Shown here: positions 1-51,986 of the stretch, piece after piece
How the letters are laid out: each line of letters opens with the position of its first letter
Numbering within the stretch: the first letter of the stretch is position 1
Origin: an uncultured Bacteroidia bacterium
GTDB taxonomy: Bacteria; Bacteroidota; Bacteroidia; Bacteroidales; ML635J-15
Assembly: GCA_902790405.1 (NCBI GenBank)
Contig: CADARW010000020.1
Location: forward strand, 1-51,986
Direction: 5' to 3'
Length of the DNA: 51,986 bases
Translations under genes and position numbers: made by a program
Notes under the pieces: model-generated
What the model saw: only the letters and a program-made list of their open reading frames with translations
The model's database searches: none
What the model was told of the DNA's origin: nothing

Positions 1-9419: not shown

Positions 9420-10775
9420 TCAGTTGGTTGTCACTTCGTTCTGTTCCTCTTTTTTCTTTGTGTACAATATCTCGAGCCAGCCGAGTGCGAAGAATGGCAG
9501 AAGCGGAATCTTGAATCTTACCAATGCTCCGAAGTTGGAGGTGGAAATACCTATACCTAAAGCCAGCACTATGGAAAATATGAAGCACATGCTTACAAAC
9601 GGATTGCCAAGTATTTGCTTGAGCGAATATTTTATTCCTGCCTTGAAGAATACAAATAGCGAAAGTAGCAGAAGCACGGTGTTCTCCAGTCCCGACAAAA
9701 GCATTACCGCGCTGTCGCTTTCGAAGATGAAAGGCCGGTACAGACCTGCTATTATGGCTTGGGGTCCCATGCTGATGAGGCTGCCGATGGAACCGTCGAA
9801 GTTGCCTATGTCGAAAGCATGTCCCTCGTAGTACTCTTGCTTGAGGTCCTGCTGCGCAACACTCGCTTTTCCGAGCATTGCATCTACATCGCCGAATGAG
9901 CCGCCGACATTTTCGCCTACAAACCTAAGCGCATACATTCCGCCCAGAGCAACTACTAGCACAAGAATTGGCGCCACCACAAACTTGAAAAATGTGCTTT
10001 TCACCTTTTTTAGGTAACCGCTTCCTAGCCACACCATGCAGGCGGCAATAGAGGCGTAAAGTATGTAAACTTTCAGTTCCATCACTATGTAGGCGCTCAG
10101 AAGAAGTCCAAATATGTTCAAAATGCTGATTTTCCGCCCGAAGAAAATCTTGGCAAAGCACATTATGAAAACAAGGTTGAAAGTAAAGGTAAAACTGTCC
10201 TTCATAAGTGCCGAACTCCAGAAACCTGCCGATGGAATAAGCATTATGCAGATGAAGGCCGCCTTGGCGCTGCAGTTTATGTTGGTACGTATGTACTGGA
10301 AGAATTTCCAGTTGAGCAGGAAAAGGAAGAGCGACAGACAGATGTTTTCGGTATAGTAGTTGTTGCCTCCTATTATTGCAAACGGAGATAAAAACCTGTG
10401 TACTGCATATCGCGACGGGTCGTTGAAGAATGGAGTGTAGGCAATTCCCTCGGCAAGCGTGTTGACGTTGTTGCTGTCGATGGTGTCGAGCATAATTCTG
10501 AAATAGGAGGCGGGATCTTGGAAAAGGACCTGACCCAGCCTTTGCGATGCCCAGAAGTAATAATATGTGTCGCCGCCCCAGTTGTAGTAGAAGTCGTAGA
10601 TGACGGCAAATCCTAGACAGCATGCCATCTTGAAGCCGAAGCCGAGGAAGAAATAGCGTCTGGTTTCATCGTCGTTCTTGTACTTGAAGAGCGCGATAAA
10701 CCACACAATTAGGAATGCCAATGCCAAATACCCAATAATAAGGAGTACGCCTTCAAGTGTCAGGAACTTGTGCAT
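9420..10775 (-). CDS. Polytopic inner-membrane protein, function unknown (possibly glycosyltransferase/polymerase-like)
   Basis: 451 aa ORF with more than 10 hydrophobic segments and aromatic-rich loops (YDFYYNWGGDTYYYFW). It sits in an operon arrangement after the e(P4) gene. Confidence 0.7.
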   Translation of the reverse strand: MHKFLTLEGVLLIIGYLALAFLIVWFIALFKYKNDDETRRYFFLGFGFKMACCLGFAVIYDFYYNWGGDTYYYFWASQRLGQVLFQDPASYFRIMLDTIDSNNVNTLAEGIAYTPFFNDPSRYAVHRFLSPFAIIGGNNYYTENICLSLFLFLLNWKFFQYIRTNINCSAKAAFICIMLIPSAGFWSSALMKDSFTFTFNLVFIMCFAKIFFGRKISILNIFGLLLSAYIVMELKVYILYASIAACMVWLGSGYLKKVKSTFFKFVVAPILVLVVALGGMYALRFVGENVGGSFGDVDAMLGKASVAQQDLKQEYYEGHAFDIGNFDGSIGSLISMGPQAIIAGLYRPFIFESDSAVMLLSGLENTVLLLLSLFVFFKAGIKYSLKQILGNPFVSMCFIFSIVLALGIGISTSNFGALVRFKIPLLPFFALGWLEILYTKKKEEQNEVTTN

Positions 10776-10790
10776 CGGCCGAAATGAAGT

Positions 10791-11615
10791 TTAGAAGGTT
10801 TTGAGAGCGTTGATGCGGTTCTGGCGGGCGGTCTTTTCCTTGTCGGCAAGGATTGGTTTTTCCCAAGTGCCGTAAGTCGGGTTTGGCAGAACAATGTAGC
10901 GAGTACCAAGCAAGTCTATGATTCCGTCGGTTTCCTCGAGCATGTCGCCCTTTGTCTTGCGCTCGTCGAAGATTTCGGAGTGGTCGCCCATATTGTCACC
11001 GACAAGCATGATGATTTCATACTTCTCGGAAACCTTTTCGCGGCGTTCCTTCTTGCAACTCGAAGCATCACGTTCTTTCATCAAGAAGTTTTCGGCAGGA
11101 ACTTCGGGAAAACCGAGTTTTTTCATGTTTGCCATCGTAGGCTCAAGTTCTTCGGGGTAGCGGTTCGATATGAAGATTATTTCCACACCGAGCGACTGTG
11201 CGTATTTCAAGAAGTCAATTGCACCAGGCACTTCGGTTGCATCGGCTTTCGATGTCCATATTGCCCAGGTGGAGTCGCTGAACGAAGTCGCTTCGGCTGC
11301 CATGTATGCCTCGTAGTACGAGTTGTCGAGTACGGTCTCGTCGATGTCGAGTACGACGGCGGCAGGCTTGTCGGTTTCTTTTGCCTTCAGATTTTCGGCA
11401 AGAGCTACTTTGGCGAGCTTGTAGGTCTGCAGACAGCAGGCACGGTATTCGGCTGAATGCTGCATCCACAACGTTGCGTTTATAAGATGGTCGCTTTCGC
11501 CACATTCGGTGGTGGATGCTGGCTTGTTGTCGGCTTCGGTGTTTTCGTTTTTGCACGATGCAAAAAGTATCGTTATGCATGATAATGCGATGATGTAGAA
11601 AATTATTCTTTTCAT
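10791..11615 (-). CDS. 5'-nucleotidase lipoprotein e(P4) / class C acid phosphatase
   Basis: Lipoprotein signal (ILFASC). HAD-type DDDD motifs VVLDIDETVLDN and LVGDNMGD. The length is about 274 aa. Confidence 0.85.
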   Translation of the reverse strand: MKRIIFYIIALSCITILFASCKNENTEADNKPASTTECGESDHLINATLWMQHSAEYRACCLQTYKLAKVALAENLKAKETDKPAAVVLDIDETVLDNSYYEAYMAAEATSFSDSTWAIWTSKADATEVPGAIDFLKYAQSLGVEIIFISNRYPEELEPTMANMKKLGFPEVPAENFLMKERDASSCKKERREKVSEKYEIIMLVGDNMGDHSEIFDERKTKGDMLEETDGIIDLLGTRYIVLPNPTYGTWEKPILADKEKTARQNRINALKTF

Positions 11616-12442
11616 TATTCTATATTTTCTGATTGATTTTCTGATTGAGACGCAAAATTTTGCGTCTGTACGGCTGAATTTATTTCGGATTCTGCTTCAA
11701 AAGCTTCCACCGCAGGCGTTTCCATGTCGTCGAGGTCGTCGATTGCGATTGCTATCTTGTTGTCGCCCTGTTCGGTTACGGTCTGGTTGCCGAAGGTGTA
11801 GATTCTGCCGGCATATTTGCGGAAAAATCCGTGGTTGTGGGTTACCATCAGCACCGATTTTCCCGATTGGCTGAGTTTGTACAGCAGATCGACAATCACA
11901 TCGGCGCTTTCGGGGTCTAGGTTGCCTGTAGGCTCGTCGGCGAAGATTATCGGCGGATTGTTGAGCAGAGCGCGTGCTACGCTTACCGACTGCCGTTCGC
12001 CACCCGAAAGCTGTGCTGGCATCGACATCTTCTTGTCAAGCATTCCGACGCTCTTGAGCACCTCGTTTATGCGGGTTTCGATTTCCTGCTTGTCCTTCCA
12101 GCCTGTTGCACGAAGAACAAAACGTAGGTTTTCATACACCGAACGGTCGTTCATCAGTTCAAAATCCTGGAAAACCATACCGATTTTGCGACGAAGAAGC
12201 GGAATTTTATTGTTCTTTATCTTCTTGAGGTCGTATCCGACGACATTAACTTCGCCTTCGGCTACTGGAAGTTCGCAGTACAAGGTCTTGAGGAGGCTGC
12301 TTTTTCCGCTTCCCACCTTTCCTATGAGGTAAACGAATTCGCCGACATCGACATGCATATTCACGTTTTGCAATATAAGCTTGTCTTCCTGATAAACATT
12401 CAAGCCCTTGACATCAACGAGCAGAGTGCTATTTTCGTCCAT
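11615..12442 (-). CDS. ftsE: Cell-division ABC ATPase FtsE with an atypical ~45 aa acidic C-terminal tail
   Basis: Walker A GKVGSGKSS, signature LSGGERQ, Walker B IIFADEPTGNLD. The ATG at 12442 lies 26 nt downstream of a -7 box. The stop overlaps the e(P4) start as TAATG. Confidence 0.85.
   Translation of the reverse strand: MDENSTLLVDVKGLNVYQEDKLILQNVNMHVDVGEFVYLIGKVGSGKSSLLKTLYCELPVAEGEVNVVGYDLKKIKNNKIPLLRRKIGMVFQDFELMNDRSVYENLRFVLRATGWKDKQEIETRINEVLKSVGMLDKKMSMPAQLSGGERQSVSVARALLNNPPIIFADEPTGNLDPESADVIVDLLYKLSQSGKSVLMVTHNHGFFRKYAGRIYTFGNQTVTEQGDNKIAIAIDDLDDMETPAVEAFEAESEINSAVQTQNFASQSENQSENIE
11648..11667. repeat. Perfect 20 nt palindrome AGACGCAAAATTTTGCGTCT (copy 1)
   Basis: The sequence is self-complementary. 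The 23 nt TTGAGACGCAAAATTTTGCGTCT is identical to the copy at 35497-35519. It is preceded by the tandem TTTTCTGATTGA x2. Confidence 0.85.
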
Positions 12443-12467
12443 AATTATTTTTGTATAAGTAAGTTTA

Positions 12468-12475
12468 CAAAAGTA
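12468..12475 (-). promoter_or_regulatory. Bacteroidota -7 promoter box (TActTTTG on the minus strand)
   Basis: The plus strand reads CAAAAGTA, the reverse complement of TAnnTTTG, 26 nt upstream of the ftsE ATG. Confidence 0.5.
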
Positions 12476-12651
12476 GTATTCGCGCCACAAATATACGCAA
12501 CATTATGATTGATAGTAATAAACAATACCATGTTAATTAAAAGCAATGTGTTTTTTGTTTTGTACCTTACAAAAGGTATATTTTTGATTTTTGCTAAATT
12601 TGGACAATATTGTATTGATAGACACGTTTTTATAGAAATATTGCTGTGTAT

Positions 12652-15600
12652 ATGAGACTAAAGAATTTTGCCACATTGCTTCTTTTGCTGTCGTTAGCGT
12701 TTGCATCGGCAGGTCAGAAGACTTTGAAATACGACGGTGAAGAATTTGCTTACCGTACGGCCAAGGAGTTGTACGACAAGGAAATGTATGCATCGGCACA
12801 ACAGAAATTTTTCGGCATTATGAGCAGTGCCAACATCGAGAACTCAAAGTATCGCGACGATGCTGCTTTTTATTTTGCCATGTGTTCCATGCATCTGTTC
12901 AACCGTGATGCCGAGTATCAGCTCAATAACTTTGCCGTCAGTCATCCCGAAAGCGACAATATCAACGATGCTTCGTTTGCTATGGCGAATGTCTATTACC
13001 GCGACAAGAAGTACAAGAACGCCCTTGCATGGTACAAGCGTGTGCAATATTCCGACCTCGATGCCGAGGAGCAGACCGAATATTTCTTTAAGAAAGGACA
13101 TTGTTTGTTTGCCCGCAAGGATTTCGATGAGGCTGCAAAGGCTTTCTACGAGGTAAAGGACAAGGACGGGCTTTATGGGACAATGTCGTTGTATTTCTAT
13201 TCGCACATAAAATACATCAACGAGCAGTACCAGACGGCGCTCATCGGGTTCAAGAAGTTGCAGGACAATCCTACATTCTCGTCGATTGTGCCGTTCTACA
13301 TATTGCAGATTTACTATATGCAGCAGGATTACAATTCGGTTGTTGAATATGCCGCCGAACACGGAGAGGACTTTGTTGGCGCGGCTCCCGAAAATGCAAA
13401 GATTGTCGGTCTGTCGTATGTACGCACAAAGAAGTACGCCGAGGCAATTCCTTATCTGAAACGTTACATGGAAGCCAATTCGTCGGCTACCGATTTCGAC
13501 TACTACGAACTTGGTTATGCACAGTATTCCACAGGTCAGTACGACGAGGCTGCAAGGAATTTTGGAAAGATTACACGCACCAAGGATACAATTGGTCAGA
13601 ATGCTTCGTACCTTATGGGTGCCTGCTGCCTGAAGACCGGCAAGAAACTCGAAGCCCGCAGGGCATTCGAGACGGCATCGCTGTACAACTACAATCAGGT
13701 TATCAAGGAAGATGCTTTGTTCAACTTTGCACAACTTTGCTTCGAATTGTCGCTGTCGCCGTTCAACGAGGCGATAAGCGCGTTCACACGCTACATACAG
13801 GAATATCCGAATAGTCCGCGCACCGAAGCCGCCTACGACTATCTGCTCGATGCCTTCATGAGCGCAAAGAACTACCAGCGGGCAATCGCAACCATCGAAA
13901 GCCTCGACTACAAGAATTCGAAGGTCGATATGGCTTACCAGCGATTGACATATATACGCGGACAAGAATTGTTCATCTCGCAGAAATATGCCGATGCAAT
14001 AGACATGTTCGACAAGTCGATTGCCAACGGCAAGTACAACCGCGACCTCGAATCGCTTGCACACTACTGGAAGGCCGAAGCCAACTACAGGCTCGGCAAC
14101 GTCGATGTGGCAGTCGACCAGTTCAAGGAGTTTGTAAATTCAATAGGTTCGATAAATCTCGAAGAGTACGGACGCGCGCATTATAATCTTGGTTATGCTT
14201 ATTTCGACAAGAAGCAATACACGGTTGCTAACTCATGGTTCCGCAAGTTTGAAAAGATTTCTGAATCGACCGAAAATGTAGTAGTAAACGATACGTACAA
14301 CCGTATTGGCGACTGCTATTACATCAACCGCGATTATGCCGCAGCATCGGACTATTACAGAAAGGCTGTTAACATAGGTCTTATCGAAACCGACTACAGT
14401 CTCTACCAGTTGTCGCTCACCTACGGCGGACAGAAAATGGCTAACGAGAAGGTCGGAGCCTTGCAGCGTCTGCTTCGTGAATATCCTAATTCGGAATACG
14501 CCAGCAATGCAATGTTCGGAATTGCTCGAGCATACCAGACCGACCTTAACGTCGAGGATTCGGCAAAGTACTACTACGAGATGCTCATAGCTGAGTATCC
14601 GCATTCGGCAAACAAAAGCACCGCACTTTCGAGCCTTGGTGCAATCGAGTTCAACCGCCGTCATTTCGACAATGCGCTTAACTACTACAAGCAGGTGATT
14701 TCGGAGTTCCCTGGAACCGAGGATGCCAGCAGTGCCAACGACATGATTAAGTCGATTTACCTTGAGCTCGACAAGCCCGACGCATACATCGAATACGCAA
14801 ACAGCGAAGGCTCGGGTGTGGAAATCAGTCGCGACGAGCAGGACGAAATCATCTGGCTTGCTGCAAAGAAACTCTACATCGACAAGAAATACCGCGATGC
14901 ACTCAACTCGATTACAAAGTATCTGGGAGAGTTCCCGAAGGGCAAGTACGTGATAGAGGCCAACTACTATAAGGCAGAATTGCATTTCTACTTTGACGAG
15001 AAGGATGATGCTTTGAGAAGTTACCGCGTAGTTGCCGATGCTCCAACAAACAGCTATACCGAAGAAAGTACCTTGAAGTCGGCGTCGTTGCTTTTCGACA
15101 AGGAAAACTGGAACGACTCCTATAATTATTATAACAAGCTGTTCCCGATTGCTGAAAACAAATCGACCAAGCAGGTGGCAGCACTCGGTCGTCTGCGTTG
15201 TGCCTACAATGCCAAGAATTACGACAATGTGATTACAGCGGCACAAGACGTAATCGACAACGACAGGTCCGACGAGGAGAATGTCCGTGAGGCACAGTAC
15301 AAGATGGCAAAGGCTTTCTATGCTAAGGACAACAAGTCGCGTGCATTGTCGCTCTACGAAAAACTTTCGCAAGAAGTTGTAAGCTACGAAGGTGCCGAAT
15401 CGAAATTTATGACGGCATCAATCAACTACGAGAGCGGCAACGACAGCATAGCCGAGGAAATCATCTACGACTTTGCACAGTCGAGCACACCACACGCCTA
15501 CTGGCTGGCGAAGAGCTACATACTTCTGGCTCAGATTTATTTCGACGAGGAGGACATTTTCTCGGCAAAGCACACTTTGCAGTCGGTGCTTAGCAACTAC

Positions 15601-15855
15601 GACAACGAGACCGATGGCATAAAGGACGAGGCGCAGGAGAAATTGTCGGCAATATTCGAGGCCGAGGAAACCGCCCGTCAGGAAGAAGAAATGCTGAAAC
15701 TTAAGATAAATCTTGTGGAAGATGATTCGGAAGACGGACTGTTCCCCGACGAGGATTTTGAAATACAGATGCCCGAAGACGAATTGCCGCAGGAGGAAAA
15801 TAACGCTCCAGTAATTGAACTCAAAGAAGATTCGGAAGAGAAAACTAACGAATAA
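12652..15855 (+). CDS. Large secreted TPR-repeat protein with an acidic C-terminus
   Basis: Signal peptide MRLKNFATLLLLLSLAFASAG. TPR-like A/Y/L periodicity runs throughout. The tail is rich in E and D. Confidence 0.85.
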   Translation: MRLKNFATLLLLLSLAFASAGQKTLKYDGEEFAYRTAKELYDKEMYASAQQKFFGIMSSANIENSKYRDDAAFYFAMCSMHLFNRDAEYQLNNFAVSHPESDNINDASFAMANVYYRDKKYKNALAWYKRVQYSDLDAEEQTEYFFKKGHCLFARKDFDEAAKAFYEVKDKDGLYGTMSLYFYSHIKYINEQYQTALIGFKKLQDNPTFSSIVPFYILQIYYMQQDYNSVVEYAAEHGEDFVGAAPENAKIVGLSYVRTKKYAEAIPYLKRYMEANSSATDFDYYELGYAQYSTGQYDEAARNFGKITRTKDTIGQNASYLMGACCLKTGKKLEARRAFETASLYNYNQVIKEDALFNFAQLCFELSLSPFNEAISAFTRYIQEYPNSPRTEAAYDYLLDAFMSAKNYQRAIATIESLDYKNSKVDMAYQRLTYIRGQELFISQKYADAIDMFDKSIANGKYNRDLESLAHYWKAEANYRLGNVDVAVDQFKEFVNSIGSINLEEYGRAHYNLGYAYFDKKQYTVANSWFRKFEKISESTENVVVNDTYNRIGDCYYINRDYAAASDYYRKAVNIGLIETDYSLYQLSLTYGGQKMANEKVGALQRLLREYPNSEYASNAMFGIARAYQTDLNVEDSAKYYYEMLIAEYPHSANKSTALSSLGAIEFNRRHFDNALNYYKQVISEFPGTEDASSANDMIKSIYLELDKPDAYIEYANSEGSGVEISRDEQDEIIWLAAKKLYIDKKYRDALNSITKYLGEFPKGKYVIEANYYKAELHFYFDEKDDALRSYRVVADAPTNSYTEESTLKSASLLFDKENWNDSYNYYNKLFPIAENKSTKQVAALGRLRCAYNAKNYDNVITAAQDVIDNDRSDEENVREAQYKMAKAFYAKDNKSRALSLYEKLSQEVVSYEGAESKFMTASINYESGNDSIAEEIIYDFAQSSTPHAYWLAKSYILLAQIYFDEEDIFSAKHTLQSVLSNYDNETDGIKDEAQEKLSAIFEAEETARQEEEMLKLKINLVEDDSEDGLFPDEDFEIQMPEDELPQEENNAPVIELKEDSEEKTNE

Positions 15856-15857
15856 AC

Positions 15858-17663
15858 ATGGAAACGATGAGAAAACTTAGCTATATGAAATATTTGACCT
15901 TGCTGATTGCCTTTGCTGTCGCTGCTGGCAGCCTAATGGCACAAGAGGACAACAATACGCTCGAGGAGCAGACCGTAGTAATTTACAACGAGTATTCGCC
16001 GGTGCTGAAGGACGCAAGCCGAATACAGAGCCTCCCGGTAATTGCCGACACGATTAAGGTTGAACCGAAATTCGAGTATTCGGTAATGCCGACAATGTAC
16101 CGCACATCGTTCACGCCGAGCAAGATACCGGCAGCAACCGTCAAGGGCGAAGCACTGAAACCGCTCAGCACAGGTTTTGTAAAACTTGGCTACGGAAACT
16201 ACATTTCGCCATTTGCCGAGTTGTATATCAACTCGAAGCGCCAGAAGAACTATTCGGTAGGCATTTCTGCCCACCACCATTCGTCATTCGGCAAGATCAA
16301 GAACTACCTCAACCAGAAGATTTATTCGGGCTACGACGACAGCCACATAGAAGCGTTTGGAAAGAAAATATTTGCAAAGTCGGTGCTGTCGGGAAAGGTT
16401 TATTTCTCGTCGAACGGAATCTACTACTACGGCTACGACCCGAAGGTTTACGGCAATACCGACACTATCAACTGGGATACCTTTGATTACGTAAATACCC
16501 GCGACGAGGTCGAAAAGCAGCGTTTCAACCGTGTAGGTGCCAATATGGCAATCGAGTCGCAGCAGACAGGCCGTAAGCATTGGAACTATAAGTTTGGTGC
16601 TGGCTATCAGTACTTCTTTACCAAGACCAAGGACTGGCAGCATAAGGTTGATGTTGGAGCAAATATTGGACGTTCTGTAAAGAGCATTGACTATGGCCTT
16701 GACCTTGGATTTTTATATAATTACAATAAAGATATAATACTCTTACCATGGGATCCAAATACAAAACCCAGTTCTATTTACAATGATATAATTTTTAATG
16801 CAAAGCCATATTTTAAGTTTGAGAACGAAAAATGGAACATTAGGGCTGGAGCAAAATTGATATATTTGGAGGAGCATAGAACCGCTAGTAAAGGTCAGTA
16901 TTTTTATGTTTACCCCGATGTTTATGCGCAATTGAATATCAGTAATACTTTGATTCCATATATAAGTTATGGCGGACATCTTCAAAACAATAATTTAGAG
17001 TTAATATCGACTATAAATCCTTTTGTAAGCAATCACTATACATATTACAATACAAGCTATCAGCATGAAGCTAATTTAGGTATAAAAGCCATAATCAGCA
17101 AGAAGATTTACCTTCACTTAAATGCTAATTACTCGCATATCAACAATATGGGATTCTTTGTAAATGATACCCTTGAACCGCTTCGCAACAAGTTCTTAAT
17201 GGAATATATGGATGTTGACCGTGTTGGTGCATACGCCGAACTTTCGATGCGTGACCTTGCTCCAGGACTTGACATTATGTTGAAGGCACACTACTACTAT
17301 TATATCAAATTGGGAGATCCGAATGTGCTTAATTCTCCCAAAATTGCGGATGCACGTCCATGGCAGATGCCCGACTTGGATGTCAGCCTGAGGGCTGCAT
17401 ACCGCCTTACCAACAAGATCTCGTTCGGTGTGGAAGGCTATTTCCTGAACAGGTGCTTCGCAAAGGAATATGTCGAAGGTGTTCAGTACGCCAAGAAGAT
17501 GAAGGCAGTGGTTGATGTAAACCTCTTCGGAGAATACAAGTTCGACGACAATTTCAGCGCATTCCTTTATCTCAACAACATTGCCTGCCAGCGCTACTAC
17601 ATTTGGAACAACTATCGCGCACAGGGATTCAATGCAATGATTGGGTTGACCTATCTATTTTAG
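15858..17663 (+). CDS. Outer-membrane beta-barrel protein (putative porin family)
   Basis: Signal peptide ...AAGSLMAQ. Alternating aromatic/hydrophilic strands. The C-terminus is ...MIGLTYLF, with a terminal Phe typical of OMPs. It starts 2 nt after the TPR gene. Confidence 0.7.
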   Translation: METMRKLSYMKYLTLLIAFAVAAGSLMAQEDNNTLEEQTVVIYNEYSPVLKDASRIQSLPVIADTIKVEPKFEYSVMPTMYRTSFTPSKIPAATVKGEALKPLSTGFVKLGYGNYISPFAELYINSKRQKNYSVGISAHHHSSFGKIKNYLNQKIYSGYDDSHIEAFGKKIFAKSVLSGKVYFSSNGIYYYGYDPKVYGNTDTINWDTFDYVNTRDEVEKQRFNRVGANMAIESQQTGRKHWNYKFGAGYQYFFTKTKDWQHKVDVGANIGRSVKSIDYGLDLGFLYNYNKDIILLPWDPNTKPSSIYNDIIFNAKPYFKFENEKWNIRAGAKLIYLEEHRTASKGQYFYVYPDVYAQLNISNTLIPYISYGGHLQNNNLELISTINPFVSNHYTYYNTSYQHEANLGIKAIISKKIYLHLNANYSHINNMGFFVNDTLEPLRNKFLMEYMDVDRVGAYAELSMRDLAPGLDIMLKAHYYYYIKLGDPNVLNSPKIADARPWQMPDLDVSLRAAYRLTNKISFGVEGYFLNRCFAKEYVEGVQYAKKMKAVVDVNLFGEYKFDDNFSAFLYLNNIACQRYYIWNNYRAQGFNAMIGLTYLF

Positions 17664-17723
17664 ACTGTCATACTGCTAGATTGTATGTATCTGCTACAGA
17701 ATATGTAGTAACTATTTGTGTGC

Positions 17724-18617
17724 TTATTTGTAGACTGTCATAGTTCCTTTGTCGAAGTCGAAAATTGTAAGCGAATCGAAGAATGGGACACCAAGAAATC
17801 CCAATTGCTTTATTGTTTTCATCTTGTCGCTTACTCCTATCGAAATATTATTGTATGTATTGCTACAAATAGTTATTTCGTCGGCGTATATGCCTTGAGC
17901 GATAAGGTTGCCGTCTTTGTCGTATGCATCTTTTAGTGAAATCTTGCCCTTGTTTATGGCTTTGGCTAGTTCTTTATGTTGTTTCATAAGGAAAAGGAGT
18001 GATGGGTTGCCGAAGTCTATGATTAAATCTCCTTTTATTTGGCATGTTGACTCTGTTGTGTGCATGTTTATTGGCGTTGTCACAATTATGAATCCCATCG
18101 AAGCGTCTGTTCGTATTTTGTAGCTTTTACCGATTTTTTCCTGGGAAGTTGTAACGCCAACCCTGAATAGACTATTTTTTATATCAATGCCTATTGTTGC
18201 CCTATTGCCTTGTTTGTCGCGAAAGTTCTGGACAGGAATTCTAAAATCATCGAAGTTGTCCAATATGAAAATAGGGCCGTTGTATATGGCATTGCCAACA
18301 TTAAGATTGCCGTTGCCCTTGAATGAGATGTCGTATTTATTGTTTAGCAACACGATTTTGGCTGTAGATGGTTCAAATTGTATGTCGGATTTGCTTAATG
18401 TTTTTTCGTAAAAATCGCGGCCGATCAGGAATGCGGGAATTCCAGATTCGAGCATTATGTTTACAGGTTCGCCAGCCAGTTCTGCTTCGAAATACAGATG
18501 TCTGTTTTTTTCTGTAAGTGCGAAATCTGAGATTTGTGCAAGCAGATTGTTGCTAATAACCATAAAAAAAGCTGTTATGGTAAGAATTATGGAATTATAC
18601 TTTCTCATATTATTCAT
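17724..18617 (-). CDS. Secreted two-lobed retropepsin-like protein with degenerate active-site motifs
   Basis: Signal peptide. Two lobes resemble Asp_protease_2, with ESG (NIMLESGIPAF) and DFG (LIIDFGNPS) where DTG/DSG would sit. The C-terminus is GFLGVPFFDSLTIFDFDKGTMTVYK. The gene is AT-rich. Confidence 0.5.
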   Translation of the reverse strand: MNNMRKYNSIILTITAFFMVISNNLLAQISDFALTEKNRHLYFEAELAGEPVNIMLESGIPAFLIGRDFYEKTLSKSDIQFEPSTAKIVLLNNKYDISFKGNGNLNVGNAIYNGPIFILDNFDDFRIPVQNFRDKQGNRATIGIDIKNSLFRVGVTTSQEKIGKSYKIRTDASMGFIIVTTPINMHTTESTCQIKGDLIIDFGNPSLLFLMKQHKELAKAINKGKISLKDAYDKDGNLIAQGIYADEITICSNTYNNISIGVSDKMKTIKQLGFLGVPFFDSLTIFDFDKGTMTVYK

Positions 18618-18816
18618 TTTTAGATGTTTGTGTAAACATTATTTGATGCAAATATACATTTTTCTGAAGAAATTATGATGGCTGTGTAAAAAAGTTTAGT
18701 ATTAGAATTTGTGGTGTTTTTATTGCAAAATCTTTAATAAAGAAGTTTTTACTGGCCAAATAGGTCTGCAAAAGGTATTTTTTTGAAAAAGATTTTGCAA
18801 TTTATAAAATAAGTTG

Positions 18817-18824
18817 TACTTTTG
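18817..18824 (+). promoter_or_regulatory. -7 promoter box TACTTTTG for the tRNA gene
   Basis: It matches TAnnTTTG and ends 10 nt before tRNA position 1. Confidence 0.5.
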
Positions 18825-18833
18825 CAACGCAAT

Positions 18834-18906
<73 letters not shown>

Positions 18907-18914
18907 CTACAAAA

Positions 18915-18937
18915 GAATGCGAAAGCATTCTTTTTTT
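18915..18937 (+). terminator. Rho-independent terminator
   Basis: GAATGC-GAAA-GCATTC hairpin followed by TTTTTTT. Confidence 0.75.
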
Positions 18938-18978
18938 GCAAATATTGGTAATAAACAGCAAATTGTTATTCATTGAAT

Positions 18979-19173
18979 ATGAGGCTCTCAAAGAAACAGA
19001 AATTCAGGTTAGTTCTATCAGCATTGTCTTTCGTATTACTTCTGCTGGCTATTTTCAGTCATTATGATTATCTCTGGGTTAAATTACTCGCCATTCTTGC
19101 AAATGTCTTATTGATGGCCAGCATGCTAATCTCCTTTTTTGTCGTCAAGAAGCATCCCGAGAAGGATAAATGA
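18979..19173 (+). CDS. Possible small two-TM membrane protein
   Basis: 65 aa with two hydrophobic helices (LVLSALSFVLLLLAIF, LLAILANVLLMASMLISFFVV). No promoter box was found. Confidence 0.3.
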   Translation: MRLSKKQKFRLVLSALSFVLLLLAIFSHYDYLWVKLLAILANVLLMASMLISFFVVKKHPEKDK

Positions 19174-19514
19174 CCTTTTCGAAAGGTCCATCAAATTCGA
19201 ATTTGTCGGGCAGTTTAACATAAAATGATATGGAAGAGCATCGTGTTACGGTGTGACATCCCTTTTTTTCTTAAAATGACACGCAGCATCTCCTCCTCTT
19301 TATCGTATATTGTCATTCGCTGCTTGGTTTTTCTATTCGTATCCCTTTTTTTATATCTGCCGTATGACTCAATCAAAAAATATGTCGAATAACATTATTT
19401 TTCCTTTTTCGGAAAAACTTTTAAAATGCTTATTTTGCAAAAAATTTTTTTTGTGAAACGGGGTGTTTTGCCTTTCACATCTGATGGCAAAATGCTGTGA
19501 CACTTTTTTTTGAA

Positions 19515-21191
19515 ATGACAACAACAGCTATAATTTCAGCAATACTGACACTGCTTTCCGGTATCGGAATCTTCCTAATTGCGTGTCAGATGATGAGTAC
19601 AAATCTCGAGTCGGCAAGTTCTAGCAAACTGAAAAATCTATTTGCAAAAGCATCTAAGAGCAAACTCCTTGGAGTAGGAATAGGAGCGGTTGGAACAGCG
19701 GCAATCCAGAGTTCGGGTGCTACCACGGTGATGGTTATTGGTTTTGTGAATGCAGGAATAATCTCGCTTGCACAAGCGGCGACCATGATTTACGGAGCAA
19801 ACATTGGTACTACTATCACTGCGCAGATTGTTGCACTTGGTATGTTTGGCGAAAACGTGCTATCTACAACCGTAATTTTCTCGGCTTTTGCAGGCATTGG
19901 TGCTTTTGCAATGCTGTTCGCAAAAAGCGATTTCTGGAAGCGCATCGGCGGAATTTTCACTGGCTTCGGAATGCTGTTTGTCGGCTTGAGCCTCATGAGC
20001 TCCTCGATGTCGGATTTCGCCGAAATGGAAGCCGTAAAGACTTTCCTTGCAGGAATCAGCAATCCGATTCTGCTAGTGCTTATCGGTGCAATTTTCACAG
20101 CCATCATCCAAAGTTCGTCGGTGATGACATCCATTGCGCTTGCCATGGTGGTGACAGGACTTGTTACTCTCGACCAAGGTATTTTCCTTACAATTGGTTC
20201 TAATGTTGGTTCTTGCGTTGTGGCAATTGTTGCTGGTGTTACGAGCGGACGAAATGCACAGCGTACTGCATTGATTCACTTGATATTCAACGTCAGCGGT
20301 GCAGTTTTGTTCCTTGTAGCAGCATTTGTCATGGGACTATTTTCCGACGACATGAGTTTCGGTGCTATTTTCAATCGCATGTTCCCCGGTGTTCCGCAGG
20401 TGCAGCTTGCAATGTTCCATACGATATTCAATGTCGCTACCGTGATAATAGTTCTTCCGCTGACCGGTGCACTCGTGAAGTTGGTTTGCAAGATGATTCC
20501 CGACAAGGTAGAAACCGATCCCGACAGTCCACGCTTATTCTTTGTCGACGACAACATGCTGAAGACTCCGCCTGTAGCTGTGCAGCAGACCAAGCGTGAA
20601 ATCGAAAATATGGCAAAGATCGCCATCGGCAACTTCAACCGCTCGCTGGACATTGTGACCAAGTTGGATTTCTCGGAGAAAGACAAGTTCGCAAAGGACG
20701 AGAACCAGCTTAATTTCTTGAACTCGGCAATAATCGATTATGTTGTGAAGCTTTCTAAAATGCGTCAGCTTAGCGAAAAGGACCACAACTACCTCACCAC
20801 TACTTTCCGCAGCGTCCGCGACATTGAGCGTATAGGCGATTATGCCGAAAATATTGTCGAATATGCAGGTATGTTAAAGGATACCGGCGAAAAGTTTTCG
20901 TCGCAGGCAGTAGAGGAGATAGAGAATGTCCGTACTCTCATCAACGAGTTGTACGACAAGATAATGAAGGCATATTCCGATGAGGATTTCGCAGCGTATT
21001 CTGAAGCTGAAAAGGTTGAGGATAAAATTGACGAATATACCAAGCACATGGAAACCAGTCATATCGCACGAATGTCGCTCGGGCTTTGTTCTCCAAATGC
21101 TGGTGCAGAGTATCTGTCGTTGTCGTCAAATGCCGAACGTGTTGCCGACCACCTCATAAATGTTGGAAAATCGATACGAAGGTTAGAGTAG
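19515..21191 (+). CDS. Na+/phosphate cotransporter (NptA-type) with C-terminal PhoU-like domains
   Basis: Duplicated Na/Pi motifs (GTAAIQSSGATTVM and TAIIQSSSVMTS). The C-terminal half is helical with PhoU-like RDIERIGDYAENI and NAERVADHLINV. Confidence 0.9.
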   Translation: MTTTAIISAILTLLSGIGIFLIACQMMSTNLESASSSKLKNLFAKASKSKLLGVGIGAVGTAAIQSSGATTVMVIGFVNAGIISLAQAATMIYGANIGTTITAQIVALGMFGENVLSTTVIFSAFAGIGAFAMLFAKSDFWKRIGGIFTGFGMLFVGLSLMSSSMSDFAEMEAVKTFLAGISNPILLVLIGAIFTAIIQSSSVMTSIALAMVVTGLVTLDQGIFLTIGSNVGSCVVAIVAGVTSGRNAQRTALIHLIFNVSGAVLFLVAAFVMGLFSDDMSFGAIFNRMFPGVPQVQLAMFHTIFNVATVIIVLPLTGALVKLVCKMIPDKVETDPDSPRLFFVDDNMLKTPPVAVQQTKREIENMAKIAIGNFNRSLDIVTKLDFSEKDKFAKDENQLNFLNSAIIDYVVKLSKMRQLSEKDHNYLTTTFRSVRDIERIGDYAENIVEYAGMLKDTGEKFSSQAVEEIENVRTLINELYDKIMKAYSDEDFAAYSEAEKVEDKIDEYTKHMETSHIARMSLGLCSPNAGAEYLSLSSNAERVADHLINVGKSIRRLE

Positions 21192-21208
21192 GAAAACAAT
21201 TTTTTGTG

Positions 21209-21216
21209 TAAATTTG
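21209..21216 (+). promoter_or_regulatory. -7 promoter box TAAATTTG for the 21.2-26.3 kb operon
   Basis: It matches TAnnTTTG and lies 32 nt upstream of the TTG at 21248. Confidence 0.45.
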
Positions 21217-21247
21217 TCCATTAATTTTTTTTTCTAAAGACGAAGAT

Positions 21248-21565
21248 TTGCGGTTTAAGTTGAGGCTTTCAATAGAGGAGACAGTAGAGAATGTTGTTCA
21301 GTATGCCTACAAGGATGGTATTGGCTGGATGGAAGTAGGCACAGCCCTCGAAAAAAATGGTTTGACACTTACAATTACCTTGAAGGATGCTGGCAAACCG
21401 TTTAATCCGCTTGAAAAAAGCGATCCGGACATCAATCTTCCACTCGAAGAGCGGGAAATCGGCGGTTTGGGCATTTATCTGTGCAAGCAACTTATGGACG
21501 AGGTCCTGTATCGCTACGAGGATGGATGTAACATATTGACAATGAAGAAGGAAATCTCTAAATAA
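21248..21565 (+). CDS. RsbW/SpoIIAB-like HATPase (anti-sigma-type Ser kinase), N-terminally short, TTG start
   Basis: N box EETVENVVQYAY, G1-like LKDAGKPFNP, G2 GGLGIYL. There is an in-frame stop at 21209-21211 and no in-frame ATG before the N box. About 35-40 aa that normally precede the N box are missing. Confidence 0.65.
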   Translation: MRFKLRLSIEETVENVVQYAYKDGIGWMEVGTALEKNGLTLTITLKDAGKPFNPLEKSDPDINLPLEEREIGGLGIYLCKQLMDEVLYRYEDGCNILTMKKEISK

Positions 21566-21573
21566 CAGTCGCT

Positions 21574-23478
21574 ATGCTTAATTCAAAATCAAAATCATTT
21601 TCAACAAGGTTAAGCCTTAATGTACTGTTGATTGTTACAATCCTTTTTGTTATTGTGCTGGGCATTGTTGCTGTATCTTCCCACATGCTTATTTCCGATG
21701 AGGCCAAGCGAAGTGCATCCAACATACTGAAAGCCACAATACTCGATGTGGAAAAAACTTTGCAGTCTGTAGAGTCCACCGTGAAAGACGCTTCGTGGCT
21801 GGCTAAGGAAAACGACAAAGATGAGAAATACCTATACCACATTACAAGCAAGGTTGTTGAGGAAAATTCATACATCATAGGCAGTGCCATTGCTTTCGAC
21901 TCATGCTATTTTGAAGGTCGGCATTTCTTTTCTCCGTATTCCTACGAGGATGCTGAGACTGGTGAACTAAAAAGCAAGGAACTAGGCACCGAAACAAACG
22001 ACTACTTTACTCAGGAATGGTACAGCGAACCTAAGAACACTGGCAATCCGCACTGGAGCGAACCATATTTCGATGTTGGCGGTGGAGAGCAGATGATGAC
22101 AACATACAGTTATCCGATAAAAGACTCTACCGGCCGTGTTTATGCCATTATCACTGCCGACATTTCGCTTGATTGGCTTTCGGAAAAGGTTTCCGCCATA
22201 CATCCATACGAGCATTCACAAACAATACTCATTAGCGCGCAAGGCAGATTTCTTACATCTGGTTCGGAATTTAATCTCGCAGGCGAATCGGCAATTGATG
22301 TAGCCGACACTTTGTTTAACGGGAGTTTAATGGAAATATCGAGGAACATGGTTGCTGGCGATAGCGGAACAATGCGCTTTTCTACCAGACGTGGATTAGC
22401 GTTTGCCGTATATGCACCTCTCGATAACGGCTGGTCGATGTCAATAACCTGCCAGTACAGCGAAGTGCTGGAACGCACTTCGCAAATGCACCTTGTACTT
22501 ATCATAGTCGGGCTTTTAGGGTTGCTGATAATGTTCATAATATGCTATCGCATAATACGGAAACTAACGCAACCGATTAAAGATTTTTCTGTCTCTGCTC
22601 TGAATATCGCAAATGGTGATTTCCATACCCAGCTTCCTGAGGTTAAGTCGAATGATGAGATACTAACACTACGCGACTCGTTGGCGTTTATGCAGCAGTC
22701 ATTGGTGACATACCTTGAGCAAATTGAATCGGTAACATCGGCAAAGAAGCGTATGGAAACTCAATTATACATCGGTCAGAAAATACAGGAGGGAATGTTG
22801 CCGAAGAATTTTCCCAACGACAGCCGATGTGCACTTAATGCGAAGGTGGTTCCTGCCAAGGAAGTCGGTGGCGACCTGTACGACTTTACCATCAACGGCA
22901 ATCGCCTTAATTTCTCGGTGGGCGATGTTTCGGACAAGGGTGTGCCTGCAGCTTTTGTGATGGCAATTACGAGGGTGATGTGTCACCTGTTTGCCGATTT
23001 GGGACTGCCGGTTAAGGATGTGGCTACTAGGATAAACAACAGCATTGCCAAGAGCAACGACGCAAATATGTTCGTCACCTTGTTTTTCGGCTGCATCGAC
23101 CTTGAAACCAAGAAGATGGAATTCTGCAATGCAGGACACAACCCGATAATTGTCATTCCTCCCGACGAAAAACCGTATTATCTCAAGGCAAATCCAAATA
23201 TGGCTGTAGGTGTATGGAATGGATTTGAATACAAGTCTGAAAGTTTGGATTTGCGTCCTGGAACCAAGCTTCTGCTTTACACCGACGGTGTAACCGAAGC
23301 AGAAAAAGCCGACAAGGAACAATTTGGTGAAGAACGGCTTCTGCAACTGGCATCAAAGCCCGAATTCAGAAATCTAAATCCCGATGAAATGGTTTTGACA
23401 GTACACAATGCTGTAACCGATTTTGCCAGTGGTAACGAACAGAACGATGACATAACAATTTTTGCAATAACAATATAA
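21574..23478 (+). CDS. Membrane sensor phosphatase: TM-Cache-TM-HAMP-PP2C (SpoIIE/RsbU family)
   Basis: Two TM segments flank a Cache-like domain (FSPYSYED...HWSEPYFD...YSYPIKD). A HAMP segment follows. PP2C motifs are GGDLYDF, GDVSDKG, NAGHNP, LYTDGVTEA and NDDITIFA. Confidence 0.9.
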   Translation: MLNSKSKSFSTRLSLNVLLIVTILFVIVLGIVAVSSHMLISDEAKRSASNILKATILDVEKTLQSVESTVKDASWLAKENDKDEKYLYHITSKVVEENSYIIGSAIAFDSCYFEGRHFFSPYSYEDAETGELKSKELGTETNDYFTQEWYSEPKNTGNPHWSEPYFDVGGGEQMMTTYSYPIKDSTGRVYAIITADISLDWLSEKVSAIHPYEHSQTILISAQGRFLTSGSEFNLAGESAIDVADTLFNGSLMEISRNMVAGDSGTMRFSTRRGLAFAVYAPLDNGWSMSITCQYSEVLERTSQMHLVLIIVGLLGLLIMFIICYRIIRKLTQPIKDFSVSALNIANGDFHTQLPEVKSNDEILTLRDSLAFMQQSLVTYLEQIESVTSAKKRMETQLYIGQKIQEGMLPKNFPNDSRCALNAKVVPAKEVGGDLYDFTINGNRLNFSVGDVSDKGVPAAFVMAITRVMCHLFADLGLPVKDVATRINNSIAKSNDANMFVTLFFGCIDLETKKMEFCNAGHNPIIVIPPDEKPYYLKANPNMAVGVWNGFEYKSESLDLRPGTKLLLYTDGVTEAEKADKEQFGEERLLQLASKPEFRNLNPDEMVLTVHNAVTDFASGNEQNDDITIFAITI

Positions 23479-23484
23479 GTATTT

Positions 23485-23787
23485 ATGGAAGTTAATATTG
23501 AAAATACTGGAAACAAGACATTTGTAGTTTTGAACGGACGACTTGACACGACAACCGCCGACAAGTTCATGCAGGACATTACTCCGCTTATGCAAGGAGA
23601 TAATCCCGACATTGAAATTGACTGCACAGGTTTGGAATACACATCGAGCCAAGGACTCCGTATGTTCCTTATGCTCCAGAAAAGTGTGACGGCACGTAAG
23701 GGTAACCTCGTGATGCGCAATATGAAACCAAATGTAAAGGAAGTGTTCGACATCACAGGTTTCTCGAACATAATTAAGATAGTTTAA
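23485..23787 (+). CDS. STAS-domain anti-sigma-factor antagonist (RsbV/SpoIIAA-like)
   Basis: 100 aa. LNGRLDTTTA...DCTGLEYTSSQGLRMFL contains the conserved phosphorylatable Ser context. It starts 6 nt after the phosphatase gene. Confidence 0.85.
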   Translation: MEVNIENTGNKTFVVLNGRLDTTTADKFMQDITPLMQGDNPDIEIDCTGLEYTSSQGLRMFLMLQKSVTARKGNLVMRNMKPNVKEVFDITGFSNIIKIV

Positions 23788-23808
23788 TTTTTAGCCACAG
23801 GCTTGAAT

Positions 23809-24894
23809 ATGGAATACAATCTTGACTTTCACTGTCAGATGATTCTTGACGAATATCGCGAGAATTTGGCGATATTTGAAAAGATGAAGGAAATCGTGCG
23901 AGCACAACTCGAAAAGTGCGTCGCCGACAACAATATATATGTTACTGCAATAGAGTCGAGAATAAAGACAGAAAACAGTCTCGCCGGTAAGTTGGAACTC
24001 AAGGGGTATAAGTACAAGGCTCTCTCGGACATTACCGACATTTTAGGCACTCGTGTCATTACCTTCTATTCTGAGGAAGTTGACAAGATTTCGGCTCTCA
24101 TCGACAAGGTTTTCGAAGTCGATTGGGAAAACTCGGTAGATAAGCGCAAGGCTCTCGATCTCGACCAGTTCGGATATATGTCGCTGCACTACATCTGTCG
24201 TATACCAAAGTCGCTGTACTACGATGCCGAACATCCCGAAATAAACGATTTCCGCTTCGAAATACAGATGCGCACCGCCCTGCAGCATGTGTGGGCTACA
24301 ATGTACCACGACACAGGCTACAAGTCGGGCATTGAGGTACCAAAGGAGCATCTACGCAATATGAACCGCCTTGCCGGTATGCTAGAACTTGCCGACGAGC
24401 AGTTTAGTCGCATACGCAAGGAAATCACCGACTATCGTCGCAATGTGCAGTCGTTGGTTACCGACGGTAACTTCGACGAAGTGCCTCTCGACAGCGACAC
24501 CTTCCGCAGCTACCTCACTATGAAGCCTTTCAAGAAGCTAATCGACAAGATTGCAACCATCAATCAGGCCGAAATCTACGAGGACAACCTAATGCGCTAC
24601 TTGACAACGCTGATAAAGATGAACTTCCGAACTCTTGGTGATTTGCAACGGCTTATAAAGGACTGCAGTGACGATGCATACAAACTTGCACTTCATCAGC
24701 TTTCGTCGACAGATCTCGACATTCTGGCGCTGTCGGTGGCATTGCAGAACCTTTGCATAGTGTATATAGTAAAGAATGGAGGCGGTGAAATCGGTCTGCG
24801 AATGTTCTACGATTCCGTTTTTGGAAAGTCGGACTACAACATCGAGCACGCACGGCGCACATTCGAACAGGTGTCGAAAATTAATATAAAGTAG
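23809..24894 (+). CDS. RelA/SpoT-domain nucleotide pyrophosphokinase (small alarmone synthetase type) with a ~150 aa helical C-terminal extension
   Basis: Motifs are RIKTENSLAGKL, DILGTRVITFY, ENSVDKRKALDLDQFGYMSLHY and FEIQMRTALQHVWATMYHDTGYK. There is no HD, TGS or ACT domain. Confidence 0.85.
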   Translation: MEYNLDFHCQMILDEYRENLAIFEKMKEIVRAQLEKCVADNNIYVTAIESRIKTENSLAGKLELKGYKYKALSDITDILGTRVITFYSEEVDKISALIDKVFEVDWENSVDKRKALDLDQFGYMSLHYICRIPKSLYYDAEHPEINDFRFEIQMRTALQHVWATMYHDTGYKSGIEVPKEHLRNMNRLAGMLELADEQFSRIRKEITDYRRNVQSLVTDGNFDEVPLDSDTFRSYLTMKPFKKLIDKIATINQAEIYEDNLMRYLTTLIKMNFRTLGDLQRLIKDCSDDAYKLALHQLSSTDLDILALSVALQNLCIVYIVKNGGGEIGLRMFYDSVFGKSDYNIEHARRTFEQVSKINIK

Positions 24895-24905
24895 AAAGTA
24901 AATTT

Positions 24906-26315
24906 ATGGCAAACAAATATATAGACACATCCATCCTCGACAAGGCAATGCATTTTGCAATTGATGCACACGCCAATACCGAACGTCGAGGAAAGGGTTT
25001 CCCATACTCGGTACACTTAATGGAAGCGGTGGAGATAGCCGCAACAATAACTTCTGATCAGGAAATACTTGCCGCAGCAGCATTGCACGATACAATTGAA
25101 GATACAGATGTAACATTGAAGCAGTTGCGCGAGGAATTTGGCAATAGGATTGCAGCTTTGGTAGAAGCCGAAAGCGATAAGTTTGCAAATGGCTTTTCGG
25201 AGCGGGACAGTTGGACTGACCGAAAAAAGGCAGCCCTGGAAAGGCTCGCCAATGCTCCATACGATGCAAAAATTGTGGCTATGGGCGACAAACTCTCGAA
25301 TATGCGCGCCATCGCCCGCGACTACGAGCGTATTGGCGACGAGCTTTGGAAAATCTTCCATGCACCAAATGGCAAATCCGACCACGAATGGCGCTACCGC
25401 GAACTGGCAGTAGCACTTTTCGACCTTGCTGGAACTCCTGCATACCGCGAATTTATTACTCTGCTTGAAAAGACGTTCGGACAGAAGGATTTCGGTGAGC
25501 CAGCAAAAATCAACCTCGCAGACTATGAGCGTAGTGGCGAAGGCTTCAATGCCGAAAGTTACAACCATAAGGGTGGACGCACAATGATAAAGTTGTACGC
25601 CGAATCGGTATCGCCCGAAATGCCGTTGCGCGAACTTCGCACTGCAATGAATGTTTTCCGTATGGGACTGCCTACGCCTATGCCAGGACGCTTTGTCACC
25701 GATGGCAAGAGGTACGGTTGCGAGTTTGGTCGTATTGTCGATAAGAAGTCGTTTGCAAGGGCAATATCCGAGAATCCCGACAGTATGAAAAGATATGCAG
25801 CCGAATTTGCCCGTATGTGCAGGCAGTTGCATTCTACGGTTTGCAATCCTGCTGTTTTCCCGTCGGCAGTCGAAATGTCTTGCAGGGCAGTTGAAAATGC
25901 AGAAATTTTCACCGACGACGAGAAGAAAAAGGTTCTCGATTTTGTGAAAAGCATACCACCAGCAACGACTTGTCTCCACGGCGACTTGCATATCGGCAAT
26001 ATTCTCGATTCTAGTTTCGGCAACCTGTGGATTGACCTTGCCGATTTCAGCTATGGCAATCCATTGTTCGACTTTGGCATGATGTACCTTGTCTGCAGGT
26101 GCAATCCCGACGACTTGACAAAGAAGCTATATCATATCGACAATGCGGCAATGCTCAAGTTCTGGGAGATGTTTGCCTGCGAATATTTTGGTACCGATAC
26201 TCCCGAAAAGCTCGCCAAAGTAGAAAATAAACTTCGCCCGTTTGCAGCTTTGAAGATGCTGTATTTCGGAATTAAGGGCTACGACAATTTCATAAGGGAA
26301 AGCTTGCTGGGATAA
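24906..26315 (+). CDS. Fusion of a SpoT/Mesh1-type HD alarmone hydrolase domain with an APH/choline-kinase-like phosphotransferase domain
   Basis: The N-terminal part has YSVHLMEAV, ALHDTIEDT, VEAESD and GDKLSN, the (p)ppGpp-hydrolase HD signature. The C-terminal part has CLHGDLHIGNIL and WIDLADFSYGNPLFDFG, the APH catalytic loop and DxD. Confidence 0.8.
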   Translation: MANKYIDTSILDKAMHFAIDAHANTERRGKGFPYSVHLMEAVEIAATITSDQEILAAAALHDTIEDTDVTLKQLREEFGNRIAALVEAESDKFANGFSERDSWTDRKKAALERLANAPYDAKIVAMGDKLSNMRAIARDYERIGDELWKIFHAPNGKSDHEWRYRELAVALFDLAGTPAYREFITLLEKTFGQKDFGEPAKINLADYERSGEGFNAESYNHKGGRTMIKLYAESVSPEMPLRELRTAMNVFRMGLPTPMPGRFVTDGKRYGCEFGRIVDKKSFARAISENPDSMKRYAAEFARMCRQLHSTVCNPAVFPSAVEMSCRAVENAEIFTDDEKKKVLDFVKSIPPATTCLHGDLHIGNILDSSFGNLWIDLADFSYGNPLFDFGMMYLVCRCNPDDLTKKLYHIDNAAMLKFWEMFACEYFGTDTPEKLAKVENKLRPFAALKMLYFGIKGYDNFIRESLLG

Positions 26316-26668
26316 CGCTACGCAGTTTCAATGGCTGCGCCGTTTGAATGCCTTCGGCGTTTCTATGTGCTTCGCACGTTTGAATGGCTGACGCCGTTTG
26401 AATGCCTTCGGCGTTTCTATGGCTACGCCGTTTGAATGGCTACGCCGTTTCTGTGGCTGCGCCGTTTCTCGCTTCGCGTTTCAATGGCTTCGCCGTTTGA
26501 ATGGCTACGCCGTTTCTGTGGCTGCGCCGTTTCTCGCTTCGCGTTTCAATGGCTGCGCCGTTTCTCGCTTCGCTGTTTCTATGCCTTCGGCGTTCCTAAG
26601 TTTGTGTCTTGCAGGCTTAAAGCCTTTTAGCCTTCCAGCCCAAGGGGTTCAATGGCTTCGCCGTTTCT
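26316..26668. repeat. Degenerate tandem array with a ~15-19 nt period, ~18 units, consensus GGCNNCGCC-GTTT(C/G)(A/T)AT
   Basis: It starts on the base after the TAA at 26313-26315. Each unit holds a GGC-NNN-GCC or GCC-TTC-GGC mini-hairpin followed by GTTT. An exact 64 nt block occurs at 26426-26489 and again at 26491-26554 (65 nt period). A second higher-order period of 54 nt is seen at 26342 and 26396. A solitary unit lies at 26648-26668. Confidence 0.9.
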
Positions 26669-26693
26669 AGGTTTTATGCTGTTTGCGGATAAT

Positions 26694-26722
26694 AAAAAAG
26701 GAGCTGAAAATAAATCAGCCCC
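26694..26722 (-). terminator. Rho-independent terminator of the 26747-27529 gene
   Basis: The minus strand reads GGGGCTGA-tttatttt-TCAGCTCC followed by TTTTTT. Confidence 0.6.
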
Positions 26723-26746
26723 TTTCCTATAAAAAGATTTTTAACC

Positions 26747-27529
26747 TTATTCGTTTTTCTTTTTCGGCATTTTCTTTCTTGCCTTAGCCGATGCAAACGC
26801 TCCGAGTATCACAACGCAGAATACGATTGCACCGTACATGCATTCTATCGAAAGCATTATCAGCGCCTCGATGCCGAGGAAGAACACCAATGCGATTGCC
26901 ACGCCCCATGCGCTCTTTGTGCGTACACAGTCGAGAACCATCTTTACAAGGCAGAAAAGTATCATCACTATCTGGCTGCCGAACAATACCCACGAGCAAG
27001 CCGATGCCGAAGCCTTTGCGATGTAAACGATAACGCTTGCTGCAAGTCCTGCGAGAGCAACTACTGTTCCCCATTTCCATTCTTTCCACTTCTTGCCTTC
27101 GCTAAGTCCTGCGTGTACCGACATCTGGGCAGTAACCTGCATTACGGCGCAAATCATCCAGTAAACAACCAGCACAAGTCCTACAAGACCAAGAATTGCA
27201 AGTCCCCAGTCGCCAACTACATCGTAGTCGCAGAACCAGCCAATGCATGGTTTCTCGCCATATCTGTCAACGGTTGGCAAATCGGCCATGAAGCAGTAGT
27301 AATATATTGAAACCAAGGTAATTCCGAACAATGTGTACAAAATCGGATAGAACTTGGCTTTGTCCCTGTAGCGGATTTGGAAGTTTACCAGCTCCATGAA
27401 TGCTGCCATGATAAAAATGAATATCAAAAGTCCCAACGGATTGATGCCAAGAGGGTTGGAGTGGTGCAGGTTAAGAAGTTCCGGAATGTTCGTAACCGGA
27501 GATTCGCTTAGTCTTTCTATAAAATTCAT
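26747..27529 (-). CDS. Multi-pass membrane protein, function unknown
   Basis: 260 aa with about 7 hydrophobic helices and a basic C-terminal tail KARKKMPKKKNE. A -7 box (CAAAAATA on the plus strand, 27618-27625) lies upstream. Confidence 0.7.
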   Translation of the reverse strand: MNFIERLSESPVTNIPELLNLHHSNPLGINPLGLLIFIFIMAAFMELVNFQIRYRDKAKFYPILYTLFGITLVSIYYYCFMADLPTVDRYGEKPCIGWFCDYDVVGDWGLAILGLVGLVLVVYWMICAVMQVTAQMSVHAGLSEGKKWKEWKWGTVVALAGLAASVIVYIAKASASACSWVLFGSQIVMILFCLVKMVLDCVRTKSAWGVAIALVFFLGIEALIMLSIECMYGAIVFCVVILGAFASAKARKKMPKKKNE

Positions 27530-27678
27530 AATTTAGACTTTATGTTTAAATTGTAGGTTCAAAATAATTAGGTAGTACCGTGTGAACCTGCTTTAGCGCT
27601 GAGTACCAAATTCGGTGCAAAAATATACAAATTTTGATAATCAATAAAATCAATGATGCAAAAAAACATTAAAAAAGC

Positions 27679-28518
27679 CTATTTTTTAGTGCAGAAAATT
27701 TTTCTGCCTGCAAAAAATGCTATTGCAAGTCCAGCTACAATTGCACATATCCACCAAGGATTTGTGTATGCGCTGAGGTCGGGCGATGCAGAAATTTCGG
27801 CACCGAAGAAAAATGCAGCAATGACTACTAGTGCGTTGTTGGTTGCATGTGCAACAATCGACAGCCATAGCGAGCCAGACGAATAGAACAAATATCCGAG
27901 CACTGCGCCGAGTATAAACCGAGGCAGCAGTCCCGAAAATTGCATGTGTATCGCCGAAAATATAAATGCAGTAAGCAGTATGGCAATGTGCTTGTTGCGG
28001 ATGTTGTCGACAAAGAACTTCTGCAGTACGCCACGGAAGAACATTTCCTCGCATACGGCAGGTGTTATCGCAAGTACTATAAGGTTCAGTATAAATGCCC
28101 CGATACCATTTCCTGCCAGAGCCTTCATGGTAGATTGCATTGCCGATTCATCAATGTTTCGTAGGTATTCTTCTAGTCCTTTCAGCGATTCGGGAAACGA
28201 ATACGATGCGTTTAAACTCGAAATAAATTCAATTGCAGGCATTATTGCAAGCATAAATACTATTGCGAGGAGGTATTTTGTAAATCTGGGACTTTCGGTC
28301 ATGCCAAGTTGCCTAAATGCAGGTTCTTCTTTTTGGATGAATTTTGCTGCAAGCAGGGCAGGAAGTGCAAACGATATGATTGACGACAGCATAAGCAGAA
28401 TCTTGTACGAAGTTTCTCCCTGCATGAAAAAGTATAATAGTACAACCAATGCTGTGTTAAGCAGAAATCCTACGCAAAGGCAGAGAATGATTATAAATAA
28501 CTGTTTTGCTGCTGACAT
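27679..28518 (-). CDS. CPBP-family intramembrane glutamic endopeptidase (CAAX protease/Abi-like)
   Basis: Motifs are CEEMFFRGVLQ (EExxxR), FSAIH (FxxxH) and AHATNN (HxxxN), set in a polytopic protein. Confidence 0.85.
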   Translation of the reverse strand: MSAAKQLFIIILCLCVGFLLNTALVVLLYFFMQGETSYKILLMLSSIISFALPALLAAKFIQKEEPAFRQLGMTESPRFTKYLLAIVFMLAIMPAIEFISSLNASYSFPESLKGLEEYLRNIDESAMQSTMKALAGNGIGAFILNLIVLAITPAVCEEMFFRGVLQKFFVDNIRNKHIAILLTAFIFSAIHMQFSGLLPRFILGAVLGYLFYSSGSLWLSIVAHATNNALVVIAAFFFGAEISASPDLSAYTNPWWICAIVAGLAIAFFAGRKIFCTKK

Positions 28519-28531
28519 TTATGCGGATAGT

Positions 28532-29590
28532 TTATAAAATGTTTTCAGTATAGAAGTCGTTGTTATAGATGTATTTCAGTGTGACATCCTCTTCTTTTTC
28601 GATTTTTGCGCAAGGGTAGGGTAAATCGGGGGCTTTCACTCCGTTGGTGATTTTTTCTGTGCTAGTGAAAATTCTTGCTTCGTCCCACAGCCCGCTTGAA
28701 ATAAACGAGTTTAAGGTTTGCGCTCCGCCTTCGACAATTACCGACTGGATTTCGTTATGGTATAATATGTCAAGTATCTGTGGTACAATGTTTTCATTGA
28801 AATCAGCCTTGCAGAAAATCAAGTTGCCATTTGTGCCTTCCTTGCTACCATTAATTATTATTGTTTTTGCTTGGCAATCAAATATTCTACTTGATGCAGG
28901 AACTTTCAATTCTCGGTCGATGCAAACTCGCACGGGATTCCGTCCCGACCAAAGGCGGGCTGTAAGCTGTGGATTGTCGAGCAGGGCGGTGCGCGTGCCT
29001 ACAAGAATAGCATCTTCTTCGGTGCGCCATTTGTGGACAAGCCTGTCAAATTGTACATTAGTGATTTTCAATGGTTTCCTCGTGTTGTCGGTACGAATAT
29101 TGTCGATGAAACCGTCGGCAGTCTGAGCCCATTTTAATATTATGTATGGTCTGCGCTTTGTGTGGAAAGTGAAAAAACGACGGTTTAGCCAGTCACATTC
29201 CTGTTTCAGGACGCCAATTTTCACTTCAACGCCTGCGTTCTGCAGTTTTTCGATGCCTTTGCCTGCCACCTTTTCGAATGGGTCGATGCTGCCGACTACC
29301 ACACGAGGAATACCTTCGCGGATTAACATGTCGGCGCAGGCTGGGGTGCGTCCTACATGGGCGCATGGTTCGAGTGATACATAGATTGTTGACTTTTTTA
29401 GCAACGACTTGTCGGCTACCGAGTTAACAGCATTTACTTCGGCATGTGCCTCGCCACATCGTCTGTGCCAGCCTTCGCCGATGATTTTGCCGTCGCACAC
29501 GATTACGGCACCAACCATAGGGTTTGGTGATGCAGTTCCGAACCCGCATTTTGCGAGCTCGATGCACCGTCTCATGTAGATTTCATCCAT
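28532..29590 (-). CDS. ribD: Riboflavin biosynthesis bifunctional deaminase/reductase RibD
   Basis: CMP/dCMP deaminase zinc motifs HAEVNA and PCAHVGRTPAC. NPMVGAVIV. The C-terminal reductase half contains VIVEGGAQTLNSF. Confidence 0.92.
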   Translation of the reverse strand: MDEIYMRRCIELAKCGFGTASPNPMVGAVIVCDGKIIGEGWHRRCGEAHAEVNAVNSVADKSLLKKSTIYVSLEPCAHVGRTPACADMLIREGIPRVVVGSIDPFEKVAGKGIEKLQNAGVEVKIGVLKQECDWLNRRFFTFHTKRRPYIILKWAQTADGFIDNIRTDNTRKPLKITNVQFDRLVHKWRTEEDAILVGTRTALLDNPQLTARLWSGRNPVRVCIDRELKVPASSRIFDCQAKTIIINGSKEGTNGNLIFCKADFNENIVPQILDILYHNEIQSVIVEGGAQTLNSFISSGLWDEARIFTSTEKITNGVKAPDLPYPCAKIEKEEDVTLKYIYNNDFYTENIL

Positions 29591-29597
29591 TGTGGGA

Positions 29598-30626
29598 TTA
29601 CCAGTCGAGTCCTCTCTGCTTCAGTTCCTTGCGGCTGAGTTCCTGACCAGCGCGTGCTGCACGACGGAAATGTGCTATGGCATCGGCTTCCTGGTTCATC
29701 GACTGATAGAGCTTGCCTATGTTGTAGTTTGTATCGACATGGTTGGGGTCGATAGTCAATGCCATGTTGTAGTATTCCATAGCCTTTGCCGGGTTGGTAG
29801 AGAAATATGCAGCACCGAGGTTGTTGTACGAATCGATGTTGTTTGGATTGAGTTCCAATGCCTTGAGGTAGTTTTTCACGGCTTTGTTTTCGCCCTTAAC
29901 ATCATCCGAATAGTAGTATGCCACACCGAGGTTGTTGTAAACATCAGCATTGTCCTTGTTTACTTCGAGAGCTTTTTTGAACCACTCGATAGCTTCAACA
30001 TATTCGCCTTGATCTTCGTATATAACACCTATTGCATTGTAGGCATCGTCGTTGCGCGGATTTATTTCAATTGCTTTCTTGCAGCTTTGGATGGCTTTTT
30101 CGTAGTTTCCATTGTGCGAATATGCCAGACCGAGGTTGTTGTATGCACCGTCGTAAAGTTCACTAATCGATACTGCTTTTGAATAGTACGAAATAGCTTT
30201 CTTGTAGTTTTTCAGTTCGTCGTAGGCGTTGCCAAGTGCATTGTAGGCTGTGTCGTACTTGGGATTGATCTTTATCGCACTTTCGAATTGGCTTATGGCC
30301 TTCTCGAAGTCGCCTTCGTCGTAGTAAACGTAGCCTAGGTTCTTTACTGCTTCGTAGTATTTGGGATCAAGCTTTATAGCCATCTGGAAATTTATCATGG
30401 CCTTGTCGAAGTTGCCCAAGTATGAATATGCACGTCCAAGCGTATTGTACGCCACTGGATTTTCCTTGTTGGTTTCGACATATTTCGACAGTTCAGATAT
30501 TGCTTTTGTGAAATTGTCGTTATTGAATGCGAATAGTCCGTTTTCAAGAATAGCATCTGCATCCTGCGAATAAATATTTGCAGAAAGCAGTGCAAATGTT
30601 ACCAATATTGCAATTCTTAATTTCAT
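29598..30626 (-). CDS. Secreted TPR-repeat protein
   Basis: Signal peptide MKLRIAILVTFALLSANIYSQ. About 8 canonical 34-aa TPR units (A.YNLG.AY...G.Y.KAI..Y.KA.E.NP). Confidence 0.88.
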   Translation of the reverse strand: MKLRIAILVTFALLSANIYSQDADAILENGLFAFNNDNFTKAISELSKYVETNKENPVAYNTLGRAYSYLGNFDKAMINFQMAIKLDPKYYEAVKNLGYVYYDEGDFEKAISQFESAIKINPKYDTAYNALGNAYDELKNYKKAISYYSKAVSISELYDGAYNNLGLAYSHNGNYEKAIQSCKKAIEINPRNDDAYNAIGVIYEDQGEYVEAIEWFKKALEVNKDNADVYNNLGVAYYYSDDVKGENKAVKNYLKALELNPNNIDSYNNLGAAYFSTNPAKAMEYYNMALTIDPNHVDTNYNIGKLYQSMNQEADAIAHFRRAARAGQELSRKELKQRGLDW

Positions 30627-30654
30627 ACTTATTGATAAGTAAAGTTACAAGTTG

Positions 30655-30662
30655 CAAATATA
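30655..30662 (-). promoter_or_regulatory. -7 promoter box (TATATTTG on the minus strand)
   Basis: The plus strand reads CAAATATA, 29 nt upstream of the ATG at 30626. Confidence 0.5.
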
Positions 30663-30725
30663 TCATTTTTTAAGTCTAATTGGACAATAATAATTGATTT
30701 TTTTTTCACCTGCTTTCTTGTAAAC

Positions 30726-30760
30726 AAAAATGGCTGGAACTATTTAAGTCCAGCCATTTT
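30726..30760. terminator. Bidirectional rho-independent terminator
   Basis: An 11 bp stem AAATGGCTGGA / TCCAGCCATTT is flanked by A-runs and T-runs. It lies downstream of the stop at 30779. Confidence 0.7.
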
Positions 30761-30778
30761 CCTTCATATTAATTATGA

Positions 30779-32194
30779 TTATTTGTAATCAACCTTTTCC
30801 TGCAATGGTGTCTTCATGCTGTTGCGCAGGTCGTAGCCAGAGTAGCTTCCGCCGGCGTAATTCTGTCGCAGGTCCTGATGAGAAACGAAATACTCGCCGT
30901 TTTCCTTGATTATTACATCTACGCTTATGCTACGATGCGAAATGTTGTACGGATAATTAGGCTCCTTGTAGATGTGCCAATCTGATTCTGTTACAATAGC
31001 TTTCACAAACTTGTCGCCAAATTTCGCCTTTGCTTTTGCAGTAGCTTGATTCTGGATTTCAGCAGAAACCGATGCTGCCTTTGGCATTGCTACGGGCTTC
31101 GACGATGCTGCGCCTGCCGACTTGAGCCATCCGAGACGTTTCTGTGTGAAGTAGCTGTTGTATTCTTCGTAAATGCCTTGATATTGTTCGTCTTTGCTAT
31201 GCAATGGGTGGCTGCCTAGGTCTTCCATCATGTATCCTGCTTCACGAAGTAGGTTATATGCATCGGCGCTACGACCAGCTGCATCGCATTGCTTGATGGC
31301 TGCGAGTGTGCCCTTAAGTACGCTTCTTACAACATTGTACGGAGTGTTGGCGAGAAGAATGTCTTCGGCTTCGCCCTGTACGTCGTCCCATCTCTTCTGA
31401 CGCTGGGTTTCGGTTTCCAGAAGGTTGAGTTCCTTGCCGTCTTCCAAGGTTACTTTGCGCAGGTTTTCGGCTCCTGGATATTTTGCCTTCCACTGGTTGC
31501 GTTCTTCATCGCGGATGTAAGGGAACGAGCGAACCTTGTCGAACCTATAGCAGTCTTGCATAAGGCGTGCGCGGATATAGCACTGGTATCCAGAAACTTC
31601 TGTTGGGTTTGTCATGAAGTACGAATAGTATGCACAAAATGCATATTCGGTGAGATGCACCTGCTTTACACCATTGGCTGTCTGGTAGTCGGCGAATTCG
31701 AACATGTCGCAGCCTACGTGGCGGCTGGTGTATTCGGTCATAGTTGCGGCATTGCAGAAGTCTGTGTAAGCCTTTGTTGCGTTGGCGCCTGCTACATCGT
31801 AGAATGCATCGTTGGCGGCATCGTCGGGATTGTAGATGAATAGTTTCGAGTCGAGTTCGCTGAGCGATGTCGGATAGCTAGGTTTTTCCTGGCTTGTGCT
31901 TTCGGTACTGCTGTTGCTGTCGTCGTCGTTGGTTTCGGTTGTCCTTGCAGCATCGAGTTTACGTCTAAGTTCTTCTTCCTGACTGCTTTGAGAGTTGCTT
32001 TGCGAATTAGAATTCGAGTTGTTCTGCTGAGCATTCTGGTTGTTATTGCTGTTGTTGTTTTGCTTGTCCTTCGAAACAGCTGATTTTGCCTTGTTCAGAA
32101 GTCCTCCCAATTGTGCATTTGCTGTGAAATTTGCACCGCACATAATAAATGCTATTAATAATAGCCCTTCGATTACTTTCATTTTTGTTGTCAT
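30779..32194 (-). CDS. Secreted hypothetical protein with an N/Q/S-rich low-complexity linker
   Basis: Signal peptide ...IMCGANFTANAQ, then KQNNNSNNNQNAQQNNSNSNSQSNSQSSQEE, then a ~380 aa globular part. The start is ATG 32194, with 32182 as an alternative. Confidence 0.7.
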   Translation of the reverse strand: MTTKMKVIEGLLLIAFIMCGANFTANAQLGGLLNKAKSAVSKDKQNNNSNNNQNAQQNNSNSNSQSNSQSSQEEELRRKLDAARTTETNDDDSNSSTESTSQEKPSYPTSLSELDSKLFIYNPDDAANDAFYDVAGANATKAYTDFCNAATMTEYTSRHVGCDMFEFADYQTANGVKQVHLTEYAFCAYYSYFMTNPTEVSGYQCYIRARLMQDCYRFDKVRSFPYIRDEERNQWKAKYPGAENLRKVTLEDGKELNLLETETQRQKRWDDVQGEAEDILLANTPYNVVRSVLKGTLAAIKQCDAAGRSADAYNLLREAGYMMEDLGSHPLHSKDEQYQGIYEEYNSYFTQKRLGWLKSAGAASSKPVAMPKAASVSAEIQNQATAKAKAKFGDKFVKAIVTESDWHIYKEPNYPYNISHRSISVDVIIKENGEYFVSHQDLRQNYAGGSYSGYDLRNSMKTPLQEKVDYK

Positions 32195-32355
32195 ATCATT
32201 AAATTTATTTCGATTTGTTTCTGCTGATTTTCGGGGGGCAAAATTAGGGTGAATAGGCAAGTCGCACTTGTCGATTTCTTACAAAATAAAGGTTTCAACT
32301 TGTTTTTTTCTTACAAATGTAAGAAAATGACAAGAGACAATGTTTTGATATGCAA

Positions 32356-34038
32356 TCAATTGTAGTAATTACGCGTGTGTTTCGCGGTATAAATTCCGTA
32401 TGTGCGCTTAAAGGTGTGACTGAAGCTGCTTGCATCGTTGAAACCACACTGCTCGGCTACTTCGATTATTGGCAGGTCTGGATTGTTCAGAAGTAGATTG
32501 CTGGCTTTTTCCATCTGTATTGCCGATATGTAGGCCTTGGGTGTTTCTCCTGTGGCGCTCTGCAGTCGGCGTCTGAAAGTCTGTTCGCTCATGTTCAGTT
32601 TCGATGCGATGGCTTCCACACCGAATTCTCCAGTTGGCAAGCCTTCGTTTACCGCTTTGATGAGATTCATGAGGAACTGCTTGTTCGAATCGCTTTCGTC
32701 GCTGTCGGGAGACTCTTCTTCGTCCGATGGTTCGGCTTCACGATTTTCGGCATTCAGCATTTTCTTCAATAGCTCTATCTCGTGGGTAAGTTCCTCTGTT
32801 CTGCGTTGTTGGCGCTTCTGGTTCTTCCTTACTGCAATCAGTGCCGACAGACATACGATTATTGCTATTGCAAAAATTATTATGATGTTGCTAATGTGCT
32901 GTCTTTGGCGACGTGAAATTTCCTGCTGCAGCTGGTCGTTCTCAAATTCGGCATTATAGCGTGCAAGGTTTTCGGCAGTGGCATTGGTGTATAACGAGTC
33001 TTTCAGCAAATCAAACCTGTCGAGTTCTATCTTTGCGCTGTCGGGGTTAATCTTCCATAGACTTTCGTAAAGTCCTCGGCGCGAGTGCATTTCGTTCATA
33101 AGGTCACCACTCTCGACAAGTATGTCGGCTGCTTCGCGGTAATAGGCGATGGCTTCTTTTTCGCGCTCCTGGCACAACAGCGACATTCCCATTTTGTTGC
33201 ATGCTATTGCAAGCGAATGTTTGTCGCCGCATTGCCGGAGAGTTGGGATTACCGTTTCGAGAGTCTGCTCGGCTTCGCTGTATCGGTGCAAGCCTATAAG
33301 TGCCGACGCTTTCTGCGACAGTCGTATTGCCGACCTATGCTCGTTGCCTATAACTTTTTCGAGTTCGTACGACTGGTCGGCATATTGGAGCGAGATAGTG
33401 TCGTTGCCGAGCGCATGGTATATTTCCGATGCCATGCCGAGCAATATCGCTTTACGGGCAGGATTTTGTGCTTTGTCGGCATGTTCAATTGCCTTGATGA
33501 TATACACTTCGGCTTCCTTGGGCTGGTATGCTGCCATGTAGATTCCAGCCAAAGTGTTGAGGCTCGACGAAATACGGTCGTCGTCACCGCTTCGCATGTC
33601 GATGTCGAGGCATTGCTTGGTGTAAGCTGCCGCTTGGTCGAAGTCGCCAAGCCGTACATATATGCAGCCTATAAGGTTCAGGCAGTCGGCTTTGGTTTCG
33701 TCGTCGTGCAACAGGGGTAGCGATTTCAGTCCATACTTCTCGGCCGACTTGTACTGCTGCATTTCGTACATGCATACCGACGCCCAGTACCACACCTGAC
33801 CTTGAACCGAATCGACTGGCGTATTTTCGTTGAAAATAATCAGCGAGTCGGTTATTTCGTCGGCATCGAGCTGCTTGAAGAAACGGTTTGCCGCCGACAC
33901 GCTCGTGCTGTTGTCGAAGTCGGACAGGAGCTTGTCGTAGGTATCTGACTGGGCGTGCAGACTAATGCTGAAGCACATCAACATCAACATGCACGTCAGT
34001 AATTTCGTTATGCTATATGGCAAAATACTTTTATGCAT
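32356..34038 (-). CDS. One-component regulator: signal peptide, periplasmic TPR, TM, coiled coil, AraC-type HTH
   Basis: N-terminal signal and TPR units. TM segment IIIIFAIAIIVCLSALIAV. The C-terminus reads FRRRLQSATGETPKAYISAIQMEKASNLLLN...GFNDASSFSHTFKRTYG. Confidence 0.85.
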   Translation of the reverse strand: MHKSILPYSITKLLTCMLMLMCFSISLHAQSDTYDKLLSDFDNSTSVSAANRFFKQLDADEITDSLIIFNENTPVDSVQGQVWYWASVCMYEMQQYKSAEKYGLKSLPLLHDDETKADCLNLIGCIYVRLGDFDQAAAYTKQCLDIDMRSGDDDRISSSLNTLAGIYMAAYQPKEAEVYIIKAIEHADKAQNPARKAILLGMASEIYHALGNDTISLQYADQSYELEKVIGNEHRSAIRLSQKASALIGLHRYSEAEQTLETVIPTLRQCGDKHSLAIACNKMGMSLLCQEREKEAIAYYREAADILVESGDLMNEMHSRRGLYESLWKINPDSAKIELDRFDLLKDSLYTNATAENLARYNAEFENDQLQQEISRRQRQHISNIIIIFAIAIIVCLSALIAVRKNQKRQQRRTEELTHEIELLKKMLNAENREAEPSDEEESPDSDESDSNKQFLMNLIKAVNEGLPTGEFGVEAIASKLNMSEQTFRRRLQSATGETPKAYISAIQMEKASNLLLNNPDLPIIEVAEQCGFNDASSFSHTFKRTYGIYTAKHTRNYYN

Positions 34039-34112
34039 TATATTATTAAGGTATTCCCGACAATATAATGTTTGGCTGATGGGGTTATATGGACTGGCGA
34101 TTAGCTTTTGCG

Positions 34113-34673
34113 CTATACGGTCATCAGTTCCTTTTCCTTGGCGTCGATTACTGCATCAACCTTCTTGATGAAGTCTTCGTGAGCCTTGTGTACGGTTTGT
34201 TCTGCATCCTTTGCTTCGTCTTCCGAAACGCCTTCCTTCTTCAGTTTCTTGAATTCTTCGATTGCGTTGCGGCGAGCGTTCCTGATGACAACCTTCGAGT
34301 CTTCGCCGAGTCCCTTGACCTGCTTAACGAGTTGCTTGCGGCGTTCCTCGGTCAGAGGCGGAACGATTATGCGGATAACTTCGCCGTTGTTTGCAGGGTT
34401 GAAGCCGAGATTTGCAGCGAGGATAGCCTTTTCGATTGCCGGGATGGTTGATTTGTCCCATGGCTGGATGAAGATGGTCTTCGGGTCTGGAGCCGAAAGG
34501 TTTGCAACTTGCGAAATAGGTGATGCTGTTCCGTAGCATTCAACCTTTACCGATTCGAGCATAGCTGGGTTAGCTTTGCCTGCGCGGATCTTTGCAAGTT
34601 CCTTTTCGAGGTGTTCGAGTGCGGACTTCATTCCGTCCTTTGCATCTTCTATATACAATTCTAATTCTTCCAT
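34113..34673 (-). CDS. frr: Ribosome recycling factor
   Basis: 186 aa with the typical Frr sequence (KIRAGKANPAMLESVKVECYG..., PPLTEERRKQLVKQVK). Confidence 0.95.
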   Translation of the reverse strand: MEELELYIEDAKDGMKSALEHLEKELAKIRAGKANPAMLESVKVECYGTASPISQVANLSAPDPKTIFIQPWDKSTIPAIEKAILAANLGFNPANNGEVIRIIVPPLTEERRKQLVKQVKGLGEDSKVVIRNARRNAIEEFKKLKKEGVSEDEAKDAEQTVHKAHEDFIKKVDAVIDAKEKELMTV

Positions 34674-34676
34674 AAA

Positions 34677-35384
34677 TTACTTTGTAATGTAAGTTCCTAT
34701 ATTTTCGTTATTTATTACTTTTTCAAGATTTCCGTAGGTGTCCATGTCGAATACGATTACCGGCATGTTGTTTTCTTTGCACAACGTAAAAGCAGTGAGG
34801 TCCATGATCTTAAGTCCGCGCTTGTAAACCTCGTCGAAGGTAATGGTGTCGAACTTGGTAGCAGTCGGGTCCTTTTCTGGGTCGGCTGTATAGACGCCGT
34901 TTACGCGCGTACCTTTAAGGAAAACGTCGGCTTCGATTTCGATTGCACGCAGAGCCGAAGCACTGTCGGTCGAGAAATATGGATTTCCAGTTCCGCCGGC
35001 AAGTATGCAAACATACGAGTTTTCCAAAGCCTCGACAACCTTTGGCTTCGAAATGCGTTCGCCGATTGATTCTATTCCTATTGAGGTGAAAAGTCTGGTC
35101 TTAACGCCAACAGATTCGAGTCCGTTCTGCAATGCCAACGAGTTGATTATTGTTGCGAGCATTCCCATCTGGTCGCCTTTCACACGGTCGAAGCCCTTGC
35201 TTTCGCCCGAAATGCCGCGGAAAATGTTGCCTCCGCCGATTACTATTCCTATCTGTACGCCCTTGTCGTGTACGGCTTTAATCTGGTTGGCGTATTCCAT
35301 AAGGTGGGTTTCGCTTATGCCCTGTTTCGATGCTCCGGCAAGTGATTCGCCGCTGAGCTTTAACAATATTCGTTTGAATCTCAT
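34677..35384 (-). CDS. pyrH: UMP kinase
   Basis: MRFKRILLKLSGESL..., GGGNIFRG, GTGNPYFSTDSASALRA. The ATG at 35384 lies 19 nt downstream of a -7 box (plus strand CAAAAGTA, 35403-35410). Confidence 0.95.
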   Translation of the reverse strand: MRFKRILLKLSGESLAGASKQGISETHLMEYANQIKAVHDKGVQIGIVIGGGNIFRGISGESKGFDRVKGDQMGMLATIINSLALQNGLESVGVKTRLFTSIGIESIGERISKPKVVEALENSYVCILAGGTGNPYFSTDSASALRAIEIEADVFLKGTRVNGVYTADPEKDPTATKFDTITFDEVYKRGLKIMDLTAFTLCKENNMPVIVFDMDTYGNLEKVINNENIGTYITK

Positions 35385-35499
35385 CGCTATAATTTTTAGA
35401 CCACAAAAGTAATAAAATTTGATAATTTGAAGATTCAATAATTCAATAATTCAAAAAATCAATGTTGGAGACATTGGGCAATATTTCTTTTTATTGTTG

Positions 35500-35519
35500 A
35501 GACGCAAAATTTTGCGTCT
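35500..35519. repeat. Perfect 20 nt palindrome AGACGCAAAATTTTGCGTCT (copy 2)
   Basis: It is identical to 11648-11667 including the 5' TTG flank and the nTAC 3' flank. It lies in the divergent intergenic region between pyrH and the 35761 gene. Confidence 0.85.
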
Positions 35520-35726
35520 TTACAATAATTAGTTCTAACTATCATTGATATGGTAACGTTTGATTGCTAATGTGTTGATTTATAACAATTTGCTAATTAT
35601 ATGTTTTGCCGTGTCTTACGTTAAAAGACGTTCTCCCTTGAAAATCCGATGGTTATAAATGCACAATAAACACTAATGTGTTGATTACTTTGTGATTTGT
35701 GTTGATTTTGTTGTTTTTATGAAATA

Positions 35727-35734
35727 TATTTTTG
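35727..35734 (+). promoter_or_regulatory. -7 promoter box TATTTTTG
   Basis: It matches TAnnTTTG and lies 27 nt upstream of the ATG at 35761. Confidence 0.5.
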
Positions 35735-35760
35735 TACGTTTTTATAGATTTAGACTACGG

Positions 35761-36516
35761 ATGGAGAAACTGATTTACAGACATACCGATGTGGAAAGAC
35801 TCGAAATACTGAGGTCTTTCGATGCGTATTTGCGCGAGAATCCATTGGGTGAAGATTGTTTATTTGCTGAATACCAGGCTAATATAGCAGAAGAGAATCT
35901 TTCTGTTTTCGAGAAGTTCAGAACCTATAAGGAATGCTTAAGACAGCAGGAGGAGGCATTCAACAACAACTACAACAATCTTTTTAGCAAGGCAAAGACT
36001 TTCGTCGTTCACTACTACATGTCGATGCACATGGCTATCGAACGTGGCGAATTGCCTGTTGACATCACTTCGTGGTATGGACTGCAGTACCCGTTTTCAA
36101 TCCCCAATCCACGCAATGGAGAGGAACTTCTCGAAGTTGCTTCTCAGCTTTTCGAATGCGACTCGAACCGAGTTGCCAATGGAGGACGTCTGCTTACAAA
36201 CCCCAATATCTCATCCGTAAAAATCTGGGTTGAAAAGTTTGAAGACATACATAAGGAACGTGCTTATCGTCAGAATCTTAACAAGGCCGAAGTTGAAAAT
36301 ATCGACTACATACGCGACACAACCGACAAGCTCATTGTAGAAGTTTTCGATGCTGCTTGCGAAAGGTATGCCGACCTTGAATTCGAAGACCGCCTGAAAC
36401 TGATGAACGAATTAGGTTTCAACATCCAGCAGGTTGTTCGCAAACCACGCGTTCGCAAGCAGGAGGAGATGGCAATGCAAATGGCCGAAGCCCAGCTTCA
36501 AATACCTCTTTTCTAA
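35761..36516 (+). CDS. Conserved-looking hypothetical cytoplasmic protein
   Basis: 251 aa from the ATG behind the -7 box. It has normal composition, no signal peptide and a helical, charged C-terminus. aroK starts 3 nt after its stop. Confidence 0.65.
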   Translation: MEKLIYRHTDVERLEILRSFDAYLRENPLGEDCLFAEYQANIAEENLSVFEKFRTYKECLRQQEEAFNNNYNNLFSKAKTFVVHYYMSMHMAIERGELPVDITSWYGLQYPFSIPNPRNGEELLEVASQLFECDSNRVANGGRLLTNPNISSVKIWVEKFEDIHKERAYRQNLNKAEVENIDYIRDTTDKLIVEVFDAACERYADLEFEDRLKLMNELGFNIQQVVRKPRVRKQEEMAMQMAEAQLQIPLF

Positions 36517-36519
36517 CAG

Positions 36520-37032
36520 ATGAGAATTTTTCTCGTTGGCTTTATGGGGGCAGGTAAGTCCGTTGTCGGGCGACGCCTAGCCAAATCACTCAACTTGTCG
36601 TTCTACGACCTCGACGAGGAAATCGAGTCGCATTACAAGATGTCGGTGTCGGCAATTTTCCAGAAGTACGACGAGGCTTGCTTCCGCAAACTAGAAACTT
36701 CCGTACTCGAATCGTTTTTCAACAAGGATGACTTTGTACTTTCGTGCGGTGGCGGTACTCCTTGCTTCGGCGAAAATATGGCACTTATGAATTCCATTGG
36801 CACTACCATATATATTAAATTGTCTACCGACGAGCTAGTGGGCAGGATTTCCAGTTCTTACCACAAACGTCCGCTTACCGAGGGAAAGTCGGATGAAGAA
36901 CTTGCCAGCTATGTGGATGCAATGCTAAAAAAACGGGAACCATTCTACTCGATGGCAAAGATTACCGTTGATGCATCGGGAACAGATAAGGAGACATTGG
37001 TGGAAAAGATTTTGCTGGTATTGCAAAAATAA
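36520..37032 (+). CDS. aroK: Shikimate kinase
   Basis: GFMGAGKSVVGRRLA P-loop, LSCGGGTP, 170 aa. Confidence 0.9.
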   Translation: MRIFLVGFMGAGKSVVGRRLAKSLNLSFYDLDEEIESHYKMSVSAIFQKYDEACFRKLETSVLESFFNKDDFVLSCGGGTPCFGENMALMNSIGTTIYIKLSTDELVGRISSSYHKRPLTEGKSDEELASYVDAMLKKREPFYSMAKITVDASGTDKETLVEKILLVLQK

Positions 37033-37100
37033 ATTCCATAGTTTGTTCTACCAATCAAAAAAAAACTTACCTTTGACGTAAATTTTAAATACATTTAGCT

Positions 37101-37979
37101 ATGAAAGTTTTGATAATTGTTATTGTAGTGACCTTAGTTGTCATATTGTTCTTGTGCGGCTTCAAGGTTGTTCGTCCTACTCATAGGGCATTGGTCGAGA
37201 GACTCGGTAAGTATCATCATTTTGCAAATCCCGGTTTGCACTGGATTATTCCTATAATCGACCGCATATACCGTGTGAATGTCACAGAGCAGATGGTTGA
37301 TGCCGATCCGCAGGAAATCATTACCAACGATAACCTGAATGCAACCGTCGATGCACAGATTTATTTCCGCGTGCGCGAAGACGAGCAGAGTGTAAAGAAT
37401 TCGCAGTACAACGTGTACAACTATCAGGTTCAGATAGTTAATCTTGCACGTACAACTTTGCGTAACATCATTGGTACGCTTACGCTAAAGTCGGCAAACA
37501 GCGAACGTGGGCGTATCAATACCGAATTGCACCAGATTTTGTCGGAAGAGACTACCGACTGGGGTATTTCGATTGTTCGTGCCGAATTGAAGCAGATTGA
37601 TCCGCCGCAGGACGTACAGGCAACCATGAACAAAGTAGTTAAGGCCGAGAACGAGAAGATTGCCGCTATCGACTATGCTACCGCAGCCGAGACCGAGGCC
37701 GACGGTGTAAAGCGCGCCAAGATCAAGGAAGCCGAAGGTTTCCGTCAGGCAAAGATTTTGAACGCCGAAGGTGAAGCAGAGGCAATCAGGTTGGTTAACG
37801 AGGCTGCTGAAAAGTATTTCATTGGTAATGCGCAGATTTTAAGAAAGATTGAGGCTGTTGAAACATCTCTTAAGAACAATGCCAAGATAGTTGTTCCATC
37901 GGATTCCGATTTGGTAAACGTAATTGGCGAGATGGCAGGAGTGTTGCCGCTGGAAAAGAAAGATAAGAAATCGGAATAA
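37101..37979 (+). CDS. SPFH/Band-7 (stomatin/HflK-C-like) membrane protein
   Basis: N-terminal TM, then VVRPTHRALVERLGKY..., RAELKQIDPP, and an A/E-rich coiled coil. Confidence 0.9.
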   Translation: MKVLIIVIVVTLVVILFLCGFKVVRPTHRALVERLGKYHHFANPGLHWIIPIIDRIYRVNVTEQMVDADPQEIITNDNLNATVDAQIYFRVREDEQSVKNSQYNVYNYQVQIVNLARTTLRNIIGTLTLKSANSERGRINTELHQILSEETTDWGISIVRAELKQIDPPQDVQATMNKVVKAENEKIAAIDYATAAETEADGVKRAKIKEAEGFRQAKILNAEGEAEAIRLVNEAAEKYFIGNAQILRKIEAVETSLKNNAKIVVPSDSDLVNVIGEMAGVLPLEKKDKKSE

Positions 37980-38001
37980 TTGCTGATTCCAAAAAATAAA
38001 T

Positions 38002-38030
38002 AAGCCCGACATCAGCCGGGCTTATTTTTA
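38002..38030. terminator. Bidirectional rho-independent terminator
   Basis: A 7 bp stem AAGCCCG / CGGGCTT (38002-38008 and 38017-38023), with an A-run upstream and ATTTTTA downstream. It lies between convergent genes. Confidence 0.75.
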
Positions 38031-38044
38031 TGTCATGCCAAAAG

Positions 38045-39145
38045 TTATTTTGTGAGTTCGTATAGAACGTCAAGTTTCGGAGTAAGAATTATTTCCGTCC
38101 TGCGGTTCTTTGCGCGAGCCTCTGCGGTTTTTGCATCGTCGACAGGCAGATAGCAGCTACGTCCCGATGCTATCAGGCGGACAGGGTCAATTTTCGAGTT
38201 CGACAGTATAATCTTTACAATCGATGTTGCACGCTTGGTGCTTAAGTCCCAGTTGTCCTGTATGTTGCCATTGCCGCTGTATGCAAGGTCGTCGGTGTGG
38301 CCTTCGATAGTGATGTTTACATCGTGATTATTCTCCAATACGGCAGCCAGTTTCTTAAGAGCTTCCTGTCCCTTGGGGTCAACGTCCCACTTGCCCGATT
38401 TGAAAAGCAATTTTTCGTCAAGCGACACATAAACCTTGCCTTCCTTCTGCGTTACGGTCAATCCGTTGCCTTCGAATCCCGATAGCGCTTCCGAAACCTT
38501 GGTTCTCAATGCGTTCATTGCCGAATCTTTTGCGTTGAGTATTGCTTGCAGTTCGGCAACCTTTGCGTTTTTCGAATCCAATTCCGAATTCTTGCTGCTC
38601 AATTCGTTGCGTTGCGATTCGAGCAGAGCGTTCTTTTCGTTCAACTCGCGTTCCTTTTGTTCGTTGAGCGTTTTCATAGCTTCGAGGCTTGCTCTTTCCT
38701 GGTTGAGCCTTGCTTCGAGGTTTCTTAGCTCATCCTCCTTTACCTGAAGTTCGTCGCGGGTCTTTTGTAGCATCTGCATTGCCTTCTGCTGTTCGTTGTC
38801 GGCGTCGGCACGAAGTTTCTGCTGGTTCTCAAGCAATTGCTTGTACAACTCGCTTATCTTGTCGTACTGCATGGTGAGAATTCTGTTTGTGTTGCTCTTC
38901 ATGGCGGTGTCAGCTATAAGAGCAGCCATTTCTCGTTCGTATCTGGCGATTGTTGCCTTAAGCTCGTTGTTGGCCGTCGTTAGGCTTTCGTTCTGCTTGT
39001 TCAGGTTTTCTCGTTCTTTTTCGCATGCTTCGTTGGCTGCTTTTACGTCCTCAAACTTGCGCGCAGGTACACACGAGAAAAGTATTCCCGATATTACCGA
39101 TGCGAAAACTATCAGTTTTATTAGTGTTAACGAATTGGTTCTCAT
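38045..39145 (-). CDS. Lipoprotein with a long coiled coil and a C-terminal OmpA/MotB peptidoglycan-binding domain
   Basis: Lipobox ISGILFSC. About 200 aa of heptad-rich E/K/L/N sequence. OmpA motifs are IEGHTDD, LSTKRA and NRRTEIIL. Confidence 0.88.
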   Translation of the reverse strand: MRTNSLTLIKLIVFASVISGILFSCVPARKFEDVKAANEACEKERENLNKQNESLTTANNELKATIARYEREMAALIADTAMKSNTNRILTMQYDKISELYKQLLENQQKLRADADNEQQKAMQMLQKTRDELQVKEDELRNLEARLNQERASLEAMKTLNEQKERELNEKNALLESQRNELSSKNSELDSKNAKVAELQAILNAKDSAMNALRTKVSEALSGFEGNGLTVTQKEGKVYVSLDEKLLFKSGKWDVDPKGQEALKKLAAVLENNHDVNITIEGHTDDLAYSGNGNIQDNWDLSTKRATSIVKIILSNSKIDPVRLIASGRSCYLPVDDAKTAEARAKNRRTEIILTPKLDVLYELTK

Positions 39146-39273
39146 GACTATATAAAATCTATTGATATAATTTGCAAATATATGCCTCTTTAATTCGTCT
39201 TAATGTTTGTTGTCAACTTATTTATTTACAATTATATGTTAATATTTACTTGTATATGATACTATATTTTTTG

Positions 39274-39281
39274 TAATTTTG
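39274..39281 (+). promoter_or_regulatory. -7 promoter box TAATTTTG upstream of dxs
   Basis: It matches TAnnTTTG and lies 51 nt upstream of the ATG at 39332. Confidence 0.45.
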
Positions 39282-39331
39282 TAACCTTAAAAAACAATGA
39301 AATAGGTATAGGTTAACGGTATAGTAGCGAC

Positions 39332-41224
39332 ATGTCATATAGATTTTTAGACAAAATAGATTCTCCGGCAGATTTGAAGTCGTTGGATGTGGCTGACTTA
39401 CCGTTAGTGTGCGAAGAATTGAGGCAGTTCATAATAGAGTCGGAGGCTGTCAATCCTGCTCATTTCGGAGCTAATCTCGGTGTCATAGAACTTACTGTTG
39501 CTTTGCATTATGTATTCGATGTTCCCAACGACAACCTTATTTGGGATGTCGGACACCAGGCATACGGTCACAAAATTCTTACCGGACGTCGTGATGTTTT
39601 CAAGACAAACAGGAAATACAAGGGGATAAGCGGTTTTCCGTCGCCTGCCGAGAGCAAATACGATAGTTTTGGCGTTGGGCATTCGTCAACTAGTATATCG
39701 GCTGCTTTGGGAATGGCTATGGCTGCAAAAATGCGCGGAAGCGACGAGCGTACAATTGCTGTGATTGGCGATGGCGCCCTCACTGGTGGCGAGGCTTTCG
39801 AGGCTTTGAACAATGCTGCAGTCAGCAAGCCGAATCTTCTGATTGTCCTTAACGACAACAAGATTGCCATCGACGAAACTCCTGGTTCGCTTCGCGAGTA
39901 CCTAACCGATATTGCAACATCGAAAACTTACAACAAGGTAAAAAACGATGTGTGGCGGTTGCTTGGCAAGGTAGGACCCGATATAAGGCATTTTACCCAG
40001 CGTATCGACAATGCTGTGAAGTCTGTAATGATGAAGCAGGGCAACTTGTTCGAGTCGATGGGTGTAAGATATTTCGGACCGGTCGACGGTCATGATGTGG
40101 TTTCGCTTGTGCGTTTGTTCGAGGACCTGAAAAATATCGATGGCCCCAATTTGTTGCACCTTATAACACAAAAGGGCAGGGGATTCAAGCCGGCAGAGGA
40201 CAATCCGCAGCGTTGGCATGCAGCTCCAGGCAAGTTCGACGTAACTACTGGCGAGTTAATTGCCGATGCCGAAGACCCAATGTGTCCACAGAAATTCCAG
40301 GATGTGTTCGGAGATGCCGTTCTGCAGCTTGCTCGCAACAATCCAAACATAGTCGCAATATCACCAGCAATGGTTTCGGGCAGTGGCCTTACAAAAATGT
40401 TCGATGAGTTACCCGACAGATGTTTCGATGTGGGAATATCGGAACAGCATGCGGTGACATTCGCTGCTGGACTGGCAATTAAGGGAATGATTCCTTATTG
40501 CTGTATTTATAGTACTTTCTCGCAGCGTGCTTTCGACCAGATAGTTCACGATGTCGCTCTGCAGAAACTACATGTTGTGCTTTGTCTCGACCGTGCTGGG
40601 CTAGTAGGAAAAGATGGAGCAACTCATCATGGCTCGTTCGACATTTCTTTCCTGCGATGCATACCAAATCTGGTAATTGCGGCTCCGTCCGACGAATTCC
40701 AATTGCGGAACCTGCTTTACTCTGCCCAGCTCGAAAAGAATAAATTTCCATTCGTAATTAGATATCCGCGAGGAAAGTCATTTCATCCAAAGTCCGAAAT
40801 TAATTTTTCGGAAATGGAGATCGGAAAAGGTCGTTGCGTAAAACGTGGCACGGATGTTGCTATAGTTACCGCCGGCACGGCAGGGCGGACAGCCGCCATT
40901 GTTGCCGACCGCCTGCACAACGAAGGTATTGAGGTTTCGGTGTACGATATGATTTTCGTCAAGCCAGTGGACAAGGACCTGCTAAGCGAGGCATGTGCTG
41001 GACATCGACAAATTGTAACTATCGAGGACAACGCTCTGCAGGGAGGATTTGGAAGCATGGTTCTGGAGTTCATTTCCGACAACGGATTCGACACAAAGGT
41101 AAAGCGCTTCGGAATTCCCGATTACTTCGTGACGCATGGCACACAAGAGGAGTTAATAAAGGAATGCGGCTACGATGCCGATACTATATACGAATGGATA
41201 AAAAATTATATTGGTTATAAATAG
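39332..41224 (+). CDS. dxs: 1-deoxy-D-xylulose-5-phosphate synthase
   Basis: GHFGANLG, VWDVGHQAYGHKILTGR, the TPP motif GDGALTGGEAFEALNN, and GISEQHAVTFAAGLA. Confidence 0.95.
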   Translation: MSYRFLDKIDSPADLKSLDVADLPLVCEELRQFIIESEAVNPAHFGANLGVIELTVALHYVFDVPNDNLIWDVGHQAYGHKILTGRRDVFKTNRKYKGISGFPSPAESKYDSFGVGHSSTSISAALGMAMAAKMRGSDERTIAVIGDGALTGGEAFEALNNAAVSKPNLLIVLNDNKIAIDETPGSLREYLTDIATSKTYNKVKNDVWRLLGKVGPDIRHFTQRIDNAVKSVMMKQGNLFESMGVRYFGPVDGHDVVSLVRLFEDLKNIDGPNLLHLITQKGRGFKPAEDNPQRWHAAPGKFDVTTGELIADAEDPMCPQKFQDVFGDAVLQLARNNPNIVAISPAMVSGSGLTKMFDELPDRCFDVGISEQHAVTFAAGLAIKGMIPYCCIYSTFSQRAFDQIVHDVALQKLHVVLCLDRAGLVGKDGATHHGSFDISFLRCIPNLVIAAPSDEFQLRNLLYSAQLEKNKFPFVIRYPRGKSFHPKSEINFSEMEIGKGRCVKRGTDVAIVTAGTAGRTAAIVADRLHNEGIEVSVYDMIFVKPVDKDLLSEACAGHRQIVTIEDNALQGGFGSMVLEFISDNGFDTKVKRFGIPDYFVTHGTQEELIKECGYDADTIYEWIKNYIGYK

Positions 41225-41301
41225 TAGGATAAGATTAAATTTAGATAAAAAAAAGGATTTAAAGGACTATTTGTTATATGTTTGTTTATAATTATTAAAA
41301 G

Positions 41302-43866
41302 ATGAAAAAACTGTTACTATTTTTCTTATGTACGGCAATGTTTGCGGTGTGTTACTCGCAGAAGCCCAGCAAAGCTTTTATGAGTAATTTTTATGATGCA
41401 CAAGCCTTTATGTACGAGGATAATTTTGAGGAGGCTCTTAAGATGTGGCGTTTGGCCGAGGATAAAGACCCTGAAAATCCAAATGTCTGGTATAATATTG
41501 GTGTGTGCTGCAAAAACACTTCAAAGGACCGAGAAATGTCGGAGCAATATCTGCGTAAGGCTTTGGATTATGTAAATCCAAAATACAAAAGGGGTGAACA
41601 TAAGGAGCGTACGGCGCCTATCGACTGCTACTATCACCTCGGATCGGTTCTTCGTATGTTGGGGAAATATGAGGAAAGTACCGAGATGCTTGTGAAAGCT
41701 AGGCAGCTCGCGCAGGAAAATAACAGGGAAAAGCTTGTCGAGCTGATTGACGAGGAAATGGAAATCACCATAAATGCAAAAAATATTTCGACACGTAAGT
41801 CGTGCTTGAAGATGGAGGTCGAAAATATTGGCGATGTGGTCAATTCGGAGTATTCCGATCACTCACCAATAATTTCGTGCGACGGTAGAACATTATATTT
41901 TACTTCTAAGCGACCTAATTCTCTTGGGTCCGAGGGTTTCGAAAATATTTATGTGACTACCAAGGACGATGACGGCAAATGGCGCGAACCTGAGATGTTG
42001 CCTGCAGGTATTAATACCAAAGGCAGCAATGAGTCTGTCGTGGCGCTCTCTCCTGACGGAAAGGAATTGTATTTTTTTAGGTCGGGTACTTCGTTGCAAG
42101 GCAATTTGTATGTTGTCGAAAAAGGTCGCAATGGTTCGTGGGGAAAACCTAGCAATTTGAGCACGTCAATAAATACAAAGTACAGGGAATCGCACGTGAC
42201 TATCTCTCCCGATGGTAGCAGTATGTATTTTACTAGCGACCGTCCTGGTGGTTTCGGCGGACTCGACATTTATGTCATGAAAAAGTTGCCTAACGGACAA
42301 TGGTCGGAACCTAAGGTTCTTCCTGCCGAGGTTAATACCCCGAAAGATGAGGAATATCCTTTTGTTCATCCCAATGGTTCGATTTTGTATTTCAACTCAA
42401 AGGGTCATGAGACCGTCGGTGGATACGATGTATTTTTCTCCCGCATAAACGAGGATGGAACCTTCAGTCCTGCCGAGAATATGTGTAGTCCTATCAATAC
42501 TCCCGACAACGATATATGCTATTCGCTTAGTTGCGATGGAAAGACCGCATACGTTGCTGGTGTTCGCGCCGATTCGTATGGCGAGTACGACTTGTATGTA
42601 ATTTCCGACAAGACCGAGGAAAGCAACATGATTGTGTACCGCGGTGCTGTAAAATATGCCGACAATGCAGTTCCTAAGGGTGTCTTGGTGTGGGTGAAGA
42701 ACACAACTACAGGTGCCGACTTGGGTTCGTATAAGCTCGATAGCACAGGCAATTATACATGCTACTTGTTGCCAAGCAACGACTACAGCCTTACATATTC
42801 GAAAAATGGCGAAAAGTTGAACGATATGCAGAAGACTCCTGCAGATAATGAAGTCACTGCTTTCAGGGAAAGCGGAAATCCGGTACAACTCGACGATATT
42901 ATTCTTCCGTTGTCGACAAGCGAAGCTTCGGTTACTTTGTATGGCAATAGCGACCTTACCGCCGATGCAATCTCGGTACTCAACAAGGTTAAAAAGACAG
43001 CCGACGAACTTAACGAGGAGTCGAGAATTCTTTGTGTAAACTTCGAATTCGATGAAAACCAGATTGCTCCCAATTCACCTCAGCTAAAGAAAGTTGTCGA
43101 TTATTTGGCCGGTTCGGTGAACAAGGCAAATATGTCGTACAACGAGAAACCAATGGACAGGAACCTGTATAATGTAACTGTATTGTACGAGCCTGAACTC
43201 ATTGCCGACAATCCTCCACAGGCAGTTATGGATACTGTAGAAATTGGTAATGTATATTTCGATTTCGACAAGTATAACATCAAGTCCGAATACGAAGGCT
43301 TGCTTAATAAGTTGTCCGAATTTATGGTCGATAACCCAGGTGCTAAGATAGAAGTTGGCGGTCATGCCGACTATACTGGTACCGACGAATACAACTACTT
43401 GCTTTCTGGCCGCCGTGCTATGGCAGTAAAGGATTATCTTGTTGGCAAGGGCGTAAAGCAGGACAAGATCGAAGTTGTTAAGTACGGTGAATCGAAGCCT
43501 ATAGCTAACAACAGCAGAAGCTCGCTTAGAAAGTATAACCGTCGTGTAGATTTTAGGGTCCTCATTCAGGGTAGCGATGCTTACCTGAAAATTAAGTCAG
43601 AAACAATAGTTGACGACGGTAAGGGTGACCCCACGGCTTACAATGCAAGCAGAACAACCAAGGTATTCAGAGTTCAGGTATTTGCATTGTCAACTCAGAA
43701 GCCAGTAAATAGCTTTGGTATTCCAAACCTTAAGGTACGCGAGTTTAATGGAGTATATAAGTATTACATAGGAGATTTTGATACTTATGAAGAAGCTAAG
43801 CAGGTAATGGAATCGCTTGACGAGCAGTATCGCTCTTCGGCAATAGTACTCGAATCGAGAAAGTAA
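41302..43866 (+). CDS. Multi-domain envelope protein: TPR, TolB-like PD40 beta-propeller repeats, OmpA domain, SPOR domain
   Basis: Signal peptide. PD40 repeats (SPIISCDGRTLYFTS, SPDGKELYF, SPDGSSMYFTSDRPGG, HPNGSILYFNS). OmpA motifs (GGHADYTGTDEYNYLLSGRRA, NRRVDFRV). A SPOR-like tail (FRVQVFAL...YKYYIGDFDTYEEA). Confidence 0.88.
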   Translation: MKKLLLFFLCTAMFAVCYSQKPSKAFMSNFYDAQAFMYEDNFEEALKMWRLAEDKDPENPNVWYNIGVCCKNTSKDREMSEQYLRKALDYVNPKYKRGEHKERTAPIDCYYHLGSVLRMLGKYEESTEMLVKARQLAQENNREKLVELIDEEMEITINAKNISTRKSCLKMEVENIGDVVNSEYSDHSPIISCDGRTLYFTSKRPNSLGSEGFENIYVTTKDDDGKWREPEMLPAGINTKGSNESVVALSPDGKELYFFRSGTSLQGNLYVVEKGRNGSWGKPSNLSTSINTKYRESHVTISPDGSSMYFTSDRPGGFGGLDIYVMKKLPNGQWSEPKVLPAEVNTPKDEEYPFVHPNGSILYFNSKGHETVGGYDVFFSRINEDGTFSPAENMCSPINTPDNDICYSLSCDGKTAYVAGVRADSYGEYDLYVISDKTEESNMIVYRGAVKYADNAVPKGVLVWVKNTTTGADLGSYKLDSTGNYTCYLLPSNDYSLTYSKNGEKLNDMQKTPADNEVTAFRESGNPVQLDDIILPLSTSEASVTLYGNSDLTADAISVLNKVKKTADELNEESRILCVNFEFDENQIAPNSPQLKKVVDYLAGSVNKANMSYNEKPMDRNLYNVTVLYEPELIADNPPQAVMDTVEIGNVYFDFDKYNIKSEYEGLLNKLSEFMVDNPGAKIEVGGHADYTGTDEYNYLLSGRRAMAVKDYLVGKGVKQDKIEVVKYGESKPIANNSRSSLRKYNRRVDFRVLIQGSDAYLKIKSETIVDDGKGDPTAYNASRTTKVFRVQVFALSTQKPVNSFGIPNLKVREFNGVYKYYIGDFDTYEEAKQVMESLDEQYRSSAIVLESRK

Positions 43867-43890
43867 ATTTATGTATACATATTTCGAAAA

Positions 43891-43918
43891 TGCTGCGCTT
43901 AGGCGCGGCATTTTTTTT
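43891..43918 (+). terminator. Rho-independent terminator
   Basis: TGCTGCGC-ttag-GCGCGGCA followed by TTTTTTTT. Confidence 0.8.
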
Positions 43919-44303
43919 ATGGAGTTTCTATATCAACATGAAATTTTGACGTTTTTAGGCGCGTGTGGTATAAATGCCTAGAAAATACATTTATTATTAA
44001 GTTGCTTATTATCAAAAATATACCATCTAGAGAATAATATCCTGTTTTTCTATATAGTCGCAGGTTTGCGAAAATTTTAGAAAAAAAATATTTGGCTCAA
44101 ACCGTTGATAGTTAGTGGTTTATTGGCTAATTTTGAAAATTTTCTGATTTTCTGAAAAATGGCAAATATGTTGATACATATTAAATTCAAATATAATAAA
44201 AATTTATACATTGCACGATAATTGTGCTAATTAAGGTGATATTTTGATGAAAAAATGCTTTTTCATCTCTTGTACCTTATAAAAAAGATTTAACTTTGTA
44301 GCA

Positions 44304-44380
44304 GATTTCGCTTTTATAGAAGTGGAAATTTTGGTTCAACATTAAAAAATAAAGAAGGCTCGCAGAGCCTTTCTTTTTTT
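44304..44380 (+). ncRNA. Candidate ~75 nt small RNA (promoter-to-terminator unit without an ORF)
   Basis: A -7 box TAACTTTG lies at 44291-44298. A GGCTC-GCA-GAGCC hairpin plus T7 run lies at 44354-44380. There is no ORF between them. Confidence 0.3.
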
Positions 44381-44388
44381 GTGTCCAC

Positions 44389-44423
44389 AAAAAAACTGCG
44401 CAGCACCCGAAAGTACTGCGCAG
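44389..44423 (-). terminator. Rho-independent terminator of the rnf operon
   Basis: Palindromic CTGCGCAG arms (44396-44403 and 44416-44423) with a 12 nt loop. A T7 run follows on the minus strand. Confidence 0.7.
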
Positions 44424-44444
44424 CGACATTATGAAACACTTAAT

Positions 44445-45041
44445 TTATACAAGTCCTGAGAATCCCATGAAAGCCAAAGCGAGAATACCAGCAACTACGA
44501 GAGCTGCAGGAACACCCTTCATGCCTTCTGGAATCGGGAGCTTTGCCAGATGTTCGCGGATACCTGCGAAGATTACCAATGCAAGCATAAAGCCCAAAGC
44601 GGTACCAATTGCGAATACTATTGCCGGCAAAAGCGATGTTGCATCGAGTCCCATCGAGTTGTATGTTCCGTTGCCAACCAATATTGCAACACCAAGTATT
44701 GCGCAGTTGGTGGTGATAAGCGGAAGGAAAATACCGAGTGCCTGATACAGCGACGGGCTTATCTTCTTGAGGATAATCTCGACCATCTGTACGAGTGCAG
44801 CGATGATGAGGATAAATGCAACTGTCTGCATAAACTGAATTCCCAACGGATTGAGGATGTAGGTCTGCACGAGCCATGTCACAATGGTTGCAAGAGTCAT
44901 TACGAACAGGACTGCGCTTCCCATTCCTACTGCCGTCTTAACCTTTCCCGATACGCCAAGGAACGGGCATATTCCGAGAAACTGGGCAAGCACGATGTTA
45001 TTTACGAGCATTGCCGATATTATGATGAGTATGTATGCCAT
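44445..45041 (-). CDS. rnfA: Rnf electron-transport complex subunit A
   Basis: The sequence is typical of RnfA (NNIVLAQFLGICPFLGVS ..., six TM helices). Confidence 0.93.
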   Translation of the reverse strand: MAYILIIISAMLVNNIVLAQFLGICPFLGVSGKVKTAVGMGSAVLFVMTLATIVTWLVQTYILNPLGIQFMQTVAFILIIAALVQMVEIILKKISPSLYQALGIFLPLITTNCAILGVAILVGNGTYNSMGLDATSLLPAIVFAIGTALGFMLALVIFAGIREHLAKLPIPEGMKGVPAALVVAGILALAFMGFSGLV

Positions 45042-45052
45042 AGTCGTAAATT

Positions 45053-45631
45053 TTATTTGTTAAACCTTCTTACTACTGCTATAAAATATGCCAATCCGAA
45101 GAATGCACCCGGAGCAAGCACGAATACGAGGATTCCGTCGGCCTGAATGAACTGCCATCCGAAGATTGACAGGCTACCGAGGACTTCGCGTACAGCACCC
45201 AATATCATAAGTGCAAGTGCGTATCCGAGACCCATTCCCAAACCATCGACACAGGATGCCCAAACGCCGTTCTTCGATGCAAAAGCTTCGGCACGACCGA
45301 GAACTATGCAGTTTACAACGATAAGCGGAATGAACAAGCCCAATGTTTCGTAAATGCCCGGCAAGTAGGCCTGCATAAGCAGGTCGATTACCGTTACGAA
45401 CGATGCGATTACAACAATGTACGATGGAATACGCACCTTGTCGGGGATAAGGTTCTTGATTAGCGATATTACTATGTTGGAGCATACGAGGACGAATGTC
45501 GTCGCAAGACCCATGCTCAAGCCGTTGATTGCCGATGTGGTGGTTCCCAGTGTCGGGCAGCAGCCAAGCAACATTACCAATACGGGGTTCTCCTTTATGA
45601 AACCCTTAGTGAAATTCTTCCAGTTATTCAT
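45053..45631 (-). CDS. rnfE: Rnf complex subunit E
   Basis: From the internal ATG: [31 protein letters not shown]..., [15 protein letters not shown]. It overlaps the rnfG stop by 8 nt. Confidence 0.9.
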
Positions 45632-46319
45632 TGTCCTGTCCTCCTTCTTCTTTAAGAGTAACCTCAATACTGTTTTCTCCAGACTTGCATACCGTCGAAA
45701 CATTTGTTAATGTATCGCAACCTTTACTATCTTTAACGATTAAGGTATCGGTAGATACGCAAGTGCCAACTGTATTAACATAGGTTGCGTAAGCCTTGTT
45801 GAGAGCATCGCAGAAAGCACGCGACGAGATTGTTGCTGCTGTGATAGCGTCAACATCGCCACCGTCCTTGCTAACCTTTGCTGGGGTAGAAAGGTCTTTA
45901 CCGATTACATTGCCTTTTCCGCCTTCCTGGAACCAGTCGCCCATCTTCGAACCAAGACCGGCGGTTTCCTTATGTTCCAAAACAGTGTATCCGAAAATCT
46001 TGCCTTCGGTATCGAAACCGACCAAAACCTTTACATCGCCGCCGAAACCCTTGTCGGTAACAACCTCGACAGCTGTTCCAACTAACTGTTCGTTAGCGTC
46101 GAATGCCTTGTAGGTAGGAACGCCTTCAACTTCTTCGGCTACCTGATGGTCGAATGCAGGGAGCACCTTCATAAGACCTTCGTTCAACTTCTTTTCTTTC
46201 ACCTGTGCAATAGGCTCCTGGGTAAAGTAATATACGAAACCGAGAGCCACGGCTGCCACTACTGTAATCACGAACAGCGTGAGCACCATATTTATTAAAG
46301 AACTTTGTTTCTTTGCCAT
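45624..46319 (-). CDS. rnfG: Rnf complex subunit G (FMN-binding), with a Cys-containing C-terminal extension
   Basis: N-terminal [10 protein letters not shown], and the flavinylation context [14 protein letters not shown]. Confidence 0.88.
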
Positions 46320-46344
46320 GATAATTCTTTTTTAGGTTCCACAA

Positions 46345-47340
46345 TTATTTCTTTACCTCTTCCTTTGGCGGTTTTACAACCTCACCGAAACGCTTCGGCT
46401 TGCACCAGTTGTTAATCAGCGGAACAAGTGCGTTCATAATAAGAATTGCGAACGACATACCTTCCGGATACGAACCCCAGGTTCTGATTAAGATGGTGAT
46501 GATACCGATACCAACACCGTAAACCAACATTCCCTTGCCAGTCATTGGCGAAGTTACCATATCGGTTGCCATGTAGATAGCACCGAGCAGAGCACCACCG
46601 GCGAGGATATGGAACAGCGGGTCGGCATACTTGGTCGGGTCAACGCCCCAGAGGATTGCCGAGAAAGCAGCCATAGTTCCTAGAACTGCAACTGGAATAT
46701 GCCAGGTTATAACCTTGCGGATAAGCAGGAAGATACCGCCAAGTAGCAGTGCTATTGCCGACATTTCGCCGAGCGAACCGCCCATGTTGCCGATAAACAT
46801 ATCCATATAGTTGTAGTCAACCATCTGACCTTCGTTGAGAAGTCCCAGTGGAGTTGGACCTGTTACTGCATCGAGAGCCTTGATGTCCCAAATCGGCTGC
46901 GGAGTTGGCCAGGTGGTCATCTGCGACGGGAACGAAATGAGCAAGAATACACGACCTACGATTGCAGGGTTGAACGGGTTGTTGCCAAGTCCGCCGAAAG
47001 TCATCTTTGCGATGCCTATTGCGACGATTGCACCTATAACAATAATCCACCAGTCGAGGTTTGCCGGAACGTTGAATGCCAGAAGCATACCTGTAACGAT
47101 TGCAGAACCGTCGAAAATAGTGGTCTTTCCCTTCAATAAGAACTTCTGAATCAGCCATTCAACAGCCATACAAGCAACTATCGAGATGAGTGTAACTCTG
47201 ATAGCGTTGAGTCCGAAGAAGTAAACCGATACGCAGAAGGCCGGTAACAGCGCAATTACCACGCTGTACATTATCTTTTTCACCGACTCGTTGCTGTGAA
47301 CATGCGGTGACATTGCGATTGCTAATCTATTATCTGCCAT
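46345..47340 (-). CDS. rnfD: Rnf complex subunit D
   Basis: SPHVHS..., NPFNPAIVGRVFL, and the conserved flavinylation-region sequence MATDMVTSP. Confidence 0.93.
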   Translation of the reverse strand: MADNRLAIAMSPHVHSNESVKKIMYSVVIALLPAFCVSVYFFGLNAIRVTLISIVACMAVEWLIQKFLLKGKTTIFDGSAIVTGMLLAFNVPANLDWWIIVIGAIVAIGIAKMTFGGLGNNPFNPAIVGRVFLLISFPSQMTTWPTPQPIWDIKALDAVTGPTPLGLLNEGQMVDYNYMDMFIGNMGGSLGEMSAIALLLGGIFLLIRKVITWHIPVAVLGTMAAFSAILWGVDPTKYADPLFHILAGGALLGAIYMATDMVTSPMTGKGMLVYGVGIGIITILIRTWGSYPEGMSFAILIMNALVPLINNWCKPKRFGEVVKPPKEEVKK

Positions 47341-47348
47341 AGCTGTTA

Positions 47349-48677
47349 CTATTTTTTAGACCTTAAAATTTTTGTTACTGTCGCTTTACCGTAGCGGATG
47401 TAGTCGGTAATAGGAATTCCTGCAGGGCAGGTGAAGCTGCACGAACCGCATTCGATGCAGTCAAGCACTCTTTCTTCCTTCAAAGCGTCGAAGTCGCGAA
47501 TCTTGGCGAGGTTCTTGAGCAAGTAAGGTTCAAGACCCATACAGCAAGCGCTTACGCACTTTCCGCAGCGGATGCAAGCATTTTCTTCCATACGGACGCT
47601 TTCGCTCTGCTTGAACATCAGCACGCCTGATGTACCCTTTGTTACAGGTACTTCGAGAGACTTCACAGCCTTACCCATCATAGGTCCGCCGTTTACAACC
47701 TTGCCGGTGTCTTCTGGCAAACCGCCAACTGCTGCAATGAGGTGGCTCAATGGAGTACCAACTCTTGCAAGTATGTTCTTCGGCGACTTAACCGACTTAC
47801 CAGTTACAGTTACAACACGCTCGAACAAAGGTTTGTTCTTCTGTACTGCCTCGTAGATAGCGAAGGTAGAACCAACATTCTGAACTACGCAACCAACATC
47901 GATAGGCAATGCTGGCGGAGCAGGGATTTCGCGGTTTACGGTAGCCTTGATAAGCTGCTTTTCACCACCTTGCGGATATTTAACCTTCAAAGGCATAACG
48001 GTGATTCCGTACTTCTTTGCTGCCTCGGTCATCTTGGCTATTGCATCTGGCTTGTTGTTCTCGATACCGATAATGATTTTTTCGGCACCAGTAGCCTTCT
48101 GTATAATCTTGCAGCCAACCATGATTTCTTCGGTATGCTCGAGCATAAGACGATGGTCGGCAGTAAGGTAAGGTTCGCACTCGACACCATTTATAATAAG
48201 GTGCTCGCACTTCTTTCCCTGTGGAACCGACAACTTAACATGAGCCGGGAAAGTTGCACCGCCAGTACCAACAATACCGCATTCGGCAATCTTGGCGCGG
48301 ATTTCTTCGGCGCTCATTGTGATTTCGGTCTTCAGGTCGGGAGTGCGGTCGATGGTTTCGAGCCATTCGTCGCCTTCGACATTGATGAAGATACAAGTAT
48401 TCTTGTAGCCCGAAGTGTCGATTGTCTTCTCAATCTTAGCAACAGTACCCGATACCGACGAGTGAATGTTTGCCGATACGAATCCGGTGCTCTTAGCGAT
48501 GAGCTGTCCGACCTTTACGGTGTCGCCCTTGGCAACAACCGGTTCGGCAGGAGCACCGATGTGCTGTGCGATAGGAATCATTACCTGCTTGGGCAGTTCT
48601 ATTCTTTCGATAGGATTTCCTTTTGAAATCTTATTTTCTTGTGGATGAACACCACCTTTTGGAAAAGTTCTTAACAC
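47349..48677 (-). CDS. rnfC: Rnf complex subunit C
   Basis: FPKGGVHP, GIVGTGGATFPAH, and two 4Fe-4S motifs CIRCGKCVSACC and CIECGSCSFTCP. Confidence 0.93.
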   Translation of the reverse strand: MLRTFPKGGVHPQENKISKGNPIERIELPKQVMIPIAQHIGAPAEPVVAKGDTVKVGQLIAKSTGFVSANIHSSVSGTVAKIEKTIDTSGYKNTCIFINVEGDEWLETIDRTPDLKTEITMSAEEIRAKIAECGIVGTGGATFPAHVKLSVPQGKKCEHLIINGVECEPYLTADHRLMLEHTEEIMVGCKIIQKATGAEKIIIGIENNKPDAIAKMTEAAKKYGITVMPLKVKYPQGGEKQLIKATVNREIPAPPALPIDVGCVVQNVGSTFAIYEAVQKNKPLFERVVTVTGKSVKSPKNILARVGTPLSHLIAAVGGLPEDTGKVVNGGPMMGKAVKSLEVPVTKGTSGVLMFKQSESVRMEENACIRCGKCVSACCMGLEPYLLKNLAKIRDFDALKEERVLDCIECGSCSFTCPAGIPITDYIRYGKATVTKILRSKK

Positions 48678-48694
48678 GATGAGTCCTCCTGAGT

Positions 48695-49612
48695 TTAGTT
48701 GTTATTTACATTGTTTTCTACCACTGTAGCTTCGGCTGGTGCTGATGCAGGAGCGGGCTGAGCTTCGGGCTTTGGTGCTGGCGGAGTTGCCGGCTTAGGC
48801 GGGAAGTTTACAGCGTTGATTGCGCCTGTCGGGCATTCTGCAACGCACTTGCGGCACGACTTGCACTTTGTGAAGTCGATATATGCAACATTGTTCTCGA
48901 CGGTGATAGCCTCGAACGGACAAGCCTTTGCGCACTTGCCGCAACCGATACAAGCAGCCTTGCAAGCCTTCATAGCCTCGGCACCCTTGTCCTTGTTGAT
49001 ACAGCCGACATAAACACGACGGTCGTTCTTGCCACGGGCGCGAACTTCGATGACACCGCGCGGACACATCTTGGCGCAACCACCGCAACCGCCGCACTTG
49101 TCGTAGTCGATTTCGGGAAGACCAGTTTCCTTGTTAATCGATATTGCACCGAAATGGCATCCGGCAACGCAGTCGCCATAGCCAAGGCAACCGTACTGGC
49201 ATCCGGTGTCGCCGCTCGATGTAGCGTGAGCGATAGCGCAGGTCTTGGCTCCGTCGTAGGTCGAGGTCTGCGGACGCTTATCGTGTGAACCGCAGCATCT
49301 AACGACTGCAACCATAGGTTCCTTTTCCTCGGCTACAAGTCCCATAACGGCAGCAACCTTGCTCATGGCAGCATTACCACCTGCTGGGCAGTACTTGCCA
49401 TCGAGATTACCGCTTTTCACAACGGCTTCCGACAAACCCCTACAACCGGGGAATCCGCATCCACCGCAATTTGCACCCGGCAGGCACGCTTCAACTTCGT
49501 CTATGCGCGGGTCCTCTTCTACCTTAAATTTCTTTGCGACAAAGAACAGTATTATTGCTAACACTATTCCTAGCGCACATAAAGGTATCACAGTCCAAAT
49601 TACAATCTCCAT
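48695..49612 (-). CDS. rnfB: Rnf complex subunit B (polyferredoxin type) with a Pro/Ala-rich tail
   Basis: N-terminal TM, CGGCGFPGC, several CxxCxxCxxxCP clusters, and the C-terminus PPKPATPPAPKPEAQPAPASAP. Confidence 0.9.
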   Translation of the reverse strand: MEIVIWTVIPLCALGIVLAIILFFVAKKFKVEEDPRIDEVEACLPGANCGGCGFPGCRGLSEAVVKSGNLDGKYCPAGGNAAMSKVAAVMGLVAEEKEPMVAVVRCCGSHDKRPQTSTYDGAKTCAIAHATSSGDTGCQYGCLGYGDCVAGCHFGAISINKETGLPEIDYDKCGGCGGCAKMCPRGVIEVRARGKNDRRVYVGCINKDKGAEAMKACKAACIGCGKCAKACPFEAITVENNVAYIDFTKCKSCRKCVAECPTGAINAVNFPPKPATPPAPKPEAQPAPASAPAEATVVENNVNNN

Positions 49613-49642
49613 AAATTCACTGATTTTAAATTATTAATTTTT

Positions 49643-49737
49643 GTTTCTGATTTCTATGTTTTAAAGTTTCTGGGTTTCTAATGGTTTTTAAGTTTCTTTG
49701 TTTCTAAGTTTCTAGGTTTCTAAGTTTCTTTGTTCTC
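49643..49737. repeat. Tandem 8 nt repeat GTTTCTNN, ~12 units (AGAAAC on the transcribed minus strand)
   Basis: The units are gtttctga tttctatg ttttaaa gtttctgg gtttctaatg gtttttaa gtttcttt gtttctaa gtttctag gtttctaa gtttcttt gttctc. The array lies between the lipoprotein stop and the rnfB start. Confidence 0.88.
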
Positions 49738-49765
49738 GCCCCCTGAGCCTGTCGAAGGGGAAATT

Positions 49766-50455
49766 TTAATCGTCCAAATGTCCAACTATATTAAGACCAT
49801 ACTTGTTTGCAATTTTTTCTTTGTTTTTATCTGTTATCCTGTCCAAAGTAATGCACTCATTTATTTTATGAGAACTCTTGTATGTATTAAGAACAATTTT
49901 TTTATTGCTATATTCATCAAAATTGTACACTATATATTTTTCATCTTTGGCATACCGATTAACCGATAATGTGTCAGATACACAAACATAAGCCACAGTA
50001 TCAGGGTCTTCAACTTTTATTACTACCTTATTACTAATTTTTTCTTCATTAATACACAATGCGATAGCATCAATTCCCTTTACATCTTGGCGTTGATAGA
50101 ACTGCCATATTCCAGTAGTATTTTGGGAAACATAGATAATAGAATCTTTCGATTCTGTATGATAATAATATTTACAATGTTTGGAAAATGTTCCGTCCGA
50201 ATTTAAAATCAACGATGGTATATTATAATTTATCTTCCCTTCTACTTTTTCTTGCTGACTATTGGCATATGTTGTTTGCTGCCAGTCGGCATCAATAAAA
50301 CTTGTTTCTATTGTTGTGTCATACGATTCGTTTGATTCTACATTTTTATATTCAGTCATACACCAATTCCCTGTAACATTCTTTGTTGTTGGCTTGTTAC
50401 AAGACGCAAATAACATTAAAGTAAATGCGCAAACAATAATGACTAAATTTTTCAT
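49766..50455 (-). CDS. AT-rich lipocalin-like lipoprotein inserted between rseC and rnfB
   Basis: Lipobox LMLFASC, followed by the VTGNWCMTEY motif common in Bacteroidota lipocalin-like lipoproteins. Its ATG overlaps the rseC TGA as ATGA (50452-50455). Confidence 0.72.
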   Translation of the reverse strand: MKNLVIIVCAFTLMLFASCNKPTTKNVTGNWCMTEYKNVESNESYDTTIETSFIDADWQQTTYANSQQEKVEGKINYNIPSLILNSDGTFSKHCKYYYHTESKDSIIYVSQNTTGIWQFYQRQDVKGIDAIALCINEEKISNKVVIKVEDPDTVAYVCVSDTLSVNRYAKDEKYIVYNFDEYSNKKIVLNTYKSSHKINECITLDRITDKNKEKIANKYGLNIVGHLDD

Positions 50456-50874
50456 ATTTTCTCGATTTTAAAGTTAAACCCCTTCTTTATCTTGTCACGC
50501 AACAGGTACAGTACCACATAGTAAATCGTAAGCATAACAAGCGACACCAGTGCGGCTATACCCTCGTTTATTCCAATTCCAATCAGCACGAAAAGTCCAA
50601 TCATCACCACCACAAACGGAAGCGCATAGCCGATAAGCACGGCCTTGGTGCCCATTGTCTGCGTCATCTTTACATTTACCTCGTCGCCTACGGAAATTAC
50701 TTGTCCTTGCATAAGCTGGGCCTCGACGACCCTGCTGCCCGATTCGCTTGATCCGCAGAACGATGTAGCCTTGCAGGTGGCGCAAGCCGACGACACCATA
50801 ATCTCAACGATGGCGGTGCTGCCAGCGATTGACTTCACTGTTCCCTTGTGCGATATTTCTGCCGATTCGGGCAT
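50452..50874 (-). CDS. rseC: RseC/MucC-family protein (SoxR-reducing system component)
   Basis: 140 aa. The N-terminal Cys-rich soluble part is SSACATCKATSFCG. Two C-terminal TM helices. It holds the usual position at the head of Bacteroidota rnf operons. Confidence 0.82.
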   Translation of the reverse strand: MPESAEISHKGTVKSIAGSTAIVEIMVSSACATCKATSFCGSSESGSRVVEAQLMQGQVISVGDEVNVKMTQTMGTKAVLIGYALPFVVVMIGLFVLIGIGINEGIAALVSLVMLTIYYVVLYLLRDKIKKGFNFKIEKI

Positions 50875-50900
50875 TTTACAATTTCAATAATAATTGATTG

Positions 50901-50908
50901 CAAAAATA
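50901..50908 (-). promoter_or_regulatory. -7 promoter box (TATTTTTG on the minus strand) for the rseC-rnf operon
   Basis: The plus strand reads CAAAAATA, 27 nt upstream of the rseC ATG at 50874. Confidence 0.5.
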
Positions 50909-51016
50909 GATTAATAAATGTTTTTATGCAATAATAAAATTAAGGAAATTTTAAGTTTCCCATCAATCGTAAATCGTAATTCTAAAATCGTAAATAATCT
51001 TTATCTTTGCCGTCCT

Positions 51017-51652
51017 ATGAACGAAACAAAAATCATATCGCTTCTGCCTAAGTTCGACACGACATTCTTCGAGCGTTACGCCAAGATTGTGCTAGTCGAT
51101 TTGCTTGGTGAAAAATACACCAACCTTGTCAACCGCGACCGCCCCGACCTGCAGGACAACGATGCCAGCATCGGCATCGAAGTTACCCGTGCAATGGTCA
51201 CTGGCCGCGACGATGCAATTTCGCTCATTTCCGACATGGCTGGTGCCGACGACATTTCCGACAGCGACATCGAGAGAATCAGGAAATACGGCTATAGCTA
51301 CGGTATCCATCGTCGGCTGATGGGTAAGGTCGAGGAGGAATTCTGGTCGCTGGCAATTCCGCTCAGACGAATAATCGAAAGCAAGGTCGGCAAGGTGGCA
51401 AACGGCTTTTACGGCTGTTTCCGCGAGTTCGGTTTGTTTGTGTTCTCGAAGGACGAGCTTTCGCTCGAATATGCCACGCAGACAATGGACTACACCATCG
51501 AAATACAGCAGGAAAACGCGACAAAGTACGCCACAATGTTCATTTTTGATACGCATTCGCTCTTTGTCTGCGACCTCGTGAACGACATAATAACGCAGAT
51601 AAATGTAAGCGCCGAACAATGCGAAAGATATTATATGGAAGCATTAAAATAA
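51017..51652 (+). CDS. Hypothetical cytoplasmic protein, weak PD-(D/E)xK-nuclease-like N-terminal pattern
   Basis: The -7 box TATCTTTG at 51002-51009 sits only 8 nt before this ATG, which implies a near-leaderless mRNA. An alternative ATG at 50918 lies in AT-rich sequence. The pattern DRPDL-x9-IGIEVTR loosely resembles D...ExK. Confidence 0.6.
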   Translation: MNETKIISLLPKFDTTFFERYAKIVLVDLLGEKYTNLVNRDRPDLQDNDASIGIEVTRAMVTGRDDAISLISDMAGADDISDSDIERIRKYGYSYGIHRRLMGKVEEEFWSLAIPLRRIIESKVGKVANGFYGCFREFGLFVFSKDELSLEYATQTMDYTIEIQQENATKYATMFIFDTHSLFVCDLVNDIITQINVSAEQCERYYMEALK

Positions 51653-51729
51653 TTTTTTGTTTTGCATTTCGATGAAAAGATTAATTTTGCGAAGTGAAAA
51701 AAGAATGTAGAACCTAAAAGTGTAATAAG

Positions 51730-51986
51730 ATGAAAAAGAGTATTTTCTTTATGATTTTAGCAGTTGCATTTGCTTTTGCATCATGCAGTTCAATGTCTAA
51801 TGTAGCTTCTTCAGACACTGTAGCAAAGACTGCAGGTACTTCATGCGGATCGTCGCTTGTAAACCTTTACAAGTCGTACAAGGCTGCTGGCAACAAGGTT
51901 AATATGAACGATACCAATGTTCTTACCAATGCTATCGCTTTGTCAACCAGCATTTCTGGCTTAAAGCAGAATGGCAAGGATTCGGC
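51730..51986 (+). CDS. Lipoprotein, 3' end outside the window
   Basis: The ATG at 51730 encodes MKKSIFFMILAVAFAFASCSS (lipobox). The frame stays open to the window end. It is not in the supplied ORF track because no stop is reached. Confidence 0.6.
   Translation, partial: MKKSIFFMILAVAFAFASCSSMSNVASSDTVAKTAGTSCGSSLVNLYKSYKAAGNKVNMNDTNVLTNAIALSTSISGLKQNGKDS

Follow-up and report, generated by a model that had tools for sequence, protein, structure and literature searches.

A candidate partner-switching module with a small alarmone synthetase as its output in a rumen Bacteroidales genome

What does a partner-switching module control when it is encoded beside a small alarmone synthetase (SAS) instead of a sigma factor? 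The question is raised by contig CADARW010000020.1 (assembly GCA_902790405.1), of which 51,986 nt, here called the window, were analysed. The host genome is that of a rumen Bacteroidales. Five close-packed plus-strand ORFs encode an HATPase_c_2 kinase, a TM-Cache-HAMP-PP2C phosphatase, a STAS protein, an SAS and an HD_4::APH-like fusion. A first-pass annotation made from the sequence alone had described this gene set, its order and its gaps. All were confirmed, and HATPase_c_2, SpoIIE, STAS, RelA_SpoT, HD_4 and APH were each matched in Pfam. Intergenic gaps are 8, 6, 21 and 11 nt and fit a single operon; the SAS start is taken as ATG 23809, which matches the 361-aa SAS orthologues (the reading frame itself stays open back to TTG 23803). 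The annotation also held that no sigma factor is encoded in the locus, and no Sigma70 domain was found in window ORFs of at least 150 aa. With moderate confidence, we read the locus as a partner-switching module whose output is the SAS. Such a module would probably couple cues from outside the cell to alarmone levels, by a route not described before.

Window neighbours are housekeeping genes, including those for an Na/Pi transporter, RibD, PyrH, RRF, DXS and Rnf. A putative promoter box, TAAATTTG (21209..21216, + strand), was read from the sequence in the 56-nt spacer 3′ of the Na/Pi-cotransporter gene. It has the TAnnTTTG form of the Bacteroidetes-type -7 element. The box proposed in the first-pass annotation is thus present, and alignment shows its copy conserved across five orthologous loci; taken alone, the motif is weak evidence, as the window has 60 matches where 45 are expected.

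The first gene (21248..21565, + strand) encodes a 105-aa, 5′-truncated RsbW/SpoIIAB-like serine kinase (HATPase_c_2, Pfam E 5.4e-19). The N, G1 and G2 boxes are present, with visible motifs EETVENVVQYAY (N box), DAGKPF and GGLGIY, and the score against NCBIfam RsbW (49.7 bits) is far under the cutoff. The ORF opens at a TTG directly after an in-frame TAA, the Pfam profile is matched only from position 31, and orthologues are mostly 129–137 aa. Alignment to close relatives placed a junction at 21225..21238 (+ strand), where ~80 nt present in loci L001, L002, L003, L009 and L013 are absent from the window. The missing segment includes the gene's native ATG and its opening ~29 codons (MKKLFNPIKDKTAEIIEYLMSSPDMPKDED); the window reads TTTTTTTTTTCTAAAG where the relatives read TTTTTTTGAAGATGAAGAAA...GATATGCCTAAAG. 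The whole conserved N-terminus is kept in 25 of 26 orthologues, and L004 was called from an internal ATG. A full-length kinase with the N-terminal helix is therefore found in relatives such as L001 and not in the window copy, which either arose by a natural 5′ deletion or reflects an error in MAG assembly. If the truncation is real, the STAS protein would remain without its phosphate, locking the switch in a single state.

The second gene (21574..23478, + strand) encodes a 634-aa membrane sensor phosphatase with the Pfam architecture TM-Cache (PDC)-TM-HAMP-PP2C. Matches are SpoIIE (E 1.8e-48, profile positions 2–190 of 192), MCP-like_PDC_1 (3.4e-30), dCache_1 (3.7e-13) and HAMP (3.6e-8), and the PP2C motifs GDVSDKG, DGVTEA and DDITIF are visible. 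Hydrophobic segments lie on both sides of the Cache domain, which is predicted to be extracytoplasmic. Among NCBIfam models the phosphatase scores best against SiaA, with 68 bits where the cutoff is 700. The third gene (23485..23787, + strand) encodes a 100-aa single-domain STAS protein of the anti-sigma-antagonist type (Pfam STAS E 7.5e-17), which scores above the NCBIfam TIGR00377 cutoff (72.4 vs 53.45 bits). Its putative phosphorylatable serine lies in TSSQGL. Across 19 STAS orthologues, the serine that aligns with SpoIIAA S58 does not vary.

The fourth gene (23809..24894, + strand) encodes the 361-aa SAS (Pfam RelA_SpoT E 2.8e-16, 60.3 bits vs a cutoff of 27). It consists of a catalytic domain (~1–175), a long helix (~181–221) and a conserved helical C-terminal domain (~231–360). 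The solved structures nearest to the catalytic core are RelQ/RelP (PDB profile search E ~5e-15, Foldseek TM ~0.8, identity ~20–25%), and not CapRel. The CapRel structure 7ZTB reached E 0.06 against the SAS family profile in a comparison whose toxSAS reference was CapRel alone, and full-length superposition on CapRel gave an rmsd >15 Å (Foldseek). Assignment as a RelQ orthologue was rejected, at 49 bits against the YjbM equivalog cutoff of 320 (NCBIfam). The first-pass annotation had allowed for a catalytically dead SAS. The sequence gives no sign of this: the synthetase motifs align with RelP, and the family-invariant residues are retained, among them the D in DxxGxR and the E in EIQxRT. An AF2 model has a pLDDT of 85.7, and of 92.4 for the C-terminal domain alone. 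Searches of PDB and BFVD returned no fold match for this domain and no resemblance to a sigma-factor domain. The SAS also matched the PADLOC candidate defence system PDC-S33 at 61.6 bits, weakly and only across the catalytic core (model positions 36–186 of 349), with phage-borne and non-phage members scoring alike; membership in PDC-S33 was rejected as the match is not full-length.

The fifth gene (24906..26315) encodes a 469-aa fusion whose N-terminal half (24906..25490, + strand) is a SpoT-type HD hydrolase domain of the small alarmone hydrolase (SAH) type. HD_4 was matched at E 2.2e-17 (63.6 bits vs a Pfam cutoff of 27.2), among solved structures the SAH 7QOC is the best match (E 5.5e-21), and the H..HD..ED..DxxxN pattern is visible as H...HD..ED and DKLSN. 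The HD domain is a separate gene of ~180–200 aa in many orthologous loci. Three proteins of 559, 524 and 530 aa are SAS::HD fusions.

A neighbourhood survey showed that the SAS subfamily co-occurs with switch genes well beyond the source genome. Among Bacteroidales species, the switch adjoins the SAS at 28 of ~30 informative loci; among metagenome loci, it does so at 26 of 36 informative ones. The linkage also occurs in Paludibacteraceae, Candidatus Coproplasma (Clostridia) and a gut lineage with 63% GC. Gene order varies across these loci, with more than 10 arrangements and unrelated flanks; close relatives share flanks, and the locus there appears vertically inherited. Many lineages carry a PP2C::HATPase fusion with the kinase at the C-terminus of the membrane PP2C, and the phosphatase sensor is either Cache or 5TMR_LYT. 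Linkage that persists through such permuted orders and fusions indicates that it is not due to chance. An SAS without a nearby switch was found in 10 of the 36 metagenome loci, in an Olsenella locus and in Bacteroidales loci L006 and L012, so these members either do without the coupling or have their partners at another place in the genome. At L173–L188 the conserved core is at its smallest, HATPase-STAS-SAS with neither HD nor PP2C nearby, which suggests that the SAS is the target. The SAS is the part always kept with the STAS protein and kinase; HD and APH are not.

In a neighbour-joining tree, the only tree method used, the switch-linked SASs form one clade (bootstrap 100/100) with zero phage-borne members. 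The sister clade consists of solo, phage-borne SASs (phrog_9640), carried on prophages, including a P2-like prophage, and viral contigs. No switch or HD gene was found at any of 80 viral-contig relatives of the SAS.

From domain content and gene linkage we infer the following mechanism. An extracytoplasmic ligand would be read by the Cache domain, and the membrane PP2C would then dephosphorylate the STAS protein, which the HATPase_c_2 kinase would re-phosphorylate on the conserved serine. The STAS phosphorylation state would set the activity of the RelQ/RelP-like synthetase. The most likely route is direct binding of the STAS protein to the SAS long helix or to the family-specific C-terminal domain, modelled on the action of SiaC and HsbA on diguanylate cyclases. 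The C-terminal domain, which matches no known fold, gives no pointer to a docking site. The adjacent SpoT-type hydrolase would remove the product, so the signal would be transient and non-toxic. The product is most likely (p)ppGpp, because the catalytic domain is nearest RelQ/RelP and the hydrolase nearest solved SAHs; (pp)pApp is a less likely alternative. The PP2C::HATPase fusions favour the STAS protein as the diffusible output, because a kinase fused to a membrane PP2C suits a bifunctional STAS kinase/phosphatase over a free sequestering protein. As far as sequence analysis reaches, the reading of the first-pass annotation, that the output is alarmone synthesis or turnover, is supported.

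The target and direction of the switch can be read in other ways. Under classical anti-sigma logic, the HATPase_c_2 protein would bind and silence the SAS, and unphosphorylated STAS, generated by the PP2C, would capture the kinase and free the SAS. The three switch parts are indeed the RsbW/RsbV/RsbU set. The N-terminal region of SpoIIAB contacts its partners, and a free ~135-aa kinase with a conserved N-terminal segment occurs in the window clade and several others. However, many lineages fuse the kinase to the PP2C, as in bifunctional SypE, where STAS is the output, and the SAS C-terminal domain is unlike sigma-factor domains; we consider this arrangement unlikely. It is very improbable that the SAS is merely co-transcribed and that the switch has another target, for example the HD hydrolase, the APH-like kinase or an unlinked sigma factor. 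Some partner switches do have distant targets, and as most loci include HD, the regulated step could be hydrolysis rather than synthesis. The first-pass annotation had allowed for a cognate sigma factor as the kinase's partner, and one close-knit group (members 88–100% identical) does carry an ECF sigma gene 0.85 kb downstream of the SAS. However, that gene is confined to this group and absent from ~120 other non-viral loci, and relatives show no conserved sigma-factor gene in their Pfam-annotated neighbourhoods. Sigma genes under anti-sigma kinases of this type normally adjoin the kinase gene, and none does so here. The constant company of the SAS with STAS and kinase, which neither HD nor APH keeps, also argues against these targets.

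The first-pass annotation had offered a toxSAS or phage-defence pair as its alternative. Here the SAS would be a toxic effector in toxin-antitoxin, dormancy or abortive infection that makes ppApp or pyrophosphorylates tRNA, with HD as a type IV antitoxin and the switch as trigger. The FaRel/ATfaRel layout likewise has an SAS with an SAH after it (PMC7229694), kinase/STAS-like pairs have been recruited to control immune operons and a VapC toxin (CapK/CapS, PMC13373217), and the phage-borne sister clade means that toxic-effector ancestry is possible. The switch-linked clade itself has no viral member, though, and the SAS falls in that clade, with CapRel distant; its core is nearest RelQ/RelP, and the PADLOC match is weak, partial and common to all members. 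The window's housekeeping setting and the apparent vertical inheritance among close relatives also weigh against a toxic SAS, and the branch without a hydrolase (L173–L188) is hard to square with an essential antitoxin. The alternative is weakened by these results and is decidedly unlikely. A combined reading is improbable as well: an SAS derived from the phage-borne effector clade, still growth-arresting, could have come under the three-protein phospho-switch and hydrolase for signal-triggered dormancy or abortive infection. If so, gut anaerobes of several phyla would hold a growth-arrest device, acting by (pp)pApp synthesis or tRNA pyrophosphorylation, for example, and fired by an envelope or extracellular cue via a new-fold C-terminal domain.

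The module with an SAS output, the reading we prefer, resembles several known systems in part. SiaABCD of Pseudomonas aeruginosa and the switches HsbR/HsbA-HsbD and BgrSTUWV-BgrR likewise place a PP2C (membrane or HAMP-linked), a Ser/Thr kinase and a small phosphorylatable switch protein beside a nucleotide second-messenger synthase. In these systems STAS or STAS-like proteins control diguanylate cyclases (SiaC-SiaD, HsbA-HsbD, BgrV-BgrR), and the switch protein regulates the synthase by direct binding (PMC8457831, PMC5085249). The SiaABCD output is a GGDEF cyclase, whereas that of the module would be a RelA/SpoT-family pyrophosphokinase with a co-encoded hydrolase. SiaC is a Thr-phosphorylated DUF1987 protein (PMC8457831), whereas the module has a canonical STAS protein with Ser. 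Membership in SiaABCD was rejected on the SiaA score (68 bits vs 700) and the lack of GGDEF or DUF1987 in the operon, and the system is an analogue only. RsbU-RsbV-RsbW/sigma B and SpoIIE-SpoIIAA-SpoIIAB/sigma F of Bacillus subtilis share the three protein families and the phospho-serine position. The module differs from them in having no sigma gene in the operon and an extracytoplasmic Cache sensor on its phosphatase, and it scores far under the RsbW, SpoIIAB and SpoIIAA equivalog cutoffs (NCBIfam).

Compared with RelQ and RelP (SAS1/SAS2, the housekeeping SASs of Firmicutes), the module SAS has an added C-terminal extension of ~150 aa, which matches no known fold. In toxSAS systems (FaRel/ATfaRel SAH; CapRel, a fused TA) the SAS also lies beside an SAH, as in the module, where the HD gene is 11 nt downstream (PMC7229694, PMC9712102). 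The module SAS is CapRel-like in its ~360-aa length and regulatory-looking C-terminal domain (PMC9712102). In contrast to toxSAS, the module has three extra signalling genes, and none of its switch-linked members sits on phage or mobile DNA. In CapK/CapS (PMC13373217), anti-sigma-kinase-like and STAS-like proteins were likewise co-opted from sigma control to an adjacent effector, whereas the module has a bare 100-aa STAS domain, a PP2C with an extracytoplasmic sensor and alarmone-enzyme neighbours. Full-text literature searches found no description of a partner switch paired with an alarmone synthetase.

To our knowledge, control of (p)ppGpp synthesis is of three kinds: ribosome-sensing long RSH enzymes, a few single binding partners (such as ACP, EIIA-Ntr and DarB), and control of RelP and RelQ by transcription or allostery. 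If the proposed mechanism is true, outside-in, ribosome-independent control through a serine-phosphorylation partner switch would be a new input. The outputs of partner switches, which comprise sigma factors and diguanylate cyclases, would then include the RSH superfamily as well. The module occurs widely, both in uncultured Bacteroidales of the rumen and gut and in Clostridia, and could thereby shape entry into and exit from slow growth in abundant gut anaerobes.

The C-terminal half of the fifth gene (25509..26315, + strand) encodes an APH-like kinase domain of the TIGR02172 family. It scores above the NCBIfam cutoff across residues 202–427 (237.9 vs 228.2 bits) and matches Pfam APH (E 5e-9), with the motifs HGDLHIGN and IDLAD visible. 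Its placement varies among relatives, where it may be fused, encoded as a gene of its own, located on the opposite strand or missing, and it was seen in Bacteroidales only. This distribution indicates that the APH-like kinase is a lineage-specific accessory part.

The five forward-strand genes named in the first-pass annotation were confirmed by Pfam, domain by domain. A HATPase_c_2 kinase (HATP; 21248–21565, E 5.4e-19) is followed by a phosphatase with MCP-like PDC/dCache_1, HAMP, and SpoIIE/PP2C domains (21574–23478, SpoIIE/PP2C E 1.8e-48), a STAS protein (23485–23787, E 7.5e-17), a RelA_SpoT small alarmone synthetase (SAS; 23803–24894, E 2.8e-16), and a fusion of HD_4 (E 2.2e-17) and then APH (E 5e-9) at 24906–26315. 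SAS orthologs begin MEYNLD, so the SAS start was set at ATG 23809, which reproduces the annotated intergenic gaps of 8, 6, 21, and 11 nt. Hydrophobic segments on both sides of the Cache region indicate that the sensor domain is extracytoplasmic. The STAS protein and the APH part score above the cutoffs of the NCBIfam anti-sigma-antagonist superfamily and TIGR02172, respectively. A promoter box, TAAATTTG, was read at 21209–21216 (+ strand) in the 56-nt spacer upstream of the kinase gene. This particular TAnnTTTG-type box is retained at orthologous loci in alignments, but the motif itself is just mildly enriched in the window (60 matches versus 45 expected). The domain search found no sigma-factor domain in ORFs of at least 150 aa across the 52-kb window, in agreement with the reported absence of a sigma factor.

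The window copy of the kinase is short. Its 105-aa ORF has a TTG start directly 3′ of an in-frame TAA and matches the Pfam profile from position 31 onward only. Orthologs are mostly 129–137 aa, and the entire conserved N-terminus is kept in 25 of the 26 examined; the exception, at related locus L004, has an internal ATG as its called start. Alignment with five loci 91–100% identical revealed that ~80 nt immediately 3′ of the promoter box, carrying the kinase ATG and ~29 codons (MKKLFNPIKDKTAEIIEYLMSSPDMPKDED), are absent from the window. The window copy therefore reflects either a deletion at the strain level or an error in MAG assembly, the latter being possible because the junction at 21225–21238 is not clean and has three additional T's. 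A frameshift in the poly-T run was ruled out as the cause of the short ORF, since only 56 nt separate the kinase from the upstream gene and the alignment has ~80 nt missing. In SpoIIAB structures, the N-terminal helix helps dimerization and partner binding, so the kinase would probably be inactive, and STAS unphosphorylated, if the truncation is real.

STAS and the kinase have the SAS as their constant partner, and the synteny is not confined to one genome. The neighborhood survey recovered it in Bacteroidales, Paludibacteraceae, a Clostridia MAG, a 63%-GC lineage, and metagenome loci. The Bacteroidales scan used one genome per species and yielded 33 SAS loci at 57–99% identity, with rumen MAGs RUG14538 and UBA1184 matching the window at 99%. 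Using tblastn with each window protein, kinase and/or STAS genes were located within ~9 kb of the SAS in 28 of ~30 Bacteroidales loci with enough flank (exceptions L006 and L012). Gene order differs from clade to clade and includes HATP-PP2C-STAS-SAS-HD::APH, HATP-STAS-SAS-HD::APH, PP2C-HATP-STAS-SAS-HD, SAS-HD-HATP-STAS-PP2C, and SAS-HD::APH-HATP-PP2C-STAS. One Bacteroidales MAG encodes an SAS::HD fusion and then a separate APH gene. One branch encodes HATPase-STAS-SAS alone; its STAS stop overlaps the start of the SAS gene, and both HD and PP2C are missing from the vicinity. Genes flanking the module are conserved among close relatives only. In a red-deer MAG (L010), the otherwise conserved operon is split by an insertion between STAS and SAS, a gene of 2046 aa at 3703–9843.

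Wider neighborhoods were read from precomputed Pfam labels, and sampling was pattern-driven and of limited size. Paludibacteraceae encode a Cache-SpoIIE-HATPase fusion, STAS, SAS, APH, HD, and Y_phosphatase3 in that order. The tyrosine-phosphatase-like Y_phosphatase3 gene of Paludibacteraceae locus L042 (8557–9360) lies immediately 3′ of HD and may be an extra accessory part. A 63%-GC gut lineage (L046) encodes STAS, a 5TMR_LYT-HAMP-SpoIIE-HATPase fusion, SAS, and HD; its SAS shares 40% identity with the window SAS over 345 residues, including the C-terminal domain. A Candidatus Coproplasma (Clostridia) MAG has the order SAS-HD-STAS and, at a distance of 3 kb, a 5TMR_LYT-SpoIIE-HATPase fusion; the Clostridia assignment is taken from the NCBI record names of proteins P0509, P0510, P0513, and P0518. 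In some Clostridia-type loci (L142, L143, L139, and L053), the SAS-HD pair has two STAS genes around it; in L053 the second is on the opposite strand, ~6.5 kb away. Among 36 metagenome loci flanked by 3 kb or more on each side, 26 have at least one switch part, and the 10 without any fall mostly in one sub-branch. In total, the switch and SAS families stay grouped across more than 10 gene orders and two fusion types, a classical hallmark of functional coupling.

The HD domain has SpoT-type motifs and, among solved structures, is best matched by 7QOC, a small alarmone hydrolase (E 5.5e-21). Synthetase and hydrolase are fused in three independent SAS::HD proteins (P0042, P0330, and P0579), which argues that the two act on the same compound. 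Natural fusions (L038 at 8001–9680, P0330, and P0579) are ordered Syn-HD, the reverse of the HD-Syn order of long RelA/SpoT. All 19 orthologs aligned, drawn from all lineages, keep the STAS serine that corresponds to the phosphorylated S58 of SpoIIAA. The APH-like domain retains HGDxxxxN and IDxxD kinase motifs and recurs in Bacteroidales branches only, as part of a fusion, as a separate gene, or on the opposite strand.

The SAS family comprises proteins of ~350–380 aa (1226 clusters at 50% identity, E 1e-30 or better). Its members have the catalytic domain in common, along with much of a C-terminal helical extension, and many are solo and mobile. One is found within a prophage-like region of Ralstonia and one adjoins an integrase. 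A solo 358-aa member with 35% identity to the window SAS is encoded within a P2-like prophage on a Citrobacter werkmanii contig (L041, 6001–7077), on the opposite strand between Phage_base_V (baseplate) and Phage_tail_S (tail) genes. P2-like phages carry accessory or defense cargo at positions of this kind. IMG/VR viral contigs hold 119 SAS relatives, and no STAS, kinase, PP2C, HD, or APH was found within 6 kb of the SAS in 80 viral loci examined. Phage-borne SAS proteins belong to phrog_9640, a family without assigned function, which scores 363 bits full-length with the Citrobacter protein and 207 bits with the window SAS. In the neighbor-joining tree, all switch-linked SASs group with a solo Olsenella protein in a single clade that has 100/100 bootstrap support and no viral members.

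The catalytic domain is closest to housekeeping RelQ and RelP (profile E ~5e-15; Foldseek TM ~0.8), an affinity that makes (p)ppGpp the most likely product. CapRel is distant; CapRel membership was ruled out by a profile E of 0.06 and poor full-length structural superposition. Membership in PADLOC PDC-S33 was also ruled out, as the match covers the catalytic core only and prophage and non-prophage members score alike. The invariant synthetase residues are retained. An AlphaFold2 model (pLDDT 85.7) has a long helix at ~181–221 leading to a compact helical domain at 231–360, which reaches pLDDT 92.4 when modeled on its own. No structural match to the C-terminal domain was found in PDB (best E 1.7) or BFVD (best E 2.5), which suggests an orphan fold that is not sigma-like. 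With these values, sigma mimicry by this domain as a grip for an anti-sigma kinase is unsupported.

We favor SiaABCD/HsbA-type logic for the module, in which we infer all protein contacts. The sensor phosphatase and kinase would set the phosphorylation state of STAS, which would act as the diffusible output, bind the SAS, and alter its activity. The hydrolase would keep the alarmone signal transient. Sequestration of the SAS by the kinase, following anti-sigma logic, remains a rival. The main argument for STAS as effector, and against the kinase, is that the kinase domain is often fused to the membrane phosphatase. A regulated toxic SAS, the alternative raised in the first-pass annotation, also remains; SAS-SAH (small alarmone hydrolase) pairs are known toxin-antitoxin modules (PMC7229694).

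Action of the switch on an unlinked target remains a further rival. In related loci L173–L188, a minimal HATPase-STAS-SAS cluster is followed 0.85 kb downstream by an ECF sigma gene (11877–12395 in L181), with a pyrH-like gene in between. An ECF sigma factor as hidden target was ruled out, as it is next to the module only in this one close-knit metagenome contig group. Partner switches control diguanylate cyclases via SiaC, HsbA, and BgrV (PMC8457831, PMC5085249), and immune operons are regulated by kinase/STAS-like pairs (PMC13373217). The biofilm phosphatase SiaA is the top named NCBIfam relative of the window PP2C, with a score far below cutoff. Non-sigma outputs of partner switches are already established, and the module is not a categorically new system. 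Full-text searches for partner switching linked to alarmone synthetases turned up no description of such a pairing, consistent with the initial view that no system of this composition had been described. The module would extend partner switching to a new class of output and give alarmone synthesis a new input.

Window neighbors are housekeeping genes, including a Na/Pi cotransporter with PhoU, tRNA-Met, CAAX protease, RibD, RRF, PyrH, shikimate kinase, DXS, and Rnf. The Na/Pi cotransporter gene, which the operon follows, has the tRNA-Met (CAT) gene 0.6 kb upstream of it (18834–18907). An array of tandem repeats with a period of 17 nt (26316–26594, consensus GCTTCGCCGTTTCAATG, ~16.6 copies) begins directly 3′ of the HD::APH stop codon and has higher-order periods of 48 and 65 nt. 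Comparable GC-rich repeats fill the ~450-nt spacer from the Na/Pi transporter gene to the kinase gene in related locus L013. A 2749-aa ORF at 42–8291 contains FG-GAP, RHS-repeat, and TcdB_toxin_midN domains and resembles a polymorphic toxin. Several small ORFs without Pfam matches are found 3′ of it and could be immunity genes.

Follow-up and report, generated by a model that had tools for sequence, protein, structure and literature searches.

The known ways of regulating alarmone hydrolases are control by the C-terminal domains in long RSH proteins, neutralization of the toxin-antitoxin (TA) type, and simply expression. In the long RSH proteins (Rel/SpoT) the HD hydrolase domain lies on one chain with another catalytic domain that handles nucleotides, the SYNTH nucleotidyl/pyrophosphotransferase, and is followed by TGS and ACT domains. 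The small alarmone hydrolases (SAHs) of the Mesh1-L type are stand-alone proteins of about 190 aa with an HD_4 fold, represented by the structures of RelH from Corynebacterium glutamicum (7qoc, 7qod) and of a Leptospira SAH (7qoe); RelH is an experimentally proven (pp)pGpp hydrolase that acts on the 3′-pyrophosphate (PMC5954133). An SAH can also serve as an antitoxin, as in C. marina, where ATfaRel neutralizes the toxic small alarmone synthetase (toxSAS) FaRel by degrading its product (PMC7229694). Partner switching that acts on a second-messenger enzyme instead of a sigma factor is exemplified by SiaABCD of Pseudomonas aeruginosa (PP2C SiaA, kinase SiaB), in which the partner protein SiaC is described as binding and directly activating the diguanylate cyclase SiaD (PMC8457831; PMC7647112).

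In rumen Bacteroidales, an alarmone hydrolase is joined to an APH-type kinase in a real, conserved single gene. It was analysed in a window of 51,986 nt, the whole of the stretch of contig CADARW010000020.1 (uncultured Bacteroidia bacterium) to which all positions refer. No kinase-fused SAH is mentioned in two RSH classifications (PMC3153485; PMC7229694), and literature searches for HD_4 with APH, for TIGR02172, for partner switching with small alarmone synthetases (SAS) and for STAS with APH returned nothing relevant, neither a paper on TIGR02172 nor one describing alarmone control via a kinase-fused SAH and a partner switch.

The SAH-kinase gene

The gene is a single open reading frame with an ATG start, encoding 469 aa followed by a stop codon, and is divided as follows:

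24906..26315, + strand: whole SAH-kinase fusion ORF, the orthologues of which are named only 'TIGR02172 family protein' by NCBI
24906..25481, + strand: small alarmone hydrolase domain, residues 1-192 (HD_4, Mesh1-L/RelH-like; from Pfam, PDB and Foldseek)
25482..25502, + strand: interdomain linker of ∼7 residues (193-199), with limits from alignments to stand-alone SAHs and kinases
25503..26312, + strand: TIGR02172-type APH/ELK-fold kinase domain, residues 200-469 (from TIGR02172, Pfam APH and Foldseek)

Stand-alone SAHs align to residues 1-192 and stand-alone kinases to residues ∼196-456, while in relatives of HD-STAS-kinase architecture the insert is located at the position of the linker. The earlier note on this DNA had read the frame as an HD alarmone-hydrolase domain and an APH-like kinase domain in one protein, a reading borne out by Pfam and NCBIfam matches, by alignment and by a confident AlphaFold model of the fusion (pLDDT 90.9, pTM 0.85). 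It had also named a frameshift that splits two real genes as grounds for abandoning this view, and no frameshift was found. Independent metagenome contigs, obtained from other samples, align collinearly with positions 24002-26315 and differ by substitutions only, the first indel lying at 26337, 3′ of the stop codon, and RNA contigs cross both the junction of the SAS and fusion genes and the HD/kinase boundary. In 13 species of the genus the frame is intact (470-487 aa, without stops). The fusion has 498 homologues; hundreds, from independent sources, are ∼470 aa long with 52-97% identity, and among the 120 homologues listed PF13328 and PF01636 occur in every complete ∼470-aa protein. The possibility that two genes were joined by an assembly or sequencing error found no supporting point and, given these contigs, frames and homologues, is vanishingly small; the artefact can be regarded as ruled out.

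The hydrolase domain

Residues 14-147 match Pfam HD_4 at 63.6 bits (cut-off 27.2; E 2.2e-17), sequence matches in the PDB include 7qoc and 7qoe (E 5e-21 and 1e-19), and the HD domain superimposes on the solved SAHs 7qoc, 7qod and 7qoe with TM scores of 0.82-0.88 and an rmsd of ∼2 Å in Foldseek, at 30-33% sequence identity between the fusion and the RelH and Leptospira enzymes. All six hydrolase motifs of the Mesh1-L SAHs and their Mn-binding His and Asp residues are present, as is the R-R/K-x-G-x-PY substrate motif of SAHs, which aligns with RelH and the Leptospira SAH. The metal-binding and catalytic residues H37, H61-D62 (nt 25086-25091), E65-D66, D128 and N132, the last two within the motif D128-K-L-S-N132, are invariant together with R27 and R28 in an alignment of 22 sequences that reaches down to 53% identity. 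By analogy with RelH, the domain is expected to hydrolyse the 3′-pyrophosphate of (pp)pGpp.

The protein nevertheless falls outside the single-domain SAHs (about 180-200 aa), since it is 469 aa long and bears a second catalytic domain; compared with RelH and the Mesh1-L SAHs it adds a 270-aa kinase domain and, unlike them, it is encoded in a partner-switch operon. Stand-alone SAHs are present in related clusters. The earlier note had further argued that this is not the HD-SYNTH-TGS-ACT arrangement of long RSH proteins, and rightly so: the long-RSH model TIGR00691 scores 58.6 bits over residues 14-136 only, far under its cut-off of 499.2, and Pfam and NCBIfam scans gave no RelA_SpoT, TGS or ACT match in the fusion. 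The two are alike in that the HD domain shares its chain with a second nucleotide-handling domain and in that its regulation is presumably reciprocal to that of synthesis. They differ in that the second domain is here an APH-fold kinase without TGS or ACT, and in that long RSH proteins synthesize alarmone on the same chain, whereas the synthesis partner of the fusion is a separate SAS protein. A long RSH is encoded separately in the genome, by a 743-aa frame on contig C32.

The kinase domain

The model of TIGR02172, which groups paralogues and takes its name from Fibrobacter succinogenes, aligns over positions 1-226 with residues 202-427 at 237.9 bits (cut-off 228.2), and Pfam APH (PF01636) matches residues 247-397 at 36.7 bits (cut-off 23.2). 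The domain shares with the APH/choline-kinase/MTR-kinase superfamily the bilobal fold, the Brenner motif HGDxxxxN, the Mg-binding Asp and the β3 Lys/αC Glu pair. The corresponding residues are G211 and G213 of the G-loop, K229 (nt 25590-25592), E243, H358-G-D360 (nt 25977-25985), N365 and D377 (nt 26034-26036), all of them invariant in the 22-sequence alignment. The motifs H358-G-D-L-H-I-G-N365 and D377-L-A-D-F381 are thus present as the earlier note had them, and no catalytic residue was found to be substituted in either domain. Its assignment of DLADF to metal binding holds for the first Asp, D377, but not for D380, which is not conserved.

Similarity to characterized kinases of the superfamily is weak. 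Foldseek matches of the kinase domain include APH(2''), APH(3'), AmiN, Cph, the choline-kinase family and MTR kinase, the probability being 1.0 for structures of APHs, choline kinases and MTR kinase; in a comparison of the family profile with the PDB, MTR kinase was best (E 4.5e-5). The nearest solved relatives are MTR kinase, the kinase domain of ACAD11, APHs and choline kinases. Weak relatives among protein kinases are the APH-fold YihE and NF008738, 'serine/threonine protein kinase' (E 3.9e-4). No substrate was found for any TIGR02172 member recovered, the sources giving generic names only.

The Pfam APH match and the Foldseek matches to APH(2''), APH(3') and the amicoumacin and capreomycin kinases could be taken to indicate a xenobiotic or antibiotic phosphotransferase of the APH resistance type, fused to the hydrolase by chance. 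Curated resistance families score far under their cut-offs, however (APH(6), 16.8 bits versus 325; APH_6_hur, 12.3 versus 27), and the association of the kinase with SAH and STAS recurs across several independent architectures, as would not be expected of a chance fusion, so that this origin is very improbable and a resistance APH was rejected.

The kinase fold might instead be an ATP- or GTP-binding sensor that controls the HD domain allosterically, without phosphotransfer. Long RSH enzymes also regulate HD activity through non-catalytic domains, and both the repeated fusion to SAHs and the confident single-body model would suit such a role. It must be set against the invariance of D360, N365, D377 and the K229-E243 pair, which extends to stand-alone and STAS-fused kinase relatives and marks active kinases as opposed to pseudokinases. 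A purely sensory domain is accordingly given a slim chance, and the domain is predicted to be a true, ATP-dependent phosphotransferase.

Operon context

The fusion gene closes a compact operon with intergenic gaps of 6-15 nt and is preceded by four genes:

21248..21565, + strand: RsbW/SpoIIAB-like HATPase_c_2 serine kinase (Pfam HATPase_c_2, E 5.4e-19)
21574..23478, + strand: sensor phosphatase of 634 aa, Cache/PDC - HAMP - PP2C (SpoIIE) (Pfam)
23485..23787, + strand: STAS protein of 100 aa, anti-anti-sigma type (Pfam STAS, E 7.5e-17)
23803..24894, + strand: small alarmone synthetase (SAS) of 363 aa (Pfam RelA_SpoT)

The SAS and STAS neighbours proposed in the earlier note are thus real. The RsbW-like protein is 105 aa long from a TTG start, versus 136 aa in the orthologue of loci L003/L004, and an in-frame TAA lies 5′ of its gene at 21209-21211. 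The STAS protein carries the phospho-acceptor motif YTSSQGLR (S54). A PP2C phosphatase, a STAS protein with a phosphorylatable Ser and an HATPase_c_2 kinase are therefore encoded together, as in partner-switching systems (RsbU/RsbV/RsbW). No sigma factor was detected with Pfam in 19497-26315, in the ten surrounding ORFs or in the related clusters scanned, and the SAS and SAH-kinase appear to occupy the place of the sigma factor as the output of the switch. A promoter and terminator scan of 19000-27000 gave nothing above chance.

The SAS consists of a RelQ/RelP-like core (about residues 1-215) and a helical C-terminal domain. The protein matches RelQ/RelP in the PDB with E ∼1e-9, and Foldseek TM scores are ∼0.8 to SAS1/SAS2. 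The modelled C-terminal domain had no structural match in Foldseek and gave no hint of a contact between the switch and the SAS.

The SAS gene ends 11 nt before the ATG of the fusion, and this adjacency recalls FaRel/ATfaRel: the pair could be a toxSAS and its type IV antitoxin, or a growth-arrest or defence module, in which the HD domain degrades the product of a toxic SAS. As in that pair, the two genes are inherited together, here strictly, and are very patchy in their distribution (detailed below), the precedent of an SAH antitoxin exists (PMC7229694), and the SAS matches the PADLOC candidate PDC-S33 at the domain level (E 2e-17). The SAS core, however, is closest to the housekeeping enzymes RelQ and RelP and more distant from the solved toxSAS CapRel (TM 0.40). 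Unlike in FaRel/ATfaRel, the SAH carries a kinase domain, which a TA role leaves unexplained, and the pair belongs to an operon of five genes that also encodes a periplasmic Cache sensor and a partner switch, an arrangement that favours regulated signalling over a bicistronic TA system. The fusion, STAS, HATPase and PP2C proteins had no PADLOC match, and a known defence system was discarded as a candidate. A toxin-antitoxin or defence function is on balance unlikely.

Module linkage and distribution

The SAS and fusion genes occur in exactly the same 13 of the 57 genomes in the family and are gained and lost together. The pair is patchy, occurring in 14 of 39 species of the genus and 5 of 301 genomes of the order, and TIGR02172 in 3 of 401 genomes of the phylum; the carriers are herbivore-gut (including rumen) Bacteroidales and Fibrobacter. 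In 80 loci chosen by HD-domain peptide patterns and ranked by whole-query match, a choice on which the neighbourhood frequencies are conditional, SAS genes lie near the HD gene in 69, HATPase and STAS genes in 59 each and PP2C genes in 57. Some loci have the fusion without STAS, PP2C or HATPase within 9 kb (L012, L015, L025, L026, L035, L039, L053, L057), indicating that the switch is not obligatory in cis, and others have it without a nearby SAS (L005, L024, L032, L034). One stand-alone kinase paralogue (G430) has no SAS, STAS, PP2C or HATPase gene in the 18 kb examined.

Alternative architectures

Kinase and SAH are found as the HD-KIN fusion, as adjacent genes with the kinase preceding the SAH, or apart in one cluster, and the kinase tree forces at least four changes of architecture, suggesting that the two are dedicated partners. 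HD-STAS-KIN fusions (e.g., P0281 and P0329), which are found in the same module, and STAS-KIN fusions also exist and link the kinase domain physically to STAS. The free STAS protein keeps Y[TI]SSxGLR in all 59 of the 59 loci that have it. In fused STAS domains Ser or Thr occupies the canonical site in 19 of 98 and is absent in 79 of 98, and among orphan STAS-KIN proteins without a partner-switching system the phospho-Ser is lost in 55 of 61. If STAS regulates by binding, such loss would be expected, as tethering would remove the need for phospho-control. STAS-kinase orphans also occur in housekeeping contexts, which shows that alarmone enzymes in the vicinity are not a strict requirement of the kinase.

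These architectures bear on whether the kinase provides a second layer of protein phosphorylation, acting on a non-canonical site of STAS, the C-terminal domain of the SAS, the RsbW-like protein or its own HD domain, with Y_phosphatase3 reversing the modification. The kinase is embedded in a protein-phosphorylation module in most of the 80 loci, it is fused to STAS, and it shows the weak matches to YihE and NF008738. Genes for Y_phosphatase3 (CX5R), which could point to protein phosphorylation, are present in 37 of the 80 loci and flank HD-STAS-KIN in L098, and an HD_4-PP2C-Y_phosphatase3 fusion exists (P0152). On the other side, small-molecule kinases account for almost all of the closest solved relatives, by fold as well as by profile, and the scarcity of Ser/Thr in fused STAS argues against phosphorylation of the canonical serine by the kinase, making that residue an unlikely substrate where STAS is fused. 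Most modules already have an RsbW-like kinase dedicated to STAS, which co-occurs there with the TIGR02172 kinase; the distribution of the two kinases is not complementary, and replacement of the former by the latter is unsupported. Y_phosphatase3 also occurs in clusters without the kinase within 9 kb (L060, L063, L066, L076, L085), leaving its role as an obligatory antagonist of the kinase equally unsupported. A protein kinase of the module is for these reasons considered rather unlikely.

Proposed mode of action

From the fusion itself, its intact catalytic residues, the co-inheritance with SAS, its recurrent association with STAS, PP2C and HATPase and the split and STAS-containing architectures, we infer a model in which the fusion, as the two-enzyme output of a STAS partner switch, would counteract the SAS and would be bound by STAS at its kinase domain; the chances of this model are judged to be about even. 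An outside signal would be relayed by the Cache sensor to the phosphorylation state of STAS, set by the PP2C phosphatase versus the RsbW-like kinase. Dephosphorylated STAS would free no sigma factor and would instead dock on the enzymes of the module, on the fusion via its kinase domain, and docking would alter how much alarmone the SAS makes relative to what the HD domain hydrolyses. Residues 1-192 would act as a Mn-dependent alarmone 3′-pyrophosphohydrolase of the Mesh1-L/RelH type, and residues ∼200-469 as an APH-fold kinase of the TIGR02172 branch that uses ATP. As in SiaABCD, the partner protein would act on second-messenger enzymes and not on a sigma factor. Here, in contrast, an alarmone synthetase and a hydrolase-kinase take the place of the diguanylate cyclase, a canonical STAS protein serves as partner and a GHKL HATPase_c_2 protein as kinase, and the putative interaction is deduced from gene fusions.

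The earlier note had named three candidate targets of the kinase without preferring one: a nucleotide, the SAS or STAS protein, or an unrelated substrate. The acceptor is here tentatively sought among small anionic molecules of this pathway that resemble nucleotides, a preference that follows from the solved relatives and from the presence of a dedicated STAS kinase, and that stops somewhat short of being probable. A protein of the module is a less likely acceptor, and something else altogether is less likely again. More specifically, the kinase may phosphorylate an alarmone-pathway nucleotide, for example at a ribose hydroxyl of an alarmone, a precursor or a breakdown product, a speculative proposal with a low probability. 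If it is true, the SAS, the HD hydrolase, the kinase and the frequently linked CX5R phosphatase would write and erase an undescribed phosphorylated nucleotide messenger, and this nucleotide-messenger set would be governed by a Cache-sensor partner switch.

Significance

The association of an SAH, hard-wired to a kinase that is catalytically intact by sequence, with a STAS/PP2C/RsbW switch and an SAS to which it is genetically tied suggests that an extracellular signal reaches alarmone turnover by a route not yet described. For TIGR02172, in which no characterized member was found, the SAH and STAS partners provide the first functional handles, and the natural split, fused and STAS-inserted variants constitute a ready-made experimental series. 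The carriers of this putative route are fibre-degrading bacteria of the herbivore gut, belonging to the Bacteroidales and Fibrobacter.

A single gene joining a small alarmone hydrolase to an APH-fold kinase

The gene at 24906-26315 on the forward strand is a single frame of 469 codons starting with ATG, and its proposed make-up of an HD alarmone hydrolase and an APH-like kinase is borne out by matches over cut-off to HD_4 (residues 14-147, 63.6 bits against 27.2) and APH (residues 247-397, 36.7 against 23.2) in Pfam and, barely, to TIGR02172 in NCBIfam (residues 202-427, 237.9 against 228.2). TIGR02172 is a model of 226 positions for an APH-like family, so far uncharacterised, that takes its name from Fibrobacter succinogenes paralogues. 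The long RSH model TIGR00691 (NCBIfam) matches the HD part alone at 58.6 bits, far under its cut-off of 499.2; the protein thus departs from the standard RSH architecture, as the earlier note had also held, and is not a long RSH. One further HD_4 protein in the genome, a 743-aa frame, is taken to be its long RSH.

Among sequences of solved structures, the N-terminus is closest to small alarmone hydrolases (SAH), namely RelH of C. glutamicum (7qoc, E 5.5e-21) and the Leptospira SAH (7qoe, E 1.1e-19). RelH, a member of the Mesh1-L subgroup, has proven (pp)pGpp pyrophosphohydrolase activity (PMC5954133). An alignment-based AlphaFold model of the fusion is confident (pLDDT 90.9, pTM 0.85), and in Foldseek searches of the PDB its N-terminal half again matches RelH and the Leptospira SAH (TM 0.82-0.88, rmsd ~2 Å). 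In every testable respect bar being stand-alone, the HD domain is a SAH of the Mesh1-L/RelH type. The C-terminal half matches APH(2''), APH(3'), amicoumacin kinase, capreomycin phosphotransferase, a choline/ethanolamine-kinase family protein and methylthioribose (MTR) kinase, all at TM 0.45-0.63. A kinase-domain profile finds weak relatives alone among PDB sequences (MTR kinase, 4.5e-5; the ACAD11 kinase domain, 8e-4; APH(2''), 1e-3; YihE, 5e-3), and the domain, a member of TIGR02172 and PF01636 outside all resistance APH families, is therefore a distinct APH-fold branch without a characterised close relative.

In an alignment of 22 full-length homologues, with identity down to 53%, no catalytic substitution was found in either domain: R27, R28, H37, H61, D62, E65, D66, D128 and N132 of the HD domain are invariant, as are G211 and G213 of the G-loop, K229, E243, H358, D360, N365 and D377 of the kinase, the latter set remaining so once the alignment takes in stand-alone and split-gene kinases. 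The DLADF metal site suggested earlier holds for its first aspartate, the Mg-binding D377, but not for D380, which varies.

An assembly or sequencing artefact, such as a frameshift merging two genes, is ruled out. A homologue search returned 498 relatives, and of the 120 listed, all complete ~470-aa proteins combine PF13328 and PF01636 (52-93% identity); a full-length frame free of stops occurs in 13 species of the genus; and independent metagenome contigs are collinear with the ORF, differing by substitutions alone up to a first indel at 26337, past the stop codon. Sheep-gut metatranscriptome contigs (~98% identical), from a library with possible DNA carry-over, cross both the boundary with the preceding gene and that between the HD and kinase domains.

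A partner-switching operon

The fusion is the last of five same-strand genes separated by 6-15 nt, its ATG lying 11 nt past the stop of the small alarmone synthetase (SAS) gene. The four preceding genes are:

21248-21565, forward strand, RsbW-like HATPase_c_2 kinase
21574-23478, forward strand, Cache/PDC-HAMP-PP2C sensor phosphatase
23485-23787, forward strand, STAS protein (100 aa)
23803-24894, forward strand, SAS (363 aa)

As a whole, the operon amounts to a partner-switching system that lacks a sigma factor. The SAS carries the motifs RxKxxxS, DxxGxR, GYxSxH and EIQxRT and is closest to RelQ/RelP (sequence E ~1e-9, fold TM ~0.8), compared with a fold TM of 0.40 for CapRel. Its helical C-terminal domain (residues ~222-363), which is conserved and confidently modelled (pLDDT mostly >90), has no Pfam match and no structural match among the top 50 Foldseek matches; the switch proteins may dock there.

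Upstream of the operon is a Na/Pi cotransporter-PhoU gene, linked to the module in just 5 of 80 related loci (four close relatives and one weak match). The HATPase_c_2 frame (21149-21565) contains an in-frame TAA at 21209-21211, leaving TTG at 21248 as its sole start and a 105-aa product; the orthologue in loci L003 and L004 has 136 aa, and tblastn alignments in close relatives (L009-L011, L013) span ~136 aa, beginning ~100 nt further upstream. In this genus the protein may have a shortened N-terminus or a misassigned start. Directly 3' of the fusion stop codon begins an array of ~17-nt repeats (26316-26668; GGCxxxGCC plus GTTTC/GAATG-like), with summed contig depth 10-100 times that of its flanks in three DNA runs and many length-variant joints between samples, which looks multi-copy or hypervariable.

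Recurrence and inheritance of the module

A scan of GTDB species genomes yielded 556 relatives, of which the best 80 loci were analysed. Almost all derive from uncultured herbivore-gut Bacteroidales (rumen and horse MAGs, Cryptobacteroides, Rikenellaceae, Prevotella sp., Paludibacteraceae); two come from Fibrobacter MAGs.

Module components in the best 80 of 556 loci (tblastn with the window's operon proteins; loci were chosen by HD-domain peptide patterns, so frequencies are conditional on SAH presence)
SAS: 69/80
HATPase_c_2: 59/80
STAS: 59/80
Cache-PP2C: 57/80
Y_phosphatase3 (CX5R phosphatase): 37/80
NMT1-like gene: 14/80

Around distant homologues the same gene set recurs in shuffled order, in some cases with the HATPase joined to DAGK_cat or PP2C. 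Examples are a 439-aa protein with a DAGK_cat/YegS lipid-kinase-like domain (L007/L021, 9414-10733) and PP2C fusions of 621-679 aa (L065, 5535-7574; L099, 9702-11567). In seven loci (L017, L020-L022, L024, L027, L033; an example is L007, 13983-17413) the module has a Xan_ur_permease-DUF5020 unit beside it, a second Xan_ur_permease follows DUF5020 in L005-L007, and the unit also occurs near one fusion without an adjacent SAS; a link to purine or nucleobase uptake is possible.

In an even sample of 401 genomes from the phylum, three have TIGR02172, and among 301 genomes of the order five have the fusion. Within the family, 14 of the 39 species of this genus carry it, against none of the 18 genomes from other genera. 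SAS is present in 13 of the 14 fusion genomes and in no other of these 57; the exception is 74% complete and holds the fusion as a contig-edge fragment only. Given this patchiness and the matching genome sets, SAS and fusion are gained and lost as one unit.

Fused, split and STAS-containing architectures

Relatives collected exhaustively from 1.84 billion representatives and scanned with Pfam show the following architectures.

Architectures detected
HD-kinase: ~470 aa
HD-STAS-kinase: ~560-605 aa
STAS-kinase: ~365 aa
Stand-alone kinase: ~280 aa
Stand-alone SAH: ~190 aa
HD-PP2C-Y_phosphatase3 (triple hydrolase): 782 aa (P0152)
ADP-ribosylglycohydrolase-HD: 458 aa (P0209)

Clusters of the Paludibacteraceae type encode kinase and SAH, in that order, as separate adjacent genes, and in L070 and L084 other module genes lie between the two. 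HD-STAS-kinase proteins belong to this module too, in the order STAS, SAS, HD-STAS-kinase, then a PP2C-HATPase fusion or Y_phosphatase3. One such cluster (L098, 5606-10590) lies between two Y_phosphatase3 paralogues; neither PP2C nor HATPase is seen over 8 kb on its upstream side, and downstream the contig stops after 0.9 kb. The two STAS-kinase genes examined are solitary, amid housekeeping contexts. In a maximum-likelihood tree of 126 kinase domains, all SAH-linked kinases form one supported clade (97/95), a second HD-kinase group is sister to the split-gene clade, and well-supported branches record at least four changes of HD-kinase state. The SAH-kinase association has been rebuilt repeatedly, which speaks for a functional link and against mere accident.

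The STAS partner and a proposed mechanism

The free STAS protein retains the acceptor motif Y[TI]SSxGLR in all 59 loci that have it, from which we presume a working PP2C/RsbW cycle of the classical kind. Kinase-fused STAS domains carry Ser or Thr at the acceptor position in 19 of 98 cases (HD-STAS-kinase 13/37, STAS-kinase 6/61), the others having Asn (45), Asp (15), Lys (13) or various residues, and most modules also encode an RsbW-like STAS kinase. From these sequences, STAS is more likely a regulator that docks on the kinase domain than its substrate at the canonical site, because a substrate would retain the acceptor and a tethered partner free of phospho-control would not. For the kinase, which we infer to be a real phosphotransferase, we lean towards a small anionic, nucleotide-like acceptor, since its nearest relatives are small-molecule kinases, it is repeatedly fused to a nucleotide hydrolase and the module already has a dedicated STAS kinase; a protein as acceptor must be taken seriously as an alternative.

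Public database entries carry generic names alone ('TIGR02172 family protein' for the fusion, 'phosphotransferase' for STAS-kinase relatives), and a search covering part of the journals found no literature on a SAH-kinase fusion, TIGR02172 or a partner switch tied to SAS or SAH. In the SiaABCD system the partner SiaC directly binds and activates a diguanylate cyclase (PMC8457831), and the mechanism proposed here is analogous in that a partner protein would act directly on a second-messenger enzyme. The architecture, conservation, co-inheritance and fusion series are observed; the enzyme activities, the docking and the sign of regulation are inferred. The Cache-PP2C sensor and RsbW-like kinase would set the phosphorylation state of STAS; dephosphorylated STAS would dock on the module enzymes, in the fusion via the kinase domain, and docking would tip the balance between SAS and the HD hydrolase one way or the other.
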